The position numbers were made by a program, and so were the translations under genes. Of a DNA stretch of 64,000 bases, positions 1 through 64,000 are shown in pieces. Numbering within the stretch: the stretch's first letter is position 1; every line of letters begins with the position of its first letter. This DNA comes from an uncultured archaeon. GTDB lineage: Archaea; Thermoproteota; EX4484-205; JAAOZP01. The notes under the pieces were generated by a model. That model made no database searches and had not been told where the DNA came from. It worked only from the letters and a program-made list of their open reading frames with translations. The stretch lies in NCBI GenBank assembly GCA_938045545.1, contig CALIBN010000024.1, positions 15,119-79,118 on the forward strand. Reading direction: 5' to 3'.

Positions 1-719
1 TATGAGATGTAAGGAAGCTAAGGTAATCCACAAAGATAACGAGTGGTTCGTCTACATCTGCATCGAGAAGGAGGTTGAGAAGAGGATTCCGAGGAACATT
101 TGGCCATAGATATGGGGATAAGGTGGATCGCTACGACAGTCAATTCCAGCAACCCGGTCCCAAAGTTTTACGGCAGGGAGCTGAGGAGGGTCAGGGGACG
201 CTTCTTTTACCTAAGAAGAAGCCTTGCATTGAAGAAGGCATACGGAGCAATAAAGAAGATTGGTGATAGGGAGCGAAGGATGGTGAACGATATCCTGCAT
301 AAGATAAGCAGGAGGATGGTGGACGAGGCCTTGGAGACGGATGCGATGATCGCCATGGGGAACTTGAAGGGAATTAGGGAAAATGATAAGGGCAAAGGTT
401 CAACAGGAAACTCAATGGATTTCCATACTGGAAGCTCAGCAAGTTCATAGAGTATAAGGCGAGGTGGCTTGGAATAAAAGTGATCAAAATAAACGAGAGG
501 AACACTTCGAAGCTTTGCCATAGATGCGGAAAGAAAGGAATCCGCGATGGAAGCCTCTTCAAATGCCAGAGCTGCAACTACTCATGCGACGCAGACTACA
601 ACGGAGCAATGAACATAATGAAGCGGGCCATGCGCTATATGCGAATGGCAGGGGCTGAGTTGACACAGCCCATAACCCGGCAGGATGAACCCACAGGGCG
701 ACGAACCGGGAACCCCTAG
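1..719 (+). pseudogene. tnpB: TnpB (IS200/IS605 family) 3' part, frameshifted; 5' end outside the window
   Basis: Reads KEAKVIHKDNEWFVYICIEK...AIDMGIRW...CHRCG...CQSCNYSCDADYNGAMNI across three frames, with breaks near 99 and 395. It is near-identical to 5377..6420. The original TAG stop is now CAG. Confidence 0.9.
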
Positions 720-733
720 CATGGGGATGTCAA
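652..733 (+). ncRNA. TnpB omegaRNA scaffold / element right end (copy 1)
   Basis: GGGCTG-agTTGACA-CAGCCC hairpin, CCCGG...CCGGG stem, terminal hairpin and ATGTCAA end. The loop TTGACA is complementary to the terminal TGTCAA (pseudoknot). Confidence 0.75.
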
Positions 734-735
734 AA

Positions 736-2430
736 CTAGCGCCGAGCCCCGTAGTCTTCACTGGTTTCTTTAGTAACCAGGTACTGCAGGTCGGTCTCAG
801 GATCCTTAACCGGGATGATCCTTATTCCGCCGACCCTGCTCACCTTCTTCACGTTCTCCGGGTATTTCCCCCCGTGAAGGTGGAAGATTTTAACCCTGTG
901 TCCTCTTTTAACGATCTGCTCTAGACAGGGAAGCGCCTCCTCAATGTTCTGCCAGCCGCAATCCGTTATAATGTTTATCAAAACCCTGTTCTCGCTCTCG
1001 GAGACGAGCCTCATGATCTCGTTTAGAGGAAGTATCGTCATTCCCCCGAAGTAGAGCGCTAAGGACAATTCCTTCTCAAGCGTCGAGCCCTGCCATTCTA
1101 CAGAGTAGTAGTCTGTTGAGAAGGCTATTGAAGCTGTTTTCCCACCTATTCTCTCCACGGAAAGCAGGTTGATGAAGGCTGAGGTTGCAGCATTATGGAT
1201 AACCTCCTGCATGCTTCTGCTGGCGTCTAAAACTATTAGGCTTGAGGGCACGTTGCTTACCGTCATGCTGCTCCCCTTCCCCTTAACCTCGCTCTGCCAT
1301 TTCACCGTGTTTATTTCAATCCGCAGCCTTCCCTCGTCGAGGCTGGCCTCCAGATCAAGGTCTTCAACCTCGTCCTCAATGTTCCAATCCATGGGGTAGC
1401 TGGATATTGCTAGATTCGGCTCAGGCCTCCTGCCCTCCTCAAGATATACGAGCATCGTCCTCCTCGCCCTAGCCCTATACCAGCATACTTTCCAGAAGAG
1501 CTCTTCAACCATCTCGTTAGTCAACCCGGTGTACGGCTTGCTTACGCTCGTAGGCAGCCTGGGCTCCTGCCCGCCCTCAGGCTTAGCGCGGCGTATTCCC
1601 CCGGCTTCTCCCCTTCTGGTCTTTTTCCCACCCGCCGCTTTACCGCTTTTCCTAATCGTCTTCTTAATCTCCTCAAGCTCAGAGTTCTTCAGCCTCGATT
1701 TAACCCAGTACTCGTAAAACCTTCTCGCCTCCTCGCTGTTTTTTATTCCCCCAAGCACCTCGTTAATCTTCTCAATAGTGTTCCTGCTCAAGTCCTCCCT
1801 TAAGGGGATGCTCGCGCCCGGGCCGGCAAGCTGCCTCGGTATTTCGGCTTTAACCCTGTTTAAAGAGAGGATGAGCGCCACCAGCCTCACTTTACTAAAC
1901 CAGTTTCTTTCAGACCTCATAACCATGCTGATTTGCCTAGCCACGTTTTCAACGTTATAGTCGTATTCCCTATGGCTCTTTCTCAAGATGTGCCTGTAGG
2001 CTGCCTGAATATACCTTCCAACCCCCCTCTGCGAAGTGTTTAGAAACTGTTCGACGTGATAAGGTGTTTCCCCGAACCTGCTTAAAAGGTAGAAGCAGTC
2101 AACGTTCAAGTCGGCGAACAGCAAGACTGAGAAATACGCGGTGCCCCAGTCCTTGCACGCACCGTAAGCCTCCTTCACCAGCTCGTAAGCCGTCCTAATG
2201 TCATACGGGCAGTAGTGCAGATGAGCAATCTCATGCCTGATGACGGACCTAAGATATTTTTCACCGTCAACCTTCTTCGGAACCGCCTCCGGAGAAATAT
2301 GTACTTTTGAATCCACCACGAAAAAGGGTTTGCCACCTTCACCGTCATGCTTCACTTCCAGTTCGCACGGTGGGAAATAGAGTTCACTCCTAACCTGCGC
2401 GAAAATCCTTCTTACTTCTTCATCGTCCAT
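736..2430 (-). CDS. vWA-domain protein with N-terminal HEXXH metallopeptidase-like domain
   Basis: RHEIAHLH motif; C-terminal MIDAS VLDASRS and ITD; lies directly downstream of a MoxR ATPase. Confidence 0.75.
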   Translation of the reverse strand: MDDEEVRRIFAQVRSELYFPPCELEVKHDGEGGKPFFVVDSKVHISPEAVPKKVDGEKYLRSVIRHEIAHLHYCPYDIRTAYELVKEAYGACKDWGTAYFSVLLFADLNVDCFYLLSRFGETPYHVEQFLNTSQRGVGRYIQAAYRHILRKSHREYDYNVENVARQISMVMRSERNWFSKVRLVALILSLNRVKAEIPRQLAGPGASIPLREDLSRNTIEKINEVLGGIKNSEEARRFYEYWVKSRLKNSELEEIKKTIRKSGKAAGGKKTRRGEAGGIRRAKPEGGQEPRLPTSVSKPYTGLTNEMVEELFWKVCWYRARARRTMLVYLEEGRRPEPNLAISSYPMDWNIEDEVEDLDLEASLDEGRLRIEINTVKWQSEVKGKGSSMTVSNVPSSLIVLDASRSMQEVIHNAATSAFINLLSVERIGGKTASIAFSTDYYSVEWQGSTLEKELSLALYFGGMTILPLNEIMRLVSESENRVLINIITDCGWQNIEEALPCLEQIVKRGHRVKIFHLHGGKYPENVKKVSRVGGIRIIPVKDPETDLQYLVTKETSEDYGARR

Positions 2431-2432
2431 CT

Positions 2433-3653
2433 CTATTCGAGCCCGAGGCCCACCTTCAAGGTTTCCTCCCGGCTGATCCTGCCTTCCCTAACCCATTTCT
2501 CCTCTAGGGAAAACAGCTCCTCGGCGAAAACATTATCCTCAGCAGCTATTTCTTTAGCGGTCCTATATAGGCCTGGGCTGAAACCGTTGTAAAGCTCGTT
2601 CAGGATGAACCATTGTTTCCTGGATTCTCGTTCAAACATTCTCTCCCTCTCCCTTTCAAGCAACTCGCTGATTTCCTTCAAGGGTTTCTCAGGGTTTAGG
2701 AAGCCTGTCCTATGTATGAGAACCCATTTAGCCATCTCGATCACATCCTTCTCCTCAACCTTTCCCTCAAGCCACTTCTTAGCCTTGACGAGTTGAAGCA
2801 GGATGAGGGTTGCCCTCTCGCTCGGAGGCTCCTTAACCCTGCTGCAGACGAACCTGGTGAAATGGCAGCCCTCGCACAGGACTGGAAGGGGGACGCTGCT
2901 ATGCTCCTTACCCCTGACGCACACTTGAAAGTCTCTGACGAGCGTGTTTATGAAGCCGATTAAACCTGGTTCAACCCCGGTTTCCTCAACCTCCCTCCTT
3001 ATCTCCGCCAGGTCCCCCGGCTCCATGACGCGCGGCATGGATTTTATCAAATCGTAGCCGTAATCATTGTTCAACTCTTGGAGAGCGAATTTTTGGCTCA
3101 CCGTGAGCGAACTCAGGTAGAGAGCAATGTCAAACCTGTCGTAGAACGGCGGAGGCTGTATGAAAGTCGTCACGTCACCCGGGTTCTCGTTAGCTATGAG
3201 AGTATAGTCTTCAACAGTATACTTCTGCCCGTAGGCCCATACTTCTCCGAACTGCATCAAATGATGAATGTTCGCAGTAGTGTAGGGGTTAAGCCTGTTC
3301 ACCTCATCTATCCCCTTGCCCTGGGCCCGTACGAACTTAGCCCAGAGGACTTTCTCCCTGCCCTTCTTCTCAAGCGAAGGAATATGGAGTCTTCCAACAA
3401 CCTCCCCTCTCTTCACCTCGGAGGCTCCTGAAATGACGACAAACTCGTCTCCGAAGAGGCCTTTCAAAACAAGCAGCATCAGCGTGGACTTGCCTGTTCC
3501 CCTGGGCGCCCTTATCAGCGTTGTGGACTTCCTGTGAAGCAGGTTCAGCAAAAGTATTGAGATTACCTCCTCGTTGCCGATGAACCTTTTAGAAAGCTCT
3601 TCTCTCAGCCTTTCCACGAGAGGCCTCTTGCTACTCACGCTAACCATCCCCAT
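2433..3653 (-). CDS. MoxR-family AAA+ ATPase
   Basis: Walker A APRGTGKST, Walker B IDEVNR, ANENP and YDRF motifs, Cys cluster CxxC. Confidence 0.85.
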   Translation of the reverse strand: MGMVSVSSKRPLVERLREELSKRFIGNEEVISILLLNLLHRKSTTLIRAPRGTGKSTLMLLVLKGLFGDEFVVISGASEVKRGEVVGRLHIPSLEKKGREKVLWAKFVRAQGKGIDEVNRLNPYTTANIHHLMQFGEVWAYGQKYTVEDYTLIANENPGDVTTFIQPPPFYDRFDIALYLSSLTVSQKFALQELNNDYGYDLIKSMPRVMEPGDLAEIRREVEETGVEPGLIGFINTLVRDFQVCVRGKEHSSVPLPVLCEGCHFTRFVCSRVKEPPSERATLILLQLVKAKKWLEGKVEEKDVIEMAKWVLIHRTGFLNPEKPLKEISELLERERERMFERESRKQWFILNELYNGFSPGLYRTAKEIAAEDNVFAEELFSLEEKWVREGRISREETLKVGLGLE

Positions 3654-3949
3654 GCGGCCGCTGCCAGGGAAACAATTAGGAGTAAAAGCAGTATTCTAAG
3701 CCTCAGCATGAGGCTTTTAATCCTCCTCTCCATCCAGTTAATCCTGTCGAGGATGTCGAAAGCAGTACTCCTGTCGAGATAAATGTAGTCTCCAGAAGTC
3801 TTGTTCGAATACGCGAACTCCAGGAACCCTGTGAAAGAATACTTGTCTCTCTTAACCTCTTCATCCCAGGAGATCCTCTGCCCCTGCCTCTCAACCTTAA
3901 TGTTGGTGGACTTCTCCTCTAAAAACTTTCTGAAACTTCTGCTCTCCAA
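3635..3949 (-). CDS. small protein with C-terminal transmembrane helix
   Basis: ORF overlaps the MoxR start; hydrophobic C-terminus. Confidence 0.55.
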   Translation of the reverse strand: MESRSFRKFLEEKSTNIKVERQGQRISWDEEVKRDKYSFTGFLEFAYSNKTSGDYIYLDRSTAFDILDRINWMERRIKSLMLRLRILLLLLIVSLAAAAWGWLA

Positions 3950-4059
3950 GCTGCATAACCATCGTGCGATGGTTTTTTAAGCATTATCCTGTTTTTTAAG
4001 GCTTGAGAAGCCCCAGCTTACGTTTGAAAACGTTTTTAACTTAGCCAAAAGGGTAAACG

Positions 4060-5331
4060 GTGATGAGAACATCCAGAATACCGGGCTTCTACAATTTAAG
4101 CGTGGCGGAGAGGCTGAGCAGGATAGTAGAGTACGCCGGGCTGACGGAGGAGGAGGCTAAACTCCTCTCGAAAGAGGGCAATCTAAGCCTAGAGACCGCT
4201 GACAGAATGGTTGAAAACGTGATTGGGACAATGGCTTACCCCTTCTCTGTTGCACTCAACTTCCTCATAGATGGTAAAGAGTATATCGTCCCCATGGTTA
4301 TAGAGGAAACCTCCGTCGTAGCGGCCGCCAGCAACGCTGCTAAAATGACTAGGGCGAAAGGAGGGATATTCACGGACGCCACAGAGCCCATCATGATAGG
4401 GCAGGTGCAACTGACTGGAGTAACCAACCCCCTCACGGCTAAAATGAAGATCCTTGAACACAGGGACGAAATATTGAAGCTTGCCAACGATCAGGATCCT
4501 GTTCTCGTAAAGCTCGGCGGAGGCGCTAGAGATGTTGAAGTTAGAGTGGTGGATAGTAACGTGGGCCCAATGGTGATAACGCATCTCCTAGTTGACGTTA
4601 GGGATGCGATGGGGGCGAACGCTGTCAACACTATGTGCGAAGCCGTAGCACCCCTGATAGAGAAAATAACCGGTGGAAAAGTATATTTGAGGATAATATC
4701 GAACCTTGCCGATAGAAGACTCGTAAGGGCTAGAGCGACGGTTGCCAAAGAGGAGGTCGGCGGCGAGGAGGGTGTCGACGCAATAGTGAAAGCATGGGCT
4801 TTCGCAGCAAGCGACCCCTATAGATGCTCAACACATAATAAGGGGATTATGAACGGTGTCATTGCAGTTGCTCTGGCTACTGGGCAGGACCATCGAGCTA
4901 TAGAGGCGGGTGCCCACGCTTTCGCTGCAAGGACGGGCAAATACCTGCCTTTAACCGTCTGGGAAAAGGATGAGAATGGCGATCTCGCTGGAACGCTGGA
5001 GATGCCCATGGCGGTTGGCTTAATAGGCGGGGCAACTAAAACTCACCCTATAGCGAGGATCGCGATTAAAATCCTTGGCGTTAAAACCGCGACGGAATTG
5101 GCGAGAGTGATGGGCGCCGTAGGTCTAGCTCAGAATCTTGCAGCCCTTAGAGCGTTGGCGCTCGAGGGGATTCAAGCAGGCCATATGAGGCTTCACGCGC
5201 GTAACATAGCGATTATGGCGGGTGCCACGGGAGACCTGATTGAGAAGGTCGCTGAGCAGATGATTAAGGAAAGGAAGATAAGGTTCGATAGGGCCCAGGA
5301 GCTCGTCAAGGAATTCACGGAGAAGAAGTGA
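4060..5331 (+). CDS. hmgA: hydroxymethylglutaryl-CoA reductase, class II
   Basis: ENVIG, EETSVVAAAS, DAMGANAVNT, HNKGIMNG and GHMRLH motifs. The stop codon TGA is supplied by the adjacent element end. Confidence 0.95.
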   Translation: MMRTSRIPGFYNLSVAERLSRIVEYAGLTEEEAKLLSKEGNLSLETADRMVENVIGTMAYPFSVALNFLIDGKEYIVPMVIEETSVVAAASNAAKMTRAKGGIFTDATEPIMIGQVQLTGVTNPLTAKMKILEHRDEILKLANDQDPVLVKLGGGARDVEVRVVDSNVGPMVITHLLVDVRDAMGANAVNTMCEAVAPLIEKITGGKVYLRIISNLADRRLVRARATVAKEEVGGEEGVDAIVKAWAFAASDPYRCSTHNKGIMNGVIAVALATGQDHRAIEAGAHAFAARTGKYLPLTVWEKDENGDLAGTLEMPMAVGLIGGATKTHPIARIAIKILGVKTATELARVMGAVGLAQNLAALRALALEGIQAGHMRLHARNIAIMAGATGDLIEKVAEQMIKERKIRFDRAQELVKEFTEKK

Positions 5332-5409
5332 CATCCCCATGCTAGGGTTCCCGGTTCGTCGCCCTGTGGGTTCATCCTACCGGGTTATGGGCTGTGTCAA
5401 CTCAGCCCC
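5328..5409 (-). ncRNA. TnpB omegaRNA scaffold / right end (copy 2)
   Basis: Same hairpins as 652-733; overlaps the tnpB 3' end and ends ATGTCAC. Confidence 0.75.
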
Positions 5410-6420
5410 TGCCATCCACATGTAGCGGATGGCTCGCTTCATTATGTTCATCGCTCCGTTGTAGTCTGCGTTGCATGAGTAGTTGCAGCTCTGGCATTTG
5501 AAGAGGCTTCCTTTGCGAGTTCCTCTATTTCCGCATTTATGGCATAGCTTCGAAGTGTTCTTCTCATTTACTTTTATTACTTTGATCCCGAGCCATCTAG
5601 CCTTGTACTCTATGAGCTTGCTGAGCTTGCGATAGGGGAATCCATTTAGTTTCCTGTTGAACCTCTTGCCCCTATCGCCATCCCTGATCCCCTTTAAGTT
5701 CCCCATTGCGATCATCGCATCCGTCTCCAAGGCCTCGTCCACTATCCTCCTGCTTATCTTATGCAGAATATCGTTCACCATCCTTCTTTCCCTATCTCCA
5801 ATTTTCTTGATCGCGCCGTATGCCCTCTTCATGGCGAGGCTTCTTCTTAGGTAAAAGAAGCGTCCCCTGACCCTCCTCAGCTCCCTGCCGTAAAACTTTG
5901 GGACCGGGTTGCTGGAATTGACTGTCGTAGCGACCCACCTTATCCCCATATCTATGGCCAAGACATTCTTCGGGATCCTCTTCTCAACTTTCTTCTCAAC
6001 GCAAATGTGGATGAACCACTCGTTGCCCCTGCGAATCACCTTGGCCTCCTTAAGCCCCATATCGCCCGTTATGGGCTCATGAGTCCTAATCGGAACCCTT
6101 ATCCCTCCCCAAACGCCGTAGACGGGTATCTTAAGCAAGTAGGGGCTTTGCTCGATTTCAATTCGGTAGGTGTCGTTCCTCAGCATTAGCGGATACTCCC
6201 CCTCCTTCAGCTTCCCGTTCAGCCTCCTCAGAAACCTCTCCGCGGCTTGCTTCGTGGCAGAGTATACCATAGCGGATTTCTCTCCCCTCAGGTAGCGCTG
6301 GAAGCTCTCGTACTCGCGCCTAAGGAGTTCCTCTTCCTCCCTCTTAAGCTCAAGTATCTTCGCCTTTATAGTCTTCCTAGCTGTAACATAGTTACTTTTC
6401 TCTGATTCTGAAAAAGACAT
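5377..6420 (-). CDS. tnpB: RNA-guided endonuclease TnpB, intact, 347 aa
   Basis: RuvC-I LAIDMG, RuvC-II IAMGNL with alternative E in VNEKNTS, Zn ribbon CHKC/CQSC, RuvC-III NADYNGAMNI. RBS GGAGGTGG upstream. Confidence 0.95.
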   Translation of the reverse strand: MSFSESEKSNYVTARKTIKAKILELKREEEELLRREYESFQRYLRGEKSAMVYSATKQAAERFLRRLNGKLKEGEYPLMLRNDTYRIEIEQSPYLLKIPVYGVWGGIRVPIRTHEPITGDMGLKEAKVIRRGNEWFIHICVEKKVEKRIPKNVLAIDMGIRWVATTVNSSNPVPKFYGRELRRVRGRFFYLRRSLAMKRAYGAIKKIGDRERRMVNDILHKISRRIVDEALETDAMIAMGNLKGIRDGDRGKRFNRKLNGFPYRKLSKLIEYKARWLGIKVIKVNEKNTSKLCHKCGNRGTRKGSLFKCQSCNYSCNADYNGAMNIMKRAIRYMWMAGAELTQPITR

Positions 6421-6435
6421 TTAGCACCACCTCCT

Positions 6436-6584
6436 GGGAGCCGGAGCGATAGCCCTGGCTAACGCTGATACTTAGCGAAAGCCACGCTGGGCCTATACCC
6501 GATTAAAAGCGGGTTCCAGCCACTACAAAGCAGGCTAAGAGGTTCTTTCTAAAACTCCCTGTTTCATGCTCCTCCGCAGCTCCC
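6436..6584 (-). ncRNA. ~150-nt structured RNA / leader upstream of tnpB
   Basis: Closing stem GGGAGCU/GGCUCCC and several internal stems. Compensatory changes relative to the second copy at 52255-52404. Confidence 0.65.
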
Positions 6585-6607
6585 AATTATGTTAAACAGA
6601 TGGGAGG

Positions 6608-6681
6608 TATATAGATATTCTGATGGCATATGGATGTCACTCGGATGGAACACGGATGACACACGGCCGCCTTTTTAAATA
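6608..6681. promoter_or_regulatory. divergent promoter region: TATA-like box for tnpB (6608-6614, minus) and for the TM-wHTH gene (6672-6681, plus), separated by an 11-bp repeat array
   Basis: CTATATA lies ~25 nt upstream of the structured RNA 5' end; TTTTTAAATA lies upstream of 6745. Similar AT-rich boxes are kept in the 52160-52231 copy. Confidence 0.55.
6622..6667 (+). repeat. 4 x 11-bp tandem repeat (GATGnnAcacG)
   Basis: GATGGCATATG GATGTCACTCG GATGGAACACG GATGACACACG GC. Confidence 0.85.
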
Positions 6682-6744
6682 TGCGGAGGGGGCGTTGCAA
6701 CGGAGTAAAGCATTTCTACCTCTCCGAATGTTAAAAGTAGGCAA

Positions 6745-7545
6745 ATGGGGATGCTGGGACACGTAGTGAGGCTGTTTTCCGCTGTAATCATTGGACTGCT
6801 GTTTTCATACCTCGTTTATCGGGCCTTGACCACTCTAGATAGTTTCCTAGCATCGATCCTCTCTCTCGGCCTCATGATGAGCATGCCCCTCACGCTAATC
6901 CTGGTTTTCTACAACAGGCTTCGCTGGGGAGCATTTTTCTTCGTGGCCGTCTGGCTCCTCTACGCCTCAGCGGTATGGCTCTACATGCTGGCCGGCTTTT
7001 TCACAACAGTCTTTCATGGACAGGCTTGGATACCCGTTTTCATATTAAGCATCGGCGGAATAGCCTTTCTCTTAGTTGTTCTCAGGAGGAGAGGGATAGG
7101 CCTCCCGCAGGTATTTCAAGGGAAAGGGGAGAGCTTGAAAGGTGTTAAAGAGATTCAGGAGGTTGCTGAGGAGCCCGTAGAAGGGGTCGTTGAGCCCGAG
7201 CCCCAAGAGGAGCCGGATTTCTCCCGAACCATGGAACTCCTGGATGAGGCCCACTGCAGGATCCTTGAAACCCTATTGGAGTCGGGCAGCCCGTATTCGA
7301 AGAAGGAGTTAGCCAAGGCTATTGGGGCAACATACAGAAGGGTTCTTAGGGCGGTCGAGGAGCTTGAGAAGCTTGGGCTCGTCGAGGTTAAGGAAGCACC
7401 GAGGAGTGCGAGGGGCTCCTCCGTAGTTCATGCCGTCAAGCTATCCCCAGCTGTATCTAGGAGGAGCGAGCTGGCCAAGGAGATGGTTAAGAGGAGGATG
7501 GAGGAGCTCGGGGCGGTTAAGGGCAGGGCTAAAACAAGCGCATAA
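6745..7545 (+). CDS. membrane protein (about 4 TM) with C-terminal winged helix-turn-helix
   Basis: Hydrophobic N-terminal ~115 aa, acidic Pro-rich linker, then RILETLLESGSPYSKKELAKAIGATYRRVLRAVEELEKLGLV. Confidence 0.8.
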   Translation: MGMLGHVVRLFSAVIIGLLFSYLVYRALTTLDSFLASILSLGLMMSMPLTLILVFYNRLRWGAFFFVAVWLLYASAVWLYMLAGFFTTVFHGQAWIPVFILSIGGIAFLLVVLRRRGIGLPQVFQGKGESLKGVKEIQEVAEEPVEGVVEPEPQEEPDFSRTMELLDEAHCRILETLLESGSPYSKKELAKAIGATYRRVLRAVEELEKLGLVEVKEAPRSARGSSVVHAVKLSPAVSRRSELAKEMVKRRMEELGAVKGRAKTSA

Positions 7546-7557
7546 AACCCATCGTTT

Positions 7558-7614
7558 GCCGTGTGTTATCCGTATGACATCCGTGTTCCATCTGAGTGCC
7601 ATCCGTGTTACATC
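7558..7614 (-). repeat. 5 x 11-bp tandem repeat, inverted relative to 6622-6667
   Basis: Minus strand reads GATGTAACACG GATGGCACTCA GATGGAACACG GATGTCATACG GATAACACACG GC. Confidence 0.85.
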
Positions 7615-7653
7615 GGGATGCTTATGAATGGGGATATCGATGATTGAACGGAA

Positions 7654-9849
7654 TTGATCGAGGAGTTCAGAAGGGTAGTCTACGAGAGGGTTGAGGTGAG
7701 CAGCTTTAGGAAGCGCGTTGAGCAAGCCCAGCCTAAGCGAGTTAAGGCCTTCAAAATCCTCGGAAGTACGGTTGTCCTAGGTAAAGACGTTTTCAGCGTT
7801 TCGGGGAGGCTTGTTTCAGAGATAAGGCTCAGGTCGGCTGATTACGAGGAGAATAAATCCGAGGTTAAGATGCTTCAAGGCCTTTCGGCAACGGGCTTCG
7901 AGGGAATGTTCACGATATCCTATGAGCCCTTCAACTATGAGGTGAGGTTCTCAATAACCTCGAAATCCCCAAGGGAGCTTAGACTCATGGCTTCAAGGCT
8001 TAAGGCCTCAATACTGGCAAGCAGTCCCGGAGCTGAGCTCGAATCGCTTAGAGCTTCCATCGATAACGTGCTATGGCCCCTAGGAGGCTTCCCGGTCTCC
8101 AGGCGGGAAAACAGGTTGATCCTGCTTAGGGGTAAGGAAGTCTCAGCAGCATCATTCCTGTTAATTAAGCTGAAAGAGGAGATGATTAGCCTTCTCGAGG
8201 ATGGCCTTGAGAACGCCTTAAGGTCCTCTGCGGAATCAGGATGTTCGTTCAGGTTCTGCGTCCCGGTCAAATCATGCAGAGGATTCGCCCACCTTCTAAA
8301 CACATGGGTAAAGAAGAAGGATATTCTATCCAGATATTCCAAGGCCTACAGGGAGCTTAGGGAGAATGGGCTTTTTAACAGCAGGGGCGAGCTCATAGGC
8401 GTTGACCTAAGTAAGTCAACTAAGCTTGAGCTTCTCCGCTCTCAGTACGAGAGGCTTAACGGACAAACGGGATGTTGGACATGCTCTCCGATAATAGTAG
8501 TGATAGGAACTCCCGAGAGGGACCCTAGGCAGGCTTGTGAAAAACAGAGGGAGTACGTTGAAGCTGTCAAGGCATCTTTCTCATCATCCTACAGGGTTAA
8601 GATCGAGGAGGCTGGGTGGCTGAACCTAGGGGAGGTAGCGAGAAGCATACTCGTCAGGGGGATAACGAGCTTGAACAAACTTCATGTAACCGGCGATGAG
8701 TTATCTTGTTTCATAAGCTTTCCCAAGCCAATAACGCCAAGCATATCCTACATGCCGAAGAAGATCGTTGAATTCGGAGCCTTCGACCCGGCTGAGCTCA
8801 GGAGGAATGGTATACTCCTAGGATACTATGAATCCATGAGAAAGAGGTTTGGGGTCAGAATAGGGATAGAAGACCTTCCCCTACATTTAGCTATATTCGG
8901 CGTCCCGGGCTCAGGGAAGAGCACTCTAACAAAGGCACTTCTGAGGAGATACAGGGAGCTAGGAGGTTTTGCGATGGTCTTCGACAGGCATGGAGAGTAC
9001 GTTGACGAATTCGATAATGCCCTAGTCCTCAATACGGATAATGCCAGGATAAACCTCCTAGACCACCACGGTGACCCGGAGGGCCATGCTAAGATCCTGG
9101 GCGAGGTCTTCGCGATGGCTTGGCCGGATGAGTTCGGGCCGTTGGTTTCACACGTTTTCAGGAAGATGTACCTGAAGTACATTAAAGGAGTCAGCCACCC
9201 CGATTTCCTGGAATTCGTAGAATTCCTCGAGAAGGACGCCAACTCGGAGGACCTGACGTTCCTTCGCTCCGGAAAGGCTAGGGATAAGCTGTTCTCGCTA
9301 GTGGGGAGGCTTAGCGAGCTAGCCCAGGGGAGCATTGGAAAGGTGTTCGACACGGTTGGGGGGCAAGGGGGCGTGATGGAGAGGCTGCTCTCGGGCATGG
9401 TCGTCTTCGATTTAAGCGGCATGGATACGGATAGGGATGCGAACATACTTACATGGTTGATGCTGAAGCGAATCTACGATTATAGAAGGAAGAAGCCCAA
9501 CAGGGGTTTGCCGCACGTTATAGTCTGCGAGGAGGCTCATAACATCGCTCCAGCTAGGTTTGAGGGCCAGGAGACCATAGTTGAGAAGATGCTTAAGGAG
9601 ATGAGGAAGTTCGGCGAGTCTGTTTGGCTTATAGATCAGAGACCATTAACGGTGTCGAGGGATGTCTTGGGATTATGTGGGACCATAGTCTGCCTGAGGC
9701 TACAATACTCGAGCGACGTTGAGAAGACCGGGGACACGATGCACCTGAACGAAGAGCAGAGGCTGAGGCTGCAGGAACTCGAGTTGGGGGAGGCGATAGC
9801 ATTGCTGCCGAGAATGAAGACTGCGATACCAATCACCGTCCAGCTGTAG
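7654..9849 (+). CDS. HerA/DUF87-family (FtsK-HerA/VirB4-like) ATPase with long N-terminal domain
   Basis: Walker A GVPGSGKST, FDRHGEY, Walker B IVCEEAHN, EMRKFG and IDQRP motifs. Confidence 0.9.
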   Translation: MIEEFRRVVYERVEVSSFRKRVEQAQPKRVKAFKILGSTVVLGKDVFSVSGRLVSEIRLRSADYEENKSEVKMLQGLSATGFEGMFTISYEPFNYEVRFSITSKSPRELRLMASRLKASILASSPGAELESLRASIDNVLWPLGGFPVSRRENRLILLRGKEVSAASFLLIKLKEEMISLLEDGLENALRSSAESGCSFRFCVPVKSCRGFAHLLNTWVKKKDILSRYSKAYRELRENGLFNSRGELIGVDLSKSTKLELLRSQYERLNGQTGCWTCSPIIVVIGTPERDPRQACEKQREYVEAVKASFSSSYRVKIEEAGWLNLGEVARSILVRGITSLNKLHVTGDELSCFISFPKPITPSISYMPKKIVEFGAFDPAELRRNGILLGYYESMRKRFGVRIGIEDLPLHLAIFGVPGSGKSTLTKALLRRYRELGGFAMVFDRHGEYVDEFDNALVLNTDNARINLLDHHGDPEGHAKILGEVFAMAWPDEFGPLVSHVFRKMYLKYIKGVSHPDFLEFVEFLEKDANSEDLTFLRSGKARDKLFSLVGRLSELAQGSIGKVFDTVGGQGGVMERLLSGMVVFDLSGMDTDRDANILTWLMLKRIYDYRRKKPNRGLPHVIVCEEAHNIAPARFEGQETIVEKMLKEMRKFGESVWLIDQRPLTVSRDVLGLCGTIVCLRLQYSSDVEKTGDTMHLNEEQRLRLQELELGEAIALLPRMKTAIPITVQL

Positions 9850-9852
9850 CGT

Positions 9853-9906
9853 GCTCAACCATGCTCGGGCTAAAGCCCCGAGAGCGGCTGGATTGGGCTC
9901 CATGAG
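9853..9906 (-). mobile_element. candidate left end of the composite element
   Basis: Minus-strand CTCGGGGCTTTAGCCCGAG hairpin with an IS200/IS605-type GCTTTAGC loop, in the same orientation as the right-end hairpin. TTAA at 9907-9910. It could instead be a terminator hairpin. Confidence 0.45.
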
Positions 9907-10162
9907 TTAATCGTAGAATGTTTATGAGTTCAGCCGATGGTACATACGCATCGTTAGCGGGGAATAATTTAAGACCATTATTTTCCTAACTTCCGCTTTT
10001 GGCATATGCTAAAACGTTAAAGCCTAGTTTTCAAAGCCTAGTTTAAAAGTCTTCAGTAACATCCTTCAGCAGCGTTAAGCAAGTGTTCGAATTTCTGTAC
10101 ACGCTGTTCGCAACAATACTGTTAAAAACAGGTGGGGGCAAATAGCAGGATGGGGTTCGAAA

Positions 10163-10999
10163 ATGGAGGAAATGTTAAGCAGGAAATGGTTGCTCGTGCT
10201 CAGCGTGGTTTTCGTCGCAACCATCGGCGTAAACCTGGCTCTACTAGTCGGAATATATCCGGTGCTCATCAGCCAGCGGGCAGGCTCTGAGAACCGCTTC
10301 AACACGGTTGAAGAAGGCTTTAAAACCTGGGGCACCGCCGGCCTGCTGGACACCGGCCAGGCTGAGCAGCGGGCGAAGACGATAAGCGTAACCGGCACCG
10401 GCGTGGTTAAGGCTAAGCCTGACAGGGCGGTTTTAAGCCTCAGCGTGGTTACGCAGGCGGAAAGCGCGGGGGAAGCGATCTCTGAGAACGCGGGTAAAAT
10501 GGACAGCGTCGTAAAAGCCGTCAGGAGCATGGGGATTCTGGAGAACCAGACGGAAACATCCGCGTACAGTCTGACCCCTATTTGGGATTATCCTAAGGAA
10601 GGCGTCTCGCCCAGAATAGTTGGCTACACGTGTTCCAACACTATTAGGGTCACGGTTAAGGATTTGAACAAGGTGGGGGAGGTGATTGACGCAGCGGTTA
10701 AGGCTGGTGCAAACCAGGTTTCCTCGCTTCAATTCACGATTTCCGACGAGGCAATGCGTCAACTCGGGTTGAATGCTTTGAGCCTTGCTGTGAAAGACGC
10801 CTCCTCTAAAGCCAGCACGATAGCTGCCGCAGCCGGAGTAACGCTGGTCGGCCCGGTTTCAATAAGCCTCTCCGGATACTCTCCGTATTTTAGAAGCTAC
10901 GCTTTTGAATCCGTGATGGGAAGCGTTGCGACGCCGATAATTTCACCGGAGGAGGTCAGCGTAACCGTGAGCGTTTCAGCGGTTTACGAGTTTAATTGA
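10163..10999 (+). CDS. SIMPL (DUF541) domain protein, membrane anchored
   Basis: ISVTGTGVVKAKPDRA, GANQVSSLQF and ALSLAVKDA...A motifs. The stop is supplied by an element end. Confidence 0.9.
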   Translation: MEEMLSRKWLLVLSVVFVATIGVNLALLVGIYPVLISQRAGSENRFNTVEEGFKTWGTAGLLDTGQAEQRAKTISVTGTGVVKAKPDRAVLSLSVVTQAESAGEAISENAGKMDSVVKAVRSMGILENQTETSAYSLTPIWDYPKEGVSPRIVGYTCSNTIRVTVKDLNKVGEVIDAAVKAGANQVSSLQFTISDEAMRQLGLNALSLAVKDASSKASTIAAAAGVTLVGPVSISLSGYSPYFRSYAFESVMGSVATPIISPEEVSVTVSVSAVYEFN

Positions 11000-11535
11000 C
11001 ATTCCCCCGGTTGAAGCCGGTGGGATTCCCGGTTCGTCGCCCTCAGGGCTCATCCCCTCGAGTTATAGCGCGCGCCCTATGGCCATTAGGAGGCTTACCA
11101 CTCTCGAAGCATAAGAATGCTTTAAGCCTGTTTAGGGGACGGAAGATCTCGGCAGCCTCATCCCTATTCATGAGGTTAGAAGATGCTCTCGAACTTCCTG
11201 AGGATGCTCTTGAGAATGCTTTAAGGTCCTCCGAAGAATCCGGTTGCTCGCTCAGGTTCTGCATCCCAGTTAAGTCTTGCAAGGGAATTTTCCATGCTTT
11301 AAGCCTGTGGGCCAGAAGGAAAATTATCTCTTCGCAGTACTCTAGGGCTTACAGGATGTTGAGGGGAAAGGGACTCTACAACAGCAGAGGGGAGCTCATA
11401 GGCTACGACCTTGGGAAATCCGCCGAACTCGAAAGGCTTCCGGGATACGAGAAGCTCGACGGTAAAGCTGGATGCGGAAATGCTCCCCTACAATCGTCGT
11501 GATAGGCCCTTCAGCAAAAAGCCCTGAACGAGCAC
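10996..11535 (-). mobile_element. deletion derivative: TnpB right end fused to an internal fragment of the HerA-like ATPase
   Basis: 10996-11070 matches the right end (TTGACATTCCCCCGGTTGAAGCCGGTGGGATTCCCGGTTCGTCGCCC). 11074-~11530 (plus) encodes LWPLGG...CSLRFCIPVKSC...NSRGELIG, homologous to ~8070-8530. Confidence 0.85.
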
Positions 11536-11694
11536 TTGCTTAAAGCATGGTATGAGGTTTTACTAAGTGTTTTACAGCACTGACTATAGACAATGAAAGC
11601 TTTAGTGCGCGATTCTTCGACCATTCTACGTGGGAAAATCTAGGATGATTGGTAAAAGTTTAAGACCTTTTTAAACAATTAGTCAGCGTGCTGC

Positions 11695-12153
11695 TTGTTG
11701 AGCGAGGAGGAGCTAGAGTATAAGCTGCGCGGCAAGACTCTTCAGGTCTACCTCTACCTGATAAGGTCCGGCGGGGACGATAGCTACGGCGTGAGGGAGG
11801 TTCAGAGGGCACTTGGCTTCAAGAGCCCGAGCATAGCGTCATACCATCTTGAAAAGCTGAGGGAACTGGGTCTGCTCGTTAAGGATGAGAAGGGGGATTA
11901 TCGCGTCGCTAAAGAGGTCAACATAGGGTTGTTTAAGCTCTACATTAAGATAGGGGAGCTTAGAATGCCGAGGTTCCTACTGTACGCTTGCTTCATAACC
12001 AGCATGGTGGCGACATACCTGCTGGCTTATCCTCAGACGTTCAGCCCACATAATCTTTTCGCGCTACTGGTAAGCTTCTCCTCGCTCACAATACTCTGGG
12101 GCGAGACCCTCCTGATAATGAGGGAAACAAGGTCTAAAACCTTGAAAAAATAG
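11695..12153 (+). CDS. winged-helix regulator with two C-terminal TM helices
   Basis: GKTLQVYLYL...GVREVQRALGFKSPSIASYHLEKL, followed by hydrophobic segments. Confidence 0.8.
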   Translation: MLSEEELEYKLRGKTLQVYLYLIRSGGDDSYGVREVQRALGFKSPSIASYHLEKLRELGLLVKDEKGDYRVAKEVNIGLFKLYIKIGELRMPRFLLYACFITSMVATYLLAYPQTFSPHNLFALLVSFSSLTILWGETLLIMRETRSKTLKK

Positions 12154-12172
12154 CTTTTTCAACAGGAACCTG

Positions 12173-14263
12173 ATGTGCAGGCCTGCCAATAGGCTTGAAG
12201 AGAGTGTTTTAATCCTTGGAGCCGTCATGGCGAGGCATGCAGGCAGTCTCCAATCCGCGTTTCAACAGGAAACCATTAATATGGGAAGCAAGGGTCCCGT
12301 ACGGGTGAACAGGATGCCGAAGAAACACTACGGTTTCCAATCGGCAGAAGTATCCTCCCCAGACGGGCAGATCCTTGTGAAAATAACCATTAGGGAGAGA
12401 ATCGAGCCATATCCCTCTGGTAGGCGCCTCTACTACTCCATCTCTTTCAAGGGAAGGGAGATACTGGTTGACTCTCCGCTGGCCATGGATTTTAAGGACG
12501 CGCCGCCCCTCGCCGGGAACCTTGTTTTAACCAGGAGGGAGGAGAAGACTATTAGCGAGAAATGGCAGGCGGTGCACGGCAAGTGCAAGAGCGTCCTTAA
12601 CCTGTGCAACGAGCTGCACCTTTGGCTTAAGGAGGAAGAGGAGCCGGGTAGGAGGCTGGAGCTTTTTTTCCGCGCGTACAATGACGGTGTTGCATTCCGC
12701 TATTTTCTCCCGAGGCAACCGGGCATGAAGAGCTTCAAACTTGCTAATGAGCGCTCAGAATTTCACTTCGCGTCAAACCATACTGTTTGGGCAGCCGACT
12801 ATAGATCGTACATCTCGCCCCAGGAAGCCCTTTTCGAGAAGAAGACTCTCAGCCAAATAACGCCTTCCTCAATAATAGGACTACCCTTGCTTGTTAAAGT
12901 CGACGAATCCAGATGGGTTGCAATCACTGAGGCAAACATAACAGACTGGGCTGGAATGTATCTTACCGGGACGGGTGTCAAACCCTATGCTCTCGTCTCA
13001 AGCCTCGCCCCTAGGCTAGACGAGCCCGGAGTACTGGTCGGCTCAAACACTCCCCACTACTCGCCGTGGAGAGTAGTGATGATAGGCCAGAGCCCCGGAG
13101 ACCTGATCGAGTCAAACATCATACTGAATCTTAATGAGCCATGCGTAATCAGAGACACGTCTTGGATAAAACCGGGTAAGGCTGCTTGGGACTGGTGGTG
13201 CGGAGGATATATTCCCGACGCGAAGTTTAAAGTCGGCATGAACACCGAGACCATGAAGTACTTCATAGAGTTCGCCGCAGAAATGGGTTTCGAGTACATG
13301 ATTGTCGACGCCGGCTGGTATGGAGAACCTAACAAGCCTGAGGCGGATGTCACTAAACCTATTCCTGAGCTGAATATTCGTGAGCTCATCAGGTTCGCTG
13401 GAGAAAGAAACATTAGGATTATAATCTGGCTCCACTGGAGGGATGTTGAGGAAAAGATTGAGGAAGCCTTCCAGCTTTACGAGAAATGGGGTATAGCAGG
13501 GGTCAAGATAGACTTTATGGATCGCGACGACCAGGAGATGGTTAACTTCTACCACAGGGTTGTTAAGAAGGCTGCTGAACACCGTCTTCTCGTAGAATTC
13601 CACGGCGCTTACAAGCCGGATGGCTTACGCAGAACCTATCCGAACCTAATAACCCGCGAGGGCGTTTTAGGAAACGAGTATTGTAAATGGTCAACGCTAG
13701 TCACCCCAGAGCACACCGTGACAATACCCTTCACGAGGATGCTTGCTGGACCTATGGACTTTACGCCAGGAGGCTTTCGTCACACGACCAAGGCGACTTT
13801 TAGACCTCAGAACAGGGGCCCGTTCGTAATGGGTACGAGGTGTCACCAGCTTGCTATGTTCGTTGTCTACGAGAGCCCGCTGCAAGTCGTTTGCGACTCA
13901 CCCTACAATTACCGGGGGCAACCCGGCCTAGAGTTTCTCAAGATAGTTCCAACTACATGGGATGAGACCAAGTTTCTGAACGGCGAGGTTGGGGAATACA
14001 TAACCATCGCTAGGAGAAACGGTTCAGACTGGTTCATCGGAAGCATGACGAATTGGAATCCTAGGGAAATAGAAATACCGTTGGGATTCCTGGGAGATGA
14101 AAAGTATGTTGCCCACGTTTTTGAAGATGCTCCGGATGCGGATGATTTCCCTAATAGGGTTTGCGAGAAGAGGCTTGAGGTAACGTCTAAAGACATCTTG
14201 GTGGCGAGAATGGCTTCCGGCGGAGGCTATGTGGCCCACATACTGCGTGATGAAGATCGATGA
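12173..14263 (+). CDS. glycoside hydrolase family 97 (true start probably downstream)
   Basis: FRAYNDGVAFRY, WIKPGKAAWDWW, GVKIDFMDRDDQ, TREGVLGNE and GPMDFTPG motifs. Confidence 0.95.
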   Translation: MCRPANRLEESVLILGAVMARHAGSLQSAFQQETINMGSKGPVRVNRMPKKHYGFQSAEVSSPDGQILVKITIRERIEPYPSGRRLYYSISFKGREILVDSPLAMDFKDAPPLAGNLVLTRREEKTISEKWQAVHGKCKSVLNLCNELHLWLKEEEEPGRRLELFFRAYNDGVAFRYFLPRQPGMKSFKLANERSEFHFASNHTVWAADYRSYISPQEALFEKKTLSQITPSSIIGLPLLVKVDESRWVAITEANITDWAGMYLTGTGVKPYALVSSLAPRLDEPGVLVGSNTPHYSPWRVVMIGQSPGDLIESNIILNLNEPCVIRDTSWIKPGKAAWDWWCGGYIPDAKFKVGMNTETMKYFIEFAAEMGFEYMIVDAGWYGEPNKPEADVTKPIPELNIRELIRFAGERNIRIIIWLHWRDVEEKIEEAFQLYEKWGIAGVKIDFMDRDDQEMVNFYHRVVKKAAEHRLLVEFHGAYKPDGLRRTYPNLITREGVLGNEYCKWSTLVTPEHTVTIPFTRMLAGPMDFTPGGFRHTTKATFRPQNRGPFVMGTRCHQLAMFVVYESPLQVVCDSPYNYRGQPGLEFLKIVPTTWDETKFLNGEVGEYITIARRNGSDWFIGSMTNWNPREIEIPLGFLGDEKYVAHVFEDAPDADDFPNRVCEKRLEVTSKDILVARMASGGGYVAHILRDEDR

Positions 14264-14391
14264 AAAATTTTATGAGAGAGTTCGCTCGAATAGCGCGGGC
14301 TGCGCCCCCAGCTGCCGCCGTTAAGCTTCTCCTCCAGATAATCTGTTTATAAATGTTGCCATTTTTATTAAACTTGGGAAAAAATTAAATA

Positions 14392-15234
14392 ATGTTTAAC
14401 GGTTCTCAAACGGTTCCTGAGATCATGGTTAAGGTAAACTATCATATTCACAGTACGTATAGCGACGGCCGAGCTACCATAATGCAGTATGCTGAGGAAG
14501 CGGTTAGAAAGGGTTTTCACGAGATCGCCTTTACTGAACACTTGGCTATACGGCCAGGGTCGATGAAAAAACTGTATTACTCTATAGATGCTTCTAAGAT
14601 AGAGGATTATGTTGAGGATGTTAAAGGGGCAGGGAGGAGTTTTAAAGGCTTAAAGGTTAAGGCTGGTTTAGAAGTCGACTACTTCCCAGGCTCGGGATCA
14701 CTGCTTAAAGATATCTTGGGGAGTAACGATTTGGATTTCACTATGGTAAGCATCCATTGGATAGGCGAGTTTTGCCTAGACTGTGTCAAGTATAAGAAGG
14801 CTTTCGAGATCGCTGTTAAAGAAGAGGGTTTCGACAAGTTCTACTCGAAATATTTGAGGCTTCTTGGGGAAGCTGTGGAGTCAGGATTGTTCAACGTTAT
14901 CGCGCATTTCGACATCGCTAGGAACTGGGGTTTCAAAACCTCCAGTGATTTTAAGATGGATGAGCTCAAGATCTTGGAGAATGCAAGTAAGCTGGGAATG
15001 GCTGTCGAGGTTTCCAGCAAGGGTTTGAGAAACCCCATTAACGAGCCATATCCTGCTAGAAGGATTTTAGAATACTGCAGTCCTCTCCGCATACCGATAA
15101 CACTGGGTACTGATGCTCACAGGTTGAATGAGATTGATGCAAACTATGATTCTATAGTTGAGTATGCCAGGTCTGCAGGCTACTCAGAGTTAGCCGTGTT
15201 CAGTAGGGGGAAGCTGACCCTCGTTTCCCTTTAG
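14392..15234 (+). CDS. PHP-family phosphatase (histidinol-phosphatase HisJ-like)
   Basis: YHIHSTYSDG, FTEH, AHFD and GTDAH motifs. Confidence 0.85.
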   Translation: MFNGSQTVPEIMVKVNYHIHSTYSDGRATIMQYAEEAVRKGFHEIAFTEHLAIRPGSMKKLYYSIDASKIEDYVEDVKGAGRSFKGLKVKAGLEVDYFPGSGSLLKDILGSNDLDFTMVSIHWIGEFCLDCVKYKKAFEIAVKEEGFDKFYSKYLRLLGEAVESGLFNVIAHFDIARNWGFKTSSDFKMDELKILENASKLGMAVEVSSKGLRNPINEPYPARRILEYCSPLRIPITLGTDAHRLNEIDANYDSIVEYARSAGYSELAVFSRGKLTLVSL

Positions 15235-15695
15235 GCTTCTCCGAACCATTTGCCTAAGCCGCCTTCCGTCTTTCTAACCCTGAATTCTTCAGCCTCCTTA
15301 AGAACTTCCTTGTAACCCGGATATTTGATTCTAATGATTGCCTCGTCTAGGCTTAGCCATTCGAAGCCCTCATGCTCCCAGGATATTGAAACATTTTTCT
15401 CTAAGGCTTCTCCGAGAAACAGGATCAGCGTTTTGCTGACAAGCGTACCGTTATCCCTCCTATAATAGTAGTTTAAAACCTTCCTGAACCCAGGTATGAC
15501 TCTAATTTTATCTATCCCGCTTTCCTCCTTCAATTCTCTCAACGCTGCTGCAAGCTCGTCCTCAGCCTCCTCTATATTGCCCTTCGGAAAATCAAGCCTT
15601 CCTCCGACTTTTAGAAACAGGTATTTCACTTCACTATTTTCCTTTGTAAAAACAATGAAGCCGGCTGACTTCTCTTTCATCAGGGGGCTGGACAA
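15231..15695 (-). CDS. Nudix hydrolase (Ap4A hydrolase-like)
   Basis: PKGNIEEAEDELAAALRELKEESG Nudix box; SWEH. Confidence 0.9.
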   Translation of the reverse strand: MSSPLMKEKSAGFIVFTKENSEVKYLFLKVGGRLDFPKGNIEEAEDELAAALRELKEESGIDKIRVIPGFRKVLNYYYRRDNGTLVSKTLILFLGEALEKNVSISWEHEGFEWLSLDEAIIRIKYPGYKEVLKEAEEFRVRKTEGGLGKWFGEA

Positions 15696-15778
15696 TAAGC
15701 TTTAACCCAGGCTTCTCTTTATAAGTGTTTTCGGAAAAAACTTATTTAAAGCCCCTGCATTATGTAGAACGATGAGTC

Positions 15779-16225
15779 TTGGAGAAGGAAGAGCTTTTGA
15801 AAATGCTCAACCATGCGCTTGAACTCGAGCACGCGGCTTATGTACAATACCTCAGCCATGCTGAGCTTATAGATGGTGATAACGCTGAACCGTTGATAGA
15901 GAGGCTTAAAGAAATCGCGAACGATGAGAAAACCCATCAGGAGAAGTTCAGGTCCCTGATAGGCATGCTAGGGGGAACACCCAGCATGGGCATTGCAGAA
16001 ACCCATCCGGCTAAAACCGTTAGGGAAATACTTGAGCAGAATCTGAAGGACGAGAAAGAGGCTGTTGACACTTACAGGAAGATATATGGGGCGATAGTCG
16101 GGGGAAGAGGCAGAGGATACTATGATATGCTTCTTGAACATGAGGTTAGACACATAATAATGGATGAGCAGGAGCACATTACAGAGCTAGAACTATTGCT
16201 TGGAAAGTCGGGCGAAAGCTATTAA
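15779..16225 (+). CDS. ferritin-like / bacterioferritin-like protein
   Basis: ELEHAA, DEKTH, DEKEA and DEQEH diiron motifs. Confidence 0.85.
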   Translation: MEKEELLKMLNHALELEHAAYVQYLSHAELIDGDNAEPLIERLKEIANDEKTHQEKFRSLIGMLGGTPSMGIAETHPAKTVREILEQNLKDEKEAVDTYRKIYGAIVGGRGRGYYDMLLEHEVRHIIMDEQEHITELELLLGKSGESY

Positions 16226-16261
16226 AACGTTTTCGTTTTTTCTTTTTTTTAAAAAAACGCG
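16226..16261. terminator. T-rich/A-rich bidirectional terminator region between convergent genes
   Basis: Long T runs followed by an A7 run between two convergent stop codons. Confidence 0.45.
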
Positions 16262-17209
16262 TTAAAATACCCATCTATAGCTATCTTCCTCCTTAACCAT
16301 GTTCTTCAATGCCTCCCTGTCTGTAATCTCCTTGGCTGGTTTCATCAGAATTTCCTCCTCTTCAGGTGAAATGAAGAAGTTCGCCAAGTATGTTTTCCCA
16401 TTCAAGTATCTTAAACGTCCCTTGACTTTTTCAGCTATCCTGTTGTCAACCTCCTTGAACTCTTCAGGGAGTATTCTAAGCCCATCCCGAGGTTTCAAAC
16501 CCATTACGAAACCCCAGTCGTCGCAGAAGCTTTTAACGTAGACGTGCAGAGGAATCGAGTTTCCAAAAACCCTTTTAACGGTCCAGAATATTCTCCTAAA
16601 CTGACGACTCTGGAACGCGGTTGCCTGAGTTATGAAAGTGCCTCCGGGCTTCAGGGCATCTTGAACCATTCTGTAAAACTCCTTGGAGTAGAGTAGAACA
16701 GACGGGCCACCCTCCACCGGGTCAGTTAAATCAATTATTATTGAATCATAATAATTCTTCTTTCGCGATATGAATTTCCTCGCATCAGTAAGGTGAATCT
16801 TAACCCTCCGGCTCTTCAAGGATCCTTTGTTTAAGCGTTGAAGGTATTTTTCAGACACTTCAACAACCCTCCCATCTATGTCTACAAGATCCACGTGCTC
16901 AACCTCCCTGTATTTTAAAACCTCTCTGAGCGCGCATCCGTCTCCTCCCCCGAGTATGGCTATGCGCCTCCGGTCTTCAGCGTTTAGAAGCGGCGTGTGT
17001 ACAAGCGTCTCATGATACCTGTATTCATCGTACTCGGCAACCTGAATAAGGCCATCGAGCAACAGGCATAATCCGAATTCAGGTGACTCCAGCACCTCCA
17101 GGGTTTGAAACCTTGTTCTCTCAGCAAGCAGGATTTTGCTGACTCTGAAGAGAAAGTAGTTGTTAAAAAGGTCGAGTGTTAAGTATCTTGTTCTCGTTAA
17201 CCTGGACAT
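16262..17209 (-). CDS. speE: spermidine synthase / aminopropyltransferase
   Basis: LLLDGLIQ, YHETLVH, ILGGGDG and IIDLTDP motifs. Confidence 0.93.
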   Translation of the reverse strand: MSRLTRTRYLTLDLFNNYFLFRVSKILLAERTRFQTLEVLESPEFGLCLLLDGLIQVAEYDEYRYHETLVHTPLLNAEDRRRIAILGGGDGCALREVLKYREVEHVDLVDIDGRVVEVSEKYLQRLNKGSLKSRRVKIHLTDARKFISRKKNYYDSIIIDLTDPVEGGPSVLLYSKEFYRMVQDALKPGGTFITQATAFQSRQFRRIFWTVKRVFGNSIPLHVYVKSFCDDWGFVMGLKPRDGLRILPEEFKEVDNRIAEKVKGRLRYLNGKTYLANFFISPEEEEILMKPAKEITDREALKNMVKEEDSYRWVF

Positions 17210-17582
17210 GTTCTAACACTCCTCGTCTAAGCTCCTTGTACATTACTCTTTTAGCTTTTAGAGCCCTGCTGACATGTTTGAGAGCCAGCCTCGGCATGCT
17301 TCTGTTTCCACACGTGAAGATGTCTATGGCTGCATAGCCATACTCCGGCCAAGTGTGGATGGCTATGTGCGACTCCGCTATGACCACAACCCCTGAGACT
17401 CCTTGGGGTGTGAACTTATGGAACCTGCAGTCGATTATCCGTGTCTCCGCCTTCTCAGCGGCCTCTACGACGGTTTTCCTAACATATTCTAAGTCGTCTA
17501 GCAGTTCTTCATCGCAACGGTACAGATCCGCTATTATTTGCTTACCTAAATACATTATTCTACTCATTTCTGATTTTTTCAA
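17163..17582 (-). CDS. speD: S-adenosylmethionine decarboxylase proenzyme
   Basis: PQGVSGVVVIAESHIAIHTWPEYGYAAIDIFTCG. Confidence 0.93.
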   Translation of the reverse strand: MKKSEMSRIMYLGKQIIADLYRCDEELLDDLEYVRKTVVEAAEKAETRIIDCRFHKFTPQGVSGVVVIAESHIAIHTWPEYGYAAIDIFTCGNRSMPRLALKHVSRALKAKRVMYKELRRGVLEHVQVNENKILNTRPF

Positions 17583-17817
17583 GTTAGTGTATATTAAAAC
17601 AATTTAAATTTTACGGTTAGACATTAAAAACAAAGTTAAAACGGTTTTTCTTGCTGAAAACTGATTTGAAATAAAAATTGTAGTCGAATGATGAGCAATG
17701 TTTTTTATAGTCTATTTTTCAGCTTCAAAAAGCTTTTTTCTTCATTTTTTAATTTTTTAAAAAGCTCAACGCGTTTTTTCAAGTCTTTTTCCGCAACAAT
17801 TCCGCCGAAAATAAAGT

Positions 17818-18777
17818 CTAGTAGAAGTTTTTCAAAAGCAGATCTAAATACCTGTAGCCACCGTCAGGCAATACTGTAACAATACTCCCGCCCTTGAAAT
17901 CCCCGGCTACTTTCAAACAGGCTGAAACATTCGCCCCAGAAGATACTCCGCACAGCAATCCTTCAATCCTAGCCAGCTGAAGAGTTGTCTGAATAGCCTC
18001 CTCGTCGCTCACCAGCATCACCCCGTCGACAAGGCCCAGGTTATCCCTGAGGATCTTTGAGACAAAGCCCTCTCCAATGCCTTCTATCACATGCGGTATC
18101 CCAGCTATCTTCGAAGCTCCTCTTCCGTAAAACATGTTGTAGAGCGCCGGGGAATTCTCAGGCTCGACGGCGATTAAACGCATATTGGGGTACTTCTCCT
18201 TCAAAGCCTTTCCCACCCCTATAAGCGTCCCACCGGTTCCCACTCCGGCGACGAAGGCGTCGATCCTCTCATCCAGCTGCCTCAGTATTTCCATACCTGT
18301 GCCCTCGTAATGGGCCTTAACATTATCCTCGTTTGAAAACTGGTTGACTAGGAAACCACCGGTCTTTTCAGCTATTTCACCCGCCTTTCTGACCACGCTC
18401 TCCATACCCTCCTTCTCAGGAACCAAAACTATCTTAGCGTTTAACGTGTGCATCATCTGCCGCTTAGCCTTAGCAGTGTTATCCGGCATCACGAGGATTG
18501 CGTTATAGCCTTTAACTGCAGCAACCATCGCAATAGAGATCCCCGTGTTCCCGCTAGTGGCCTCAACTATTGTTGAACCGGGTTTCAGAAGCCCCTTCTT
18601 CTCCGCAGACTCTATAATGTACAGGGCTATCCTGTCCTTTATGCTTCCACTCGGATTTAGAAACTCGAGTTTCGCAAAAATGTTTACGCCTGCTTTTTCA
18701 GAAATCTTGTTCAGCCTCACTAATGGTGTTTCCCCTATTGCGTTAAGGACGCTGGAGGCTACTCTGTTTCTCTCCAA
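17818..18777 (-). CDS. cysK: cysteine synthase family PLP enzyme
   Basis: NPSGSIKDR, ATSGNTG and GVGTGGT motifs. Confidence 0.9.
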   Translation of the reverse strand: MERNRVASSVLNAIGETPLVRLNKISEKAGVNIFAKLEFLNPSGSIKDRIALYIIESAEKKGLLKPGSTIVEATSGNTGISIAMVAAVKGYNAILVMPDNTAKAKRQMMHTLNAKIVLVPEKEGMESVVRKAGEIAEKTGGFLVNQFSNEDNVKAHYEGTGMEILRQLDERIDAFVAGVGTGGTLIGVGKALKEKYPNMRLIAVEPENSPALYNMFYGRGASKIAGIPHVIEGIGEGFVSKILRDNLGLVDGVMLVSDEEAIQTTLQLARIEGLLCGVSSGANVSACLKVAGDFKGGSIVTVLPDGGYRYLDLLLKNFY

Positions 18778-18937
18778 GCCTCGGCTAAAAACCAGTTGAT
18801 ACGCTTATAAACTCTTGCAACTGTTGTTAAGGAGCAGTGTTAATGCAGTTGAAGCATAGCGGGCTCCCTGAGAAAATAAAAGACATCTCTGCACTTAACC
18901 AGGGGATTGGGAAGGATTTCTGTAATAGGCTTGTGTT

Positions 18938-19444
18938 CTAGGATACGCGTGCGGTCCCCCTGAACAGGATTATCGTCCTTCCGTTTTCAACGCCGGAAGC
19001 GCCTAAACCCCTTAAAGCATACAGTCCGCCTCCCATCCAGAAGTAACGTATGTGAAGAACCATGCTTGAACCATCGTTGCATCTGAGTCTGAGAATTATA
19101 GTGCTTCTCTTGTATAACACTACGCCCCGGGCTTCTGCAACATCATAGGTTGTTCCACCGATTACAACGCTTCCCTCAACCGCTTCTACAGGGATAAAGT
19201 TCTCTCGTCTCTCTCCAAGCTTCAAGGCTAGACTCAGACCCAGTTCCCTCTTTTCCCTCTCTCCATCAGTTTTTCTTACAGCTATTCCCTTTGCATTCAC
19301 AGAGACTGTTGATTTCCCCCTTATCGGTGTCTGCTCTTGAGGCTCGCCGCTGATTCTTAAGAACAGCATTGTCGAGACCAGTATCGCTAATAAGCTTGCT
19401 AGCGCCAGCAGTTTGAACCCGGTCATGTTTCTCATGCTCATCAC
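18938..19444 (-). CDS. hypothetical secreted or membrane-anchored beta-rich protein
   Basis: N-terminal hydrophobic helix; GGAGGTG RBS upstream. Confidence 0.65.
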   Translation of the reverse strand: MMSMRNMTGFKLLALASLLAILVSTMLFLRISGEPQEQTPIRGKSTVSVNAKGIAVRKTDGEREKRELGLSLALKLGERRENFIPVEAVEGSVVIGGTTYDVAEARGVVLYKRSTIILRLRCNDGSSMVLHIRYFWMGGGLYALRGLGASGVENGRTIILFRGTARVS

Positions 19445-19486
19445 CTCCGTTTAAAGCGTTTTCCCTCTGATTTTTATATGTGAGGC

Positions 19487-20182
19487 ATGATTCGTATGGA
19501 TGAATCATCCATAAACTTAAAAAGCGTTAAAAAGCGTATGCTTCGAAGAAGCTTGGACGGTTTACCGCTAATATCAATTCTAACCGAGCCGGTGAGTGCA
19601 GTGATAAGCTTTGCCATAGCCTATTACGCGTATAAAAGCTTTAGAATGTCTTCAATAAGAAGACTTTTTCTGCTGCATTTAGGGTTTGTAATACTTGGAG
19701 TAGCCCTCTTGCTTCGCTTCGTAACCTTCACCTTCCTCCTGTCGCTGCGTTTTTCTGAACAGAATGTTCAAGCTATACGGGGAATCGTTTCTCTAGGAGG
19801 ATTCGTTTTCTCCTCGCTGCAGCTGGTCGCCTATATTCTTTTCTCAGCCTCGTACACCTCGCAACCTGAATCCGCAAACGAGAATGGCAAAATACTGGCC
19901 GTCCTACCAGGTTTCTACCTTATATTTTTCAACCCTTTTCTAGAACTGTTGTCTCTCGCGATAATCGGCTACGTCGTGGCCCGTGCGCTTATTCTCTTCA
20001 TTTATAAAAGCAGCGGCAATTCGCTTCTAGTCCTGCTCGGCTTTGCATGTTTCTTCGCGAGCCACCTGTTCTTTCTTTTCACGGCGATTGAAGAAAGCCT
20101 CTTGTTCCTGGGTCAGGTTGTTCAGCTTTTCGGATTCATATTCTTTCTAGTGATGTTGACACGGGTGACTAGGACGGGTTGA
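19487..20182 (+). CDS. multi-pass (6-7 TM) membrane protein
   Basis: Alternating hydrophobic helices; overlaps the next wHTH gene. Confidence 0.7.
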   Translation: MIRMDESSINLKSVKKRMLRRSLDGLPLISILTEPVSAVISFAIAYYAYKSFRMSSIRRLFLLHLGFVILGVALLLRFVTFTFLLSLRFSEQNVQAIRGIVSLGGFVFSSLQLVAYILFSASYTSQPESANENGKILAVLPGFYLIFFNPFLELLSLAIIGYVVARALILFIYKSSGNSLLVLLGFACFFASHLFFLFTAIEESLLFLGQVVQLFGFIFFLVMLTRVTRTG

Positions 20183-20466
20183 CTGCTTCAAAAGAGTACC
20201 GTTCTAAAGCACGCATCTACTTCGACATATTGAACCAGATAGTTAGCGAAGGCGGTAGGGCTGGACCCACACGCATTCTTTACGGTGCAAACTTGTCGCA
20301 TGACCGTTTGACTAAGCACTTAGCCCAGCTCATAAGCCTAGGGTTGGTTGTTGAGGAGAAGGAGGGGGACAGGGTATTCTATTCTTTAACTGAAAAAGGG
20401 ATGGCTTTTATCCAAGAGTTTCGCCGGATACAGGCTTTCGCTAAAGCCTTCGGAATACCTATTTGA
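20179..20466 (+). CDS. small winged-helix regulator (archaeal HTH_45-like)
   Basis: RSKARIYFDIL...TRILYGANLS...YSLTEKG. Confidence 0.85.
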   Translation: MTASKEYRSKARIYFDILNQIVSEGGRAGPTRILYGANLSHDRLTKHLAQLISLGLVVEEKEGDRVFYSLTEKGMAFIQEFRRIQAFAKAFGIPI

Positions 20467-20544
20467 CAGCCTTACAGCATCCAAATCGACTCTTCTTAGC
20501 GTTAAGCATGGAAAGATTTATGAGTGTAACCGGGGGTTTTAATA

Positions 20545-21339
20545 TTGCGGATGGAGACTATTGCCAGGATTAATGAGCCGCTTCACGGTTATGTTCAGGA
20601 GATAGTGCTTATCCCTGTGAGCAAGCTTAAGGTTATAGAGGTTCAGAGAAAACCCTCCGCTCCTCACGTTAAGAGGCTTAAAAGCTCGATTAAGAAGATA
20701 GGTTTCACCATACCGCTGATAGTTGTCAGAAGGGGGGAAGAAAACATAATAATAGATGGTCAACACAGGTTTCTGGCGGCGAAGGAGCTTGGAATAAAAG
20801 AATTGCCTGCGATAGTAATACCTGAAAAGTATGCTCACAACCTGATGGAGCTGAACGTTGAGAAACAGATGTCTCTGAGGGAGAGAGCGTACGTTGCGCT
20901 TAATGTTTACAGGATGTATTTGAATGAAACCCCTTCTATGAAGGAGGATGATGGAAGGATAATGGATTCAATAGAGTATGCATACTATGTTACGCTTGGA
21001 ATAGCCTATGAGAAGAAGCCGAGGGTATCCGGATCACCCTATGAGGCATTGTTGAAGAAGGTAGATGGTTTTCTTTCAAAGCCGTTGAGGGACGCTGTCG
21101 TGGAAAGGGAGAGGAGGGCGGAAGTCATAATAGAGACGGATGGCTTAACCAGGGAGGTTGTTAAGAAAGTCAAGGAATTAGGGGTGGAACACGAATTCCT
21201 ATATAACGAGGTCGTGTCTTTCTGCAACCCTATGAAGAGGAAGAAGAAGGTTTCACAGAGCTTCGACAATATTTTCAGCGCGCTGCAAAAGAACCTAAAG
21301 GACTTGGCTCAAAACCCTGAGAAAATTTTAAAGAAGTAA
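20545..21339 (+). CDS. ParB/Srx-domain protein
   Basis: LKSSIKKIGFTIPLIV and IIDGQHRFLA motifs. Confidence 0.85.
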   Translation: MRMETIARINEPLHGYVQEIVLIPVSKLKVIEVQRKPSAPHVKRLKSSIKKIGFTIPLIVVRRGEENIIIDGQHRFLAAKELGIKELPAIVIPEKYAHNLMELNVEKQMSLRERAYVALNVYRMYLNETPSMKEDDGRIMDSIEYAYYVTLGIAYEKKPRVSGSPYEALLKKVDGFLSKPLRDAVVERERRAEVIIETDGLTREVVKKVKELGVEHEFLYNEVVSFCNPMKRKKKVSQSFDNIFSALQKNLKDLAQNPEKILKK

Positions 21340-21517
21340 CTGAAAAAATTTACCATATTCGGCGAGAAAGCACATGTCCTTCAGGAATGGTGATAATGCC
21401 ATTAAACTTTTGGACATTTCTCCACTAAAAGCCTTTCCCCGTATCCATTGAGTATGATCAGAATAAGAATGAATATTACTACCTATTTATCTATATAGTT
21501 GGGAACTGCGTGAAGTG

Positions 21518-22348
21518 TCAAGGTTTAGTGACCATTCTCACCGTGGCTAAGAGTAGCACAATGCCCAGCAACATCTTAAGAAGACCTTCGCTAGCCACGG
21601 TTACGAAACTGGCTCCAACATATGATCCCAAGACTGAAGCGAAGCCCATGGTTAATCCAATGGCAATGCCATAGTTGTTCAGGTGGCCTATGCGCCAATG
21701 CTTTATGAAGCTGGCCAATATGGTTGGGATGGAAACCAGCAGGCTTAATGTACCCGCTATTTTCACCGGGAAACCAAAGAAGTAGATGAGAGCTGGGATC
21801 CTGTACTCTCCTCCAGCAACTCCCAGCAGGCCTGAAACAACCCCGATTAGAAGGCCAACGAGCATCGAGAAGGCGATTTCCATAAGATATGGGAATGAAA
21901 CGCTTGATGGGGGCAATTCGACAAACTGGTCAAAAATCATCCTCAACCCTACTGCAATCAACAGCACTATTAGAAACTTCCTTAACAGGCTTTCATTTAG
22001 CCTTCCAGCCAGATGTGCACCAATATATCCTCCCAAGATTGAGCCGGAAGACATGAATAACGCGATATTGATCGCGTTAGGAGTGATTAGGCCGGTCCGG
22101 TACCTCACGATAAATGAGACGGAGACGGTTAAAAGCCCTATCAACAGGTTTATAGTGATTGAAAGCAGGACCGGCAGATCCAGCAGGTAGAGCAAGACGG
22201 GTATTCTGAACTCCCCGCCTCCTACGCCAAGGAGTCCTGATGCTAAACCAATCGAAAAACCGGAAAAAACGGAGACAAAAAGTTTGCCTATGTTAAAACG
22301 TTGAACCGTGCTCTCGAAAGCATTGCCCGTCATTATTAATGCTTTCAA
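21518..22348 (-). CDS. TauE/SafE sulfite exporter family protein
   Basis: Duplicated SGLLGVGGG / SGLLGVAGG motif; 8 TM. Confidence 0.9.
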   Translation of the reverse strand: MKALIMTGNAFESTVQRFNIGKLFVSVFSGFSIGLASGLLGVGGGEFRIPVLLYLLDLPVLLSITINLLIGLLTVSVSFIVRYRTGLITPNAINIALFMSSGSILGGYIGAHLAGRLNESLLRKFLIVLLIAVGLRMIFDQFVELPPSSVSFPYLMEIAFSMLVGLLIGVVSGLLGVAGGEYRIPALIYFFGFPVKIAGTLSLLVSIPTILASFIKHWRIGHLNNYGIAIGLTMGFASVLGSYVGASFVTVASEGLLKMLLGIVLLLATVRMVTKP

Positions 22349-22392
22349 ACCGGCTGACTTTGCATTTAAATAGTTTAAGTTCCTCAGTCAAG

Positions 22393-22893
22393 CTACTCTA
22401 AGGTTATTCTTCCTGAAACCGTTGCGAAAACATTCTTAGAATAGTGTAAGACCGGTTGAAAGTCGAGTTTTTCAACATGCTCTTTCAAGACTCTTCCAAC
22501 AACCAGCCAGTGGTCTCCGAACTCTTTGAACAGTTCCACTCTGCACTCCAGCTGGACAGGCATGTTTCTCACGAGGGGTGGCTTAACAGTCTCAGCCTTC
22601 TCAGTCTCCAATCCTAGGAGGGCAAACTTATCGACTTCCCTCCCGGACCTTGTGCCGCAGGCCCACACCATATCGATCATATCTCTCGAAGGAATGGCTA
22701 AAATGAATTCGGTAACCTCCCTCAGATTCTCAAAGGTTTTCCTTCTGGGGGAAACGGCAAAAGCAACATATTTCGGTTCAAAGCTTATAGGCATCAAGAA
22801 TGAGAATGCCGCAATATCCGGCTCACCCTTAGAATCGCAAGTAATAACTAGTCCCGTCACCCTTGGAAAGATCATCTCGCTTATTCTAGCCAT
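22393..22893 (-). CDS. flavin reductase-like protein
   Basis: PISFEP, CGTRSGREVDKF and GDHWLVVG motifs. Confidence 0.9.
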   Translation of the reverse strand: MARISEMIFPRVTGLVITCDSKGEPDIAAFSFLMPISFEPKYVAFAVSPRRKTFENLREVTEFILAIPSRDMIDMVWACGTRSGREVDKFALLGLETEKAETVKPPLVRNMPVQLECRVELFKEFGDHWLVVGRVLKEHVEKLDFQPVLHYSKNVFATVSGRITLE

Positions 22894-23219
22894 GTATCGA
22901 GATCGTAGAAAGTATTGTTAACCTTTTCCCTCGAGCATCCAATATTAGGGAGCTAAAATCCCGTTTTTGTAGTAACCGTATTGCAACACTGTTGAGAAGG
23001 TTAGTTAACATATTCTTAAAGACGATTAAAATAGGGAGGCTTCTCCCTTTATCCATAGTCTCGTTTTAAATTATTTATGAATCTGGAAAAAGAAGCCATT
23101 TCTAGAGAGGAATTAACTTTACAACCTTATTATCGATCCTTGTTTTATCCTCGTAATCCCAAGTGATTATTTCTCAGAAAAATTAACGCCGCCTAGCCAG
23201 AAATTAAAAGCAAGATTTA

Positions 23220-23843
23220 CTAACTTTTTCTCTCAAGGATCTCCCTGATTCTCTTAAGCTCGTCTAGGATCCGTTGTTCTAAATCTTCTTGCGGAGCGAA
23301 TCCTGACTCAGTCTCCACAGCCATCGGCCGAAGCCTTCCAACCATGTTAAGCATGAAGCTCTTCACTTCTTCAACGTTCTTAATACCCTGAAGAATGGCT
23401 TCCGCAACCCCGTGGCTTCCGGGAGCAACATGGTAACCAGCAGTTTGAATGCGAAGCTCCCATAACCCTAGCATCCTGGAGACGGGGCCTTGTCGAATGT
23501 CAACATTAGTTATACGGTTGTAGGGGACTATGCTCTTATGCTTCCACCAAACCCCCTTTTCAACGATTATTTCACTCTCCGTAAAGGTGTAGAACAGGGA
23601 TAGATAATACAGGTTTATCCAAATGATCGAGGGGACAAGGATTAGGAGGCATATGATTGCGAGAATGAATATAACCATCGCGAGAACCCCCAAGTTAAGG
23701 GTAGGAGGAGAGAGGATTGTTAAAACGCTCATGAGGCATAGCGGAAAAATGAGAACCAGCCCTAAACCAGTTAGAAGGTAGATGTATTGAAGCGTCTTGA
23801 AAGACGGGTCTGGTTTAAACTTCTCGCCAATTCTAACAGTCAT
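23220..23843 (-). CDS. bacterial-type PH domain membrane protein
   Basis: Two TM helices, then VPYNRITNVDIRQGP...IQTAG. Confidence 0.85.
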   Translation of the reverse strand: MTVRIGEKFKPDPSFKTLQYIYLLTGLGLVLIFPLCLMSVLTILSPPTLNLGVLAMVIFILAIICLLILVPSIIWINLYYLSLFYTFTESEIIVEKGVWWKHKSIVPYNRITNVDIRQGPVSRMLGLWELRIQTAGYHVAPGSHGVAEAILQGIKNVEEVKSFMLNMVGRLRPMAVETESGFAPQEDLEQRILDELKRIREILERKS

Positions 23844-23921
23844 TCACTTCAGTAATCATGCAGGGGAATATAAGACTTTTTCAGATGATGCTGCAAATAA
23901 GGTTGGTGTTTTTAGAAAATA

Positions 23922-24711
23922 CTATTTTTCCTCGCGTCTCGTGGAAACGATGTAGGAAAGTATTACGAATACTGTTGGATATAGTATCAGGACCATTAGG
24001 GATATGGGGTATTGTGAAGACAGTTTAAGCAGGTCGAAGACATCCTGCTTGCTAGCCTTAGCGGGAACAGGGCCTGTTAAAGTGCTGTAGTGATTATTGA
24101 TTGAGAAGATCTGCGTCATGTAGTTTAGCTCAACGTATTTTTTTCCCAGTAATCGCTCTCCAGGCTGAAAGAGGCGAAGGAGGGTATACCCAGCATCATG
24201 AAGGCGATCATCACGGATATTAAAGGCACTATTATGGTAAAAAACGCCCAGAGCGCTATGCTTGCTATGGGCGAGTGACCCGATTTATTTAGGATCGTGG
24301 AGAAGAAAAGCGAGACGGAGTAGTATGCGAACGCGAAAATCAGTGAGAATATTGAGAATAACGTTAGCCTGGTGAGATCGTCTAAGTCTATGTTTAGGCC
24401 GTATACTTAAGGTTCTCCAAGGCAGTCATGTCGTCGTAGAACTCGAAGCCTTCTGGCAGCAGCCCCACCTTCCTCCTTATCTCCAATGATTCGCGAAGCA
24501 CATCATGTCCTAAAACCCTAGCCACGCCCCTCGTCGGCAGAGTTAAGCCCATCAGTATCGCTATCAGCGTTGATTTCCCAGCTCCATTCGGGCCGAAGAG
24601 CCCGTGTATGCTGCCTTTAGGAATCTTAAGGTTAACGTTGTCCAGGGCTGTCACCGGAGGGGTGCCCTTGAATATCTTTACAAGGTTTTCATATTCTATT
24701 ACAAAGCTCAT
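23922..24711 (-). pseudogene. ABC transporter remnant: N-terminal half of the ATPase followed by the C-terminal part of an ABC-2 permease
   Basis: GPNGAGKST is present, but the ORF stops at 105 aa before the signature and Walker B motifs. ~24390-23922 encodes FAYYSVSLFFSTI... TM segments in broken frames. Confidence 0.75.
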
Positions 24712-24915
24712 GCCTCCCGCCTTCCCTGTTTCTGAATATTTAGAGGGTGAGAGTTAAAAAGATTCCAGCGTAGCCTTCTTTATGGGGAATACTCCGTATT
24801 CAGTTCAAAGAAACGTGGAGGAATATTGTTAGCGTCGGTGCTGGTTTACTCGGTCTGAGGGTTTTCCTCTTTGCTTAAGCCTTCCTAAAAGATTGAGGTT
24901 CATGAAAACCCTATT

Positions 24916-25416
24916 TTAAACCTCAGCCCCTACTTCTCTGAAACCGTTCTCAACATACTGGAGGCCTCTCCGAAGCATTTTGAAAACCTTCTTACCGGCC
25001 TCGACGCCTGTTTCACTCACAAGCCCCCTCTTTATCAGTATGCTCATGTACTGCCTAGGGTTTTCAAGCCCGCTTAGCCTAGCCTCCTCCTTAAGCTTCT
25101 CAACATCCTCGTAAGTAAAATCCCTCTTCTCAACCATGTAAAGATAGTAGCCGATCAACAGTATCTTCTCATACCCCTTCAACATATCTGGCTCCCTTCC
25201 GATCCTCTTAGCCTCCTCGGCGAGAAACTCGGTGAAGGTGATGCCCTGTGGCAGCGGCTCTGGTTCAATTGTCCTCGCAGCCTCAACCCTTTCTTGGAGA
25301 AACTCGCTCCTGAGCCTCTCGAAAGTAGTCTCCACAAACTCCCTGCTGCCCCAGACCTCCACCTCGACGTCTCTCCTCTTAACCCTCACGCCGTATCCAT
25401 GTTCCTTGACACTCAT
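24916..25416 (-). CDS. hypothetical protein with C-terminal winged helix (start at MSVKEHG)
   Basis: EVEVWGSREFV N-domain; NPRQYMSILIKRGLV...RRGLQYV. The longer ORF overlaps the helicase gene. Confidence 0.7.
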   Translation of the reverse strand: MSVKEHGYGVRVKRRDVEVEVWGSREFVETTFERLRSEFLQERVEAARTIEPEPLPQGITFTEFLAEEAKRIGREPDMLKGYEKILLIGYYLYMVEKRDFTYEDVEKLKEEARLSGLENPRQYMSILIKRGLVSETGVEAGKKVFKMLRRGLQYVENGFREVGAEV

Positions 25417-25460
25417 GTTCAAGCCGGAAACCATGCTTCTCAACGAAATATAAGGCTTTC

Positions 25461-27422
25461 TCAGGAGAGGAAGCTGCTTACCTCCCTCGTAAGGTTTTCG
25501 ATTTTCAAATGGGCATGCATGTCCTGTCTCCAATCCTGTGGAAGCTTGTCCCTCACCCTTCCATATATCCTGCTGTCCATAATCACTATGACTCCCCTGT
25601 CCTGCTGGCTTCTTATCAGTCTGCCAGCCATCTGGGCCAGTGTGACTATGCATGGGGTGGTGCTCGCGTATTCGAAAGCCTTTTCGCCGAACTTTTTCTC
25701 ATAGTATTTTAAAAGGGCTTCATGCATCTCGCTCCTCTTAGGATAGGGTAGGCCAACTATCACGACGGCTGAGAGGAGGGAGGAGCCCTCGCTCGTAAGG
25801 TCCACGCCCTCGCTTATCTTGCCTCTTGCAACACCTAACGCTAAGCAACTGTTGTTCTCCCTGAGGAACTTGAGCACTTCCCTAACCCTTGTCTTCGCGT
25901 CCTCCCTGATTATCGGGCGGTTTATCACGATTCTCTCCGAAACCTTCTCCATCAGCTCGTAAGACGGGAAGTATACGGCTACCCTCCCTTTTACGGATTC
26001 AATGATCCTGTTGAGCCTCTCAGCTATCCTGCCTATCATCTCCCCCCTAAGCTCGTACTTGGTTGTCACAGCCTTGTCCACGAGTATCAGCCTGTTCTCC
26101 CTTTTAAACGGAGACGGGAGGGAGAGGGTTGCCACCCGCCTCTCATCCAAGCCTAGGACATCCCTGTAGTAGGGGAAATCCCAAAGTGTTCCAGACATTA
26201 AAACGGCTGACCTAACCTTGTTCAGGCTTCGCGTCGCCCTTGAAACATCCAGCGAACATATTCCAATCCTCACAATCCTCCTGCCGCCGGAGCCTTTCTC
26301 AACCCTAACGTATCTCACAGTGTCCTCGGAATCCTCAGAGGCCCATCTTTGAGCAAACTCCGCGATCCTCCCAAGGTGCGAGACAGGAGGCTTCCCCGAA
26401 TCCATTTTCATCGAAACTATTCTCTCAGATTCCTCCAGCATTTTCCGGAGGGTTTCAAGCACCTTCTCCCCTGGCATGCGTAGGGCTCTGAGCAGGGAAG
26501 CCTCATCCCCTTCTAAAACATGGTTCTCCCCAATGCCCACTTGTTTCACAGCTTTTCTCCCAAGCCTCTCCATGAACGCTTTGAAAAGCCTTATGAAACT
26601 CTTTTCTTCAAACCCGTATTCGACAGCCTCTTTCCAGGCTCTTGAAACGGTTCTCGTGGAAACCTCGTCTGAGAGGAGCCCTGAGGCAGCGGAGGGGAGC
26701 GAGTGAGCCTCGTCGAAAACAATGTTCACACTGCCCATCTGCATCCTTCCCCTGGCGAATATGCTTCTCCTAGCCTCATCTATAAGGAAATGGTTGTAGT
26801 TGCCTATGATGACGTCTGAGTCGGCAGCCGCCAGCCTAGTTAGCTCATACGGGCACATCCCCCGTGATGAAGCCTCTTCGTACAGCTCGTCCGGCATTAA
26901 AACACGCTTGACCCCCGCCTCCTCCAGGAAGACTATCGCCTCCCTAGACGGCTTCCAGTCCCTGAAAACCTTAGCGTAGAAGGCGCATGATGATGCTGAA
27001 ACACCCTTCTTAAGCCTGCTGCAATACGTTAGGAAGCTCCGGTAGTCCATTCTCCCAACCTCCAGCCTCCCCCTGGCTAGGGGGCACATCTCCTGCCTGC
27101 TCACCATCAGCGTTGCCCTAAGGATTACCCCAGTCTTTTCAGCGATCGTTTTAAGCTCCCTAGCGTATATTTCAAGCTCGTTCCTCGTCCTAGTCAGTAT
27201 GAACAGTTTCCCAACTTCCTCGATCTCCCTAGCCATCAAGTATGCTGTTAAAACCGAAACTGATTTCCCGGTTCCACAGGGGGAGGATAATAAACCTATT
27301 CTCCCCGTGGTGAGAACACGGAAGATGAACTCTATCGCTTCAAGCTGGTGTTCCCTGAACTCCGAATAGGGAAAGTATTTCTTGGCCCATTTCTCAACCG
27401 TCTGATGCAAAGGCTTCTGCAT
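25461..27422 (-). CDS. XPD/Rad3/DinG-family Fe-S DNA helicase
   Basis: SPCGTGKS, CPY, FDEAH, MSGT, SEGVD and QMAGRLIRS motifs. Confidence 0.93.
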   Translation of the reverse strand: MQKPLHQTVEKWAKKYFPYSEFREHQLEAIEFIFRVLTTGRIGLLSSPCGTGKSVSVLTAYLMAREIEEVGKLFILTRTRNELEIYARELKTIAEKTGVILRATLMVSRQEMCPLARGRLEVGRMDYRSFLTYCSRLKKGVSASSCAFYAKVFRDWKPSREAIVFLEEAGVKRVLMPDELYEEASSRGMCPYELTRLAAADSDVIIGNYNHFLIDEARRSIFARGRMQMGSVNIVFDEAHSLPSAASGLLSDEVSTRTVSRAWKEAVEYGFEEKSFIRLFKAFMERLGRKAVKQVGIGENHVLEGDEASLLRALRMPGEKVLETLRKMLEESERIVSMKMDSGKPPVSHLGRIAEFAQRWASEDSEDTVRYVRVEKGSGGRRIVRIGICSLDVSRATRSLNKVRSAVLMSGTLWDFPYYRDVLGLDERRVATLSLPSPFKRENRLILVDKAVTTKYELRGEMIGRIAERLNRIIESVKGRVAVYFPSYELMEKVSERIVINRPIIREDAKTRVREVLKFLRENNSCLALGVARGKISEGVDLTSEGSSLLSAVVIVGLPYPKRSEMHEALLKYYEKKFGEKAFEYASTTPCIVTLAQMAGRLIRSQQDRGVIVIMDSRIYGRVRDKLPQDWRQDMHAHLKIENLTREVSSFLS

Positions 27423-27461
27423 CCTTATTCCGGGGAACGCTTAAAAGCGTTAGCACCCTGT

Positions 27462-30400
27462 TTAACCCTGAGGATTCTGGTTTACACCACTTTTCCCTGT
27501 TTTCCTCCCGCTCTCTTTGAAGCCTCTCCTCCTGCGCCTCATTCTCAGAGCGAGAGCAGCCAGCAGCGGGGTTACGGATATCAGTGGAAACAGGTTAACC
27601 CCCCGGTTACTCCAAACCCTAACCGAGTGTGGAACAGTGTTCTCAGAGTATGCTACAAGCACGACTGGGTTTAAACCCTGCCCGCCTGGAAGCTCCAGGG
27701 AAGTTTCCAGGCATGAACCGGGTTCAAGGTCTCCAAGGTTTTTCTCAAAATCCGTATCAACCACCTTAACCCTGACGCCTCTAACAACCAGATGCTTAGC
27801 GAGAGACCTGACCCTGACCCTGATCATCCTGCCGTCGTATTCAGCGTAGTCTATTCTCAGCGCAAGCCTCTCGTCGAAAAAGAGCCCTCCGGGAGGGCTT
27901 AGGAACACGGTCATGCTGGAGTTGTCACTCTGAACTTGAAGAATTCTTATCGAGCAGGATGTTTCCGGAGGATAGCCTTCAACCCTAATCCGCATAGGTA
28001 GGCTCACCATGCCAGCGTCAGCCTCCAGTCTTAGAAAAGCTTCAAACCCGTGCTGGTCGCCCTTTAAAACCAGGCTGCTCCAGTCGAGCCTGACGATCCT
28101 GACGCTGCAGTCCCCGACTGTCCTCCATATCCCTGAAGGATGCGGATCCCGTTTTAAAACCACTATCCTCTCCACGCAGGAAGCATTGTATTCAGAGTCG
28201 TTTAAAGCCAACCTTATTCTACCCTCGTCGTCTGACAGAACCCTTTTCGCGGATAGGCTCGTGTAGACGGGTAGGCTGCTCACCGGGGAACCGTTGTGAG
28301 CCCAGCGCGCCGTGGCGCAGAAAATCCTGGTTCCATTACGGTCTAAAATGTAGTCCGGGGTAATGTTGAAGGCTGTGAAAACAGCCTCGATGGTGAGCAC
28401 GTCGCTGCAAACGTTTTCTTCAAGCGCCTTCACATAGTAACGGTAAACGCCGGGCTTGGACTCTGTCCAGTTGAAGCTGACCCCGTTGCTGGAAACCAGG
28501 CTGCTTCTCACAACCGTCCCGTTTGAAGACACGACACCCATCCTGATTCCGCGGGCAATGCTCCCGTTGCCCTGCCACACCACTCTACGTATAGTGATGT
28601 TAAGGAGGTCCATTATGTTCAGCATGACCCTGAAGGAATAGTTTTCCAGAGGGATGTTGTTCACAAAGACCCTTGGCCCATTATCCTCAGGGTTGCCAAG
28701 CCTCACCCAGTTGGGAACCAGGGTTACGGTGCACGGCTCGACGCAAGGTAGGAAACCGACAGCGTTGAAGGACGCTTTGGAAACGCCTTTCTCAGGTATT
28801 CTAAGCCTGAAGGACGCGGGGCTCCTTCCAACGAGTCCGGTTTCAACCCATCTTACTTCAAGACCCTTAAGCGGCATGTTGTTGAAAGAGAGCCTTGCTG
28901 AAACCGTTACCTCAACCTCCTCCCCGGGTCTGCCGCCGACCACTGTTCTAGAGGCTTCCAGCAGTATTCTGGTGAAGACAACGCTGAGAGTAGCCTCACC
29001 CTCTATGAACCCGTCGCTCGCCTTAACCATTCCCTCGTAGGCAACATCCCTGCCTGTTAGCCTTAGCACAGCGGCGCCGTCGACCCCCGTCAGAGCGGAG
29101 GAGCCTGAAGGCTTAAACTCCACCAGCACGCTGGAGGCCGGTGTAAGGCTGTGAGAATACACTGCTTTAACTGAAAAACTTGATGAACCATTGTTGCAAG
29201 CATAGTAGGATTCTTCGAAGAACACAGCGTCTAGGCTTGAGACCTCAAGTCTGATCTTTGTGAAGACTATTCTCACGCAAGCCTCCTCGCTCAACCTGGC
29301 CCCGTTCTCGCCGACCGCGACGAAGGTTAACCAGGCTTCCCGGTCTTTTTGGGCGAATGAGAAAACCGCGTCGCCGTTCATCCCGGTTAAAGCATCTTTG
29401 CCTTCGGAATCCCTTATCCTGACTCCAGCCGCCGGACTGTCGTCATGAGAGAAATATGCTGAAACAGTGATGCTCACGGTGGAGCCGCTCCTAGCCCAGT
29501 AAACCCCGTTCCTAAGAACCCCGCCGGAGACGCTCTTTACAGTAAGCCTGTAGGATGACCATGTTACAGTGAAGGTCGCGTTCCCGCCGGTCGTAGAGCT
29601 TATACCCCTGTAAACCCCCTTGGGAGGGCTGAAGGAATATTTTCTGACACCTGGGCTGGATTCTGAAACACTGTAAACATCTATCTTAGAATATTCTCCA
29701 AGACAGTCGGAAACCTTAACCCTGAGCTCAACAGTCTCGCCGAGCATGCGTAAACCTAGATCGGTGGGCCCCAGGGGCTCGATCCTCATCGAGTCGAAGC
29801 GCAGGCTCATCTGGGGTAAGCTTATTGTAAGCGTCAACTCGTCGGTCCTGTTCTTGGATGAGAAGACAACTCTTCTGGTGAAAAATCCTCCGCCCAGCTT
29901 CTTCAACACGCAGCTACCGGTTTCAACCCCGCTGGCGGCCTCCTCCGCAACCCATCCGCCCGCGCTGTAAAACCTTATTTTCTGAGACCAGTGGACACTA
30001 GAGCCGCTGTTAGCCCACGCGTCCAAGCCCTCCACGAAAGTGCATCCAGTTATGTTTAAGCCTAGATACTCTATGCTTGTCACAAGATATTTTCCGGAGG
30101 CGAACCCGACCTCGTCGCCGTTGCTAATGGCTACGGCAACCCTACGGATACTGGCTTCACCGGAGCCCTCGTCGAAAACAGCGTCGATGGCGAAACCATC
30201 GCTAGGACTGACTGAGGGGGCTGGTTCTCCAACCATTATCACGACGGGGCTCGTGAAGACCCAGCTGTCCCTGTTAACCCCTTGGAAAACAGCTTTCTGA
30301 ACACTTCCCGGAGCTCCGCTTCCAGTCTTCTCAACGTTGCTCCACCTCGCCTTCCAACTCATGTTTCTCACGCCAGTCGCCTGGGGAAGCCTGAACGTGA

Positions 30401-31040
30401 AGACGTGTGTTACGCTTCCATCCAGGGTTGCCTCAGCAGTATGCGATTCAGCCTGGATGCTTCCACCCCCCTCAAGCCTAATGTCCATCGCAGCGTAGGC
30501 TAAGTCGCGCTCCTCGAAGCACGAGGAAACCTTAACACTGATGCCTATTGTAAGCCTAACCTCGTGCGTCCCCTGGCCCAGGACAGCGGCCTTAGAATAG
30601 CAGCGTGCCCACCAGTATTCTTTACCCAGCTCGTAGACCCTGACCCCGTCGACGTAAACCCTGAGATACTTATCCACAACTGTCCAGCCGTTTGGAACAG
30701 GGTTATGGTCGTTCCCGCAAACGTAAATCCCTGCCGAGAAGCCTTCCGGTATTATTACCCTTGCCGTCACTGACTTAGTATCGCTATACGTCCCCTGCCC
30801 AGCTCTGGCGTCGATATGAAGATAACCTGTTCCACCGTACCATATGCTTTCGCCGAATGAATAGCTTATTTGAACAGTATCCGTCCTTAAACCAGTCCAC
30901 GAGTAGAATGACGGCAAGCTTTCCGGATGCGCTTCAACCTGAACCAGGCATTGGAGCAGGACTATGACTGTGATTAGCAGCAGGGTTTTCCAAGCTTTTT
31001 TCGAAACCGGCATCCCGAAGAATCCTTGCCGCCGGCACAC
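27462..31040 (-). CDS. large secreted, C-terminally anchored Ig-like repeat protein
   Basis: Signal peptide, beta-rich repeats (SHxxxP...TxxxG.A), C-terminal TM followed by an Arg run. Confidence 0.7.
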   Translation of the reverse strand: MCRRQGFFGMPVSKKAWKTLLLITVIVLLQCLVQVEAHPESLPSFYSWTGLRTDTVQISYSFGESIWYGGTGYLHIDARAGQGTYSDTKSVTARVIIPEGFSAGIYVCGNDHNPVPNGWTVVDKYLRVYVDGVRVYELGKEYWWARCYSKAAVLGQGTHEVRLTIGISVKVSSCFEERDLAYAAMDIRLEGGGSIQAESHTAEATLDGSVTHVFTFRLPQATGVRNMSWKARWSNVEKTGSGAPGSVQKAVFQGVNRDSWVFTSPVVIMVGEPAPSVSPSDGFAIDAVFDEGSGEASIRRVAVAISNGDEVGFASGKYLVTSIEYLGLNITGCTFVEGLDAWANSGSSVHWSQKIRFYSAGGWVAEEAASGVETGSCVLKKLGGGFFTRRVVFSSKNRTDELTLTISLPQMSLRFDSMRIEPLGPTDLGLRMLGETVELRVKVSDCLGEYSKIDVYSVSESSPGVRKYSFSPPKGVYRGISSTTGGNATFTVTWSSYRLTVKSVSGGVLRNGVYWARSGSTVSITVSAYFSHDDSPAAGVRIRDSEGKDALTGMNGDAVFSFAQKDREAWLTFVAVGENGARLSEEACVRIVFTKIRLEVSSLDAVFFEESYYACNNGSSSFSVKAVYSHSLTPASSVLVEFKPSGSSALTGVDGAAVLRLTGRDVAYEGMVKASDGFIEGEATLSVVFTRILLEASRTVVGGRPGEEVEVTVSARLSFNNMPLKGLEVRWVETGLVGRSPASFRLRIPEKGVSKASFNAVGFLPCVEPCTVTLVPNWVRLGNPEDNGPRVFVNNIPLENYSFRVMLNIMDLLNITIRRVVWQGNGSIARGIRMGVVSSNGTVVRSSLVSSNGVSFNWTESKPGVYRYYVKALEENVCSDVLTIEAVFTAFNITPDYILDRNGTRIFCATARWAHNGSPVSSLPVYTSLSAKRVLSDDEGRIRLALNDSEYNASCVERIVVLKRDPHPSGIWRTVGDCSVRIVRLDWSSLVLKGDQHGFEAFLRLEADAGMVSLPMRIRVEGYPPETSCSIRILQVQSDNSSMTVFLSPPGGLFFDERLALRIDYAEYDGRMIRVRVRSLAKHLVVRGVRVKVVDTDFEKNLGDLEPGSCLETSLELPGGQGLNPVVLVAYSENTVPHSVRVWSNRGVNLFPLISVTPLLAALALRMRRRRRGFKESGRKTGKSGVNQNPQG

Positions 31041-31928
31041 TTAAGCGCCAATATTGTTCGAAACAGCCTTGGCGAGGCTGTGAAAATCTTGGACAGTAAG
31101 CTCTAAAACCCTACTGGCCTCTGGAACAAGATGGAAAACATTGGAGTAAACCCGTTTACCCCTTTCCCCGTATAGCCGTTCAAGGCTGTTTCTCAAAACT
31201 GTTCTCGCAAGCCTGTTTCTCTGGCTGAACATCGCTCTAAGCAGGCCTTCCAGAATACCCGTGTCCACCTCTATCCTAGAAGGCTTAATGTAGAGAACTG
31301 CGTGAGCAACCTTAGGCCTAGGGTAGAACGAGGAGGATGGGAAAAAACCTAGTATACGGGGCTCAGCCATGGTGTTAACAGAGACTGTTAGCCTGCCGTA
31401 TTCCCTGGTTCCCGGTTTCGAGACAATTCTCTCAGCAACCTCCCTCTGCACCGTGATCACAGCCCTCTCATAGTTCTGCTCCAGAATCCTGAATATCACC
31501 GGGGTTGAAACATGGTATGGGATGTTTCCAGTGTAGACATTACCCTTCAAATCCATCTTCATGAAGTCTCCTTGAACCACCTCGACGTTATTAAAGGCTG
31601 AGAACCGGTCTTTCAATACCCTTACCAGCGCGGGGTCTATTTCAACAGCCTTAACCTTTGAACCGTGCTTAGCCAGTTCAAAAGTCAGTGTCCCCAATCC
31701 GGCCCCAATCTCAACAATAGTATCGCTGGGCTTGGGCTGAACGTTTTCAACCACTGTTCTCACCAGAAGCTCGTCTACGACGAAGCTTTGGCTAAGCCTC
31801 TTCTTAGGCCTTATCCCATATTTCCTGATCAGACGGATCGTCTCAGCGAGAAGGTTTTCACGGTAAGGGTGGGGCCTGCTCCCGCCTGCTTGGGAGCCTA
31901 CCCTCCTTCTAGTCGACATGCAGCTCAA
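31041..31928 (-). CDS. rsmA: 16S rRNA dimethyladenosine transferase KsgA/Dim1
   Basis: LSQSF, VEIGAGLGTLT, GNIPYHVS and QREVAERI motifs. Confidence 0.95.
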   Translation of the reverse strand: MSCMSTRRRVGSQAGGSRPHPYRENLLAETIRLIRKYGIRPKKRLSQSFVVDELLVRTVVENVQPKPSDTIVEIGAGLGTLTFELAKHGSKVKAVEIDPALVRVLKDRFSAFNNVEVVQGDFMKMDLKGNVYTGNIPYHVSTPVIFRILEQNYERAVITVQREVAERIVSKPGTREYGRLTVSVNTMAEPRILGFFPSSSFYPRPKVAHAVLYIKPSRIEVDTGILEGLLRAMFSQRNRLARTVLRNSLERLYGERGKRVYSNVFHLVPEASRVLELTVQDFHSLAKAVSNNIGA

Positions 31929-33372
31929 GCGTGTACACGCTTATCGCCTTCAACAATGGGAAGGCCATGTTCGGCGGAGTGTGTTCCACGCATAGCTCAA
32001 CGTTAATCCTGTAAACGCCTCTAGCAATAGTCCTCTTCAACTCCAAGCTTAGGAATACGAATCTCGCTTCCCCGACGGTTATGTTCACCCTTTCAATGCT
32101 AACCCCCATTTTCGGAAACCCTTCTCCTGTCGAAAAGTAGAACATGCCTAAATCCGGGTCCGTCGAGTTATACTTGCTTACTCTGAGTATAACCTCCCCC
32201 TCAAACCCATTTAAAGAGCCCAATAGAAAATCGACGGTGGTCTTCCCGCCGGGAGAAGCGTCGACGCGTGAAAAGTATGCTACTATGCTTGGGGCGGGCT
32301 CATTATATGTTGAGGAAACGTTCGCAACCCCCAGCTTAACCCCTTTAACCTCCATCCTTGACGAGGTTTCCACGATGAACGTTAAAACATTTATGCCGAA
32401 GAGGGAGCGCTCATCTATCTGCATAGTCATAACCACCCCGCTGTAGTTCCTCGGCGTTAAGAAGAAGTCGCTGCCGTTAAACTCGTTCAGAAAGAGACCA
32501 ATATGGCTCGAGTAAACATGCACTGTTTCGTCGAAACCGTAGATGGGTTTAACTTTCACCAGTATGTTCACAACGTCACCCGGCTTAGCAATCGTGATGT
32601 TCGGTTGGAAGAGTATTTGAAAGTCTGGCGGAGGAGCCTCTGAAACCTCTACCGTCAGGTTCACAAGAGCCTGATGGCTAGTCGAGTTTAAAACAACCGT
32701 GAAATTGTTAACGCCCACAGGGGTGCTCCTGTTCGTTTTAACGATTATCTGATCTCTTTTCACACCTTTCTCTATAATGCTTTTCTCGGGCGTTGAGCCC
32801 GGCAGGCCCATTATGGAAACACCTATGGTCTCGTTGAAACCGGCGTGCGGGGTTATTGAAATGTTCAGCAGGAACGCTTCGGTCTGAATGATGCTTCCTG
32901 GTTGAAGGCTAACGCTCGCTTCAAACCAGGGCTTCTCAACCTCCTTAACGACTATCGTGAGCCTCGTTTTCCTCTCAACCTCCAGGTAGGAGCCTGAGAC
33001 ATTAACAGGGTATGTGCCAGGGAGGAGACCAGTGGTGTTCAGCGTGAGGATGGCGTTCCTCGAGGAAGGTGTTAAAACCCAGTTTGAAACCGAGTAGTCT
33101 ATTTCGCCGGGTTTTTCAATCTTAAGGGTTACGCTGCCCTGGAAGGCGCCCTCCGGCACAAGGGTTATGAGCGTATTCACAACCTTGCCTGGGAGAACCT
33201 CCACCCGGGTAGTGTTCAACTCCAGTCTGAAATCGTACACGGACGGCGGGGGGGTGAGGACCTTGGTGAACAGGAAGTAGACGAGGACTACTGCTAGCAA
33301 AGCCACTGCGACTATCACAATGATGGGAAGCATTCTTCTAATCTTCTCCTCATTCTCTCCCGGCTCGAACAA
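31909..33372 (-). CDS. N-terminally anchored Ig-like repeat protein
   Basis: TM helix, then repeated beta modules (GFxxxV.L, PDF). Confidence 0.7.
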   Translation of the reverse strand: MFEPGENEEKIRRMLPIIVIVAVALLAVVLVYFLFTKVLTPPPSVYDFRLELNTTRVEVLPGKVVNTLITLVPEGAFQGSVTLKIEKPGEIDYSVSNWVLTPSSRNAILTLNTTGLLPGTYPVNVSGSYLEVERKTRLTIVVKEVEKPWFEASVSLQPGSIIQTEAFLLNISITPHAGFNETIGVSIMGLPGSTPEKSIIEKGVKRDQIIVKTNRSTPVGVNNFTVVLNSTSHQALVNLTVEVSEAPPPDFQILFQPNITIAKPGDVVNILVKVKPIYGFDETVHVYSSHIGLFLNEFNGSDFFLTPRNYSGVVMTMQIDERSLFGINVLTFIVETSSRMEVKGVKLGVANVSSTYNEPAPSIVAYFSRVDASPGGKTTVDFLLGSLNGFEGEVILRVSKYNSTDPDLGMFYFSTGEGFPKMGVSIERVNITVGEARFVFLSLELKRTIARGVYRINVELCVEHTPPNMAFPLLKAISVYTLELHVD

Positions 33373-33460
33373 GTATCGTTTCTAATGGTGAAGAAGGATT
33401 TTTAAAGTTCTCGTTTAAAACAGGGATATCTTTAAAGCCTCCTCCAGCCCATATCGGCTC

Positions 33461-34675
33461 ATGCCACTAGACCCTTACACCGTCAGAGAGGATTTTCCTA
33501 TTCTGAAGAGGGTTGTAAACGGTAAAAGCCTTGTTTACTTTAACAATGCTGCGACAACCCAGAAGCCTGTTCAGGTTGTTGAGGCTATAAAAGACTATTA
33601 CTACAATTATAATTCCGACGTTCTGCGCAGCGTAAACACGTTGAGCTCCCAGGCGACTGACCTCTACATGGAGGCTAGGCGTAAAATAGCCGGGTTCATA
33701 GGCGCCGGCGAGGATGAGATTGTCTTCACTAGAAACACGACCGAGGGCTTAAACATGGTTGCGGAGGCGCTTTCAGGGCGGATCGGCAGAGGGTCTCTGG
33801 TCGTCACCAGCATAATGGAGCACCACAGCAACCTTTTGCCTTGGAGGAGAATAGTAGCTAGAAAGGGCGGGAGGCTGACCGTGGTGGGGATGAACAGGGA
33901 TTTCACGATAGACATGGACATGGTTGAGAAAAGCCTTGAAGAGGGTTGTGAAATACTTACTACTCTGCATGTTTCCAACGTTCTCGGGACTGTTAACCCT
34001 GTTAAAGAGCTTTCCAAGCTTGCCCACAAGCATGGGTGCCTCTTCATTCTCGACGCTGCCCAGAGCGTGCCGCACATGCCTTTCAACGTTAAGGATGTTG
34101 AACCGGATGCTACTGCTTTCAGCGGACACAAGATGCTTGGGCCTACAGGCATAGGCGTATTATACGTTAAGAGGAGTATTCTGGAGGAGGTTGAGCCCAT
34201 GCTTCTAGGAGGCGGGATGGTGAAGACGGTGACTCTTGAAACCCAGGTTTACGAGGATATTCCCTTCAGGTTTGAAGCCGGCACCCCTAATGTTGAGGGT
34301 GTAATCGGGCTGGCTGCTGCTGTCGATTACCTCCGCAAGATCGGGTTGGAGAACATTGCTGAACACGAGTCGAAACTGGTTAAGCATCTCCTTGAAGGCT
34401 TAGATAGGAGCTTTGTTGAAGTCTACGGGCCTGGAGAGGCTGATAAGCATGCCGGAATCTTAAGCTTCAACGTTAAGGGTGTTCATCCCCATGACGTCGC
34501 CCAGTTTCTAGACGCAGACGGGATCATGATAAGGTCAGGTGCCCTCTGTGCTGAGCCGCTTGTGAACGCTCTGGGAGCAAGCGCTGTTGCCAGAGTAAGC
34601 TTCTACCTCTACAACACTCTGGAGGAGGTCGATATGTTTCACGAGTCCCTCAGAAGGATGAGGATGCTCATGTAG
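33461..34675 (+). CDS. sufS: cysteine desulfurase, SufS subfamily
   Basis: NAATTQKP, MEHHSN, DAAQSVPH, FSGHKMLGPTG and RSGALCA motifs. Confidence 0.93.
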   Translation: MPLDPYTVREDFPILKRVVNGKSLVYFNNAATTQKPVQVVEAIKDYYYNYNSDVLRSVNTLSSQATDLYMEARRKIAGFIGAGEDEIVFTRNTTEGLNMVAEALSGRIGRGSLVVTSIMEHHSNLLPWRRIVARKGGRLTVVGMNRDFTIDMDMVEKSLEEGCEILTTLHVSNVLGTVNPVKELSKLAHKHGCLFILDAAQSVPHMPFNVKDVEPDATAFSGHKMLGPTGIGVLYVKRSILEEVEPMLLGGGMVKTVTLETQVYEDIPFRFEAGTPNVEGVIGLAAAVDYLRKIGLENIAEHESKLVKHLLEGLDRSFVEVYGPGEADKHAGILSFNVKGVHPHDVAQFLDADGIMIRSGALCAEPLVNALGASAVARVSFYLYNTLEEVDMFHESLRRMRMLM

Positions 34676-34761
34676 CTGTTGAACGGGGTGGGGAAACAAC
34701 GGGGGGTTCAGAGGGTCTCCGCGAGCTTTTAAAACGGTTTAAAAACACTGCTAATTACGGT

Positions 34762-35076
34762 GTGATTGAGAATGCTGACGCCGTCTCGGAGGAGACCGAT
34801 TACTCTTGCGGAGACAGGCTGAAAATGTTTTTCAAGCTTGAGGGGAGAAAGATTGTGGACGTTAAGTTTACTTCCGAGGCATGCCTGTTCTGCAACGCTT
34901 CAGCATCCCTACTCGCCGACCTGGCTAAAGGTAGGACTATTGAGCAGGCTCTTAGTATTAAAGAAGAAGATCTTTTAAGACTGTTCAACACTGATTCTAA
35001 AAGCCCTCGCTACCGCTGTATAATCCTCCCCCTGAGGGTCTTGAAGAAGGCCCTCCAAGGGTTTGAGAAAGGCTAG
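34762..35076 (+). CDS. SufU/IscU-type scaffold (N-terminus probably extends upstream)
   Basis: SCGD, ACLFCNASAS and RCIILP motifs; adjacent to sufS. Confidence 0.85.
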   Translation: MIENADAVSEETDYSCGDRLKMFFKLEGRKIVDVKFTSEACLFCNASASLLADLAKGRTIEQALSIKEEDLLRLFNTDSKSPRYRCIILPLRVLKKALQGFEKG

Positions 35077-35738
35077 GCCTCACTGTTTTCCTCAGGTCTT
35101 TTCGACAGGATCTCGACCCAAGGGTTGTCTCTTAAGAAGGATGGGAGCCCACCCGTCTCAGCCGGTTCCCCCCCGCCTGAGAACTTTTTTTGAACAGGCT
35201 CCTCCGCAACCATCGTTTTCCTCTCCACGGTTCTCCTCAGCTCCCTGACTTCCCTCAACAGTGAGAAGTATGCTTTTTCAAGCGAGTCAACTCTTTCAGA
35301 AAGCTCTCTGATCATGGACTCTATTCTGACAAGGCTTCTCTCGAGAGACCGGGTTTCAACAGGCCTCTGAGCCTGCCTGTTCACAGTCTTCCTAAACCTG
35401 TTCTCCGCAGGAACCTTCTCCTCCGCGCCGTAGTCATCGTACAGGATTAGCCCGACGCCCTTCTTCATGAAGGAAGCTGTCTCGGCATCTTCCCCGACGA
35501 TTCTGGGGGCGGCCACGTAAACCATGCTGTACTCCTTCGCTTTTTCAAGCACGGAGGCCAGGGCCTCGTAGAGAACAACCCTGTCAGCCTCCTCCTCGAA
35601 AAGTATTTTCACCAATGCTTCCTCCCTGCCGTTTGAAAAAACAAGCTCCCCCTTCTCCTCGTCATAGTCAGTAGCCTGAAAACCCTGTTTAGAAAAGTAT
35701 TTTTCAACCCTCTGAATAACCCTTCTGGAGAGGCTCAT
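35073..35738 (-). CDS. arcadin-2-like crenactin regulator
   Basis: ATGA overlap with the actin stop; coiled coil; C-terminal DNPWVEILSKR resembles the arcadin-2 crenactin-binding helix. Confidence 0.7.
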   Translation of the reverse strand: MSLSRRVIQRVEKYFSKQGFQATDYDEEKGELVFSNGREEALVKILFEEEADRVVLYEALASVLEKAKEYSMVYVAAPRIVGEDAETASFMKKGVGLILYDDYGAEEKVPAENRFRKTVNRQAQRPVETRSLERSLVRIESMIRELSERVDSLEKAYFSLLREVRELRRTVERKTMVAEEPVQKKFSGGGEPAETGGLPSFLRDNPWVEILSKRPEENSEA

Positions 35739-37003
35739 CTGAACCCCATCCATCCCTCCATCCTGTCCCAGCTCCACCTGAAACCCTCGGGGACAGCGTA
35801 GCCGTAAACTATGCATCCCCTCCAGACAGAGTACTTCGGGGAGCTCGCCATCACGACTCCTGCTTCCGAAACTCCTTTCTCGCTGAGCATCGTCTTAATC
35901 TTGTCAACCGCGTTTACACACGTGTTTTCAAGGCCCGGGGGGACTCTCCACTCGAAGTTCCCGCCGGAGAGTATTATCTGCCTGTATAGGTATGGTTGAA
36001 GCTCAACCGGGCATTTTTCGATTGACTGCAATATTGCCTCAGCCATGTCAATCATCCCTAGGAAAAACGTGTCCCCCACCTTAACATCCCCGGGCCGAGG
36101 CATTCCCCTTGTGAAATAGCTTTGAAAAACCTCGTGGTTAGGGTTGAAAACATACTCGCCGATGAGGAACCTTAGCCAACCGTTATCTTCAAGCGTGATC
36201 CTCAGCCTGGTTCCAGGTATGTTTACCACTGCGGCCAGCCTATCCGGGTTCTCCTTTCCAAACCTTATCGCCTCCTCAAGCCTCCTAGGCACTAGGCCAA
36301 CCTGCTCCTTGATCTGTCTGACGACAGTCTCCTCCTTGGCGAGGTCGCTGTATCCACTGTCCTTCAGTATCTCTGCCGTTATAGAGTTAGCATCCCCACC
36401 GCCCCTGTTTAGAGCGATGATGGCTGTTCTAACAGGGTATCTCGAGATCGGGGTTATCTGAGTGTTGCCATGTCCAGACTCTACGACGACGCTCGTCGGA
36501 ACCTTGTGGGATATCGCGACCGCCAGGGGCTGCGGGATTATCGTGGCCGCCGCAATAGTGTGTTCCTCGGAATCAATCCTCCTGTAGATGTCGAAAAGCT
36601 TCTCATACATGTATCTCGGCGCGACTGCTGACAGGGAGGCTACAACGTAGAAACCGTTGAAACCCTCCTCCTTCGGCGTGAACTCTCTGAGGGCCATTCG
36701 AGAAACCTCTTCAACAACCTGCCAGGCTCTACTGTCGTTCTTATCTATTACGCCGTTTCTAAAAGGGTAGACGAGTCTTGAAGGCAGGTCTTCTCTCGCC
36801 TCCAAGTACAGAGGGATATCCTTTCCCACTACAACCTCCCTGCCCTCTCCCATTATCCTCGTCATAATCGAATCCTTATCCGGGAAATAGCCTCTGTTCT
36901 CAGTCACCTCCGGTGTTTCACCCAGAGAGATCGGGCCATACTTGATGAAGCTCGTCCCATAATCCATTCCAAGCACGTGTGAACGCTTATACGTCTCGGA
37001 CAA
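35735..37003 (-). CDS. crenactin (archaeal actin)
   Basis: Phosphate-1 GMDYGTSFIKYG, YPFRNGVI, phosphate-2 ESGHGNTQITPI, adenosine ILSGGN, SVWRG. Confidence 0.9.
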   Translation of the reverse strand: MSETYKRSHVLGMDYGTSFIKYGPISLGETPEVTENRGYFPDKDSIMTRIMGEGREVVVGKDIPLYLEAREDLPSRLVYPFRNGVIDKNDSRAWQVVEEVSRMALREFTPKEEGFNGFYVVASLSAVAPRYMYEKLFDIYRRIDSEEHTIAAATIIPQPLAVAISHKVPTSVVVESGHGNTQITPISRYPVRTAIIALNRGGGDANSITAEILKDSGYSDLAKEETVVRQIKEQVGLVPRRLEEAIRFGKENPDRLAAVVNIPGTRLRITLEDNGWLRFLIGEYVFNPNHEVFQSYFTRGMPRPGDVKVGDTFFLGMIDMAEAILQSIEKCPVELQPYLYRQIILSGGNFEWRVPPGLENTCVNAVDKIKTMLSEKGVSEAGVVMASSPKYSVWRGCIVYGYAVPEGFRWSWDRMEGWMGFR

Positions 37004-37125
37004 TCCTCCCTCACACTCTTCTACTAATGCTTCCTTTAAACCATTTAAAAAACTACTGGTGCACGTTAAAACTCCACCGTCCCTGCCTCAGGCCTTCTTA
37101 ACCGTTTCTAAAGGGTGAACAGGGG

Positions 37126-37644
37126 CTAAAGCCTCAGCATGCTTCTCAGCCTTTCTGAAACAGTCCTGCTCCTCCTTTTTTTTCCGGAAAGAATCCTTGA
37201 AACCATGTTCATCCCCCTGTTGGGTTTGAAAAGCCTGTAGGAAAAAGTGGCAACCCCCTTATCAGGGTAGGTTGAAACCCTCACCCCAATCCCCTCGATG
37301 AAGAAGTTTTCGCCCAATCCTTGGAACTGTTCAATACTGCCCCTGACAGTAACGTAGGCTTCAACATGCTCGCACAGCTCAAGAATACCGTCGACAATCC
37401 TGTCAGCCATCAAGGGGTTTCTCAAACCGGAGAAATGGAGTGAAGCATGCAGGGTTTTCCCAAGCTCCTCCTCGTGGAAAAGCGTAAGGCTGAAATCCTC
37501 GTAAACCTCTGTGCGGAGCCTTGTTGAAACGTGTCTAGAGATCTTTTTAAGGGATTCGACCAGCAGAGGCCAGTATCCGCCGGGCTTCTCAAAATAGGCC
37601 TCCACTCTCATGAAATACTCCTGCTTTTCCAGCGGGCTGGTCAT
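37126..37644 (-). CDS. hypothetical protein upstream of crenactin
   Basis: 172-aa ORF co-oriented with the actin gene; no motif recognised. Confidence 0.6.
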   Translation of the reverse strand: MTSPLEKQEYFMRVEAYFEKPGGYWPLLVESLKKISRHVSTRLRTEVYEDFSLTLFHEEELGKTLHASLHFSGLRNPLMADRIVDGILELCEHVEAYVTVRGSIEQFQGLGENFFIEGIGVRVSTYPDKGVATFSYRLFKPNRGMNMVSRILSGKKRRSRTVSERLRSMLRL

Positions 37645-37800
37645 CAGCCTAATATTGCGGTGCCGGAGGGAGAGATTAAAACATTACCTTAAGCCACCCT
37701 TCCCCCTGCGGATATACCGGTTTGAAAGGGTTGCCCCACACGATTGGCTTTTAAGCGAATGGGGAAGCTTTAAAACAGGAGGTTAAAGCCCAGTTTTAAA

Positions 37801-38619
37801 ATGGAGAGCGAGTATTCCGAATACGTTAAGGATGCTTTGAAAAAGTGTTTTGAAAAGATTAGGGGGATGGATGAGCATTCCCTTCATGAAAGAGTCGCGA
37901 TAAACCCTTTCGGAGACCAGACCTTCATGGTGGACAGGGTTGCTGAAGAAGTGGTTTTCGAAACAACAAGGTTTTTCTTTAAAGACGCTACGCTGGTTAG
38001 CGAGGAATCAGGGCTAGTGGAGATTGGAGGCGGAGGTCCCCCTTTAATAATCGTCGACCCTGTTGACGGGAGCGTCAACGCTTCCAGAGGATATCCCGGT
38101 TACAGCTGTTCAATAGGGGTTGCAGAAGGAGAGCGCTTGGACGACTTAGTATGCTCAGGCGTTGTCAATCTTTTAACCGGCGACCTTTACTTGGCTGAGA
38201 AGAATCGCGGAGCGTTCTTAAACGGGCGTAGAATAAGGGTTTCGAACGTGAAGAGGATCGAGGAGTCTCTGATATCTGTTGACTTGAACGTCCGGGGAAG
38301 ACTGCCTGGCTACGTTAGCAGGGTTTCAAGCATAATTGAGAAGGCTAGGCACGTTAGATCTCTGGGTTCTGACGCGCTTGAAATATGCTTAGTGGCCTCT
38401 GGGGCGGCCGACGCCTTCTTGGATCTAAGGGGTTTTCTGAGGAGCCTCGACTTCGCAGCAGCATTCTTAATAGTTAAGGAGGCTGGAGGAGTAGTGTTAA
38501 ACGGTGAGGCGGAGGACCTTAATGTTGAGCTGGTGCCTGTCTCGAAAAGCAGGGTTGTAGCAGCATGTTCAAGAAGCCTTGGCGAAGAAATAATTCGAGC
38601 CTTCAGAAGCAATACTTAG
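37801..38619 (+). CDS. inositol monophosphatase / FBPase (SuhB-like)
   Basis: SEESG, VDPVDGS and LDFAAAFLIVKEAGG motifs. Confidence 0.92.
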   Translation: MESEYSEYVKDALKKCFEKIRGMDEHSLHERVAINPFGDQTFMVDRVAEEVVFETTRFFFKDATLVSEESGLVEIGGGGPPLIIVDPVDGSVNASRGYPGYSCSIGVAEGERLDDLVCSGVVNLLTGDLYLAEKNRGAFLNGRRIRVSNVKRIEESLISVDLNVRGRLPGYVSRVSSIIEKARHVRSLGSDALEICLVASGAADAFLDLRGFLRSLDFAAAFLIVKEAGGVVLNGEAEDLNVELVPVSKSRVVAACSRSLGEEIIRAFRSNT

Positions 38620-38621
38620 GC

Positions 38622-38676
38622 CAGTCGGAATGGGGTTTCTCATCATTATTCAGAGATCACCTCCATTCCTCATCTG
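38622..38676 (-). ncRNA. C/D-box sRNA
   Basis: cag ATGAGGA atggaggtgatct CTGA ata ATGATGA gaaaccccatt CCGA ctg: C, D', C' and D boxes with 13- and 11-nt guides and a 3-bp terminal stem. Confidence 0.8.
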
Positions 38677-38696
38677 ATGATCCTGTAAATCGCTTA

Positions 38697-39236
38697 TTAA
38701 AAAGTTTTCCAGAGTGTTTCTTCAAAAACCCTGTATGTTTCATCATCATACAGGCAGAGTATGATTTCCCTAATCTTACCTCCTGAGGAAACGTATTCCT
38801 TGATCGTCTTCAGCATTACCTGCGCGCACCTATCCTTAGGGTAGCCAAATAAGCCAGTGGATACGGCTGGGAAAGCTATTGACCATAGACCAAGCTGCTC
38901 AGCCAGCTTCAAGCTGTTTAACGTGGCGCTCCTGAGCTTCTCATCCTCGTCGCCCTCTCCCATTCTCGGGCCCACCGTGTGGATGACGTACTTCGCCTCC
39001 AGAGAGCCTGCCGTGGTGTAGACCGCCTCCCCCACTTTCACCGGCCCCCTCTGCTCAACTATCCTGCTGCTCTCCTCCTGAATAATCTTTCCCCCTGCCC
39101 TGACTATTGCAGCCGCTACTCCACCCCCGTGTCTCAACCAGCTGTTGGCAGCGTTAACGATCGCGTCGACCTTGAGCTTAGTAATATCGCCTTTAACAAG
39201 CCTTACAACGTATTCTCCTATCTTCACGTAAGACAT
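38697..39236 (-). CDS. macrodomain protein (ADP-ribose binding / O-acetyl-ADP-ribose deacetylase)
   Basis: GDIT, DAIVNAAN, HGGGVA, HTVGP and AVSTGLFGYP motifs; start at MSYVK. Confidence 0.93.
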   Translation of the reverse strand: MSYVKIGEYVVRLVKGDITKLKVDAIVNAANSWLRHGGGVAAAIVRAGGKIIQEESSRIVEQRGPVKVGEAVYTTAGSLEAKYVIHTVGPRMGEGDEDEKLRSATLNSLKLAEQLGLWSIAFPAVSTGLFGYPKDRCAQVMLKTIKEYVSSGGKIREIILCLYDDETYRVFEETLWKTF

Positions 39237-39333
39237 TTTCAGCAATACCGTTACGCGGGGTGAAATAAGTTTTACAGTGGATTTAAGACGGGAGAACACA
39301 TTTAAATCCAGTTTTTAATAGCAGGCAGCCGTA

Positions 39334-40626
39334 ATGGCTCAGGCGCTTGACGATAAGGCTTCGGCAAAAAGGTATAGGAGGAACCTTCTAGTCCTTCTCA
39401 TAGACTGGATGACTTATGGTTCAGCGATGAACTTCGTCTCCATGGCTACTGTCCTGCCCGCCTTCATAATGAGCCTCACCGACTCTAAGATCGCTGTGGG
39501 ATTAGTTACGACGATATCGTTTTTGGGATGGAACTTTTTCCAACTGGTTTCCGCTGGAAGAATAGAAATGAGGAAGTTTAAGAAGCCTTTTCTACTGAGA
39601 ATAACTCCGGGTGAAAGAATACCGTGGCTCATAGTTGCTTTTTCAACAGTCCTGCTCGCCGAAAGAGATCCTTTACTCGCCCTCCTTATATTCTACGCGT
39701 CGTACATTACGGTGAACGTTTCTTCGGGCCTCTGCACCACCGCTTGGCTGGATATTGTTGCTAAGACGATTCCTGAGGAGAAGAGGGGCTTCTTCTTCGC
39801 GGCCGCAAACCTTGTCTCATCAGTTTTAGGGCTGGCGAGCGGCTTCGCGGTGGCTTTCTACATGAGTTTCTTCAAATACCCTGTAAACTTTTTCATGTGT
39901 TTCCTAACGGCGTTCATACTCGTCTCCCTATCTTGGGTTGACATCACGTTCATAGACGAGCCGCCGTCAAACGTGGTTGGGAAGCCCAGCACCTTCAGGG
40001 AATACGTCGGCAAGATTCCGAGGATCATTAAGAACGATAGAAACTATCTTCTTTACACGGTTTCCGGGATAGTGGGCTCCTTCGGGGGGATCGCCTCCTC
40101 CTTCTATACCGCGTACGCTATAGACAGGTTTAAAGCAGGAGGCTTCGAAATAGGATTGTTCACATCCGCCTCGGTTGGAACACAGATACTCGCAAACGTT
40201 CTGTGGGGCCTAATTCAGGAAAGACACGGCCATAAGACGGTGCTCGTAGCAGGAGGCGTAGCAGGGCTCCTGGCGACCATTATCGCCCTGCTCGCCACCT
40301 CGCCGAATCATTTCCTGCTGGTTTTTGCCTTTTCAGGAGCGTCTTTCAGCTCATTCATGGTTTCAGGCTTTCCGATGCTTATGGAGATGGCTCCGGAGGA
40401 GGATAGGCCGACTTACATAGGTTTAAACAGCGCTCTGAGAGCGCCTTCGCAAGCCGTCGCCCCTATTGTTGGAGGACTGGTTATTGAAGAATACGGTTAC
40501 CCACCGGCCTTCTTAGCCTCAGCGTTATTCTCAACCGCCAGCACGGTTATCTTGGCACGGGTCAGGCAGAAGCCCCGTGGCCCAGCTGGGTCCTCCATCC
40601 TAGGAAAGCTTTTAAAGCGTTTTTAA
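39334..40626 (+). CDS. MFS transporter
   Basis: About 12 TM; PEEKRG and APEEDRPTY motifs. Confidence 0.88.
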   Translation: MAQALDDKASAKRYRRNLLVLLIDWMTYGSAMNFVSMATVLPAFIMSLTDSKIAVGLVTTISFLGWNFFQLVSAGRIEMRKFKKPFLLRITPGERIPWLIVAFSTVLLAERDPLLALLIFYASYITVNVSSGLCTTAWLDIVAKTIPEEKRGFFFAAANLVSSVLGLASGFAVAFYMSFFKYPVNFFMCFLTAFILVSLSWVDITFIDEPPSNVVGKPSTFREYVGKIPRIIKNDRNYLLYTVSGIVGSFGGIASSFYTAYAIDRFKAGGFEIGLFTSASVGTQILANVLWGLIQERHGHKTVLVAGGVAGLLATIIALLATSPNHFLLVFAFSGASFSSFMVSGFPMLMEMAPEEDRPTYIGLNSALRAPSQAVAPIVGGLVIEEYGYPPAFLASALFSTASTVILARVRQKPRGPAGSSILGKLLKRF

Positions 40627-40638
40627 GCTTGTTCCGCC

Positions 40639-41847
40639 ATGCCTGCCCCCTCCTGGAGGATTATCGGCAGAGACGTTTATTGGCTGAGCATGCCTGATTA
40701 CAGTACAAAGTTTTTCGAGAACATTTGGCCAATACCCGGTGGAGTAAACTACAACGCTTACCTTGTCGCTGACGGCAGCGAGTGTCTTCTGATAGATTCT
40801 TCTAAAAACGTTTATACTGCTGAAGAATTTATAGGTCTTCTCAAACAGGTTACTGAGCCGAGCCGCATAAGGCATATCGCCGTGCTCCACACGGAGCCTG
40901 ATCACAGCAACCTTATAAGAGAGGTTTCAAACAGGGTTGGAAACCCCGTGTTATACTCGACCCTAAAGGCCTCCGCCTTCATGAGAAGCATGTTTAACGT
41001 TGAGACGAGGGTTGTGAAGGACGGGGACACTATAATAGTCGGTGGAAGAAGGCTTAGGGTTATCGAGCTTCCCTGGATACACTGGCCTGACACTATGCTC
41101 CTCTACCTTGAGGACGAGGGAATACTGTTCAGCTCCGACGCCTTCGGCGCCTTCGGCGCTTTGGAGAAGCCTGTTTTCGACGACGAAACAGACTTCGAAC
41201 AATACATGCGTAACTCCAAAGAGTATTTTGCAACAGTCGTCGCGGCTTACAGACAGATGGTTCTTAGAGCCTTGGACAAGGTTGGTAAACTCGGTTTAAG
41301 ACTGAGGATTATTGCTCCCGCGCACGGGATTGTTTTAAGAAGCAGGATTCCTGAGGTTACTGAAGCTTTAACCTCCTGGTGCAGGTTAAAGAGCAAGAGG
41401 AAGATAACGGTGATATACGGGTCCATGTACGGTTTTACGGAACGGCTTGCGAGACACGCGTGCAGCATCCTTAAGAACAGGGTTGAAGAGGTTGCTCTTC
41501 ATAGTTCCATGGAAAGCGGTGTGAACAGTGTTTTAAGCGACATTGTCGATTCAGCGGGCGTTCTCCTCATAACCCCCACCTACGAGGGAAACGTGTTCCC
41601 GCCTTTAAGCAACATTGTCGAGCTTCTCAGGATTAAGAAAATGGGCGTTGGAAAGTTTGCGGCAGTAACTGTGACGAAGCTTTGGGGAGGGACAGCGGCA
41701 AGCCAGCTTTCGGCGAGATTAAGCGAGGCTGGCTTCGAGGTCTCGCATGTCTGCGAATACGTTAACTATCCGTGTGAAAGAGACTTGACGGAGTACGAGA
41801 AAATTCTCCAAGGCTTCCTTCAAAAGATCTTAGAAAAAGCCGAATAA
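40639..41847 (+). CDS. FprA-type flavodiiron protein
   Basis: HTEPDH, HWPD, FSSDAFG, APAHG and YGSMYG motifs. Confidence 0.92.
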   Translation: MPAPSWRIIGRDVYWLSMPDYSTKFFENIWPIPGGVNYNAYLVADGSECLLIDSSKNVYTAEEFIGLLKQVTEPSRIRHIAVLHTEPDHSNLIREVSNRVGNPVLYSTLKASAFMRSMFNVETRVVKDGDTIIVGGRRLRVIELPWIHWPDTMLLYLEDEGILFSSDAFGAFGALEKPVFDDETDFEQYMRNSKEYFATVVAAYRQMVLRALDKVGKLGLRLRIIAPAHGIVLRSRIPEVTEALTSWCRLKSKRKITVIYGSMYGFTERLARHACSILKNRVEEVALHSSMESGVNSVLSDIVDSAGVLLITPTYEGNVFPPLSNIVELLRIKKMGVGKFAAVTVTKLWGGTAASQLSARLSEAGFEVSHVCEYVNYPCERDLTEYEKILQGFLQKILEKAE

Positions 41848-41893
41848 GGATGGTTAGCAAACTTTTATAACTCTGTGCTCGTATAAGTCAACT

Positions 41894-42355
41894 ATGTCTT
41901 CAACGGAGCAGGCCTTGGACGATCTAGATCTTAAGATACTTAGACAGCTTATGTCTGACTCCAGAATGTCCTACAGGAAAATAGCTAAAGAGCTCGGGGT
42001 CGCTCCTGGGACAGTTCTAGCTCGAATCCGAAGAATGGAGGAAAACAAGGTTTTGAAAAAGTATACTTTAAGCGTTGACTACGAGAAGCTCGGGTTCTCG
42101 GTTACCAGTGTGACTGAGATAAGGGTTTCAAAGGGTAAGCTTGTAGAGGTGGAGAAGAAGCTGGCTGAGCTTCCGGGTGTGTGCGCTGTCTACGATGTCA
42201 CCGGGGATGTTGACGCTATAGTGATAAGCAAGTTTAGGAACCCTGCTGAGTTAAGCAGGTTTACGAAGAGGGTTCTATCCATGCCGAACGTTGAGAGAAC
42301 TAATACCCACTTCGTCTTAACTGTGGTTAAAGAGGATTTCAACATTTCCATTTAG
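41894..42355 (+). CDS. Lrp/AsnC transcriptional regulator
   Basis: LDDLDLKIL...SYRKIAKELG and YDVTGDVD motifs. Confidence 0.93.
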   Translation: MSSTEQALDDLDLKILRQLMSDSRMSYRKIAKELGVAPGTVLARIRRMEENKVLKKYTLSVDYEKLGFSVTSVTEIRVSKGKLVEVEKKLAELPGVCAVYDVTGDVDAIVISKFRNPAELSRFTKRVLSMPNVERTNTHFVLTVVKEDFNISI

Positions 42356-42434
42356 GGATTTATTCGGGTAAAAGAGTGTTAAGCTTGCCCTTTTAAGAAG
42401 AGGTTAGACAAATGTCGTTAAAATTTTATCTCCA

Positions 42435-43181
42435 GTGAAAAACAGTTTTATAGCCTCTAAAAACAAGTCAGTTAGATTGCTTGAAACCCTGCTGATAGAG
42501 GGACTTTACGCCGGCGTATTCTTCATATGGGTGTTGTTCGTCGTCGGGGTTTTAACCTACGTGTGCTACAAGATACTGGTTAAGAAGGTTCCTGAAGGGG
42601 TGGCAGTCTACTACAACAGGAAGATAATCCATATTCTCGCAGGCGGTTTAATAGGCTACCTTGTACCCTTTACTTTCAGCACACCCTTCTACCCGTTGGT
42701 CCTCTCAATGGTCCTAGGGGTTTTCACCCTCATCCCTCATCTTCTTAAAAAGCCTATGTACTGGTTTCAGACAAGCGACAATGCTTACGAGGTTCACTTC
42801 TGCCTGAGCTGGGGGCTGATACTGACCGCGGGCTGGCTCTTCACCGGTGGGTTCGCTGGTGGAAACTTCTGGTTTGGAGTAATACCAATAATGTTCATGG
42901 CGCTCGGGGATGCTGTAACCGGGCTTGTAAGGAACGCGATGTTCAAGAGGCGCACAAAGTCGTGGTGGGGAAACCTGGCTATGGCCATCGTTAATGTCAT
43001 AACAGGGTTGAAGCTTGCGCTCCCGGGCGTCGTCGCCGGGCTGTTCAGCAGCGTAATCGAGCATTTCGAATTCGGCCCTATAGATGATAACATAACTGTC
43101 CCAATCTCCGCCTTTCTAATCCTGATGCTGTTCTACTTTTTTATGCCTGAAGCATTCTCGATTCTTAATGTTTTAGCCTGA
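42435..43181 (+). CDS. dolichol/phytol kinase-like membrane protein
   Basis: RKIIH, MALGDAVTG, TKSWWGN and DDNITVP motifs. Confidence 0.85.
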   Translation: MKNSFIASKNKSVRLLETLLIEGLYAGVFFIWVLFVVGVLTYVCYKILVKKVPEGVAVYYNRKIIHILAGGLIGYLVPFTFSTPFYPLVLSMVLGVFTLIPHLLKKPMYWFQTSDNAYEVHFCLSWGLILTAGWLFTGGFAGGNFWFGVIPIMFMALGDAVTGLVRNAMFKRRTKSWWGNLAMAIVNVITGLKLALPGVVAGLFSSVIEHFEFGPIDDNITVPISAFLILMLFYFFMPEAFSILNVLA

Positions 43182-43239
43182 GACCTGGTTACTCTTAACG
43201 GATAAAACCTTTATTAGTCTCGAGAAATCTGCGGGCAGT

Positions 43240-44079
43240 ATGGAGTCTCACGAGGAGGCTTATGAGAAAGCCCGTGGGAAAATTGATTACGTTGAAATCG
43301 GCAGAGAGGTCGGCAAGGGGGTTGTCCTAAACAGGTTTAAAATAATCGGGTACGACGAGGATATTCCAGGCTTGGCTGTGCATCATCCTGCAGGCCCCTC
43401 TGGCAAACTATTGCTGTTTCTACACGGCTTAGGGGGAAGTAAGGAGGATGCTCTATACTTCAGAGCATTCGTGGAAAACATGGGTTTCTCAATAATGGCG
43501 GTTGACGCTAGGGGACACGGGGAGAGGAAGCTGAGCCTTGAAAACATCAAGCCGGAGCTGATAATCGAATACTTAGGTAAAACAATAGTTGACAACAGGC
43601 TTGCGATAGATATTGCTTTCAGAAACCGTTGGGTTGAAGAGGGGAAGCTCATTCTCGCGGGGGCAAGCATGGGGGGAATACTGGGAGGCGTATTGGCGGG
43701 GGTGGACAAGAGGATTAGCGGTGCTGTGCTCTATGTTCCAGGCGGGGATCTTGTTGAAATAATGTCTGAGAGCAACGTGCCGATGCTGGTTGAACTAAGG
43801 AGCAAAGTGCCTCGCGAACTTCTCTCTCTCGTTAAACCGGTGCTTGAACCAGTAGACCCGATAAACTATATCGACAAGGTGTCTCCACGGCCTCTTCTGA
43901 TTCAGCTGGGCAAGCATGATGACATTGTTCCCTTTAAAAACGGCATGAAGCTTTTCGAGAAGGCTAAGGAGCCGAAGCAGCTTGTCGTGCATGACTCGGG
44001 GCACGCATTGCCGGTGGATAAGGCTGTTGACGAGACAGTCAACTGGCTAAGGAAAAATTTCCCACAGCTAATGGTTTAA
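43240..44079 (+). CDS. alpha/beta hydrolase
   Basis: HGLGG, GASMGG, DDIVP and GH motifs. Confidence 0.9.
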   Translation: MESHEEAYEKARGKIDYVEIGREVGKGVVLNRFKIIGYDEDIPGLAVHHPAGPSGKLLLFLHGLGGSKEDALYFRAFVENMGFSIMAVDARGHGERKLSLENIKPELIIEYLGKTIVDNRLAIDIAFRNRWVEEGKLILAGASMGGILGGVLAGVDKRISGAVLYVPGGDLVEIMSESNVPMLVELRSKVPRELLSLVKPVLEPVDPINYIDKVSPRPLLIQLGKHDDIVPFKNGMKLFEKAKEPKQLVVHDSGHALPVDKAVDETVNWLRKNFPQLMV

Positions 44080-44295
44080 AGAACGCAATACCAGCGTGCT
44101 TGACATTCTCGTATAAGTGAAGCGTATCTTAGAGATAGATCCTCAGTATCCTTATTCATTTTCATAGACAAATATTCCAAGATTTTCTTTGCGTTACCAG
44201 GCATGCTGTGCCGACCCTCATCTCTGTGACGCATGTTGGGAGATGAGGATTCGCGTTTATGCCTTCAACCCCGTAGCGCGCGCCAGCACTCCCGT

Positions 44296-45231
44296 TTAGA
44301 GTAAATCTTCTTTCCTCATACGGGCCATCTCTACTAGCGAGATGATTACTGAAACCATGATTAGTATTGCGCCGGCCGATTCGGTTGTCCCAAGCCTCTC
44401 CCCTAAGATCAGGAAGGAGAATAATGCTGCTGAAACTGGTTCAAGAGCGTAGATTAGAACGGCCTGGGAGGCAGAAGTGTGTTTCTGTCCCAATACTTGT
44501 AATACTCCGACAAGTATTGAGCATACGGCTGCCAGGTAGAGAAGAGGCGGGATGACTTCGATTAAACTTTCAAAGCCTGATGAGGTGGGGAAAAACGCTG
44601 AACCGGCGATGGCTGTCACAGCATACTGGTAGAAGACTAAATCCAGTGAAAAGTATTTTTTGGAAAAACTGTCGACAGCTAAGACTTGAAGCGCCCAGAA
44701 GAAGGCGCCTGCTAAAACCATCAGGTCCCCGATCCTCGACTCATAGGTTCCACCTGATATCAAGTACATCCCAATTACTGACAGGATTAGTGCTAGCGTA
44801 AATTTATGATTATAGTTGAACCTTCTCCGTAACACGTCGACAGCGTAAACTATCGGTATGTAGAGGCTGGTGATGAAGCCTGAGTTGGATGCAGAAGTAT
44901 ATCCTGTTCCAAGCCCTTGGAGGAAAATCCCTCCGAAGTATAGCAGCCCTAAAACTGCTCCTGGCCCCGCTGCCTCGCGCATCTTACTCCTGTTCTTGAA
45001 AAGGCTGTGGAAAAAGTACGGCAGTAGGAGAATAACTGACAGTGTGAACCTTAGGGCAACGTATTCCCCCGCGTTTATTCTGGAGACGACTATTTTAATC
45101 AGGGGGAAAGATGTCCCCCAGAGGATTGAGACAGTAACCAGTAGCAAGGGCCCCAGGATCTTTGCGTAAGATTTCAACATATGCGGGGAGTTAAACATGG
45201 TGCTTAATAACTTGTGCCCTTTGGAGTACAC
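44296..45231 (-). CDS. DMT/EamA family transporter
   Basis: WGTSFP, TSASNSGFI and LEPVSA motifs; 10 TM. Confidence 0.9.
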   Translation of the reverse strand: MYSKGHKLLSTMFNSPHMLKSYAKILGPLLLVTVSILWGTSFPLIKIVVSRINAGEYVALRFTLSVILLLPYFFHSLFKNRSKMREAAGPGAVLGLLYFGGIFLQGLGTGYTSASNSGFITSLYIPIVYAVDVLRRRFNYNHKFTLALILSVIGMYLISGGTYESRIGDLMVLAGAFFWALQVLAVDSFSKKYFSLDLVFYQYAVTAIAGSAFFPTSSGFESLIEVIPPLLYLAAVCSILVGVLQVLGQKHTSASQAVLIYALEPVSAALFSFLILGERLGTTESAGAILIMVSVIISLVEMARMRKEDLL

Positions 45232-45251
45232 TGGTTAAGTGAGGCGGGTTT

Positions 45252-46250
45252 TCACTGGGAAAGCATTTCCATCGAGACACGGATTGGCGGCCACTGGGCA
45301 AGGCTCCCAGGCTTAACGGCACCCCAGGTGGTGCAAAGGTAGCCGAGCATACGCTCATTACTCATGAATCTCCGCGAGAACCCTATGAACGCCTTAGTTG
45401 CTTCAACATCCTTCCAGCCGCTCGGCAGGACGCGGAAGCCTTTCTCAAGGAAAAACGGGATTGAAGGATAGTCTTCGCGCAGAGTATAGTGCCAGTCGCA
45501 TATCACTATGTCCCTGGGAATCATGTCGACCGCTGGGTGAGTCTGGTTCTCGGAGGACTCCCACATTCCGTAGCCGGTGGTTTTACTGTCCAGCAGCCGG
45601 TCGCCCCACATCAGCATCTCAACCCCCCGCTTCTTCAAATGCTCATAGTAATCGTTAGCAGCCTTTGCGAAAAGCCTGCTTGGACTCTGGTTCCGGCAGC
45701 GCGGGCAATGCTCCGAGGCGATTAGAAAGACCTCATCCATCCCAACGTGCAGCGCGTCTGCTTCAAACACGTCTATAAGCTCGTCGAAAAGGCTGAAAAC
45801 AATCCTGTTAACATCAGGATGCTGGGGGCACCAGCTCCGGCAATATATGCCCTCGTTATTCGGAAACTGGCCAGGAGTCTCGTCGAACTCAGGGTACTTG
45901 GTTAAAAGCGGGAAGGTCGTTTTACCCCACGACTGGTGCCCAAGGCACTGGAACTGTGGGATCAAACGGATGTCGTGGGAGCGGCACTCTTCGACCAGAG
46001 CACGCGCATGATCAAAAGTTATTGGATCCGGGCCTTGTAGCTCGGGGTGTGAGGAATAAGCGTAGCCATAGTCCACTTCAACTATGAGAACGTTTACACC
46101 GATATTTGTTAGCTCAGGCACCTCTTTAACTAAAGCATCAATATCATCATTGCTGTTGGATATTAGGTGAATACCGCGCCACAGCCTACGCTCCATGTTT
46201 TTTCTATAGAGATCTGGGTTAAAAATATTTCTATGTTGCCTACCTCCCAC
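45252..46250 (-). CDS. glycoside hydrolase family 20-like protein
   Basis: IPQFQCLGH, HVGMDEV, MWGD and DWHY motifs. Confidence 0.8.
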   Translation of the reverse strand: MGGRQHRNIFNPDLYRKNMERRLWRGIHLISNSNDDIDALVKEVPELTNIGVNVLIVEVDYGYAYSSHPELQGPDPITFDHARALVEECRSHDIRLIPQFQCLGHQSWGKTTFPLLTKYPEFDETPGQFPNNEGIYCRSWCPQHPDVNRIVFSLFDELIDVFEADALHVGMDEVFLIASEHCPRCRNQSPSRLFAKAANDYYEHLKKRGVEMLMWGDRLLDSKTTGYGMWESSENQTHPAVDMIPRDIVICDWHYTLREDYPSIPFFLEKGFRVLPSGWKDVEATKAFIGFSRRFMSNERMLGYLCTTWGAVKPGSLAQWPPIRVSMEMLSQ

Positions 46251-46438
46251 TCAGCATTACGATGTTTGTTGCTCCTCCAATCTCATACTTAACAAAGCCC
46301 GTAGTCAGTTTATATTCCTCTTAATTTCAAAATGTTTAAGCCTCGTTCTTCTGGGAACAGAATCTGCCGTTGGGCATGCAATGGTCCCTATGGGCTTGAA
46401 CCGTTAAAAGATAAATAAGGCTTAAGATATGCTGGAGC

Positions 46439-47410
46439 ATGCCTAGCCCTAGGGTTATCGGCATCGGGGAGGTCCTGATAGATTTCGTAGGGGTTGAACA
46501 CACTTCCCTCGACAAGGCCACAACCTTTAAAAAATGCTTTGGAGGCGCTCCCATGAACACTGTAGTGGGGGTTGCGAGGCTTGGGGTTGCTGCGGGAGCA
46601 ATAGCCGCGGTTGGCGACGACTTCTTCGGAAGATTTATCCTTGGCGAGTTTAAAAGGAATAATGTTGACGCGTCGCGCGTCAAGGTTAAGAAGGGAGTTA
46701 GGACTACGCTCGCATTCATAGTGAACGATCCCGTTAAAGGATGGGTTTGCATCTTCTACCGGAGCCCATGGTTGAAGCATACTTCAGACACCCTGCTTTC
46801 CCCCATGGATATTGATTACGACTACATATCTAAGGCAAGGATTCTACACGTATCGGGGTTCGCGCTTTCGCAAAACCCTGCTAGGCAGGCAGTAATCAAG
46901 GCGGTGAAGCATGCTAAGGATTCCGGCGTCGAAGTTTCTTTCGACCCCACTCTGAGGCTCGACGTTTGGCGTTCGGTGACTATCCTCAGGAAAACATATG
47001 TTCAGATGCTTAGGTCCGCGGACATCGCGACTTTCTCGAGGGAGGAGGCCAGGTTCATCTTCGGAACCAGTAATCCGAAAAAGGTTGCTGAAAAAGCGTT
47101 GAAGTATGGGATTAGAATAGTGGGTGTTAAACTCGGCGCTCACGGCTCCTTCCTGAAGGCTAGAGGCGGGCCCGAGAAATACGTGCCTGCTTTCAAGGTT
47201 AAGGCTGTGGACGCCACTGGAGCCGGCGACGGCTGGAACGCGGGCCTGCTAGTGGGCCTGTGCAAGGGTTTAGACGTTGAGCAGTGCGCTAAGGTTGCGA
47301 ACGCTGTTGGAGCCCTGGTTGTCACGAAACCCGGTGCAATAACAGCCCTTCCTTCGAGAGACGAGTTAAACAGGTTCCTGAAGGCGAACAATGTTAAGAT
47401 AAGTATTTAG
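46439..47410 (+). CDS. PfkB-family sugar kinase
   Basis: GGAPMN, VGDDFFG and DATGAGD motifs. Confidence 0.93.
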   Translation: MPSPRVIGIGEVLIDFVGVEHTSLDKATTFKKCFGGAPMNTVVGVARLGVAAGAIAAVGDDFFGRFILGEFKRNNVDASRVKVKKGVRTTLAFIVNDPVKGWVCIFYRSPWLKHTSDTLLSPMDIDYDYISKARILHVSGFALSQNPARQAVIKAVKHAKDSGVEVSFDPTLRLDVWRSVTILRKTYVQMLRSADIATFSREEARFIFGTSNPKKVAEKALKYGIRIVGVKLGAHGSFLKARGGPEKYVPAFKVKAVDATGAGDGWNAGLLVGLCKGLDVEQCAKVANAVGALVVTKPGAITALPSRDELNRFLKANNVKISI

Positions 47411-47431
47411 TTTTAAAAGGATACGACTGTT

Positions 47432-48805
47432 CTACTTGTAATGCCGCCGCATCTCCTCGTGATAGGGGATTGAAAGAATATCTTCTAAAAGTCCCCTAGC
47501 CTGCTCCTCGCTCCTAGTCCAAGGATCCATCTCAATTAGCTCCAGCAGCCTCTCCCTGCTTCCACTCTCGTATGCTTCAAGCTCCACCTCTACGGGCGCC
47601 ACCCTGTCTCTCAGAATGTAAGCAGTCAAGGGTTTCGGCAGCCCTCTGGCCCTGATCCCGTGAACCCCCGTCCCGCTCACTTCAGCTTTCACCTCAACCT
47701 CGAAGTCGCTGGGAACACCCGGCACAAGCCCCTCTGAATTAACAATGTTAACCTGGAACACTCTGGGAATATTGCAGGCTATGGACTCTATAATGGGTAT
47801 GATTATCTCACCCGATTTCTCGGCGGGGAAAACGCTCGTAACCTTTTTAGAAGCGTCTAAGGATACTTTTAATATTTTCTCCACGGTTTCCCTGTTGTAT
47901 GTGAAGAAGCCCTCCCACCAAGACTCGGGATCCTCCCTCCATCTTCTCTCCGTCTCCCTATCCGTATGGTACCACCATGGCCATGAGCCCCCGCCTGGAG
48001 TACAAGTGTCCCCAACCGGGAAAACTCCAAACCTCCTGTAGAGGTCGAAAGCCTTGGGGCCGAGGTCGCTGCTGAAACCTACTCTTTCCCAATGTTTCCC
48101 AGCTTCCTTGGCGATCCACTCGTCCAGCAGCGGGAGGACGTCCCTATCCTCGTAAGTAAGGCTTACCAGCCATATGAAATGGTTTACTCCGGGCGCGTCG
48201 AAACCTATACTGTTCGCATCGAGCCCAAGTAGGCCGGCAACCCGGTATACTCCGCTAAAGCCGTGGCATAGGCCAATGGTTTTAACTCTACTATGCCTCC
48301 TGCCCAGGTATGTAACTCCGGCTAGAACAGGGTTCGCCAGCTGAATATGCCAGGCTTCAGGACACTCCTCAAGAATATCCTCCATCAAGGAGTCGAAGAA
48401 CCTGAGCTGGTAGAAGTTTATCCAGAATGCTTCATCATGCATTATGTGGAGGCTTCCGCCAAACCTGTACCCCCGTCTCCGGGCTATCGACCAGCCTTCC
48501 CTAAGCCTAGCGTAACCGGCTGTGAGCACAGTGTTTACGACGAAATCGGCTTCCCTCAGGGATTCCCGCCGGTTGAGAGTCTTCTCAATCCTCAGCCTGC
48601 TTCCGGTTTCCTCAGCATACTTTCTGCAAATCGCGTACACGGCGTCAAGCCTCTCCCTGTTTACATCCATCAGGCTGACAGTGCTTCCAGACAGGCTGGG
48701 TGTTAAACACAGGTCTTTAATCAGGCTTATAGAGAAGACTGCGCTACCCGCCCCTATTAAGCTGATTTTAACGTTAACCATCTCCTGTCTCACTCTCCAA
48801 GACAT
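47432..48805 (-). CDS. glycoside hydrolase family 4 (NAD-dependent alpha-glucosidase/galactosidase)
   Basis: IGAGSAVF, ANP, GLCHG and GVNHFIW motifs. Confidence 0.92.
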   Translation of the reverse strand: MSWRVRQEMVNVKISLIGAGSAVFSISLIKDLCLTPSLSGSTVSLMDVNRERLDAVYAICRKYAEETGSRLRIEKTLNRRESLREADFVVNTVLTAGYARLREGWSIARRRGYRFGGSLHIMHDEAFWINFYQLRFFDSLMEDILEECPEAWHIQLANPVLAGVTYLGRRHSRVKTIGLCHGFSGVYRVAGLLGLDANSIGFDAPGVNHFIWLVSLTYEDRDVLPLLDEWIAKEAGKHWERVGFSSDLGPKAFDLYRRFGVFPVGDTCTPGGGSWPWWYHTDRETERRWREDPESWWEGFFTYNRETVEKILKVSLDASKKVTSVFPAEKSGEIIIPIIESIACNIPRVFQVNIVNSEGLVPGVPSDFEVEVKAEVSGTGVHGIRARGLPKPLTAYILRDRVAPVEVELEAYESGSRERLLELIEMDPWTRSEEQARGLLEDILSIPYHEEMRRHYK

Positions 48806-49212
48806 GTTACGACTAGTCTTCTACTCCTTGGCCTAACGTCGAGCTCTATGAATACCACTTGCTGCCACGTGCCGAGTCTGAGGGCACTATCCTTTATCGG
48901 AATGGTTATGCTCGGTCCAATTATAGATGCTCTCACGTGAGAATGCCCATTCCCGTCGCGCCAAGTCTTCTCATGCTCGTATTCAGCGCTCCTAGGGGCC
49001 ACTCTCTCCAGAGCATTCGGCAAATCCTTAAGCAAGCCGGGCTCATACTCTATAGTCGTCACGGCTCCCGTGGACCCTGGTATGAAAACATTAGCAATAC
49101 CGTTTTTAATACCGGTTTTAGAAACTATCTTCTCAATTTCACCCGTAATGTCCACAATGTCAAGCTCCCCGCTGGTCTTTATCCCAAGCTCCGTCTCAAC
49201 CACGATCAACAT
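48790..49212 (-). CDS. UPF0047/YjbQ family protein
   Basis: DGNGHSHVRAS and LGTWQQV motifs. Confidence 0.92.
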   Translation of the reverse strand: MLIVVETELGIKTSGELDIVDITGEIEKIVSKTGIKNGIANVFIPGSTGAVTTIEYEPGLLKDLPNALERVAPRSAEYEHEKTWRDGNGHSHVRASIIGPSITIPIKDSALRLGTWQQVVFIELDVRPRSRRLVVTCLGE

Positions 49213-49993
49213 TCACCACCGTTTAAGCGGAGAAACCAGTATTTCTTAAGCTTGTTTGGCTCAGGGCTTGAGATAAGCAAGGCTATTCCCACTATGTTCC
49301 AGTAGGGCAGCGTATCCTGTGAAAACTGTTTCCCACGGGTTCTGTGCTGATATTTGGACAAATTATCCGGTAAATATTTTTCTTTTCAAACATTTTTTAA
49401 AGGTTGAGTCTGTTCGTAGGCAGAGTTATGAAACAATCTTAATTAAAGATTTTTCTTAATTTTCTTGGAGCACCAGGGGATGGAGCCCGATCCCGATGGC
49501 CTGAAGGAAAGATTCATGGAAGGATTAGCGTTCTCTCTGCTCATAGTCCTTTTAACAAATGTTTTCTCATTCTTTTTAACGATCGGGAGCAGGGAGGACT
49601 TTGATTCTCCCCCCGCCCCTTTTCTGAAGGAAGAATCATCACCCTTAATAGGTCCAAGTGCCGGCAATGCTGGCGGTGAAAAGCCAGAATCCGGGGAAGG
49701 GCTCCTCACTCACTCTCTTTCAACAAGTCGCGAAAATTCGACGAGCCAAGAATACTCGCCGTTCGGCAGATGAACCCATATTCAAATCCAGTACAATATG
49801 TCTTATTGAAGGGATAGGCTGCGTGACTACTTGCGGCTGTAGCTAAACCCTATTCATCAAGGGCTGGAAAAACGTGGAGCAATAGGCGTAAAACCCGGCT
49901 TAACAGGCTGGAAAATGCGGATACCTCTGTTTTTAGCTATTTAAAGTATTGTAAAACAATGTTTAAACCCCTCTCCCCAGACTGGTAAGACAG

Positions 49994-51559
49994 ATGGAGG
50001 GGAGGAATAGCATAAGGATTAATTTGGCGGCAGCATTCTCACTCCTATTGGTAATAGGCTTTTTCCAGTGGAGCAGCTTAAAGGTGGAGCAGGCGTCAGG
50101 GTGGAATAGCACAGTAGTATACCTAGACTGGAACGCTAGGCTCATGATTACTCTGGTCGCTGAAGACGGGAGGCCTTTGGAGAAAGCGTGGGTGTACGTT
50201 GTCGACGCTTACACCGGGGAGAACGTTACCGCGGCGATGACAGATGACTACGGGCATGCTGGGACACTCGTCGTGGGAGCGGGCAACGCTGCTGAACACT
50301 TGAAGATCGAGCCCGGCGACAGGGTTGACATAGGTTTCAACCTTCTCAGAGGATGGTACTGGGTCGACGAGCACAAGAGGCTTACAGGTGAGCCGGTAAA
50401 CCCCGATTGGGACCCTGTTTCAAACAATGTTCCCCCGCAGCCCGTTGGAGGCGAGTATATTCAACACGTATCTTTCAACGGCAGGTCGGGATGGGCAAGG
50501 TTCTACGGGAAATACTACGTCGTAGTTTACTATAAGCCCGCTGGTTGCAGCAGTGTCCTTGGTCCAGTTTCCTCGGTAGTGGTGTTCGACAGCTACACTG
50601 CCGAAGCCCAGCACCAGTACATATACCTGGGCATACATCCCGAGTCTTACGCCGCTACCTCTGAATACGGTGTCTCGCAGGCTAAAATATTCAGGGCTAA
50701 CGTTGGCGACATGGTTATGTCTTTCAACGATGCTAATGGTAGGCCGTTGAAAAATGTTCGCGTCGTGCTTGAGGAATGGGGTTTAAGCGGTTTTACGGAC
50801 GAGTCTGGAACCCTGCTTTTCGAGAGGATGCCAAGGATAAGCTACCGGCTTACTGCTGAATGGGTGAGCAGGTATGGCAGCAAGGCTGTCGTGAAGACAA
50901 CTGTAACGGAAGACACCTTGATAGTAATGCCCATCTACGACATTGTTTTAAGACTACTGTCTCCGAGGGGCAGGCCCTTGACTACTGCCGATGTTTACCT
51001 TGAAGAAGTATACTTGGGTAAGGCTGATGCTAATGGTGAAGTCCTGGCGACACAGGTTCCGTCTGGGAACTACACGGTGTCGGCTAAATGGTTTAACTCA
51101 AGCCTCGTGTTTCGGAAAATAGGGGTTGCGACAGGCGGTGAAATAACCTTGACGCCTTCAAACGTGCACAGTCTAACCGTAATGGTGAGGGGTGCTCAGG
51201 GACAGGCTTTGGAGGGCGCTGGCGTCGTGATTATGAAGAATGGTTTTGAGCTTGCCAGGGTTCTCACGGATAAGGGTGGCAACGCTGAGGTTGAGCTGCC
51301 TGATGGAGAGTACACCGTAAAGGTTTCATACGGTCAATTCCAAGGGGAAGAACAGGTTTCGCTCACTCGCGACAGCTTCGCCAGGTTCCAGCTAGACGTG
51401 TTCGTAGAGCTCCTAGGGGTTGGAATGACTCTTTCCCAAACCATTCTCCTGATACTAGCCTTTATGATACTGGTCATCGCTATAGCGATAATACTGCACG
51501 AGTACCATGTTTACAGGAGGAAGAGGCTTCCGCAGTTATTTGTCAAGGCTCCAAAGTAA
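49994..51559 (+). CDS. surface protein with carboxypeptidase-regulatory-like repeats and C-terminal TM
   Basis: Repeated GRPL..A.V...TD..G modules; signal peptide. Confidence 0.8.
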   Translation: MEGRNSIRINLAAAFSLLLVIGFFQWSSLKVEQASGWNSTVVYLDWNARLMITLVAEDGRPLEKAWVYVVDAYTGENVTAAMTDDYGHAGTLVVGAGNAAEHLKIEPGDRVDIGFNLLRGWYWVDEHKRLTGEPVNPDWDPVSNNVPPQPVGGEYIQHVSFNGRSGWARFYGKYYVVVYYKPAGCSSVLGPVSSVVVFDSYTAEAQHQYIYLGIHPESYAATSEYGVSQAKIFRANVGDMVMSFNDANGRPLKNVRVVLEEWGLSGFTDESGTLLFERMPRISYRLTAEWVSRYGSKAVVKTTVTEDTLIVMPIYDIVLRLLSPRGRPLTTADVYLEEVYLGKADANGEVLATQVPSGNYTVSAKWFNSSLVFRKIGVATGGEITLTPSNVHSLTVMVRGAQGQALEGAGVVIMKNGFELARVLTDKGGNAEVELPDGEYTVKVSYGQFQGEEQVSLTRDSFARFQLDVFVELLGVGMTLSQTILLILAFMILVIAIAIILHEYHVYRRKRLPQLFVKAPK

Positions 51560-52173
51560 ATGCCTGAAATCTTTTTTATGCATGTTCAAAGTTTTCTTAC
51601 ACGAGTGGAAAAATTTGAGCTCTAAAATGTTTGCCTCTTCTTATGCTACTTAAAAGGAGACATTAATGGGTGTTGCTGTTCTCATCCTCGGCAGCAGCGC
51701 TATCGCCTCTCCCAACCCGAGCTCCTGTAGCTTCAGCCTCTGCTCCTAGCTTAGGTGTATCGTATCAGCAATCTTTTCAACCTCGCTCTCAATACTGTTA
51801 AGGGCCTCTGGTATATTGGCCAAACCGATTCCCCGAACTTCCTCATCTCCTTAAGCATCTTCTCAACTATGGTCTCCTGCCCTTCGAATTTGGCTGGGAC
51901 GATGTTGGGCCTTCTCGCAGACTATGACGTGCGGCAAACCTCCGTCAGGCTTCCTCCTCCTATAATCGTAAACCCGCTTAAGCATCATCCACGTAAATAT
52001 GTTTGCATCCTTATCAGTATCCATGTAAGTCAAAAAATTACCATGTCTGAGAGGAGCCTCTCCATCATGCCCTCCTGCTCGCCGACAGTATCGAATACCT
52101 TTTCGATGCTTCCTCGGGTTAACTTGCTCAGCCTTCCTACCAGTGAGCACACCTTTCCACATATAAAGGCGAC

Positions 52174-52217
52174 CGTGCGCCACCCGTATTCCGTCCGCGT
52201 GCCATCTGAGCGCCATC
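52174..52217 (-). repeat. 4 x 11-bp repeat array (third copy)
   Basis: Minus strand GATGGCGCTCA GATGGCACGCG GACGGAATACG GGTGGCGCACG. Confidence 0.75.
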
Positions 52218-52254
52218 GGAATGTCTATATACCGTCCATCTGTTTAAGATAATT

Positions 52255-52404
52255 GGGAGCTGCGGAGGAGCGTGAAACAAGGAGTTTTCGAAGAGGCATC
52301 CTGGTCCGTTTTGTAGTGGCTAAAGCCCGCCTTTAATTGGGCATAGGCCACGCGTGTTTTCGCTAAAACACTAGCGTTAGCTAGGACTATCGCTCCAAGC
52401 TCCC
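52255..52404 (+). ncRNA. second copy of the structured tnpB leader RNA
   Basis: Homologous to 6436-6584 with compensatory substitutions. Confidence 0.6.
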
Positions 52405-52688
52405 GGGAGGTGGTATAGAATGTCTTCTCTGGAATCAGAGAATAGAAGAATAGAGGTAACTATATTATAGTAGAAAAACGATGAAGATCCTGGGGCTGAG
52501 CGAGAAGGAGGGAAAGGCATGAGTACGAGAATTTCCAGCGATACTTGCAGGGCGACGAACCGGGAACTCCTCACTAGGAGATGTCAAAGGAGGAAAATTA
52601 ACGAATTATTGAGAAGCTAATTCTGAAATAATCGTGTTGAAAAGCCGGACTAAAGCTTTTTATATTAACTGTAATGCCTATATTGGCT

Positions 52689-52941
52689 ATGAGTACTATA
52701 TCTGTGACTGAAGATGTGGAAAAAGGCTCTGCTAAAAATAGCTTCCGAACTCCAGTTGAAATGGGGGAGAAGAGTGGATTTGAACGAAGCCATAAGGTAT
52801 TTAATTGCTAGAGGAGTTAAACGACCAGACTTATTGGAACGGGCTTGTCAACCGATTCCAGGTTTTGAGGAAGCCTATAAGGAGTTAAAGGGGGAAAGGG
52901 CGAAAGATGAGGAAAGGGCTTGCGGGAAGTTTAGCCTTTGA
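52689..52941 (+). pseudogene. VapB-like antitoxin, frameshifted
   Basis: MSTISVTEDV continues as KKALLKIASELQLKWGRRVDLNEAI only after a one-base shift near 52718. Confidence 0.65.
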
Positions 52942-53339
52942 CGCGAGCGTACTTCTAGAGCTTTTATACTCCACCCCCACACGGTTCAAAATTGAAGGAG
53001 GCTATTAAAAGCGAAACGGTTTATGGAAACATATCTGAACTATGTGTCGCAGAAGTAGGATATGTCCTTTGTAGGAAGCTAGGCGGTGGGGAAGCCAGAG
53101 TCAGGATCAAAAACCTACTGGACTCAGGCTATTTTTTCGTACACGATGATTCCGAGCTTATCGAGCATGCTGCAGAATACAAGTGTAAAAGAAGACTTTC
53201 CTTGGCTGATTGCTTTACCTTGGCTCTAGCTAAGAAAATAGATGCGCCCGCCCTCTTCGCTAGGAGGGAGGCCGAATTAATCAAAGAAATTTCAAGCGAG
53301 CCTTTTGATGTAGAAATCCTGTTCTTGGAGGACTTTTAG
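52907..53339 (+). pseudogene. PIN-domain (VapC-like) toxin, frameshifted
   Basis: AFDASVLLE from ATG 52907 is out of frame (shift near 52974-52983) with ...AEVGY...LSLADCF. Confidence 0.75.
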
Positions 53340-53866
53340 CGGGAATCTTGCCTACCTGTTCAAACCTTATCGTTCACTAGGGTGCATTATAGAGTGATGA
53401 GCCGCCGGAGAAGAAAAAGCGATATGAATTTCATATGAGGGATGCTGGCAATCATTCTAATGTTTCTCGTTATTGCCATCCGTCTTCTCACTACCCGTGT
53501 TATTAAGCGGATAGTGGGAGCGCTGCTATGTTTCTTGGGTTTGAAATAATTGAAAAAATGGACATAAGAGAAGGGGATAAGCTCATAGTCGAGGTTACTG
53601 AAAATTCTCCCGGTGCCAGGTTCTGCTCTGAATGCGGTTCAAAGCTTTAAACCGTAGTGTCTTTTCAAAAAGTTACTTACAATATGTTTTTCCGAAAGCT
53701 TTTTCACATTAGGGATATTGTTAATGTCGTTTTTAAACCATCTTGTCGGAAAACGCCTGTATGAAAAATCATGTCGAGAATTGTAATTTAGAAATGTCGA
53801 GCATAGTAAAAAAATACGTTTAGCGAAAAGTATATATTTGGAGCATTCACAAGTTAAGAATGAAAA

Positions 53867-54490
53867 ATGGACCCGTTGGACAAGCTGGATTTAGAGATAC
53901 TCCGCATACTGTGCAGCAACCCTAAGCAGAGCTATCGTGACATCGCTAAGCGTCTCGAAGTGTCAGACCGAACGATCGCCCGCAGGATAAACAGGATGGA
54001 GAACGATGGCGTAATACTGGGCTACCAGCCTGTTTTAAGCGACTACGCTAGGAGCCTCCTGTTCAGCTCGAACGAGACTGTTGAGTTCAAGTTTTCACCC
54101 ATGGAGTGGAGCGAGTTTGAAAAGTCCTTCAAAACAATGTATTACAGCGCCTCAGACGTCATATTATTCTACGCTGGGAAGGGGGTTGGAAAAGCATTGA
54201 TGGAGGAGATCAAGGAGATGACTGGCGGCAAAACTTCTGTTGAAGACTTTTTAACAAACCTTTCAAAAATATGTGTTCTAAGAGGGTGGGGCGGCGTTCT
54301 CTTTGAAAGAGTGGGAAACGGGGCGATAAAGGCTACTTTAAACAACCTCAGGATAAACCGTTTCATGTTCAGAGGCGTTCTGACACAGCTGCTCGAAACC
54401 CTGACGGGGGGAAGCGTAGAAATATCATCCTTAACCGAGGACAGCAGCGTCATACTGATGAAGTTCTCGGAAATACTTTCGGAGGTTTGA
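53867..54490 (+). CDS. AsnC-type HTH fused to a V4R-like ligand-binding domain
   Basis: LDKLDLEIL...SYRDIAKRL; C-terminal FYAGKGVG, RGWG and FRGVL motifs. Confidence 0.75.
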   Translation: MDPLDKLDLEILRILCSNPKQSYRDIAKRLEVSDRTIARRINRMENDGVILGYQPVLSDYARSLLFSSNETVEFKFSPMEWSEFEKSFKTMYYSASDVILFYAGKGVGKALMEEIKEMTGGKTSVEDFLTNLSKICVLRGWGGVLFERVGNGAIKATLNNLRINRFMFRGVLTQLLETLTGGSVEISSLTEDSSVILMKFSEILSEV

Positions 54491-55185
54491 GAAACATGGA
54501 GAGAGTACCCTTCGGCATAGGCGAGCTCGACGGCCTCATAGAGGGGGGAGTGCCTAGGGGCGGGCTGATCATCGTCGCCGGGAACGCTGGAGTAGGCAAA
54601 ACCATTCTCTCAGCCCAGTTCATATACAACGGGGCGTCGCGATACGGTGAGAAGGGCATCTACATCTGCATGAGCGAGACAGGGGAGCATTTTAAAGCCG
54701 ACATGGCCAGCCTAGGGTGGGACTTTGCAAAACTTGAGGAGAAAAGCATGGTTAAGATAGTTGAGTTCCCAACGATGGCTAAGATTGGCGTTGAAGACGT
54801 TGTAAGCCTAATAGTGGACGAGGCGAGGAAGTTTAAGGCCGAGAGGGTTGTCGTAGACTCTGTTTCAGCCCTAAACATGGCTTTAAGCAGGAAATCCGAG
54901 GTTAGAGCGGTCGTAAACCTTCTAGCCAGAATGCTGAAAAACCTCGGCTGCACAACGATAATGGTCACCGAAAACCCATGGGGGAGCAAGGGAATAGGCC
55001 TTGGCGTTGAGGAATTCGTATCCGACGGAATCATAATAATGGAGTCAGTCGTGGTTGGAAACAGGCTTGACAAGAGGCTCATGATACTCAAGATGAGGGG
55101 TACAAACCATGACACCAGGTATTACCGGCTCCACGTCGACAAGGGCTCAGGAATAGTGCTAGACCTATACCCTGAAATACGATGA
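54487..55185 (+). CDS. single-domain KaiC/RAD55-like ATPase
   Basis: GNAGVGKT, RVVVDS, DGII and KMRGT motifs. Confidence 0.92.
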   Translation: MRNMERVPFGIGELDGLIEGGVPRGGLIIVAGNAGVGKTILSAQFIYNGASRYGEKGIYICMSETGEHFKADMASLGWDFAKLEEKSMVKIVEFPTMAKIGVEDVVSLIVDEARKFKAERVVVDSVSALNMALSRKSEVRAVVNLLARMLKNLGCTTIMVTENPWGSKGIGLGVEEFVSDGIIIMESVVVGNRLDKRLMILKMRGTNHDTRYYRLHVDKGSGIVLDLYPEIR

Positions 55186-55192
55186 TTCAAGC

Positions 55193-56905
55193 GTGCAGTC
55201 ATTGCTGCGCCTCGACTACGAGCAGGTTAATTATCCGGCTGGGGAGGCAGGAGAAAAAGCTTTAAGAGAACCCGGTGAAGATGGAAACTGGACTTTGGCT
55301 AGCAGTGCTGACCTATGGAGGGAGTACTGTAGTTTCTACGAGAAGCCTTTCGAGCAGCAGCTGGAGATCAACGAGGCCCTGCTGAAGGAGCACTTAGCCA
55401 GATGGGGGAGGACTGCACAGGCTAAAACCCTCTGCCCAAACGGTTTTCAGACGATTAACGACATCCCGGTGACGAGCTACAGCGACTACCCCGTGCTGCT
55501 CGAATTCAAGAAGAGGATAGAGAGCTTGGAGAAAACCTCGCCCCGGATGCCTGGAGAGCTGTACTGGGACTATTATGAGAGAATCGGAAGAACCGCTGCG
55601 AAGCCTTTTTCAGAATACATTATTGGCGATTTTTCTTTTGCAGTTAAAAGTACGGGAACCGTGGGTGAGCCTAAATGGGTGATTCACGGCCACCTTCTCT
55701 GGGAGAACTATAGGAAGGACGTTATAGCCACAATTTTGTTAGCATGCAGCGATGACTGGGGTAGCACAAGATTCCAGCCTGGAGATAAAGGACTAAATTT
55801 CACTCCATCAGCCCCCTATCTTTCAGGCTGGGGTAGAAAAGCGTCTCAAGGCATAGTTGTGGATGTGCCGCCGGTGGAGATGATGGACGAGATCCCTGAT
55901 GCTAGGAGGCGCTTCTTCGTTGCCTTGGAGTATCTTGAGAAAGGCCATAAGGTAAACCTAGCTGGCGGTATTGCGCCTAGCGTCTACCTTATGTGCGAAT
56001 ATTTTTCAAACCCGGAGGATTTATTCAGGGAGTATTATAATTCTGTGGATTCTGCTTCTGCTAAGCTTTACCTCCTGCAGAGGATGGCTCGTGCCAAACT
56101 CTCCCAGCGATCCAGAAGCATAAGAGACTACTTGGATCTCAAGGGGCTTATGATTGGCGGTGTAGATACTGCTCTTTATGTTGATTACTTCAGGTCAAAG
56201 CTGGGGGTTGAGCCCTTTTGCATCTACGGTGTTACAGAGTTTGGGATTCCTATGTTCGGCTCGCCGGATCGTAAAAACCAGCTTCTACCGAACTTGAGGA
56301 GTTGCTACTTTGAGTTTTTAAACAGTAAAAGGGAGCTTATAGGGCTGAAGGATGTAAAACTAGATGAAGCATATGAGGTTGTAATAACGGCTTTCAACGG
56401 GCTCTTCGTAAGATATACACCTGGCGACATGGTTCGCGTTGTAGATTTTAGGGATGACGGGATGCCAATCTTCCATTTCTGGGGGCGTAATAACGCAACT
56501 ATTATGATTGGGGGGTACCATTTGGTTACCGAAGCTGCGGCAGCGCGGGTCATGGCGAGAGCAGGCTTAAGCCTATCAGATAAATGGGCCTTCACAAAGA
56601 GCTTTGATGGGCAAGAGAAGCTTTTAGTATTGATGGAAAATACATGGGATCTGCATGCAGATGAGGCAGCTAGGAGAATATTTGGGGCATTATGTTCTGT
56701 TTTCCCTGAATTCAAGGATTACGTTGAACAGTGCCGGATCAAAGATCCATCGGAACTCGTTAAAGTAGAATACCTTAAGAAGGGTGCTTTTATAAGGTAT
56801 TCTCTGAAAAGAGCTGGCCAAGGCTTTCCAATGGGACAGATTAAGCCTCCGAAAATAATTTCTCCAGAAAGACAAGATATCGCTGATCTATTGCGGGTGA
56901 TTTAA
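55193..56905 (+). CDS. GH3-family (acyl-adenylate/amido synthetase-like) protein
   Basis: PVTSYSDY, STGTVGEPK, YGVTEFG, YFEF, VITAFNGLFVRYTPGD and GQIKPP motifs. Confidence 0.8.
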   Translation: MQSLLRLDYEQVNYPAGEAGEKALREPGEDGNWTLASSADLWREYCSFYEKPFEQQLEINEALLKEHLARWGRTAQAKTLCPNGFQTINDIPVTSYSDYPVLLEFKKRIESLEKTSPRMPGELYWDYYERIGRTAAKPFSEYIIGDFSFAVKSTGTVGEPKWVIHGHLLWENYRKDVIATILLACSDDWGSTRFQPGDKGLNFTPSAPYLSGWGRKASQGIVVDVPPVEMMDEIPDARRRFFVALEYLEKGHKVNLAGGIAPSVYLMCEYFSNPEDLFREYYNSVDSASAKLYLLQRMARAKLSQRSRSIRDYLDLKGLMIGGVDTALYVDYFRSKLGVEPFCIYGVTEFGIPMFGSPDRKNQLLPNLRSCYFEFLNSKRELIGLKDVKLDEAYEVVITAFNGLFVRYTPGDMVRVVDFRDDGMPIFHFWGRNNATIMIGGYHLVTEAAAARVMARAGLSLSDKWAFTKSFDGQEKLLVLMENTWDLHADEAARRIFGALCSVFPEFKDYVEQCRIKDPSELVKVEYLKKGAFIRYSLKRAGQGFPMGQIKPPKIISPERQDIADLLRVI

Positions 56906-56909
56906 GATA

Positions 56910-59012
56910 ATGCTGTCTTTTATGTTTGTACCTTGGTCTCTAACATACTTTCTTTCTGCACTTATCGCGATCATTACTGCTGTTTACATCCTGTTTAAGA
57001 ATAGAAAATCCGTGCCGCATTTTCTGTTCTTCATGTTCGGCATTATTTCTTCATTATATCTATTTACAAATTTTCTCAGCACAATTATCCTCGACCTAGA
57101 CGTGGTTTTGAAACTATACAGATTTTCCAATTCTCTGTTTTTTATTTCATTAGCCTTGCTGCTAATCTTCATCCGTACGTTGGCAGAAAAAAGGGAAAGC
57201 TGGGTATTCCTCATCCCGCCGATGCTTATTGTTACTGCTTCCGTCTTCATTCCCTTTACCCTAGAGTGGACTGACTACGGGTGGAAAGCCTATCCAGTCC
57301 CTAGCGTAGAAGGAGTGGTTGTATTTCTTTATTTGTTCTCCTATTCCTTAATAATTGTACTTCAACTGTATGATTTGAGAAAGAAAACCGAGGTACCATG
57401 GTTGCGCAGAAAATATGGCTTTATGCTTTGGGGTGTTATCGTATTCCAAATGTTCGGCTTGATTCTTTCGAATGCCCTGCTGATAGTTTGGAGAGATATT
57501 CCGCACATAGGAGGGCTTCTCTATTTTCTTTCATTCATGTCCATTTGGTACGGCTTCCAGATAAAGCCACATAAAGAGGTGGTTTTAACACGCATGGGCA
57601 ATCCGTTGACGGATTCCTATCAGAAACTTCTTAACAAGCTGATTGACGTCGCTCCTCCGGATGAGCTTGGCTTGAAAACTATGAACCTGTTGGAGTACTT
57701 GGATAAGACTCGCCTCAGCGATGTTGTTACCTACGATAGGTTACGGGTAATTTTAAACGCGGAGAAGGTTGAGAGTCTTAACAATATTCAGGCTTTGGAT
57801 AAAACATTGGAGTATTTTGAGAGTAGAGACTGGACTCACGGGGCTGCGGACGAGTTGATGGAGGTTCTTGAAAGCATGTATTCCAGTTTAAGTTCGCCGG
57901 AGGATAAGGAGGCCTTTAAGACAGTTATTATGAATCACCAGGAGTACCTTAAGAAAACCGACATTATATACGGGTTGGCTTCAGGCGAGCTTCTGGCTTT
58001 CATCAGTCCAGACGCGTCCTTAGAGGGCTTGCCCGAGTGGGAGGCTATTCTCCGCACGTATAGGCGTCTTCTTCTGCCTGTTCGAAGGCTTATCACACAC
58101 GATCCACTCGCCCCTGAGTTCTTCAAGAAGTTGAGGAGCATGGATGTGGCGAAGCATCTTGACGTTTCGCCAGAAGGGGCGATAGGCATTGATCGCGTCA
58201 TCGCATACGTCAGGACAGTTCCTAATGGGAGGAGGTTTGAAACGATTACGGAAACATTCAATGCGCTTCTCTCAGCAGTCTTAAATCATCTGGTGAAAGA
58301 CCCCTCTCTGTTCGAAAACTATCTGGGAGTAATTAGAAGGATATTCATGCTTAATTCTGGAGTTAAGGGTGTCTGGAAGACCTATTATTCTCTGGTTGAC
58401 AGGCTGACGGTGGAAATGGGTAGGCAGCGGATAACCAGGCTTATCCGTATGGAGGACAGTGACGTCAGGGATTTGAACGCTTTTTCAGAGGCTTTCGGCT
58501 TGACGCATGATAAACTCCTCCGTAAGAAAATACTTTTAGAATACAACCCGAAATACCTTTACGAGCATTATGTGGCTAATGCTGTGCGCGAGATTTATGC
58601 GAACACTGAAAGATGCGTCATGCTTCTTAGGCCTGCGAGCGGAGTATTGTCGCAGATCCCTGCTTTAGAGAACGTTAAGATCATACCTGTGGTGACTATG
58701 GGCGCTAAGCCTGGTGAAAGCGTTTCCTTCGACGACGTTACTCAGATGATTAACGCTATCAACAGGTCTCTGGATTCCGAGATGCACACATGGATTATTC
58801 TAGACATTTCCGACATGATTCTCTCAACCAGCATGGAGCAGGCGTACGCTTTCGCCAGGCACGCGATCGAGCTTGTCTCAGCTAGGAATGCTTCAGCAAT
58901 ATTTATGCTGAACGAGCCTGCTCACGATCTAAGTGTTAAAACGGCTTTTGAAGGATTGTTTTCAACAATACTCCAGGTGGCTGAGAAACCGAGGCTTATA
59001 AAATTAGTATAG
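56910..59012 (+). CDS. 7TM (HisKA_7TM-like) membrane sensor with C-terminal DUF835/inactive KaiC-like domain
   Basis: About 7 N-terminal TM helices; C-terminal ILDISDMI...LNEPAHD...FEGLF; no Walker A. Confidence 0.7.
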   Translation: MLSFMFVPWSLTYFLSALIAIITAVYILFKNRKSVPHFLFFMFGIISSLYLFTNFLSTIILDLDVVLKLYRFSNSLFFISLALLLIFIRTLAEKRESWVFLIPPMLIVTASVFIPFTLEWTDYGWKAYPVPSVEGVVVFLYLFSYSLIIVLQLYDLRKKTEVPWLRRKYGFMLWGVIVFQMFGLILSNALLIVWRDIPHIGGLLYFLSFMSIWYGFQIKPHKEVVLTRMGNPLTDSYQKLLNKLIDVAPPDELGLKTMNLLEYLDKTRLSDVVTYDRLRVILNAEKVESLNNIQALDKTLEYFESRDWTHGAADELMEVLESMYSSLSSPEDKEAFKTVIMNHQEYLKKTDIIYGLASGELLAFISPDASLEGLPEWEAILRTYRRLLLPVRRLITHDPLAPEFFKKLRSMDVAKHLDVSPEGAIGIDRVIAYVRTVPNGRRFETITETFNALLSAVLNHLVKDPSLFENYLGVIRRIFMLNSGVKGVWKTYYSLVDRLTVEMGRQRITRLIRMEDSDVRDLNAFSEAFGLTHDKLLRKKILLEYNPKYLYEHYVANAVREIYANTERCVMLLRPASGVLSQIPALENVKIIPVVTMGAKPGESVSFDDVTQMINAINRSLDSEMHTWIILDISDMILSTSMEQAYAFARHAIELVSARNASAIFMLNEPAHDLSVKTAFEGLFSTILQVAEKPRLIKLV

Positions 59013-59057
59013 CCAACAGTCGTAAGGCTGCCTGTGGGAAGAGATTGTGTAAAGGAA

Positions 59058-60164
59058 TTACCTGGATATTTCCGCTTTTTCCAGCTCCTCGTAGAGTCCC
59101 CTGGCCCTACCATCCTCTTCGAAATGCCTCCTTATAGGCTCAACCATCTTGTCGATCACGTCCGCCACAGCGTTTTTCAGGTCAAGCGGGTGGAGGACAC
59201 CCTTAACATAAGCTGACTCCAGCTCCTCGTACGTGTGGAACTCCATGGGTCCCCCATACTTAGAGGGCCTCTCGACGCGGAAACTCTTGAATTTCCTGAA
59301 GACTATGTGTCTAGTCCAGTCTAGTACCGGGTTGTTCTCCGCAACCCTCTCAGGACAGTAGGCTGATAAAACCTTTCTGAAAATCGTCTCCCTAGAGTCG
59401 TGCACGAATATGCTTGACTCAGGCTTGCTCTTACTCATCTTCGAGCTTATTTGAACATCTATATGCTTATCCTCGTCGAAGCCCTCCGGCTCCCTAACTC
59501 CTTGAAGACCCATAAGCATGTGGTGGCTCACCACGACAGGCTTCCAGTACCCTAGTTTCGGCCCAACCTCCCTGGCGAGCATGTTAGCCCTCCTCTGGTC
59601 CAGCCCGAGCTGGCAGATGTCTGCGCCAAGCATGAAGATGTCCGCGACCTGCATCATGGGGTAGAAGTATTGGGCAACGTCTTTCAACTCTCCCTTCCTC
59701 CTCCCCATTATTGTTAACGCTCTCTCAGCCCTGGAAACCGTGGTGAGCTTAGCGACCTGTATCACGTTCCTCCAGTATTCGCTTGAGTCAACAAGCTCGC
59801 TTGCCCAGACTGTTTCAACACGGCTGAAATCAACCCCAGCGGCTTTCCAAACCTCTATGAAGTATTCGCCGCAAATCCTTATCTTCTCCAGGTCGCCACC
59901 TAGTTTCCTGTTTATCCAGGCAAACCAGTCTGCAAGGTAAAGCTTGAACCTTATTCCCGCTTTAATCAGGGGCTCGAGGAGAATCGGCCTGAAGACGCCG
60001 AAAGCGATGTGTGCAAGCCCAGAGGGCTCGAAGCCGTCGTACGCCACGGGATTCTCCTTCGTTTCTAGAAGCGTCCTAAGTTCCTCCAGCGTTACAATCT
60101 CCTCAGCTACGCTTTTAACGAGTTCAAGCCTCTCCTCTGTGTCCAAGCTGAATCCTTGGCTCAA
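59058..60164 (-). CDS. tyrS: tyrosyl-tRNA synthetase (archaeal type)
   Basis: YDGFEPSG, YPMMQVAD, GLDQR and KMSKS motifs. Confidence 0.95.
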   Translation of the reverse strand: MSQGFSLDTEERLELVKSVAEEIVTLEELRTLLETKENPVAYDGFEPSGLAHIAFGVFRPILLEPLIKAGIRFKLYLADWFAWINRKLGGDLEKIRICGEYFIEVWKAAGVDFSRVETVWASELVDSSEYWRNVIQVAKLTTVSRAERALTIMGRRKGELKDVAQYFYPMMQVADIFMLGADICQLGLDQRRANMLAREVGPKLGYWKPVVVSHHMLMGLQGVREPEGFDEDKHIDVQISSKMSKSKPESSIFVHDSRETIFRKVLSAYCPERVAENNPVLDWTRHIVFRKFKSFRVERPSKYGGPMEFHTYEELESAYVKGVLHPLDLKNAVADVIDKMVEPIRRHFEEDGRARGLYEELEKAEISR

Positions 60165-60238
60165 CTTTTGTTTTTAAACATTTTAGCATAAGCGTGTTCT
60201 CTTAAAAGATAAAAACCGGCTTTCCAATCCTTCTTAAA

Positions 60239-60703
60239 ATGCCCCTGTCAAGTAAGGACCTTGAGGCGTTTCTTGAAAACCGGAAAGTGAATTATAGGAT
60301 ATTTTTCCACGGGGAGACTTATTCTGCTGAAAAAGCCAGCAGGGAGCTTGGTGTCTGTCTGGATCAGGTTGCTAAAACCGTTGTCTTCGTCAACGAGAAG
60401 AGCGAGCCGCTTATAGTGGTTGTCCCAGGTGGACGCAGGGTTAACCAGGATAGGCTTGCGAAAGCACTCGGCTTCAAGAAACTACGGTTAGCCACTGGTG
60501 AAGAGGTTTTAAGCCATACCGGGTATGAGGCTGGGGCTGTTCCGCCGGTTGGCCACGTGAAGCAGCTGCCCGCTGTGGTTGACGAAACCCTGTTGAGCAG
60601 GGAGAAGGTTTACGCGGGGGGAGGGGCTGTTAACGCTACTCTCGAAATATCCCCCGTAGAAATCGTGAGGCTGCTTAACGCTAAAGTGATAAAGGTTCCA
60701 TAA
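60239..60703 (+). CDS. YbaK/EbsC aminoacyl-tRNA deacylase
   Basis: VAKT, TGYEAGAVPP and YAGGG motifs. Confidence 0.9.
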   Translation: MPLSSKDLEAFLENRKVNYRIFFHGETYSAEKASRELGVCLDQVAKTVVFVNEKSEPLIVVVPGGRRVNQDRLAKALGFKKLRLATGEEVLSHTGYEAGAVPPVGHVKQLPAVVDETLLSREKVYAGGGAVNATLEISPVEIVRLLNAKVIKVP

Positions 60704-60734
60704 TGGTTTAACCGGGCAACAGCCTTAAAAAGAC

Positions 60735-61367
60735 GTGAAGAGAAAAAATCGTCAGGGTGGGAGTTTGAACGTGTATGAGGCTGCTGTGAGCCGCAGAACC
60801 ATACGCAGGTTTACTCAGAAACCAATACCAATGCAGGTTTTGAAAAAGCTTTTGAACGCTGCTAGGCTAGCCCCCTCAGGCGGAAACATTCAGCCTTGCG
60901 AGTACGTTTTAGTGACTGAGAAAGATTTGCTCGAAAAGGTTTTCAACACGCTTAAATGGGCAATGTATCTCGCTCCCAAGGGTGCTCCCAGGGAGGGGGA
61001 GAGGCCCACCGCGTACGTCGTCGTCCTCGTCAATACGAGGAAGAAGCCTGAGGGTGGAGAGGTTGACTGCGCTGCCGCGATAGAAAACATGATTCTAACA
61101 GCATGGGAGGAGGGTGTTGGAGCATGCTGGATGGCTTCAATAGACCGTGAGAGGCTCAGGGAAATCCTTTCAATACCTGAGCACTGCAGGATATGTTTCG
61201 TCGTCGCCCTCGGATACAGGGCTGAGGAGCCCGTCGTCGAAGATATGAAGGGTGACGATGTTAAGTACTGGAGGGATGAGAATGGTGTTCTGCATGTTCC
61301 TAAGCGCAGGCTTGAGGACATCGTCTTTATTAACAGTTATGGAAGCAGGATAAGCATGTGGGCCTAG
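60735..61367 (+). CDS. nitroreductase family protein
   Basis: RRTIRRF, APSGGNIQP, GVGACW and VPKR motifs. Confidence 0.92.
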   Translation: MKRKNRQGGSLNVYEAAVSRRTIRRFTQKPIPMQVLKKLLNAARLAPSGGNIQPCEYVLVTEKDLLEKVFNTLKWAMYLAPKGAPREGERPTAYVVVLVNTRKKPEGGEVDCAAAIENMILTAWEEGVGACWMASIDRERLREILSIPEHCRICFVVALGYRAEEPVVEDMKGDDVKYWRDENGVLHVPKRRLEDIVFINSYGSRISMWA

Positions 61368-61438
61368 ACCTAAACTTTTGATTAAACCTTTTATACTTCT
61401 GGAACAACGAGCATTACTGTTCACGCTCTCTGTGATGA

Positions 61439-62809
61439 ATGTTGAGGGATGAGGTGTTTAGAGCGTACGACGTAAGGGGAGTGTATGGGATAGACATCGT
61501 TGAGGAGGATGCTAGGACCATAGGGTTAGCGTTCGCCTCCTATCTCGGCGGAGAGGGTAAAAGGATTGCTGTGGGCTGGGATGTGAGAAGAAGCAGCAGT
61601 AGCTTGGCCTCAGCTTTAATAGACGGCATTGTATCAACCGGCGCCAACGTCGTGAACTTGGGGCTAATACCCACCCCGATGGTCTACTTCGCCATTGTCC
61701 ATTGGAAACTTGACGGGGGGATAATAGTGACAGCAAGCCATAACCCGCCGGAATGGAACGGATTTAAACTATGTAGGGAGAAGGCTATGCTCTGCGGCTG
61801 GGGAATGGGTTTAGAGGAGGTTAAGAGGATAATCGATTCAAAGGCTTTCAGGCTTTCCTACTCTAAAGGCACCGTTGAGGATGCTAGGGAAAGAATTCTG
61901 GCGGAGTATGAGAACTACCTGCTTAACAGTTTCAAGGGAAAAGTCGGTAGTCTGAAGGTTCTAATAGACCCTGGAAACGGGTCCGGCTCAATACTTGGTA
62001 AAAACATTCTTCAAAAAGCAGGCCTGGCTGTTGACTCGATAAACGATTATCCCGATGGTGGCTTTCCCTGCAGGTCGCCTGAGCCCACTGAAGAGTCGTT
62101 AAGCGTTTTAAGGAGGAAGGTTGTAGACGAGGGGTATGATTTCGGAGTCGGCTACGACGGTGACTGCGACAGGGCTCTTTTCGTCGACGACGAGGGAAAC
62201 GTTATCAGGGGGGACATGCTGCTAGCGTTATTCGTGAAACACTTTCTCCGGGATAGGCCCGGTGAGAAGATTGTTTACGAGGTCAGCTGCTCTAAGCTAG
62301 TTGAGGAAATCGCTAGGGAGAATAGGGTGACACCTGTGCTGAGCAGGGTTGGACACGCCTTCGTGCTGGATAGAATGATGTCGGAGAAAGCGTTTTTCGG
62401 CGGCGAGATATCCAGCCACCTGTACTTCGGCGAGATATACGGCTTGGACGACGCTGTTTTCGCGACGCTTAAAGTCGCCCAGCTGCTCTCTTCAACAGGT
62501 AGAAGGCTTTCTGAGCTTGTTGCTGAGCTGCCTAAATACGAGCTTCTGAGAAAAGATTACGGTGTTCCTGACGAAATCAAGTTCCAAGTCATAAAGGACT
62601 TGATGCACCTGTTTGAAAAAGAAGGCTTTAAAACTATAACTTTGGACGGTGTTAGGGTTGAGCTTGAAGACGGCTGGTTCATCCTAAGGGCTTCAAACAC
62701 GCTTCCACAGGTTAGGCTGATAGCGGAGGCGAGGAACAAGCAAGCCTTGGAGGATATAGTTAGGTACGCGGAGTCAAGGTTTAAGGAGATTCTTGCAAGA
62801 CACGGTTAG
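61439..62809 (+). CDS. phosphomannomutase/phosphoglucomutase
   Basis: FRAYDVRG, TASHNP, DGDCDR, GEISSH and RASNT motifs. Confidence 0.95.
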   Translation: MLRDEVFRAYDVRGVYGIDIVEEDARTIGLAFASYLGGEGKRIAVGWDVRRSSSSLASALIDGIVSTGANVVNLGLIPTPMVYFAIVHWKLDGGIIVTASHNPPEWNGFKLCREKAMLCGWGMGLEEVKRIIDSKAFRLSYSKGTVEDARERILAEYENYLLNSFKGKVGSLKVLIDPGNGSGSILGKNILQKAGLAVDSINDYPDGGFPCRSPEPTEESLSVLRRKVVDEGYDFGVGYDGDCDRALFVDDEGNVIRGDMLLALFVKHFLRDRPGEKIVYEVSCSKLVEEIARENRVTPVLSRVGHAFVLDRMMSEKAFFGGEISSHLYFGEIYGLDDAVFATLKVAQLLSSTGRRLSELVAELPKYELLRKDYGVPDEIKFQVIKDLMHLFEKEGFKTITLDGVRVELEDGWFILRASNTLPQVRLIAEARNKQALEDIVRYAESRFKEILARHG

Positions 62810-62966
62810 AAAGTGCGCGAAGAAAGAGAAACGAAGTGGGTGATAAGAAGAACAAGCCAGGCTCTACATGTGAGAGGGCAAAAATGGGCCTCGAACTTTA
62901 ACACATCATTGGTATTTCGGGTAAAGCTTAACTATTCTAACTCATAACTTTCAGTGAAAGTCTGGT

Positions 62967-63827
62967 TTGCGGCTCATAACTCCCTTCGACCCTTGGCGTG
63001 GCAGGCTGTGCACCTGTCCAGAAAAATACGCGTTCTCCCCGTATGCAGGTTGTGGTCATAAGTGTGTCTATTGCTACATAACTTCATATGTCCCCAGGGC
63101 GTTTCAACCTAGGGTTAAGGAGTTTACTCTTCTGCAGCTTGAAAATGAGTTGAAGAACCTTGACAGGAGTAAGCCTATATCAGTCGCTAACAGCTCGGAC
63201 CCGTATACTCCGGGGGAGGCTCAGAACCTCCTGATGAGGGAGGTCCTCCCCATATTCATTAGGAACAGGTTTAAACTGCTAATAGTTACTAAATCAGACT
63301 TGGTGGCGAGGGATTTGGATATTCTCTCGAAGGGGAGGGTTTGCGTAAGCGTAACGGTCACGACGCTGAATGAGCGGGTTGCGAAGAGCCTTGAGCCCTT
63401 CGCCCCGCCTCCTGTCAGCAGGCTTAGGGCGATTGAAGCCTTAAGCAGAGCAGGAATACCGGCGATGATCAGGCTCGACCCGCTGATACCGGGGGTTAAC
63501 GATGATTCCGATTCTATCAGGGCAGTTCTTAAAGCAGCATCCGCAGCGGGTGTTAGACAGGTCACGACTTCAACCTACAAGGCTAAGCCTGATAATTTCA
63601 AGAGGGTCTTAACGGCTTTCCCGAAGCTGGAGGAGGAACTCAAGAGTATTTATTCACAGGGTGAACGCGTGGGCAGGTCGACATACATGTCGAAGAGGCT
63701 TCGGAAGGAGCTTATTTTGAAAGTAAGGGAGGCCGCTGAAGAGCTCTCAATGAGTTTCGCGTCGTGTAGAGAGGGTTTTCAAGACCTGAATACTGCGGAG
63801 ACATGCGATGGGTCACACATGCTTTGA
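62967..63827 (+). CDS. radical SAM protein (SPL-like family)
   Basis: PYAGCGHKCVYCY, SSDPY and VTKS motifs. The stop is supplied by an element end. Confidence 0.88.
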   Translation: MRLITPFDPWRGRLCTCPEKYAFSPYAGCGHKCVYCYITSYVPRAFQPRVKEFTLLQLENELKNLDRSKPISVANSSDPYTPGEAQNLLMREVLPIFIRNRFKLLIVTKSDLVARDLDILSKGRVCVSVTVTTLNERVAKSLEPFAPPPVSRLRAIEALSRAGIPAMIRLDPLIPGVNDDSDSIRAVLKAASAAGVRQVTTSTYKAKPDNFKRVLTAFPKLEEELKSIYSQGERVGRSTYMSKRLRKELILKVREAAEELSMSFASCREGFQDLNTAETCDGSHML

Positions 63828-64000
63828 CATTCTCCACGACCGAAGTTGGGAGATTCCCGGTTCGTCGCCCTGAGGGCTCATCCTACCGGGTTAATGGCTG
63901 TGTCAAGCCAGCCCCTGCCATCCGCGTGTAGCGCATGACCCGCTCCATAATATTCATCGCACCGTTATAGTCCGCGTTGCAGGAATGGTTGCAATGTGGA
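63824..64000 (-). mobile_element. tnpB: right end, omegaRNA and tnpB 3' end (63883-64000) of a further element copy that continues beyond the window
   Basis: Minus strand encodes PHCNHSCNADYNGAMNIMERVMRYTRMAGAGLTQPLTR*, followed by the conserved right end ending ATGTCAA. Confidence 0.9.

Follow-up and report, generated by a model that had tools for sequence, protein, structure and literature searches.

We identified a leader of about 150 nt that occurs twice in the window (the whole 64,000-nt stretch of DNA that was analyzed) and that is a real, selected, and structured sense-strand element. It most likely represents the 5' leader of a portable expression cassette with a narrow distribution, to which we assign an inferred function. 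The cassette comprises 11-nt tandem repeats, a TATA box, the leader, and a ribosome-binding site. An earlier note on this DNA, made from the sequence alone, had described an unexplained multibranched RNA of ~150 nt. The element is indeed real, structured, conserved, and without a matching Rfam family, whereas three of the proposed helices have been replaced and the RNA itself is a prediction.

Copy 1 of the leader (149 nt, positions 6436-6584) is encoded on the minus strand, running from 6584 to 6436 as GGGAGCU...GGCUCCC, and scored 157.9 bits against the covariance model. Copy 2 (150 nt, positions 52255-52404, plus strand) is intact, scored 149.5 bits, and is identical to copy 1 at 114 of 150 leader columns (76%). 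The TATA box CTATATAC was found at 6607-6614 (minus strand) for copy 1 and at 52225-52232 (plus strand) for copy 2, and the same spacing recurs at other loci. In both window copies, ~24 nt separate the TATA box from the first G of the leader, in agreement with the previously noted start ~25 nt past a TATA box, and the TATA center lies ~26 nt before leader position 1. The position of an archaeal TATA box presumably predicts a transcription start at or adjoining this position. At the opposite end, a Shine-Dalgarno-like GGAGGTGG follows one base (A) past the end of closing stem P1 in copy 1 (6427-6434, minus strand), with the tnpB ATG at 6420, and one base past the last leader C in copy 2 (52406-52413, plus strand), where a 16-codon tnpB remnant comes next. 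The leader had been proposed to end directly before the ribosome-binding site, and the one-base gap, seen in both copies and repeated at other loci, bears this out. The further claim that it lies upstream of tnpB holds for copy 1 but not for copy 2, which precedes the 16-codon remnant in a decayed deletion derivative. The GGAGGTGG motif is kept in 10 of the 11 full-length copies, and a degenerate version is present in L041. A leader peptide was also considered and rejected, with AUG or GUG following GGAGGAGC in some copies and GCG in others.

Three folds were compared on an alignment of 25 sequences, which included 11 distinct full-length leaders (L001, the window's copy 1; L009; L010; L016; L002, its copy 2; L003, L011, L012, L078, L013, which equals L018, and L041) and 14 truncated copies; the truncated L021 was left out. 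In the best-supported fold, two stacked closing stems, P1 (leader positions 1-7/143-149) and P2 (13-18/137-142), surround the 5' hairpin P3 (25-28/45-48 and 30-33/40-43), a long three-part arm, and a variable hairpin region (104-136). The arm is composed of P4 (51-57/96-103), P5 (64-67/92-95), and P6 (71-75/84-88), the last of which forms its tip with the loop C(C/U)UUUAAU. The UUUAAU loop and a GAAA junction are invariant unpaired motifs. By-eye reading of the consensus internal loops did not reveal a three-base bulge with tandem sheared G-A pairs of the K-turn/L7Ae type. Among the 25 sequences, 92.2% of 614 cells are paired in this fold, and 8 of 37 pairs have changes on both sides. The number of cells with both-side changes (21) was reached in none of 500 shuffles (10.4 +/- 2.5), and sliding the partners by 1-3 columns left only 2-8 such cells.

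Compensatory changes were found in five of the six helices. Pair 3-147 of P1 is changed from G-C to A-U in the L011 group, and within P2, pair 13-142 goes from G-C to A-U in L009, whereas pair 15-140 goes from A-U to G-C in L013 and is G-U in L010. Pair 25-48 of P3 is changed from A-U to G-C (G25-C48) in the largest mini-element lineage and is G-U in L009. Pair 56-97 of P4 is seen as U-A, A-U, and G-C, and pairs 71-88 and 73-86 show one change each. The covariation support for the fold is moderate because all of the sampled sequences come from a single genus: it amounts to ~8-9 independent compensatory events, the shuffle statistics are inflated by relatedness, and the tool itself cautions that some of its measures carry 5-25% false signals. 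P4 is weak, with 83% of cells paired and pair 56-97 broken in 8 of 17 sequences. P5 contains no pair with a both-side change, and an alternative partner for its 5' strand exists at 125-128, as in the helix of the earlier note (90.8% paired). The MFE folds of single copies agree in P1 and P2 and differ in the interior.

The fold proposed in the earlier note has 4 pairs with both-side changes on the same 25 sequences, a number reached by 149 of 500 shuffles. Its closing stem GGGAGCU/GGCUCCC is retained as P1, and its hairpin ACCCG/CGGGU with the UUUAAU loop is retained as P6. Three of its six helices (GAGCA/UGCUU, UAGU/GCUA, and UGGCUGG/UUAGCCA) are not the best supported, with 4 both-side pairs compared to 8 in the fold preferred here, and the helices 14-18/53-57, 60-62/133-135, and 63-69/123-129 add just one both-side-change pair. 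Since position 56 covaries with 97 in P4 and not with 15, our fold is favored over the earlier one. The covariation originally reported between the two window copies is mostly a one-sided wobble change (G-U to A-U or G-C), whereas the larger alignment does provide 8 compensatory pairs.

The MFE of copy 1 is -61 kcal/mol (z -2.48; 4 of 200 shuffles fold as well) and that of copy 2 is -59.3 kcal/mol (z -3.31; none of 200 shuffles folds as well). Folding energy alone cannot assign the strand because a good fold (z -3.27) is also obtained for the antisense of copy 1. The consensus fold is strand-specific, with 92.2% of cells paired on the sense strand versus 70.5% on the opposite strand. G-U pairs account for 151 of the 614 paired cells and favor the tnpB strand, as had been suggested. 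Among the four loci with an intact tnpB, leader identity is 0.73-0.82, compared with 0.49-0.60 at fourfold-degenerate sites of the adjacent tnpB; over the same loci, identity is 57-70% at third codon positions of tnpB and 0.43-0.73 in the upstream 120 nt. Based on the excess of leader identity over that of the fourfold sites and on the strand-specific pairing, we concluded that the leader is under constraint on the sense strand.

Every copy of the leader was found either in MAGs of a single Candidatus Brockarchaeota genus or on one of a few metagenome contigs. DNA and covariance-model searches located it in 8 of 17 genomes of the genus to which the window belongs, and the covariance model found it in none of 9 genomes from other genera of the order (the whole class sampled). 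The covariance-model search of wider taxa scored 119 first-look candidates per genome. A pattern scan of genome contigs gave 24 stretches, of which 9 are from Brockarchaeota/Thermoproteota MAGs (mostly known loci) and the others are bacterial chance matches. The corresponding metagenome scan gave 5 stretches, comprising 3 real ones (L076, L078, and L079) and 2 representing a chance match in a coding region. Viral contigs had no matches to the leader DNA pattern.

The leader fits no described RNA family. No Rfam 15 family reached its gathering score anywhere in the 64-kb window, and a scan of 5300-6750 at E <= 10 returned only unrelated best matches (E 1.6-8.2), none overlapping 6436-6584. Eight further loci gave no match at E <= 5, so that the Rfam search proposed earlier for this RNA came out without a family in the window, the local scan, and the additional loci. 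The IS605-orfB-I (RF03065), IS605-orfB-II, and HEARO (RF02033) motifs resemble the leader in that they occur beside IS605 orfB or IscB-type genes, but none matched it even at E <= 10 in the local scan; these families are present in Rfam 15 according to the accessible part of its description (PMC11701678). ARAGORN found no tRNA, tmRNA, or tRNA-like genes in the window. No tnpB leader of this kind is described in the literature that was searched.

The repeats of the cassette have the consensus CATCCGWGTNN. Four to five tandem units (6620-6669, minus strand) lie directly upstream of the TATA box of copy 1 and are conserved across loci, and the repeats and TATA box of copy 2 together occupy 52170-52232 (plus strand). 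A second array of the same repeats (7556-7615, plus strand) lies upstream of a HerA/CedD-like ATPase gene and has no leader after it. These are the only three places in the window where the repeats occur, with 8 matches to the pattern compared to 1.0 expected (none of 100 shuffles reaches 8). The repeats are probably an operator. The divergent winged-helix gene next to copy 1 (266 aa; 6745-7545, plus strand; Pfam HTH_24 and HVO_A0114, domain at residues ~158-221) adjoins tnpB or the leader in L081, L082, L084, L085, and L063, and its product is a candidate binder of the repeats. The N-terminal half of this protein is hydrophobic. The TATA-like TTTTTAAATA of the winged-helix gene (6672-6681) abuts the repeat array, and a single array may thus serve divergent promoters. 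A similar arrangement has been described for Arc-repressed IS605-family promoters, in which a small DNA-binding protein encoded beside the element is combined with repeated promoter sites of tnpA and tnpB (bioRxiv 10.64898/2026.09.24.754181, as far as its available text goes). However, Arc is a bacterial ribbon-helix-helix protein, and the available text of that source describes no structured leader (bioRxiv 10.64898/2026.09.24.754181); in the present case, the repeats also precede the ATPase gene of the module, and binding is attributed to a winged-helix protein by inference.

The ATPase gene (731 aa; 7654-9849, plus strand) has CedD as its best NCBIfam match (106.7 bits; cut-off 600), and no relatives of it were confirmed in viral contigs. 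Together with tnpB and the winged-helix gene, it forms a module (5377-9849) that recurs in L081, L082, L084, and L085. The module is without a recognizable transposase or integrase, and its three genes include no IS110/IS1111-type DEDD recombinase. The latter fact distinguishes the leader from the IS110 bridge RNA, which is similarly a structured noncoding RNA of ~150-200 nt, encoded in the noncoding end of its element ahead of the enzyme gene (PMC11208160, in the part of the paper available). The bridge RNA depends on an IS110-type recombinase and on loops with complementarity to the target and donor DNA, whereas the enzyme here is TnpB.

In L011, L012, and L078, the full cassette, from the repeats and TATA box through the leader to the ribosome-binding site, stands before an unrelated gene of 394-404 aa instead of tnpB (in L011, the 404-aa gene at 1665-2876). 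The encoded protein belongs to no Pfam family, and its C-terminal ~150 residues give weak PD-(D/E)xK/Cas4-like leads (Cas4 E 0.0026; low-TM structure leads). No guide-RNA homolog was found behind this gene at the three loci. L063 shares its contig with L011 and is arranged as ATPase (minus strand), winged-helix gene (plus strand), repeats, leader, Shine-Dalgarno motif, and the 404-aa gene. Since the same cassette precedes an unrelated gene, the leader is not tied to TnpB.

The tnpB gene behind copy 1 (347 aa; 5377-6420, minus strand) was assigned by the Pfam domains OrfB_IS605 and Cas12f1-like TNB, by the NCBIfam model guided_TnpB (168.8 bits), and by alignment to Cas12f chains. All five intact TnpB proteins have Gly at the canonical RuvC-II Glu position (IAMGNL versus IQMEDL in Cas12f) and NADYN in RuvC-III. 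The RuvC-II Gly (P0001 residues ~240-246) and the NADxN version of RuvC-III extend throughout the multi-copy clade at 44-100% identity (L102-L113). Large TnpB clades with a RuvC-II Glu-to-Gly rearrangement, predicted to be active via an alternative Glu, are described in the accessible part of PMC10691335. A nuclease-dead, domesticated TnpB was considered and rejected: the Gly is clade-wide down to 44% identity and matches these active-predicted classes and is thus not a sign of domestication.

A candidate omegaRNA scaffold covers the tnpB 3' end and the right end of the element (5329-5472, minus strand, ending in ...GGGGATGTCA) and is recognizable as a block retained in mini-elements; no Rfam model matches this region. 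Flanks diverge straight after GTCA(A/C) at the right end, and the flank beyond would be the guide; the junction 5328/5329 was placed using a related genome that lacks the insertion. The leader had been held to be distinct from the 3' guide RNA, and the separate retention of the omegaRNA region in mini-elements agrees with this. Like the TnpB omegaRNA (reRNA), the leader would be a conserved structured RNA of the same element and the same transcript. In contrast to the omegaRNA, which overlaps tnpB at its 3' end and extends as far as the right end by the guide, the leader is located 5' of the ORF, is followed by a Shine-Dalgarno motif and ATG, and has no variable guide adjoining, and it therefore does not have the attributes of an omegaRNA. 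It is also absent from close TnpB relatives: none of 12 loci encoding relatives at 44-69% identity contains it (best score 8.7 bits, E 1.2, with filters off), and in relatives from other Thermoproteota families the left-end hairpin is only 18-55 nt from the start codon. The leader is thus an add-on rather than part of the core transposon.

The left-end motif (GAGAAAGCC, a short hairpin, and GGATGA) is always preceded by TTTAC (L102-L113, L008, L023, and L042), and for this reason TTTAC is a likely target or TAM motif. In mini-elements, the left-end motif was mapped to 1391-1424 of L008, 1329-1361 of L023, and 1315-1347 of L042, at 87-154 nt upstream of the leader. Because of this upstream location, the repeats, TATA box, leader, and Shine-Dalgarno motif constitute an extra block of ~230 nt between the left-end hairpin and tnpB in this genus, and the leader is not the left-end subterminal hairpin, as the canonical motif sits elsewhere. 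Deletion derivatives break at leader positions ~55, 61, 76, 107, or 118 or at 100 nt into the ORF and are fused there to the final ~145 nt of tnpB, presumably the omegaRNA, with a different 3' flank at every site. In five to six independent derivatives, the promoter has been retained together with leader positions 1-55 or more, P3 included. A resolvase fragment was detected in 1 of the 17 genomes of the genus, which are incomplete MAGs.

Copy 2 resides in an insertion of ~1060 bp (51560-52618, plus strand) that contains a fragment of the ATPase gene, repeats, the leader, tnpB remnants, and a right end and that is absent from the orthologous site of three related genomes (G014, G003, and G013). 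After the leader and the 16-codon remnant come further scraps of tnpB and the 3' remnant of the right end and omegaRNA region (52550-52586, plus strand), which ends in GATGTCA (52580-52586). Both sides of the insertion carry an imperfect copy (45 nt) of the 3' end of the gene upstream, the right-hand one with an inversion of its middle 21 nt, and at uninterrupted sites the sequence matching the right flank comes after GTTTAC. As to the outer boundary of the module at copy 1, the synteny shared with G003 does not continue past the HMG-CoA reductase gene, and no alignment was obtained between the distal ends of the two window copies. A second, frameshifted copy of tnpB extends across the start of the window (1-733, plus strand); its right end ...GGGGATGTCAA finishes at 733, and its orientation is inverted relative to copy 1 (5329-6669, minus strand). 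The gene block 736-5331 is inverted compared to the related genome G003 (L087), which fits recombination between the two tnpB copies.

With respect to function, there is about an even chance that the leader works in cis, as the 5' untranslated part of the tnpB transcript, and determines how stable the mRNA is and how well it is translated. Its position, sense strand, and conservation are those of a generic cis-regulatory 5' leader, with a predicted transcription start. A regulatory leader was one of three options offered in the earlier note, and it is the best fit of the three given the TATA-to-RBS framing and the purifying selection. The transcription start, the effect on stability and translation, and the binding partner of the leader are presumed in the following model. 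The transcript would start inside P1, and its 5' end would be shielded from decay by the fold. The 3' strand of P1 would place a rigid helix against the ribosome-binding site, one base away, and the GAAA junction and the UUUAAU loop are probable sites of protein docking or of tertiary contacts. The leader may in this way fix the lifetime of the transcript and the amount of a potentially harmful nuclease that is translated from it, and the same transcript would also have to yield the 3' guide RNA. The ribosome-binding site is outside both the consensus and the MFE folds and is not sequestered, and classic translational occlusion is thus not evident.

It is also conceivable, though unlikely, that processing of the mRNA releases the leader as a stable small RNA that works in trans, similar to the structured 5' end of the IS200 tnpA transcript in Salmonella. 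This possibility is consistent with its compact, closed, and highly structured domain with conserved loops and with the persistence of intact leaders where tnpB has decayed (L002, L003, and L016), although the decay of tnpB may simply be recent, and there is no terminator or recognizable processing site between the leader and the ribosome-binding site in either window copy. The precedent is the tnpA mRNA of IS200, which has a structured 5' UTR that gives rise to the 5'tnpA sRNA, according to the accessible parts of PMC4513863, PMC5435999, and PMC12594629, the last two of which cover the UTR-derived sRNA. In both systems, a structured 5' RNA of an IS200/IS605-type gene is located between its own promoter and the coding region and, as far as these sources go, is presumed to restrain expression. 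However, the IS200 case is bacterial and concerns tnpA rather than tnpB, and its mechanism as described there involves an occluded ribosome-binding site as well as an antisense sRNA. The leader studied here is a 150-nt multi-helix domain with the ribosome-binding site outside and no sequence relationship to IS200, and its cassette also serves a non-transposon gene. A broader and somewhat less probable proposal is that the leader belongs to a new archaeal class of structured regulatory RNA, either as a switch operated by a protein or ligand or as a trans-acting RNA produced by processing. It would be common to two unrelated nuclease-type genes (TnpB and a PD-(D/E)xK-like protein) of a mobile module of Brockarchaeota, which, through the leader, the winged-helix protein, and the 11-nt repeats, would control all copies of the transposon and its mini-elements that retain only the guide RNA.

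We regard as improbable a conformational switch (riboswitch, thermosensor, or protein-operated) between alternative pairings of the leader. Three GGCU-like and two AGCC/GGCC segments would allow mutually exclusive helices, such as 64-67 with 92-95 or 125-128 and 101-105 with 125-129. The previously proposed helix 14-18/53-57 is 91.5% paired, the unpaired motifs are invariant, and the MFE folds differ between copies. Nevertheless, the alternative helices are without both-side changes, and the compensatory change in L013 keeps P2 but would break a pairing of the P2 3' strand with the ribosome-binding site. The leader matches none of the known riboswitch classes, and there is no evident reason why the nuclease of a mobile element should carry a metabolite sensor.

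The chance is equally slim that the leader has no function of its own and is recently spread intergenic DNA with an apparent structure due to shared ancestry. The restriction to a single genus, the modest energy z-scores, and the effect of relatedness on the shuffle statistics are in line with such a reading. However, the leader is clearly more conserved than adjacent neutral-like sites, and neither the compensatory changes in five of six helices nor the strand-asymmetric wobble pairs would be accounted for.

A role of the fold in single-stranded DNA, either as a transposition end signal or as a single-strand replication origin of a plasmid-like module, appears more doubtful still. The ends of IS200/IS605 elements are recognized as DNA hairpins, and the leader is inside a mobile unit, by iteron-like repeats and the gene of a DNA-translocase-like ATPase. 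However, the canonical left-end hairpin is 87-154 nt upstream of the leader and directly before the gene in relatives, and the Y1 transposase was found in none of the 17 genomes of the genus (incomplete MAGs). A quarter of the paired cells are G-U (151 of 614), which would be weaker in DNA, and the exact promoter-to-RBS framing and the reuse before another gene are unexpected for an origin. The separate location of the left-end hairpin and the TATA-to-RBS framing weaken the single-stranded DNA origin suggested previously. The third suggestion, that the TnpB ribonucleoprotein uses the leader as an accessory scaffold or as a second RNA partner, is highly improbable: the leader is linked to tnpB in most copies and mini-elements fuse its 5' part to the guide-RNA scaffold, but the same leader precedes an unrelated gene at L011, L012, and L078, loci without a guide-RNA homolog, TnpB relatives at 65-69% identity are without such an RNA, and mini-elements keep only 55-118 nt of the leader, so that the complete fold is not needed for their spread.

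The reading of the element as the 5' leader of a portable expression cassette bears on how RNA-guided nucleases are controlled in archaea. TnpB is most common in archaea, and to our knowledge there is little information on the native-host expression of tnpB and its guide RNA, particularly for this domain. We are also aware of few long structured 5' leaders in archaea. The element is confined to one uncultured genus within a group of hot-spring archaea, which is a practical limit on its study. If validated, the leader would nevertheless offer a useful system for studying how archaea regulate genes post-transcriptionally at high temperature. The transposon here has taken on a full regulatory cassette shared with a plasmid-like module, which suggests host- or module-level control of an RNA-guided nuclease.
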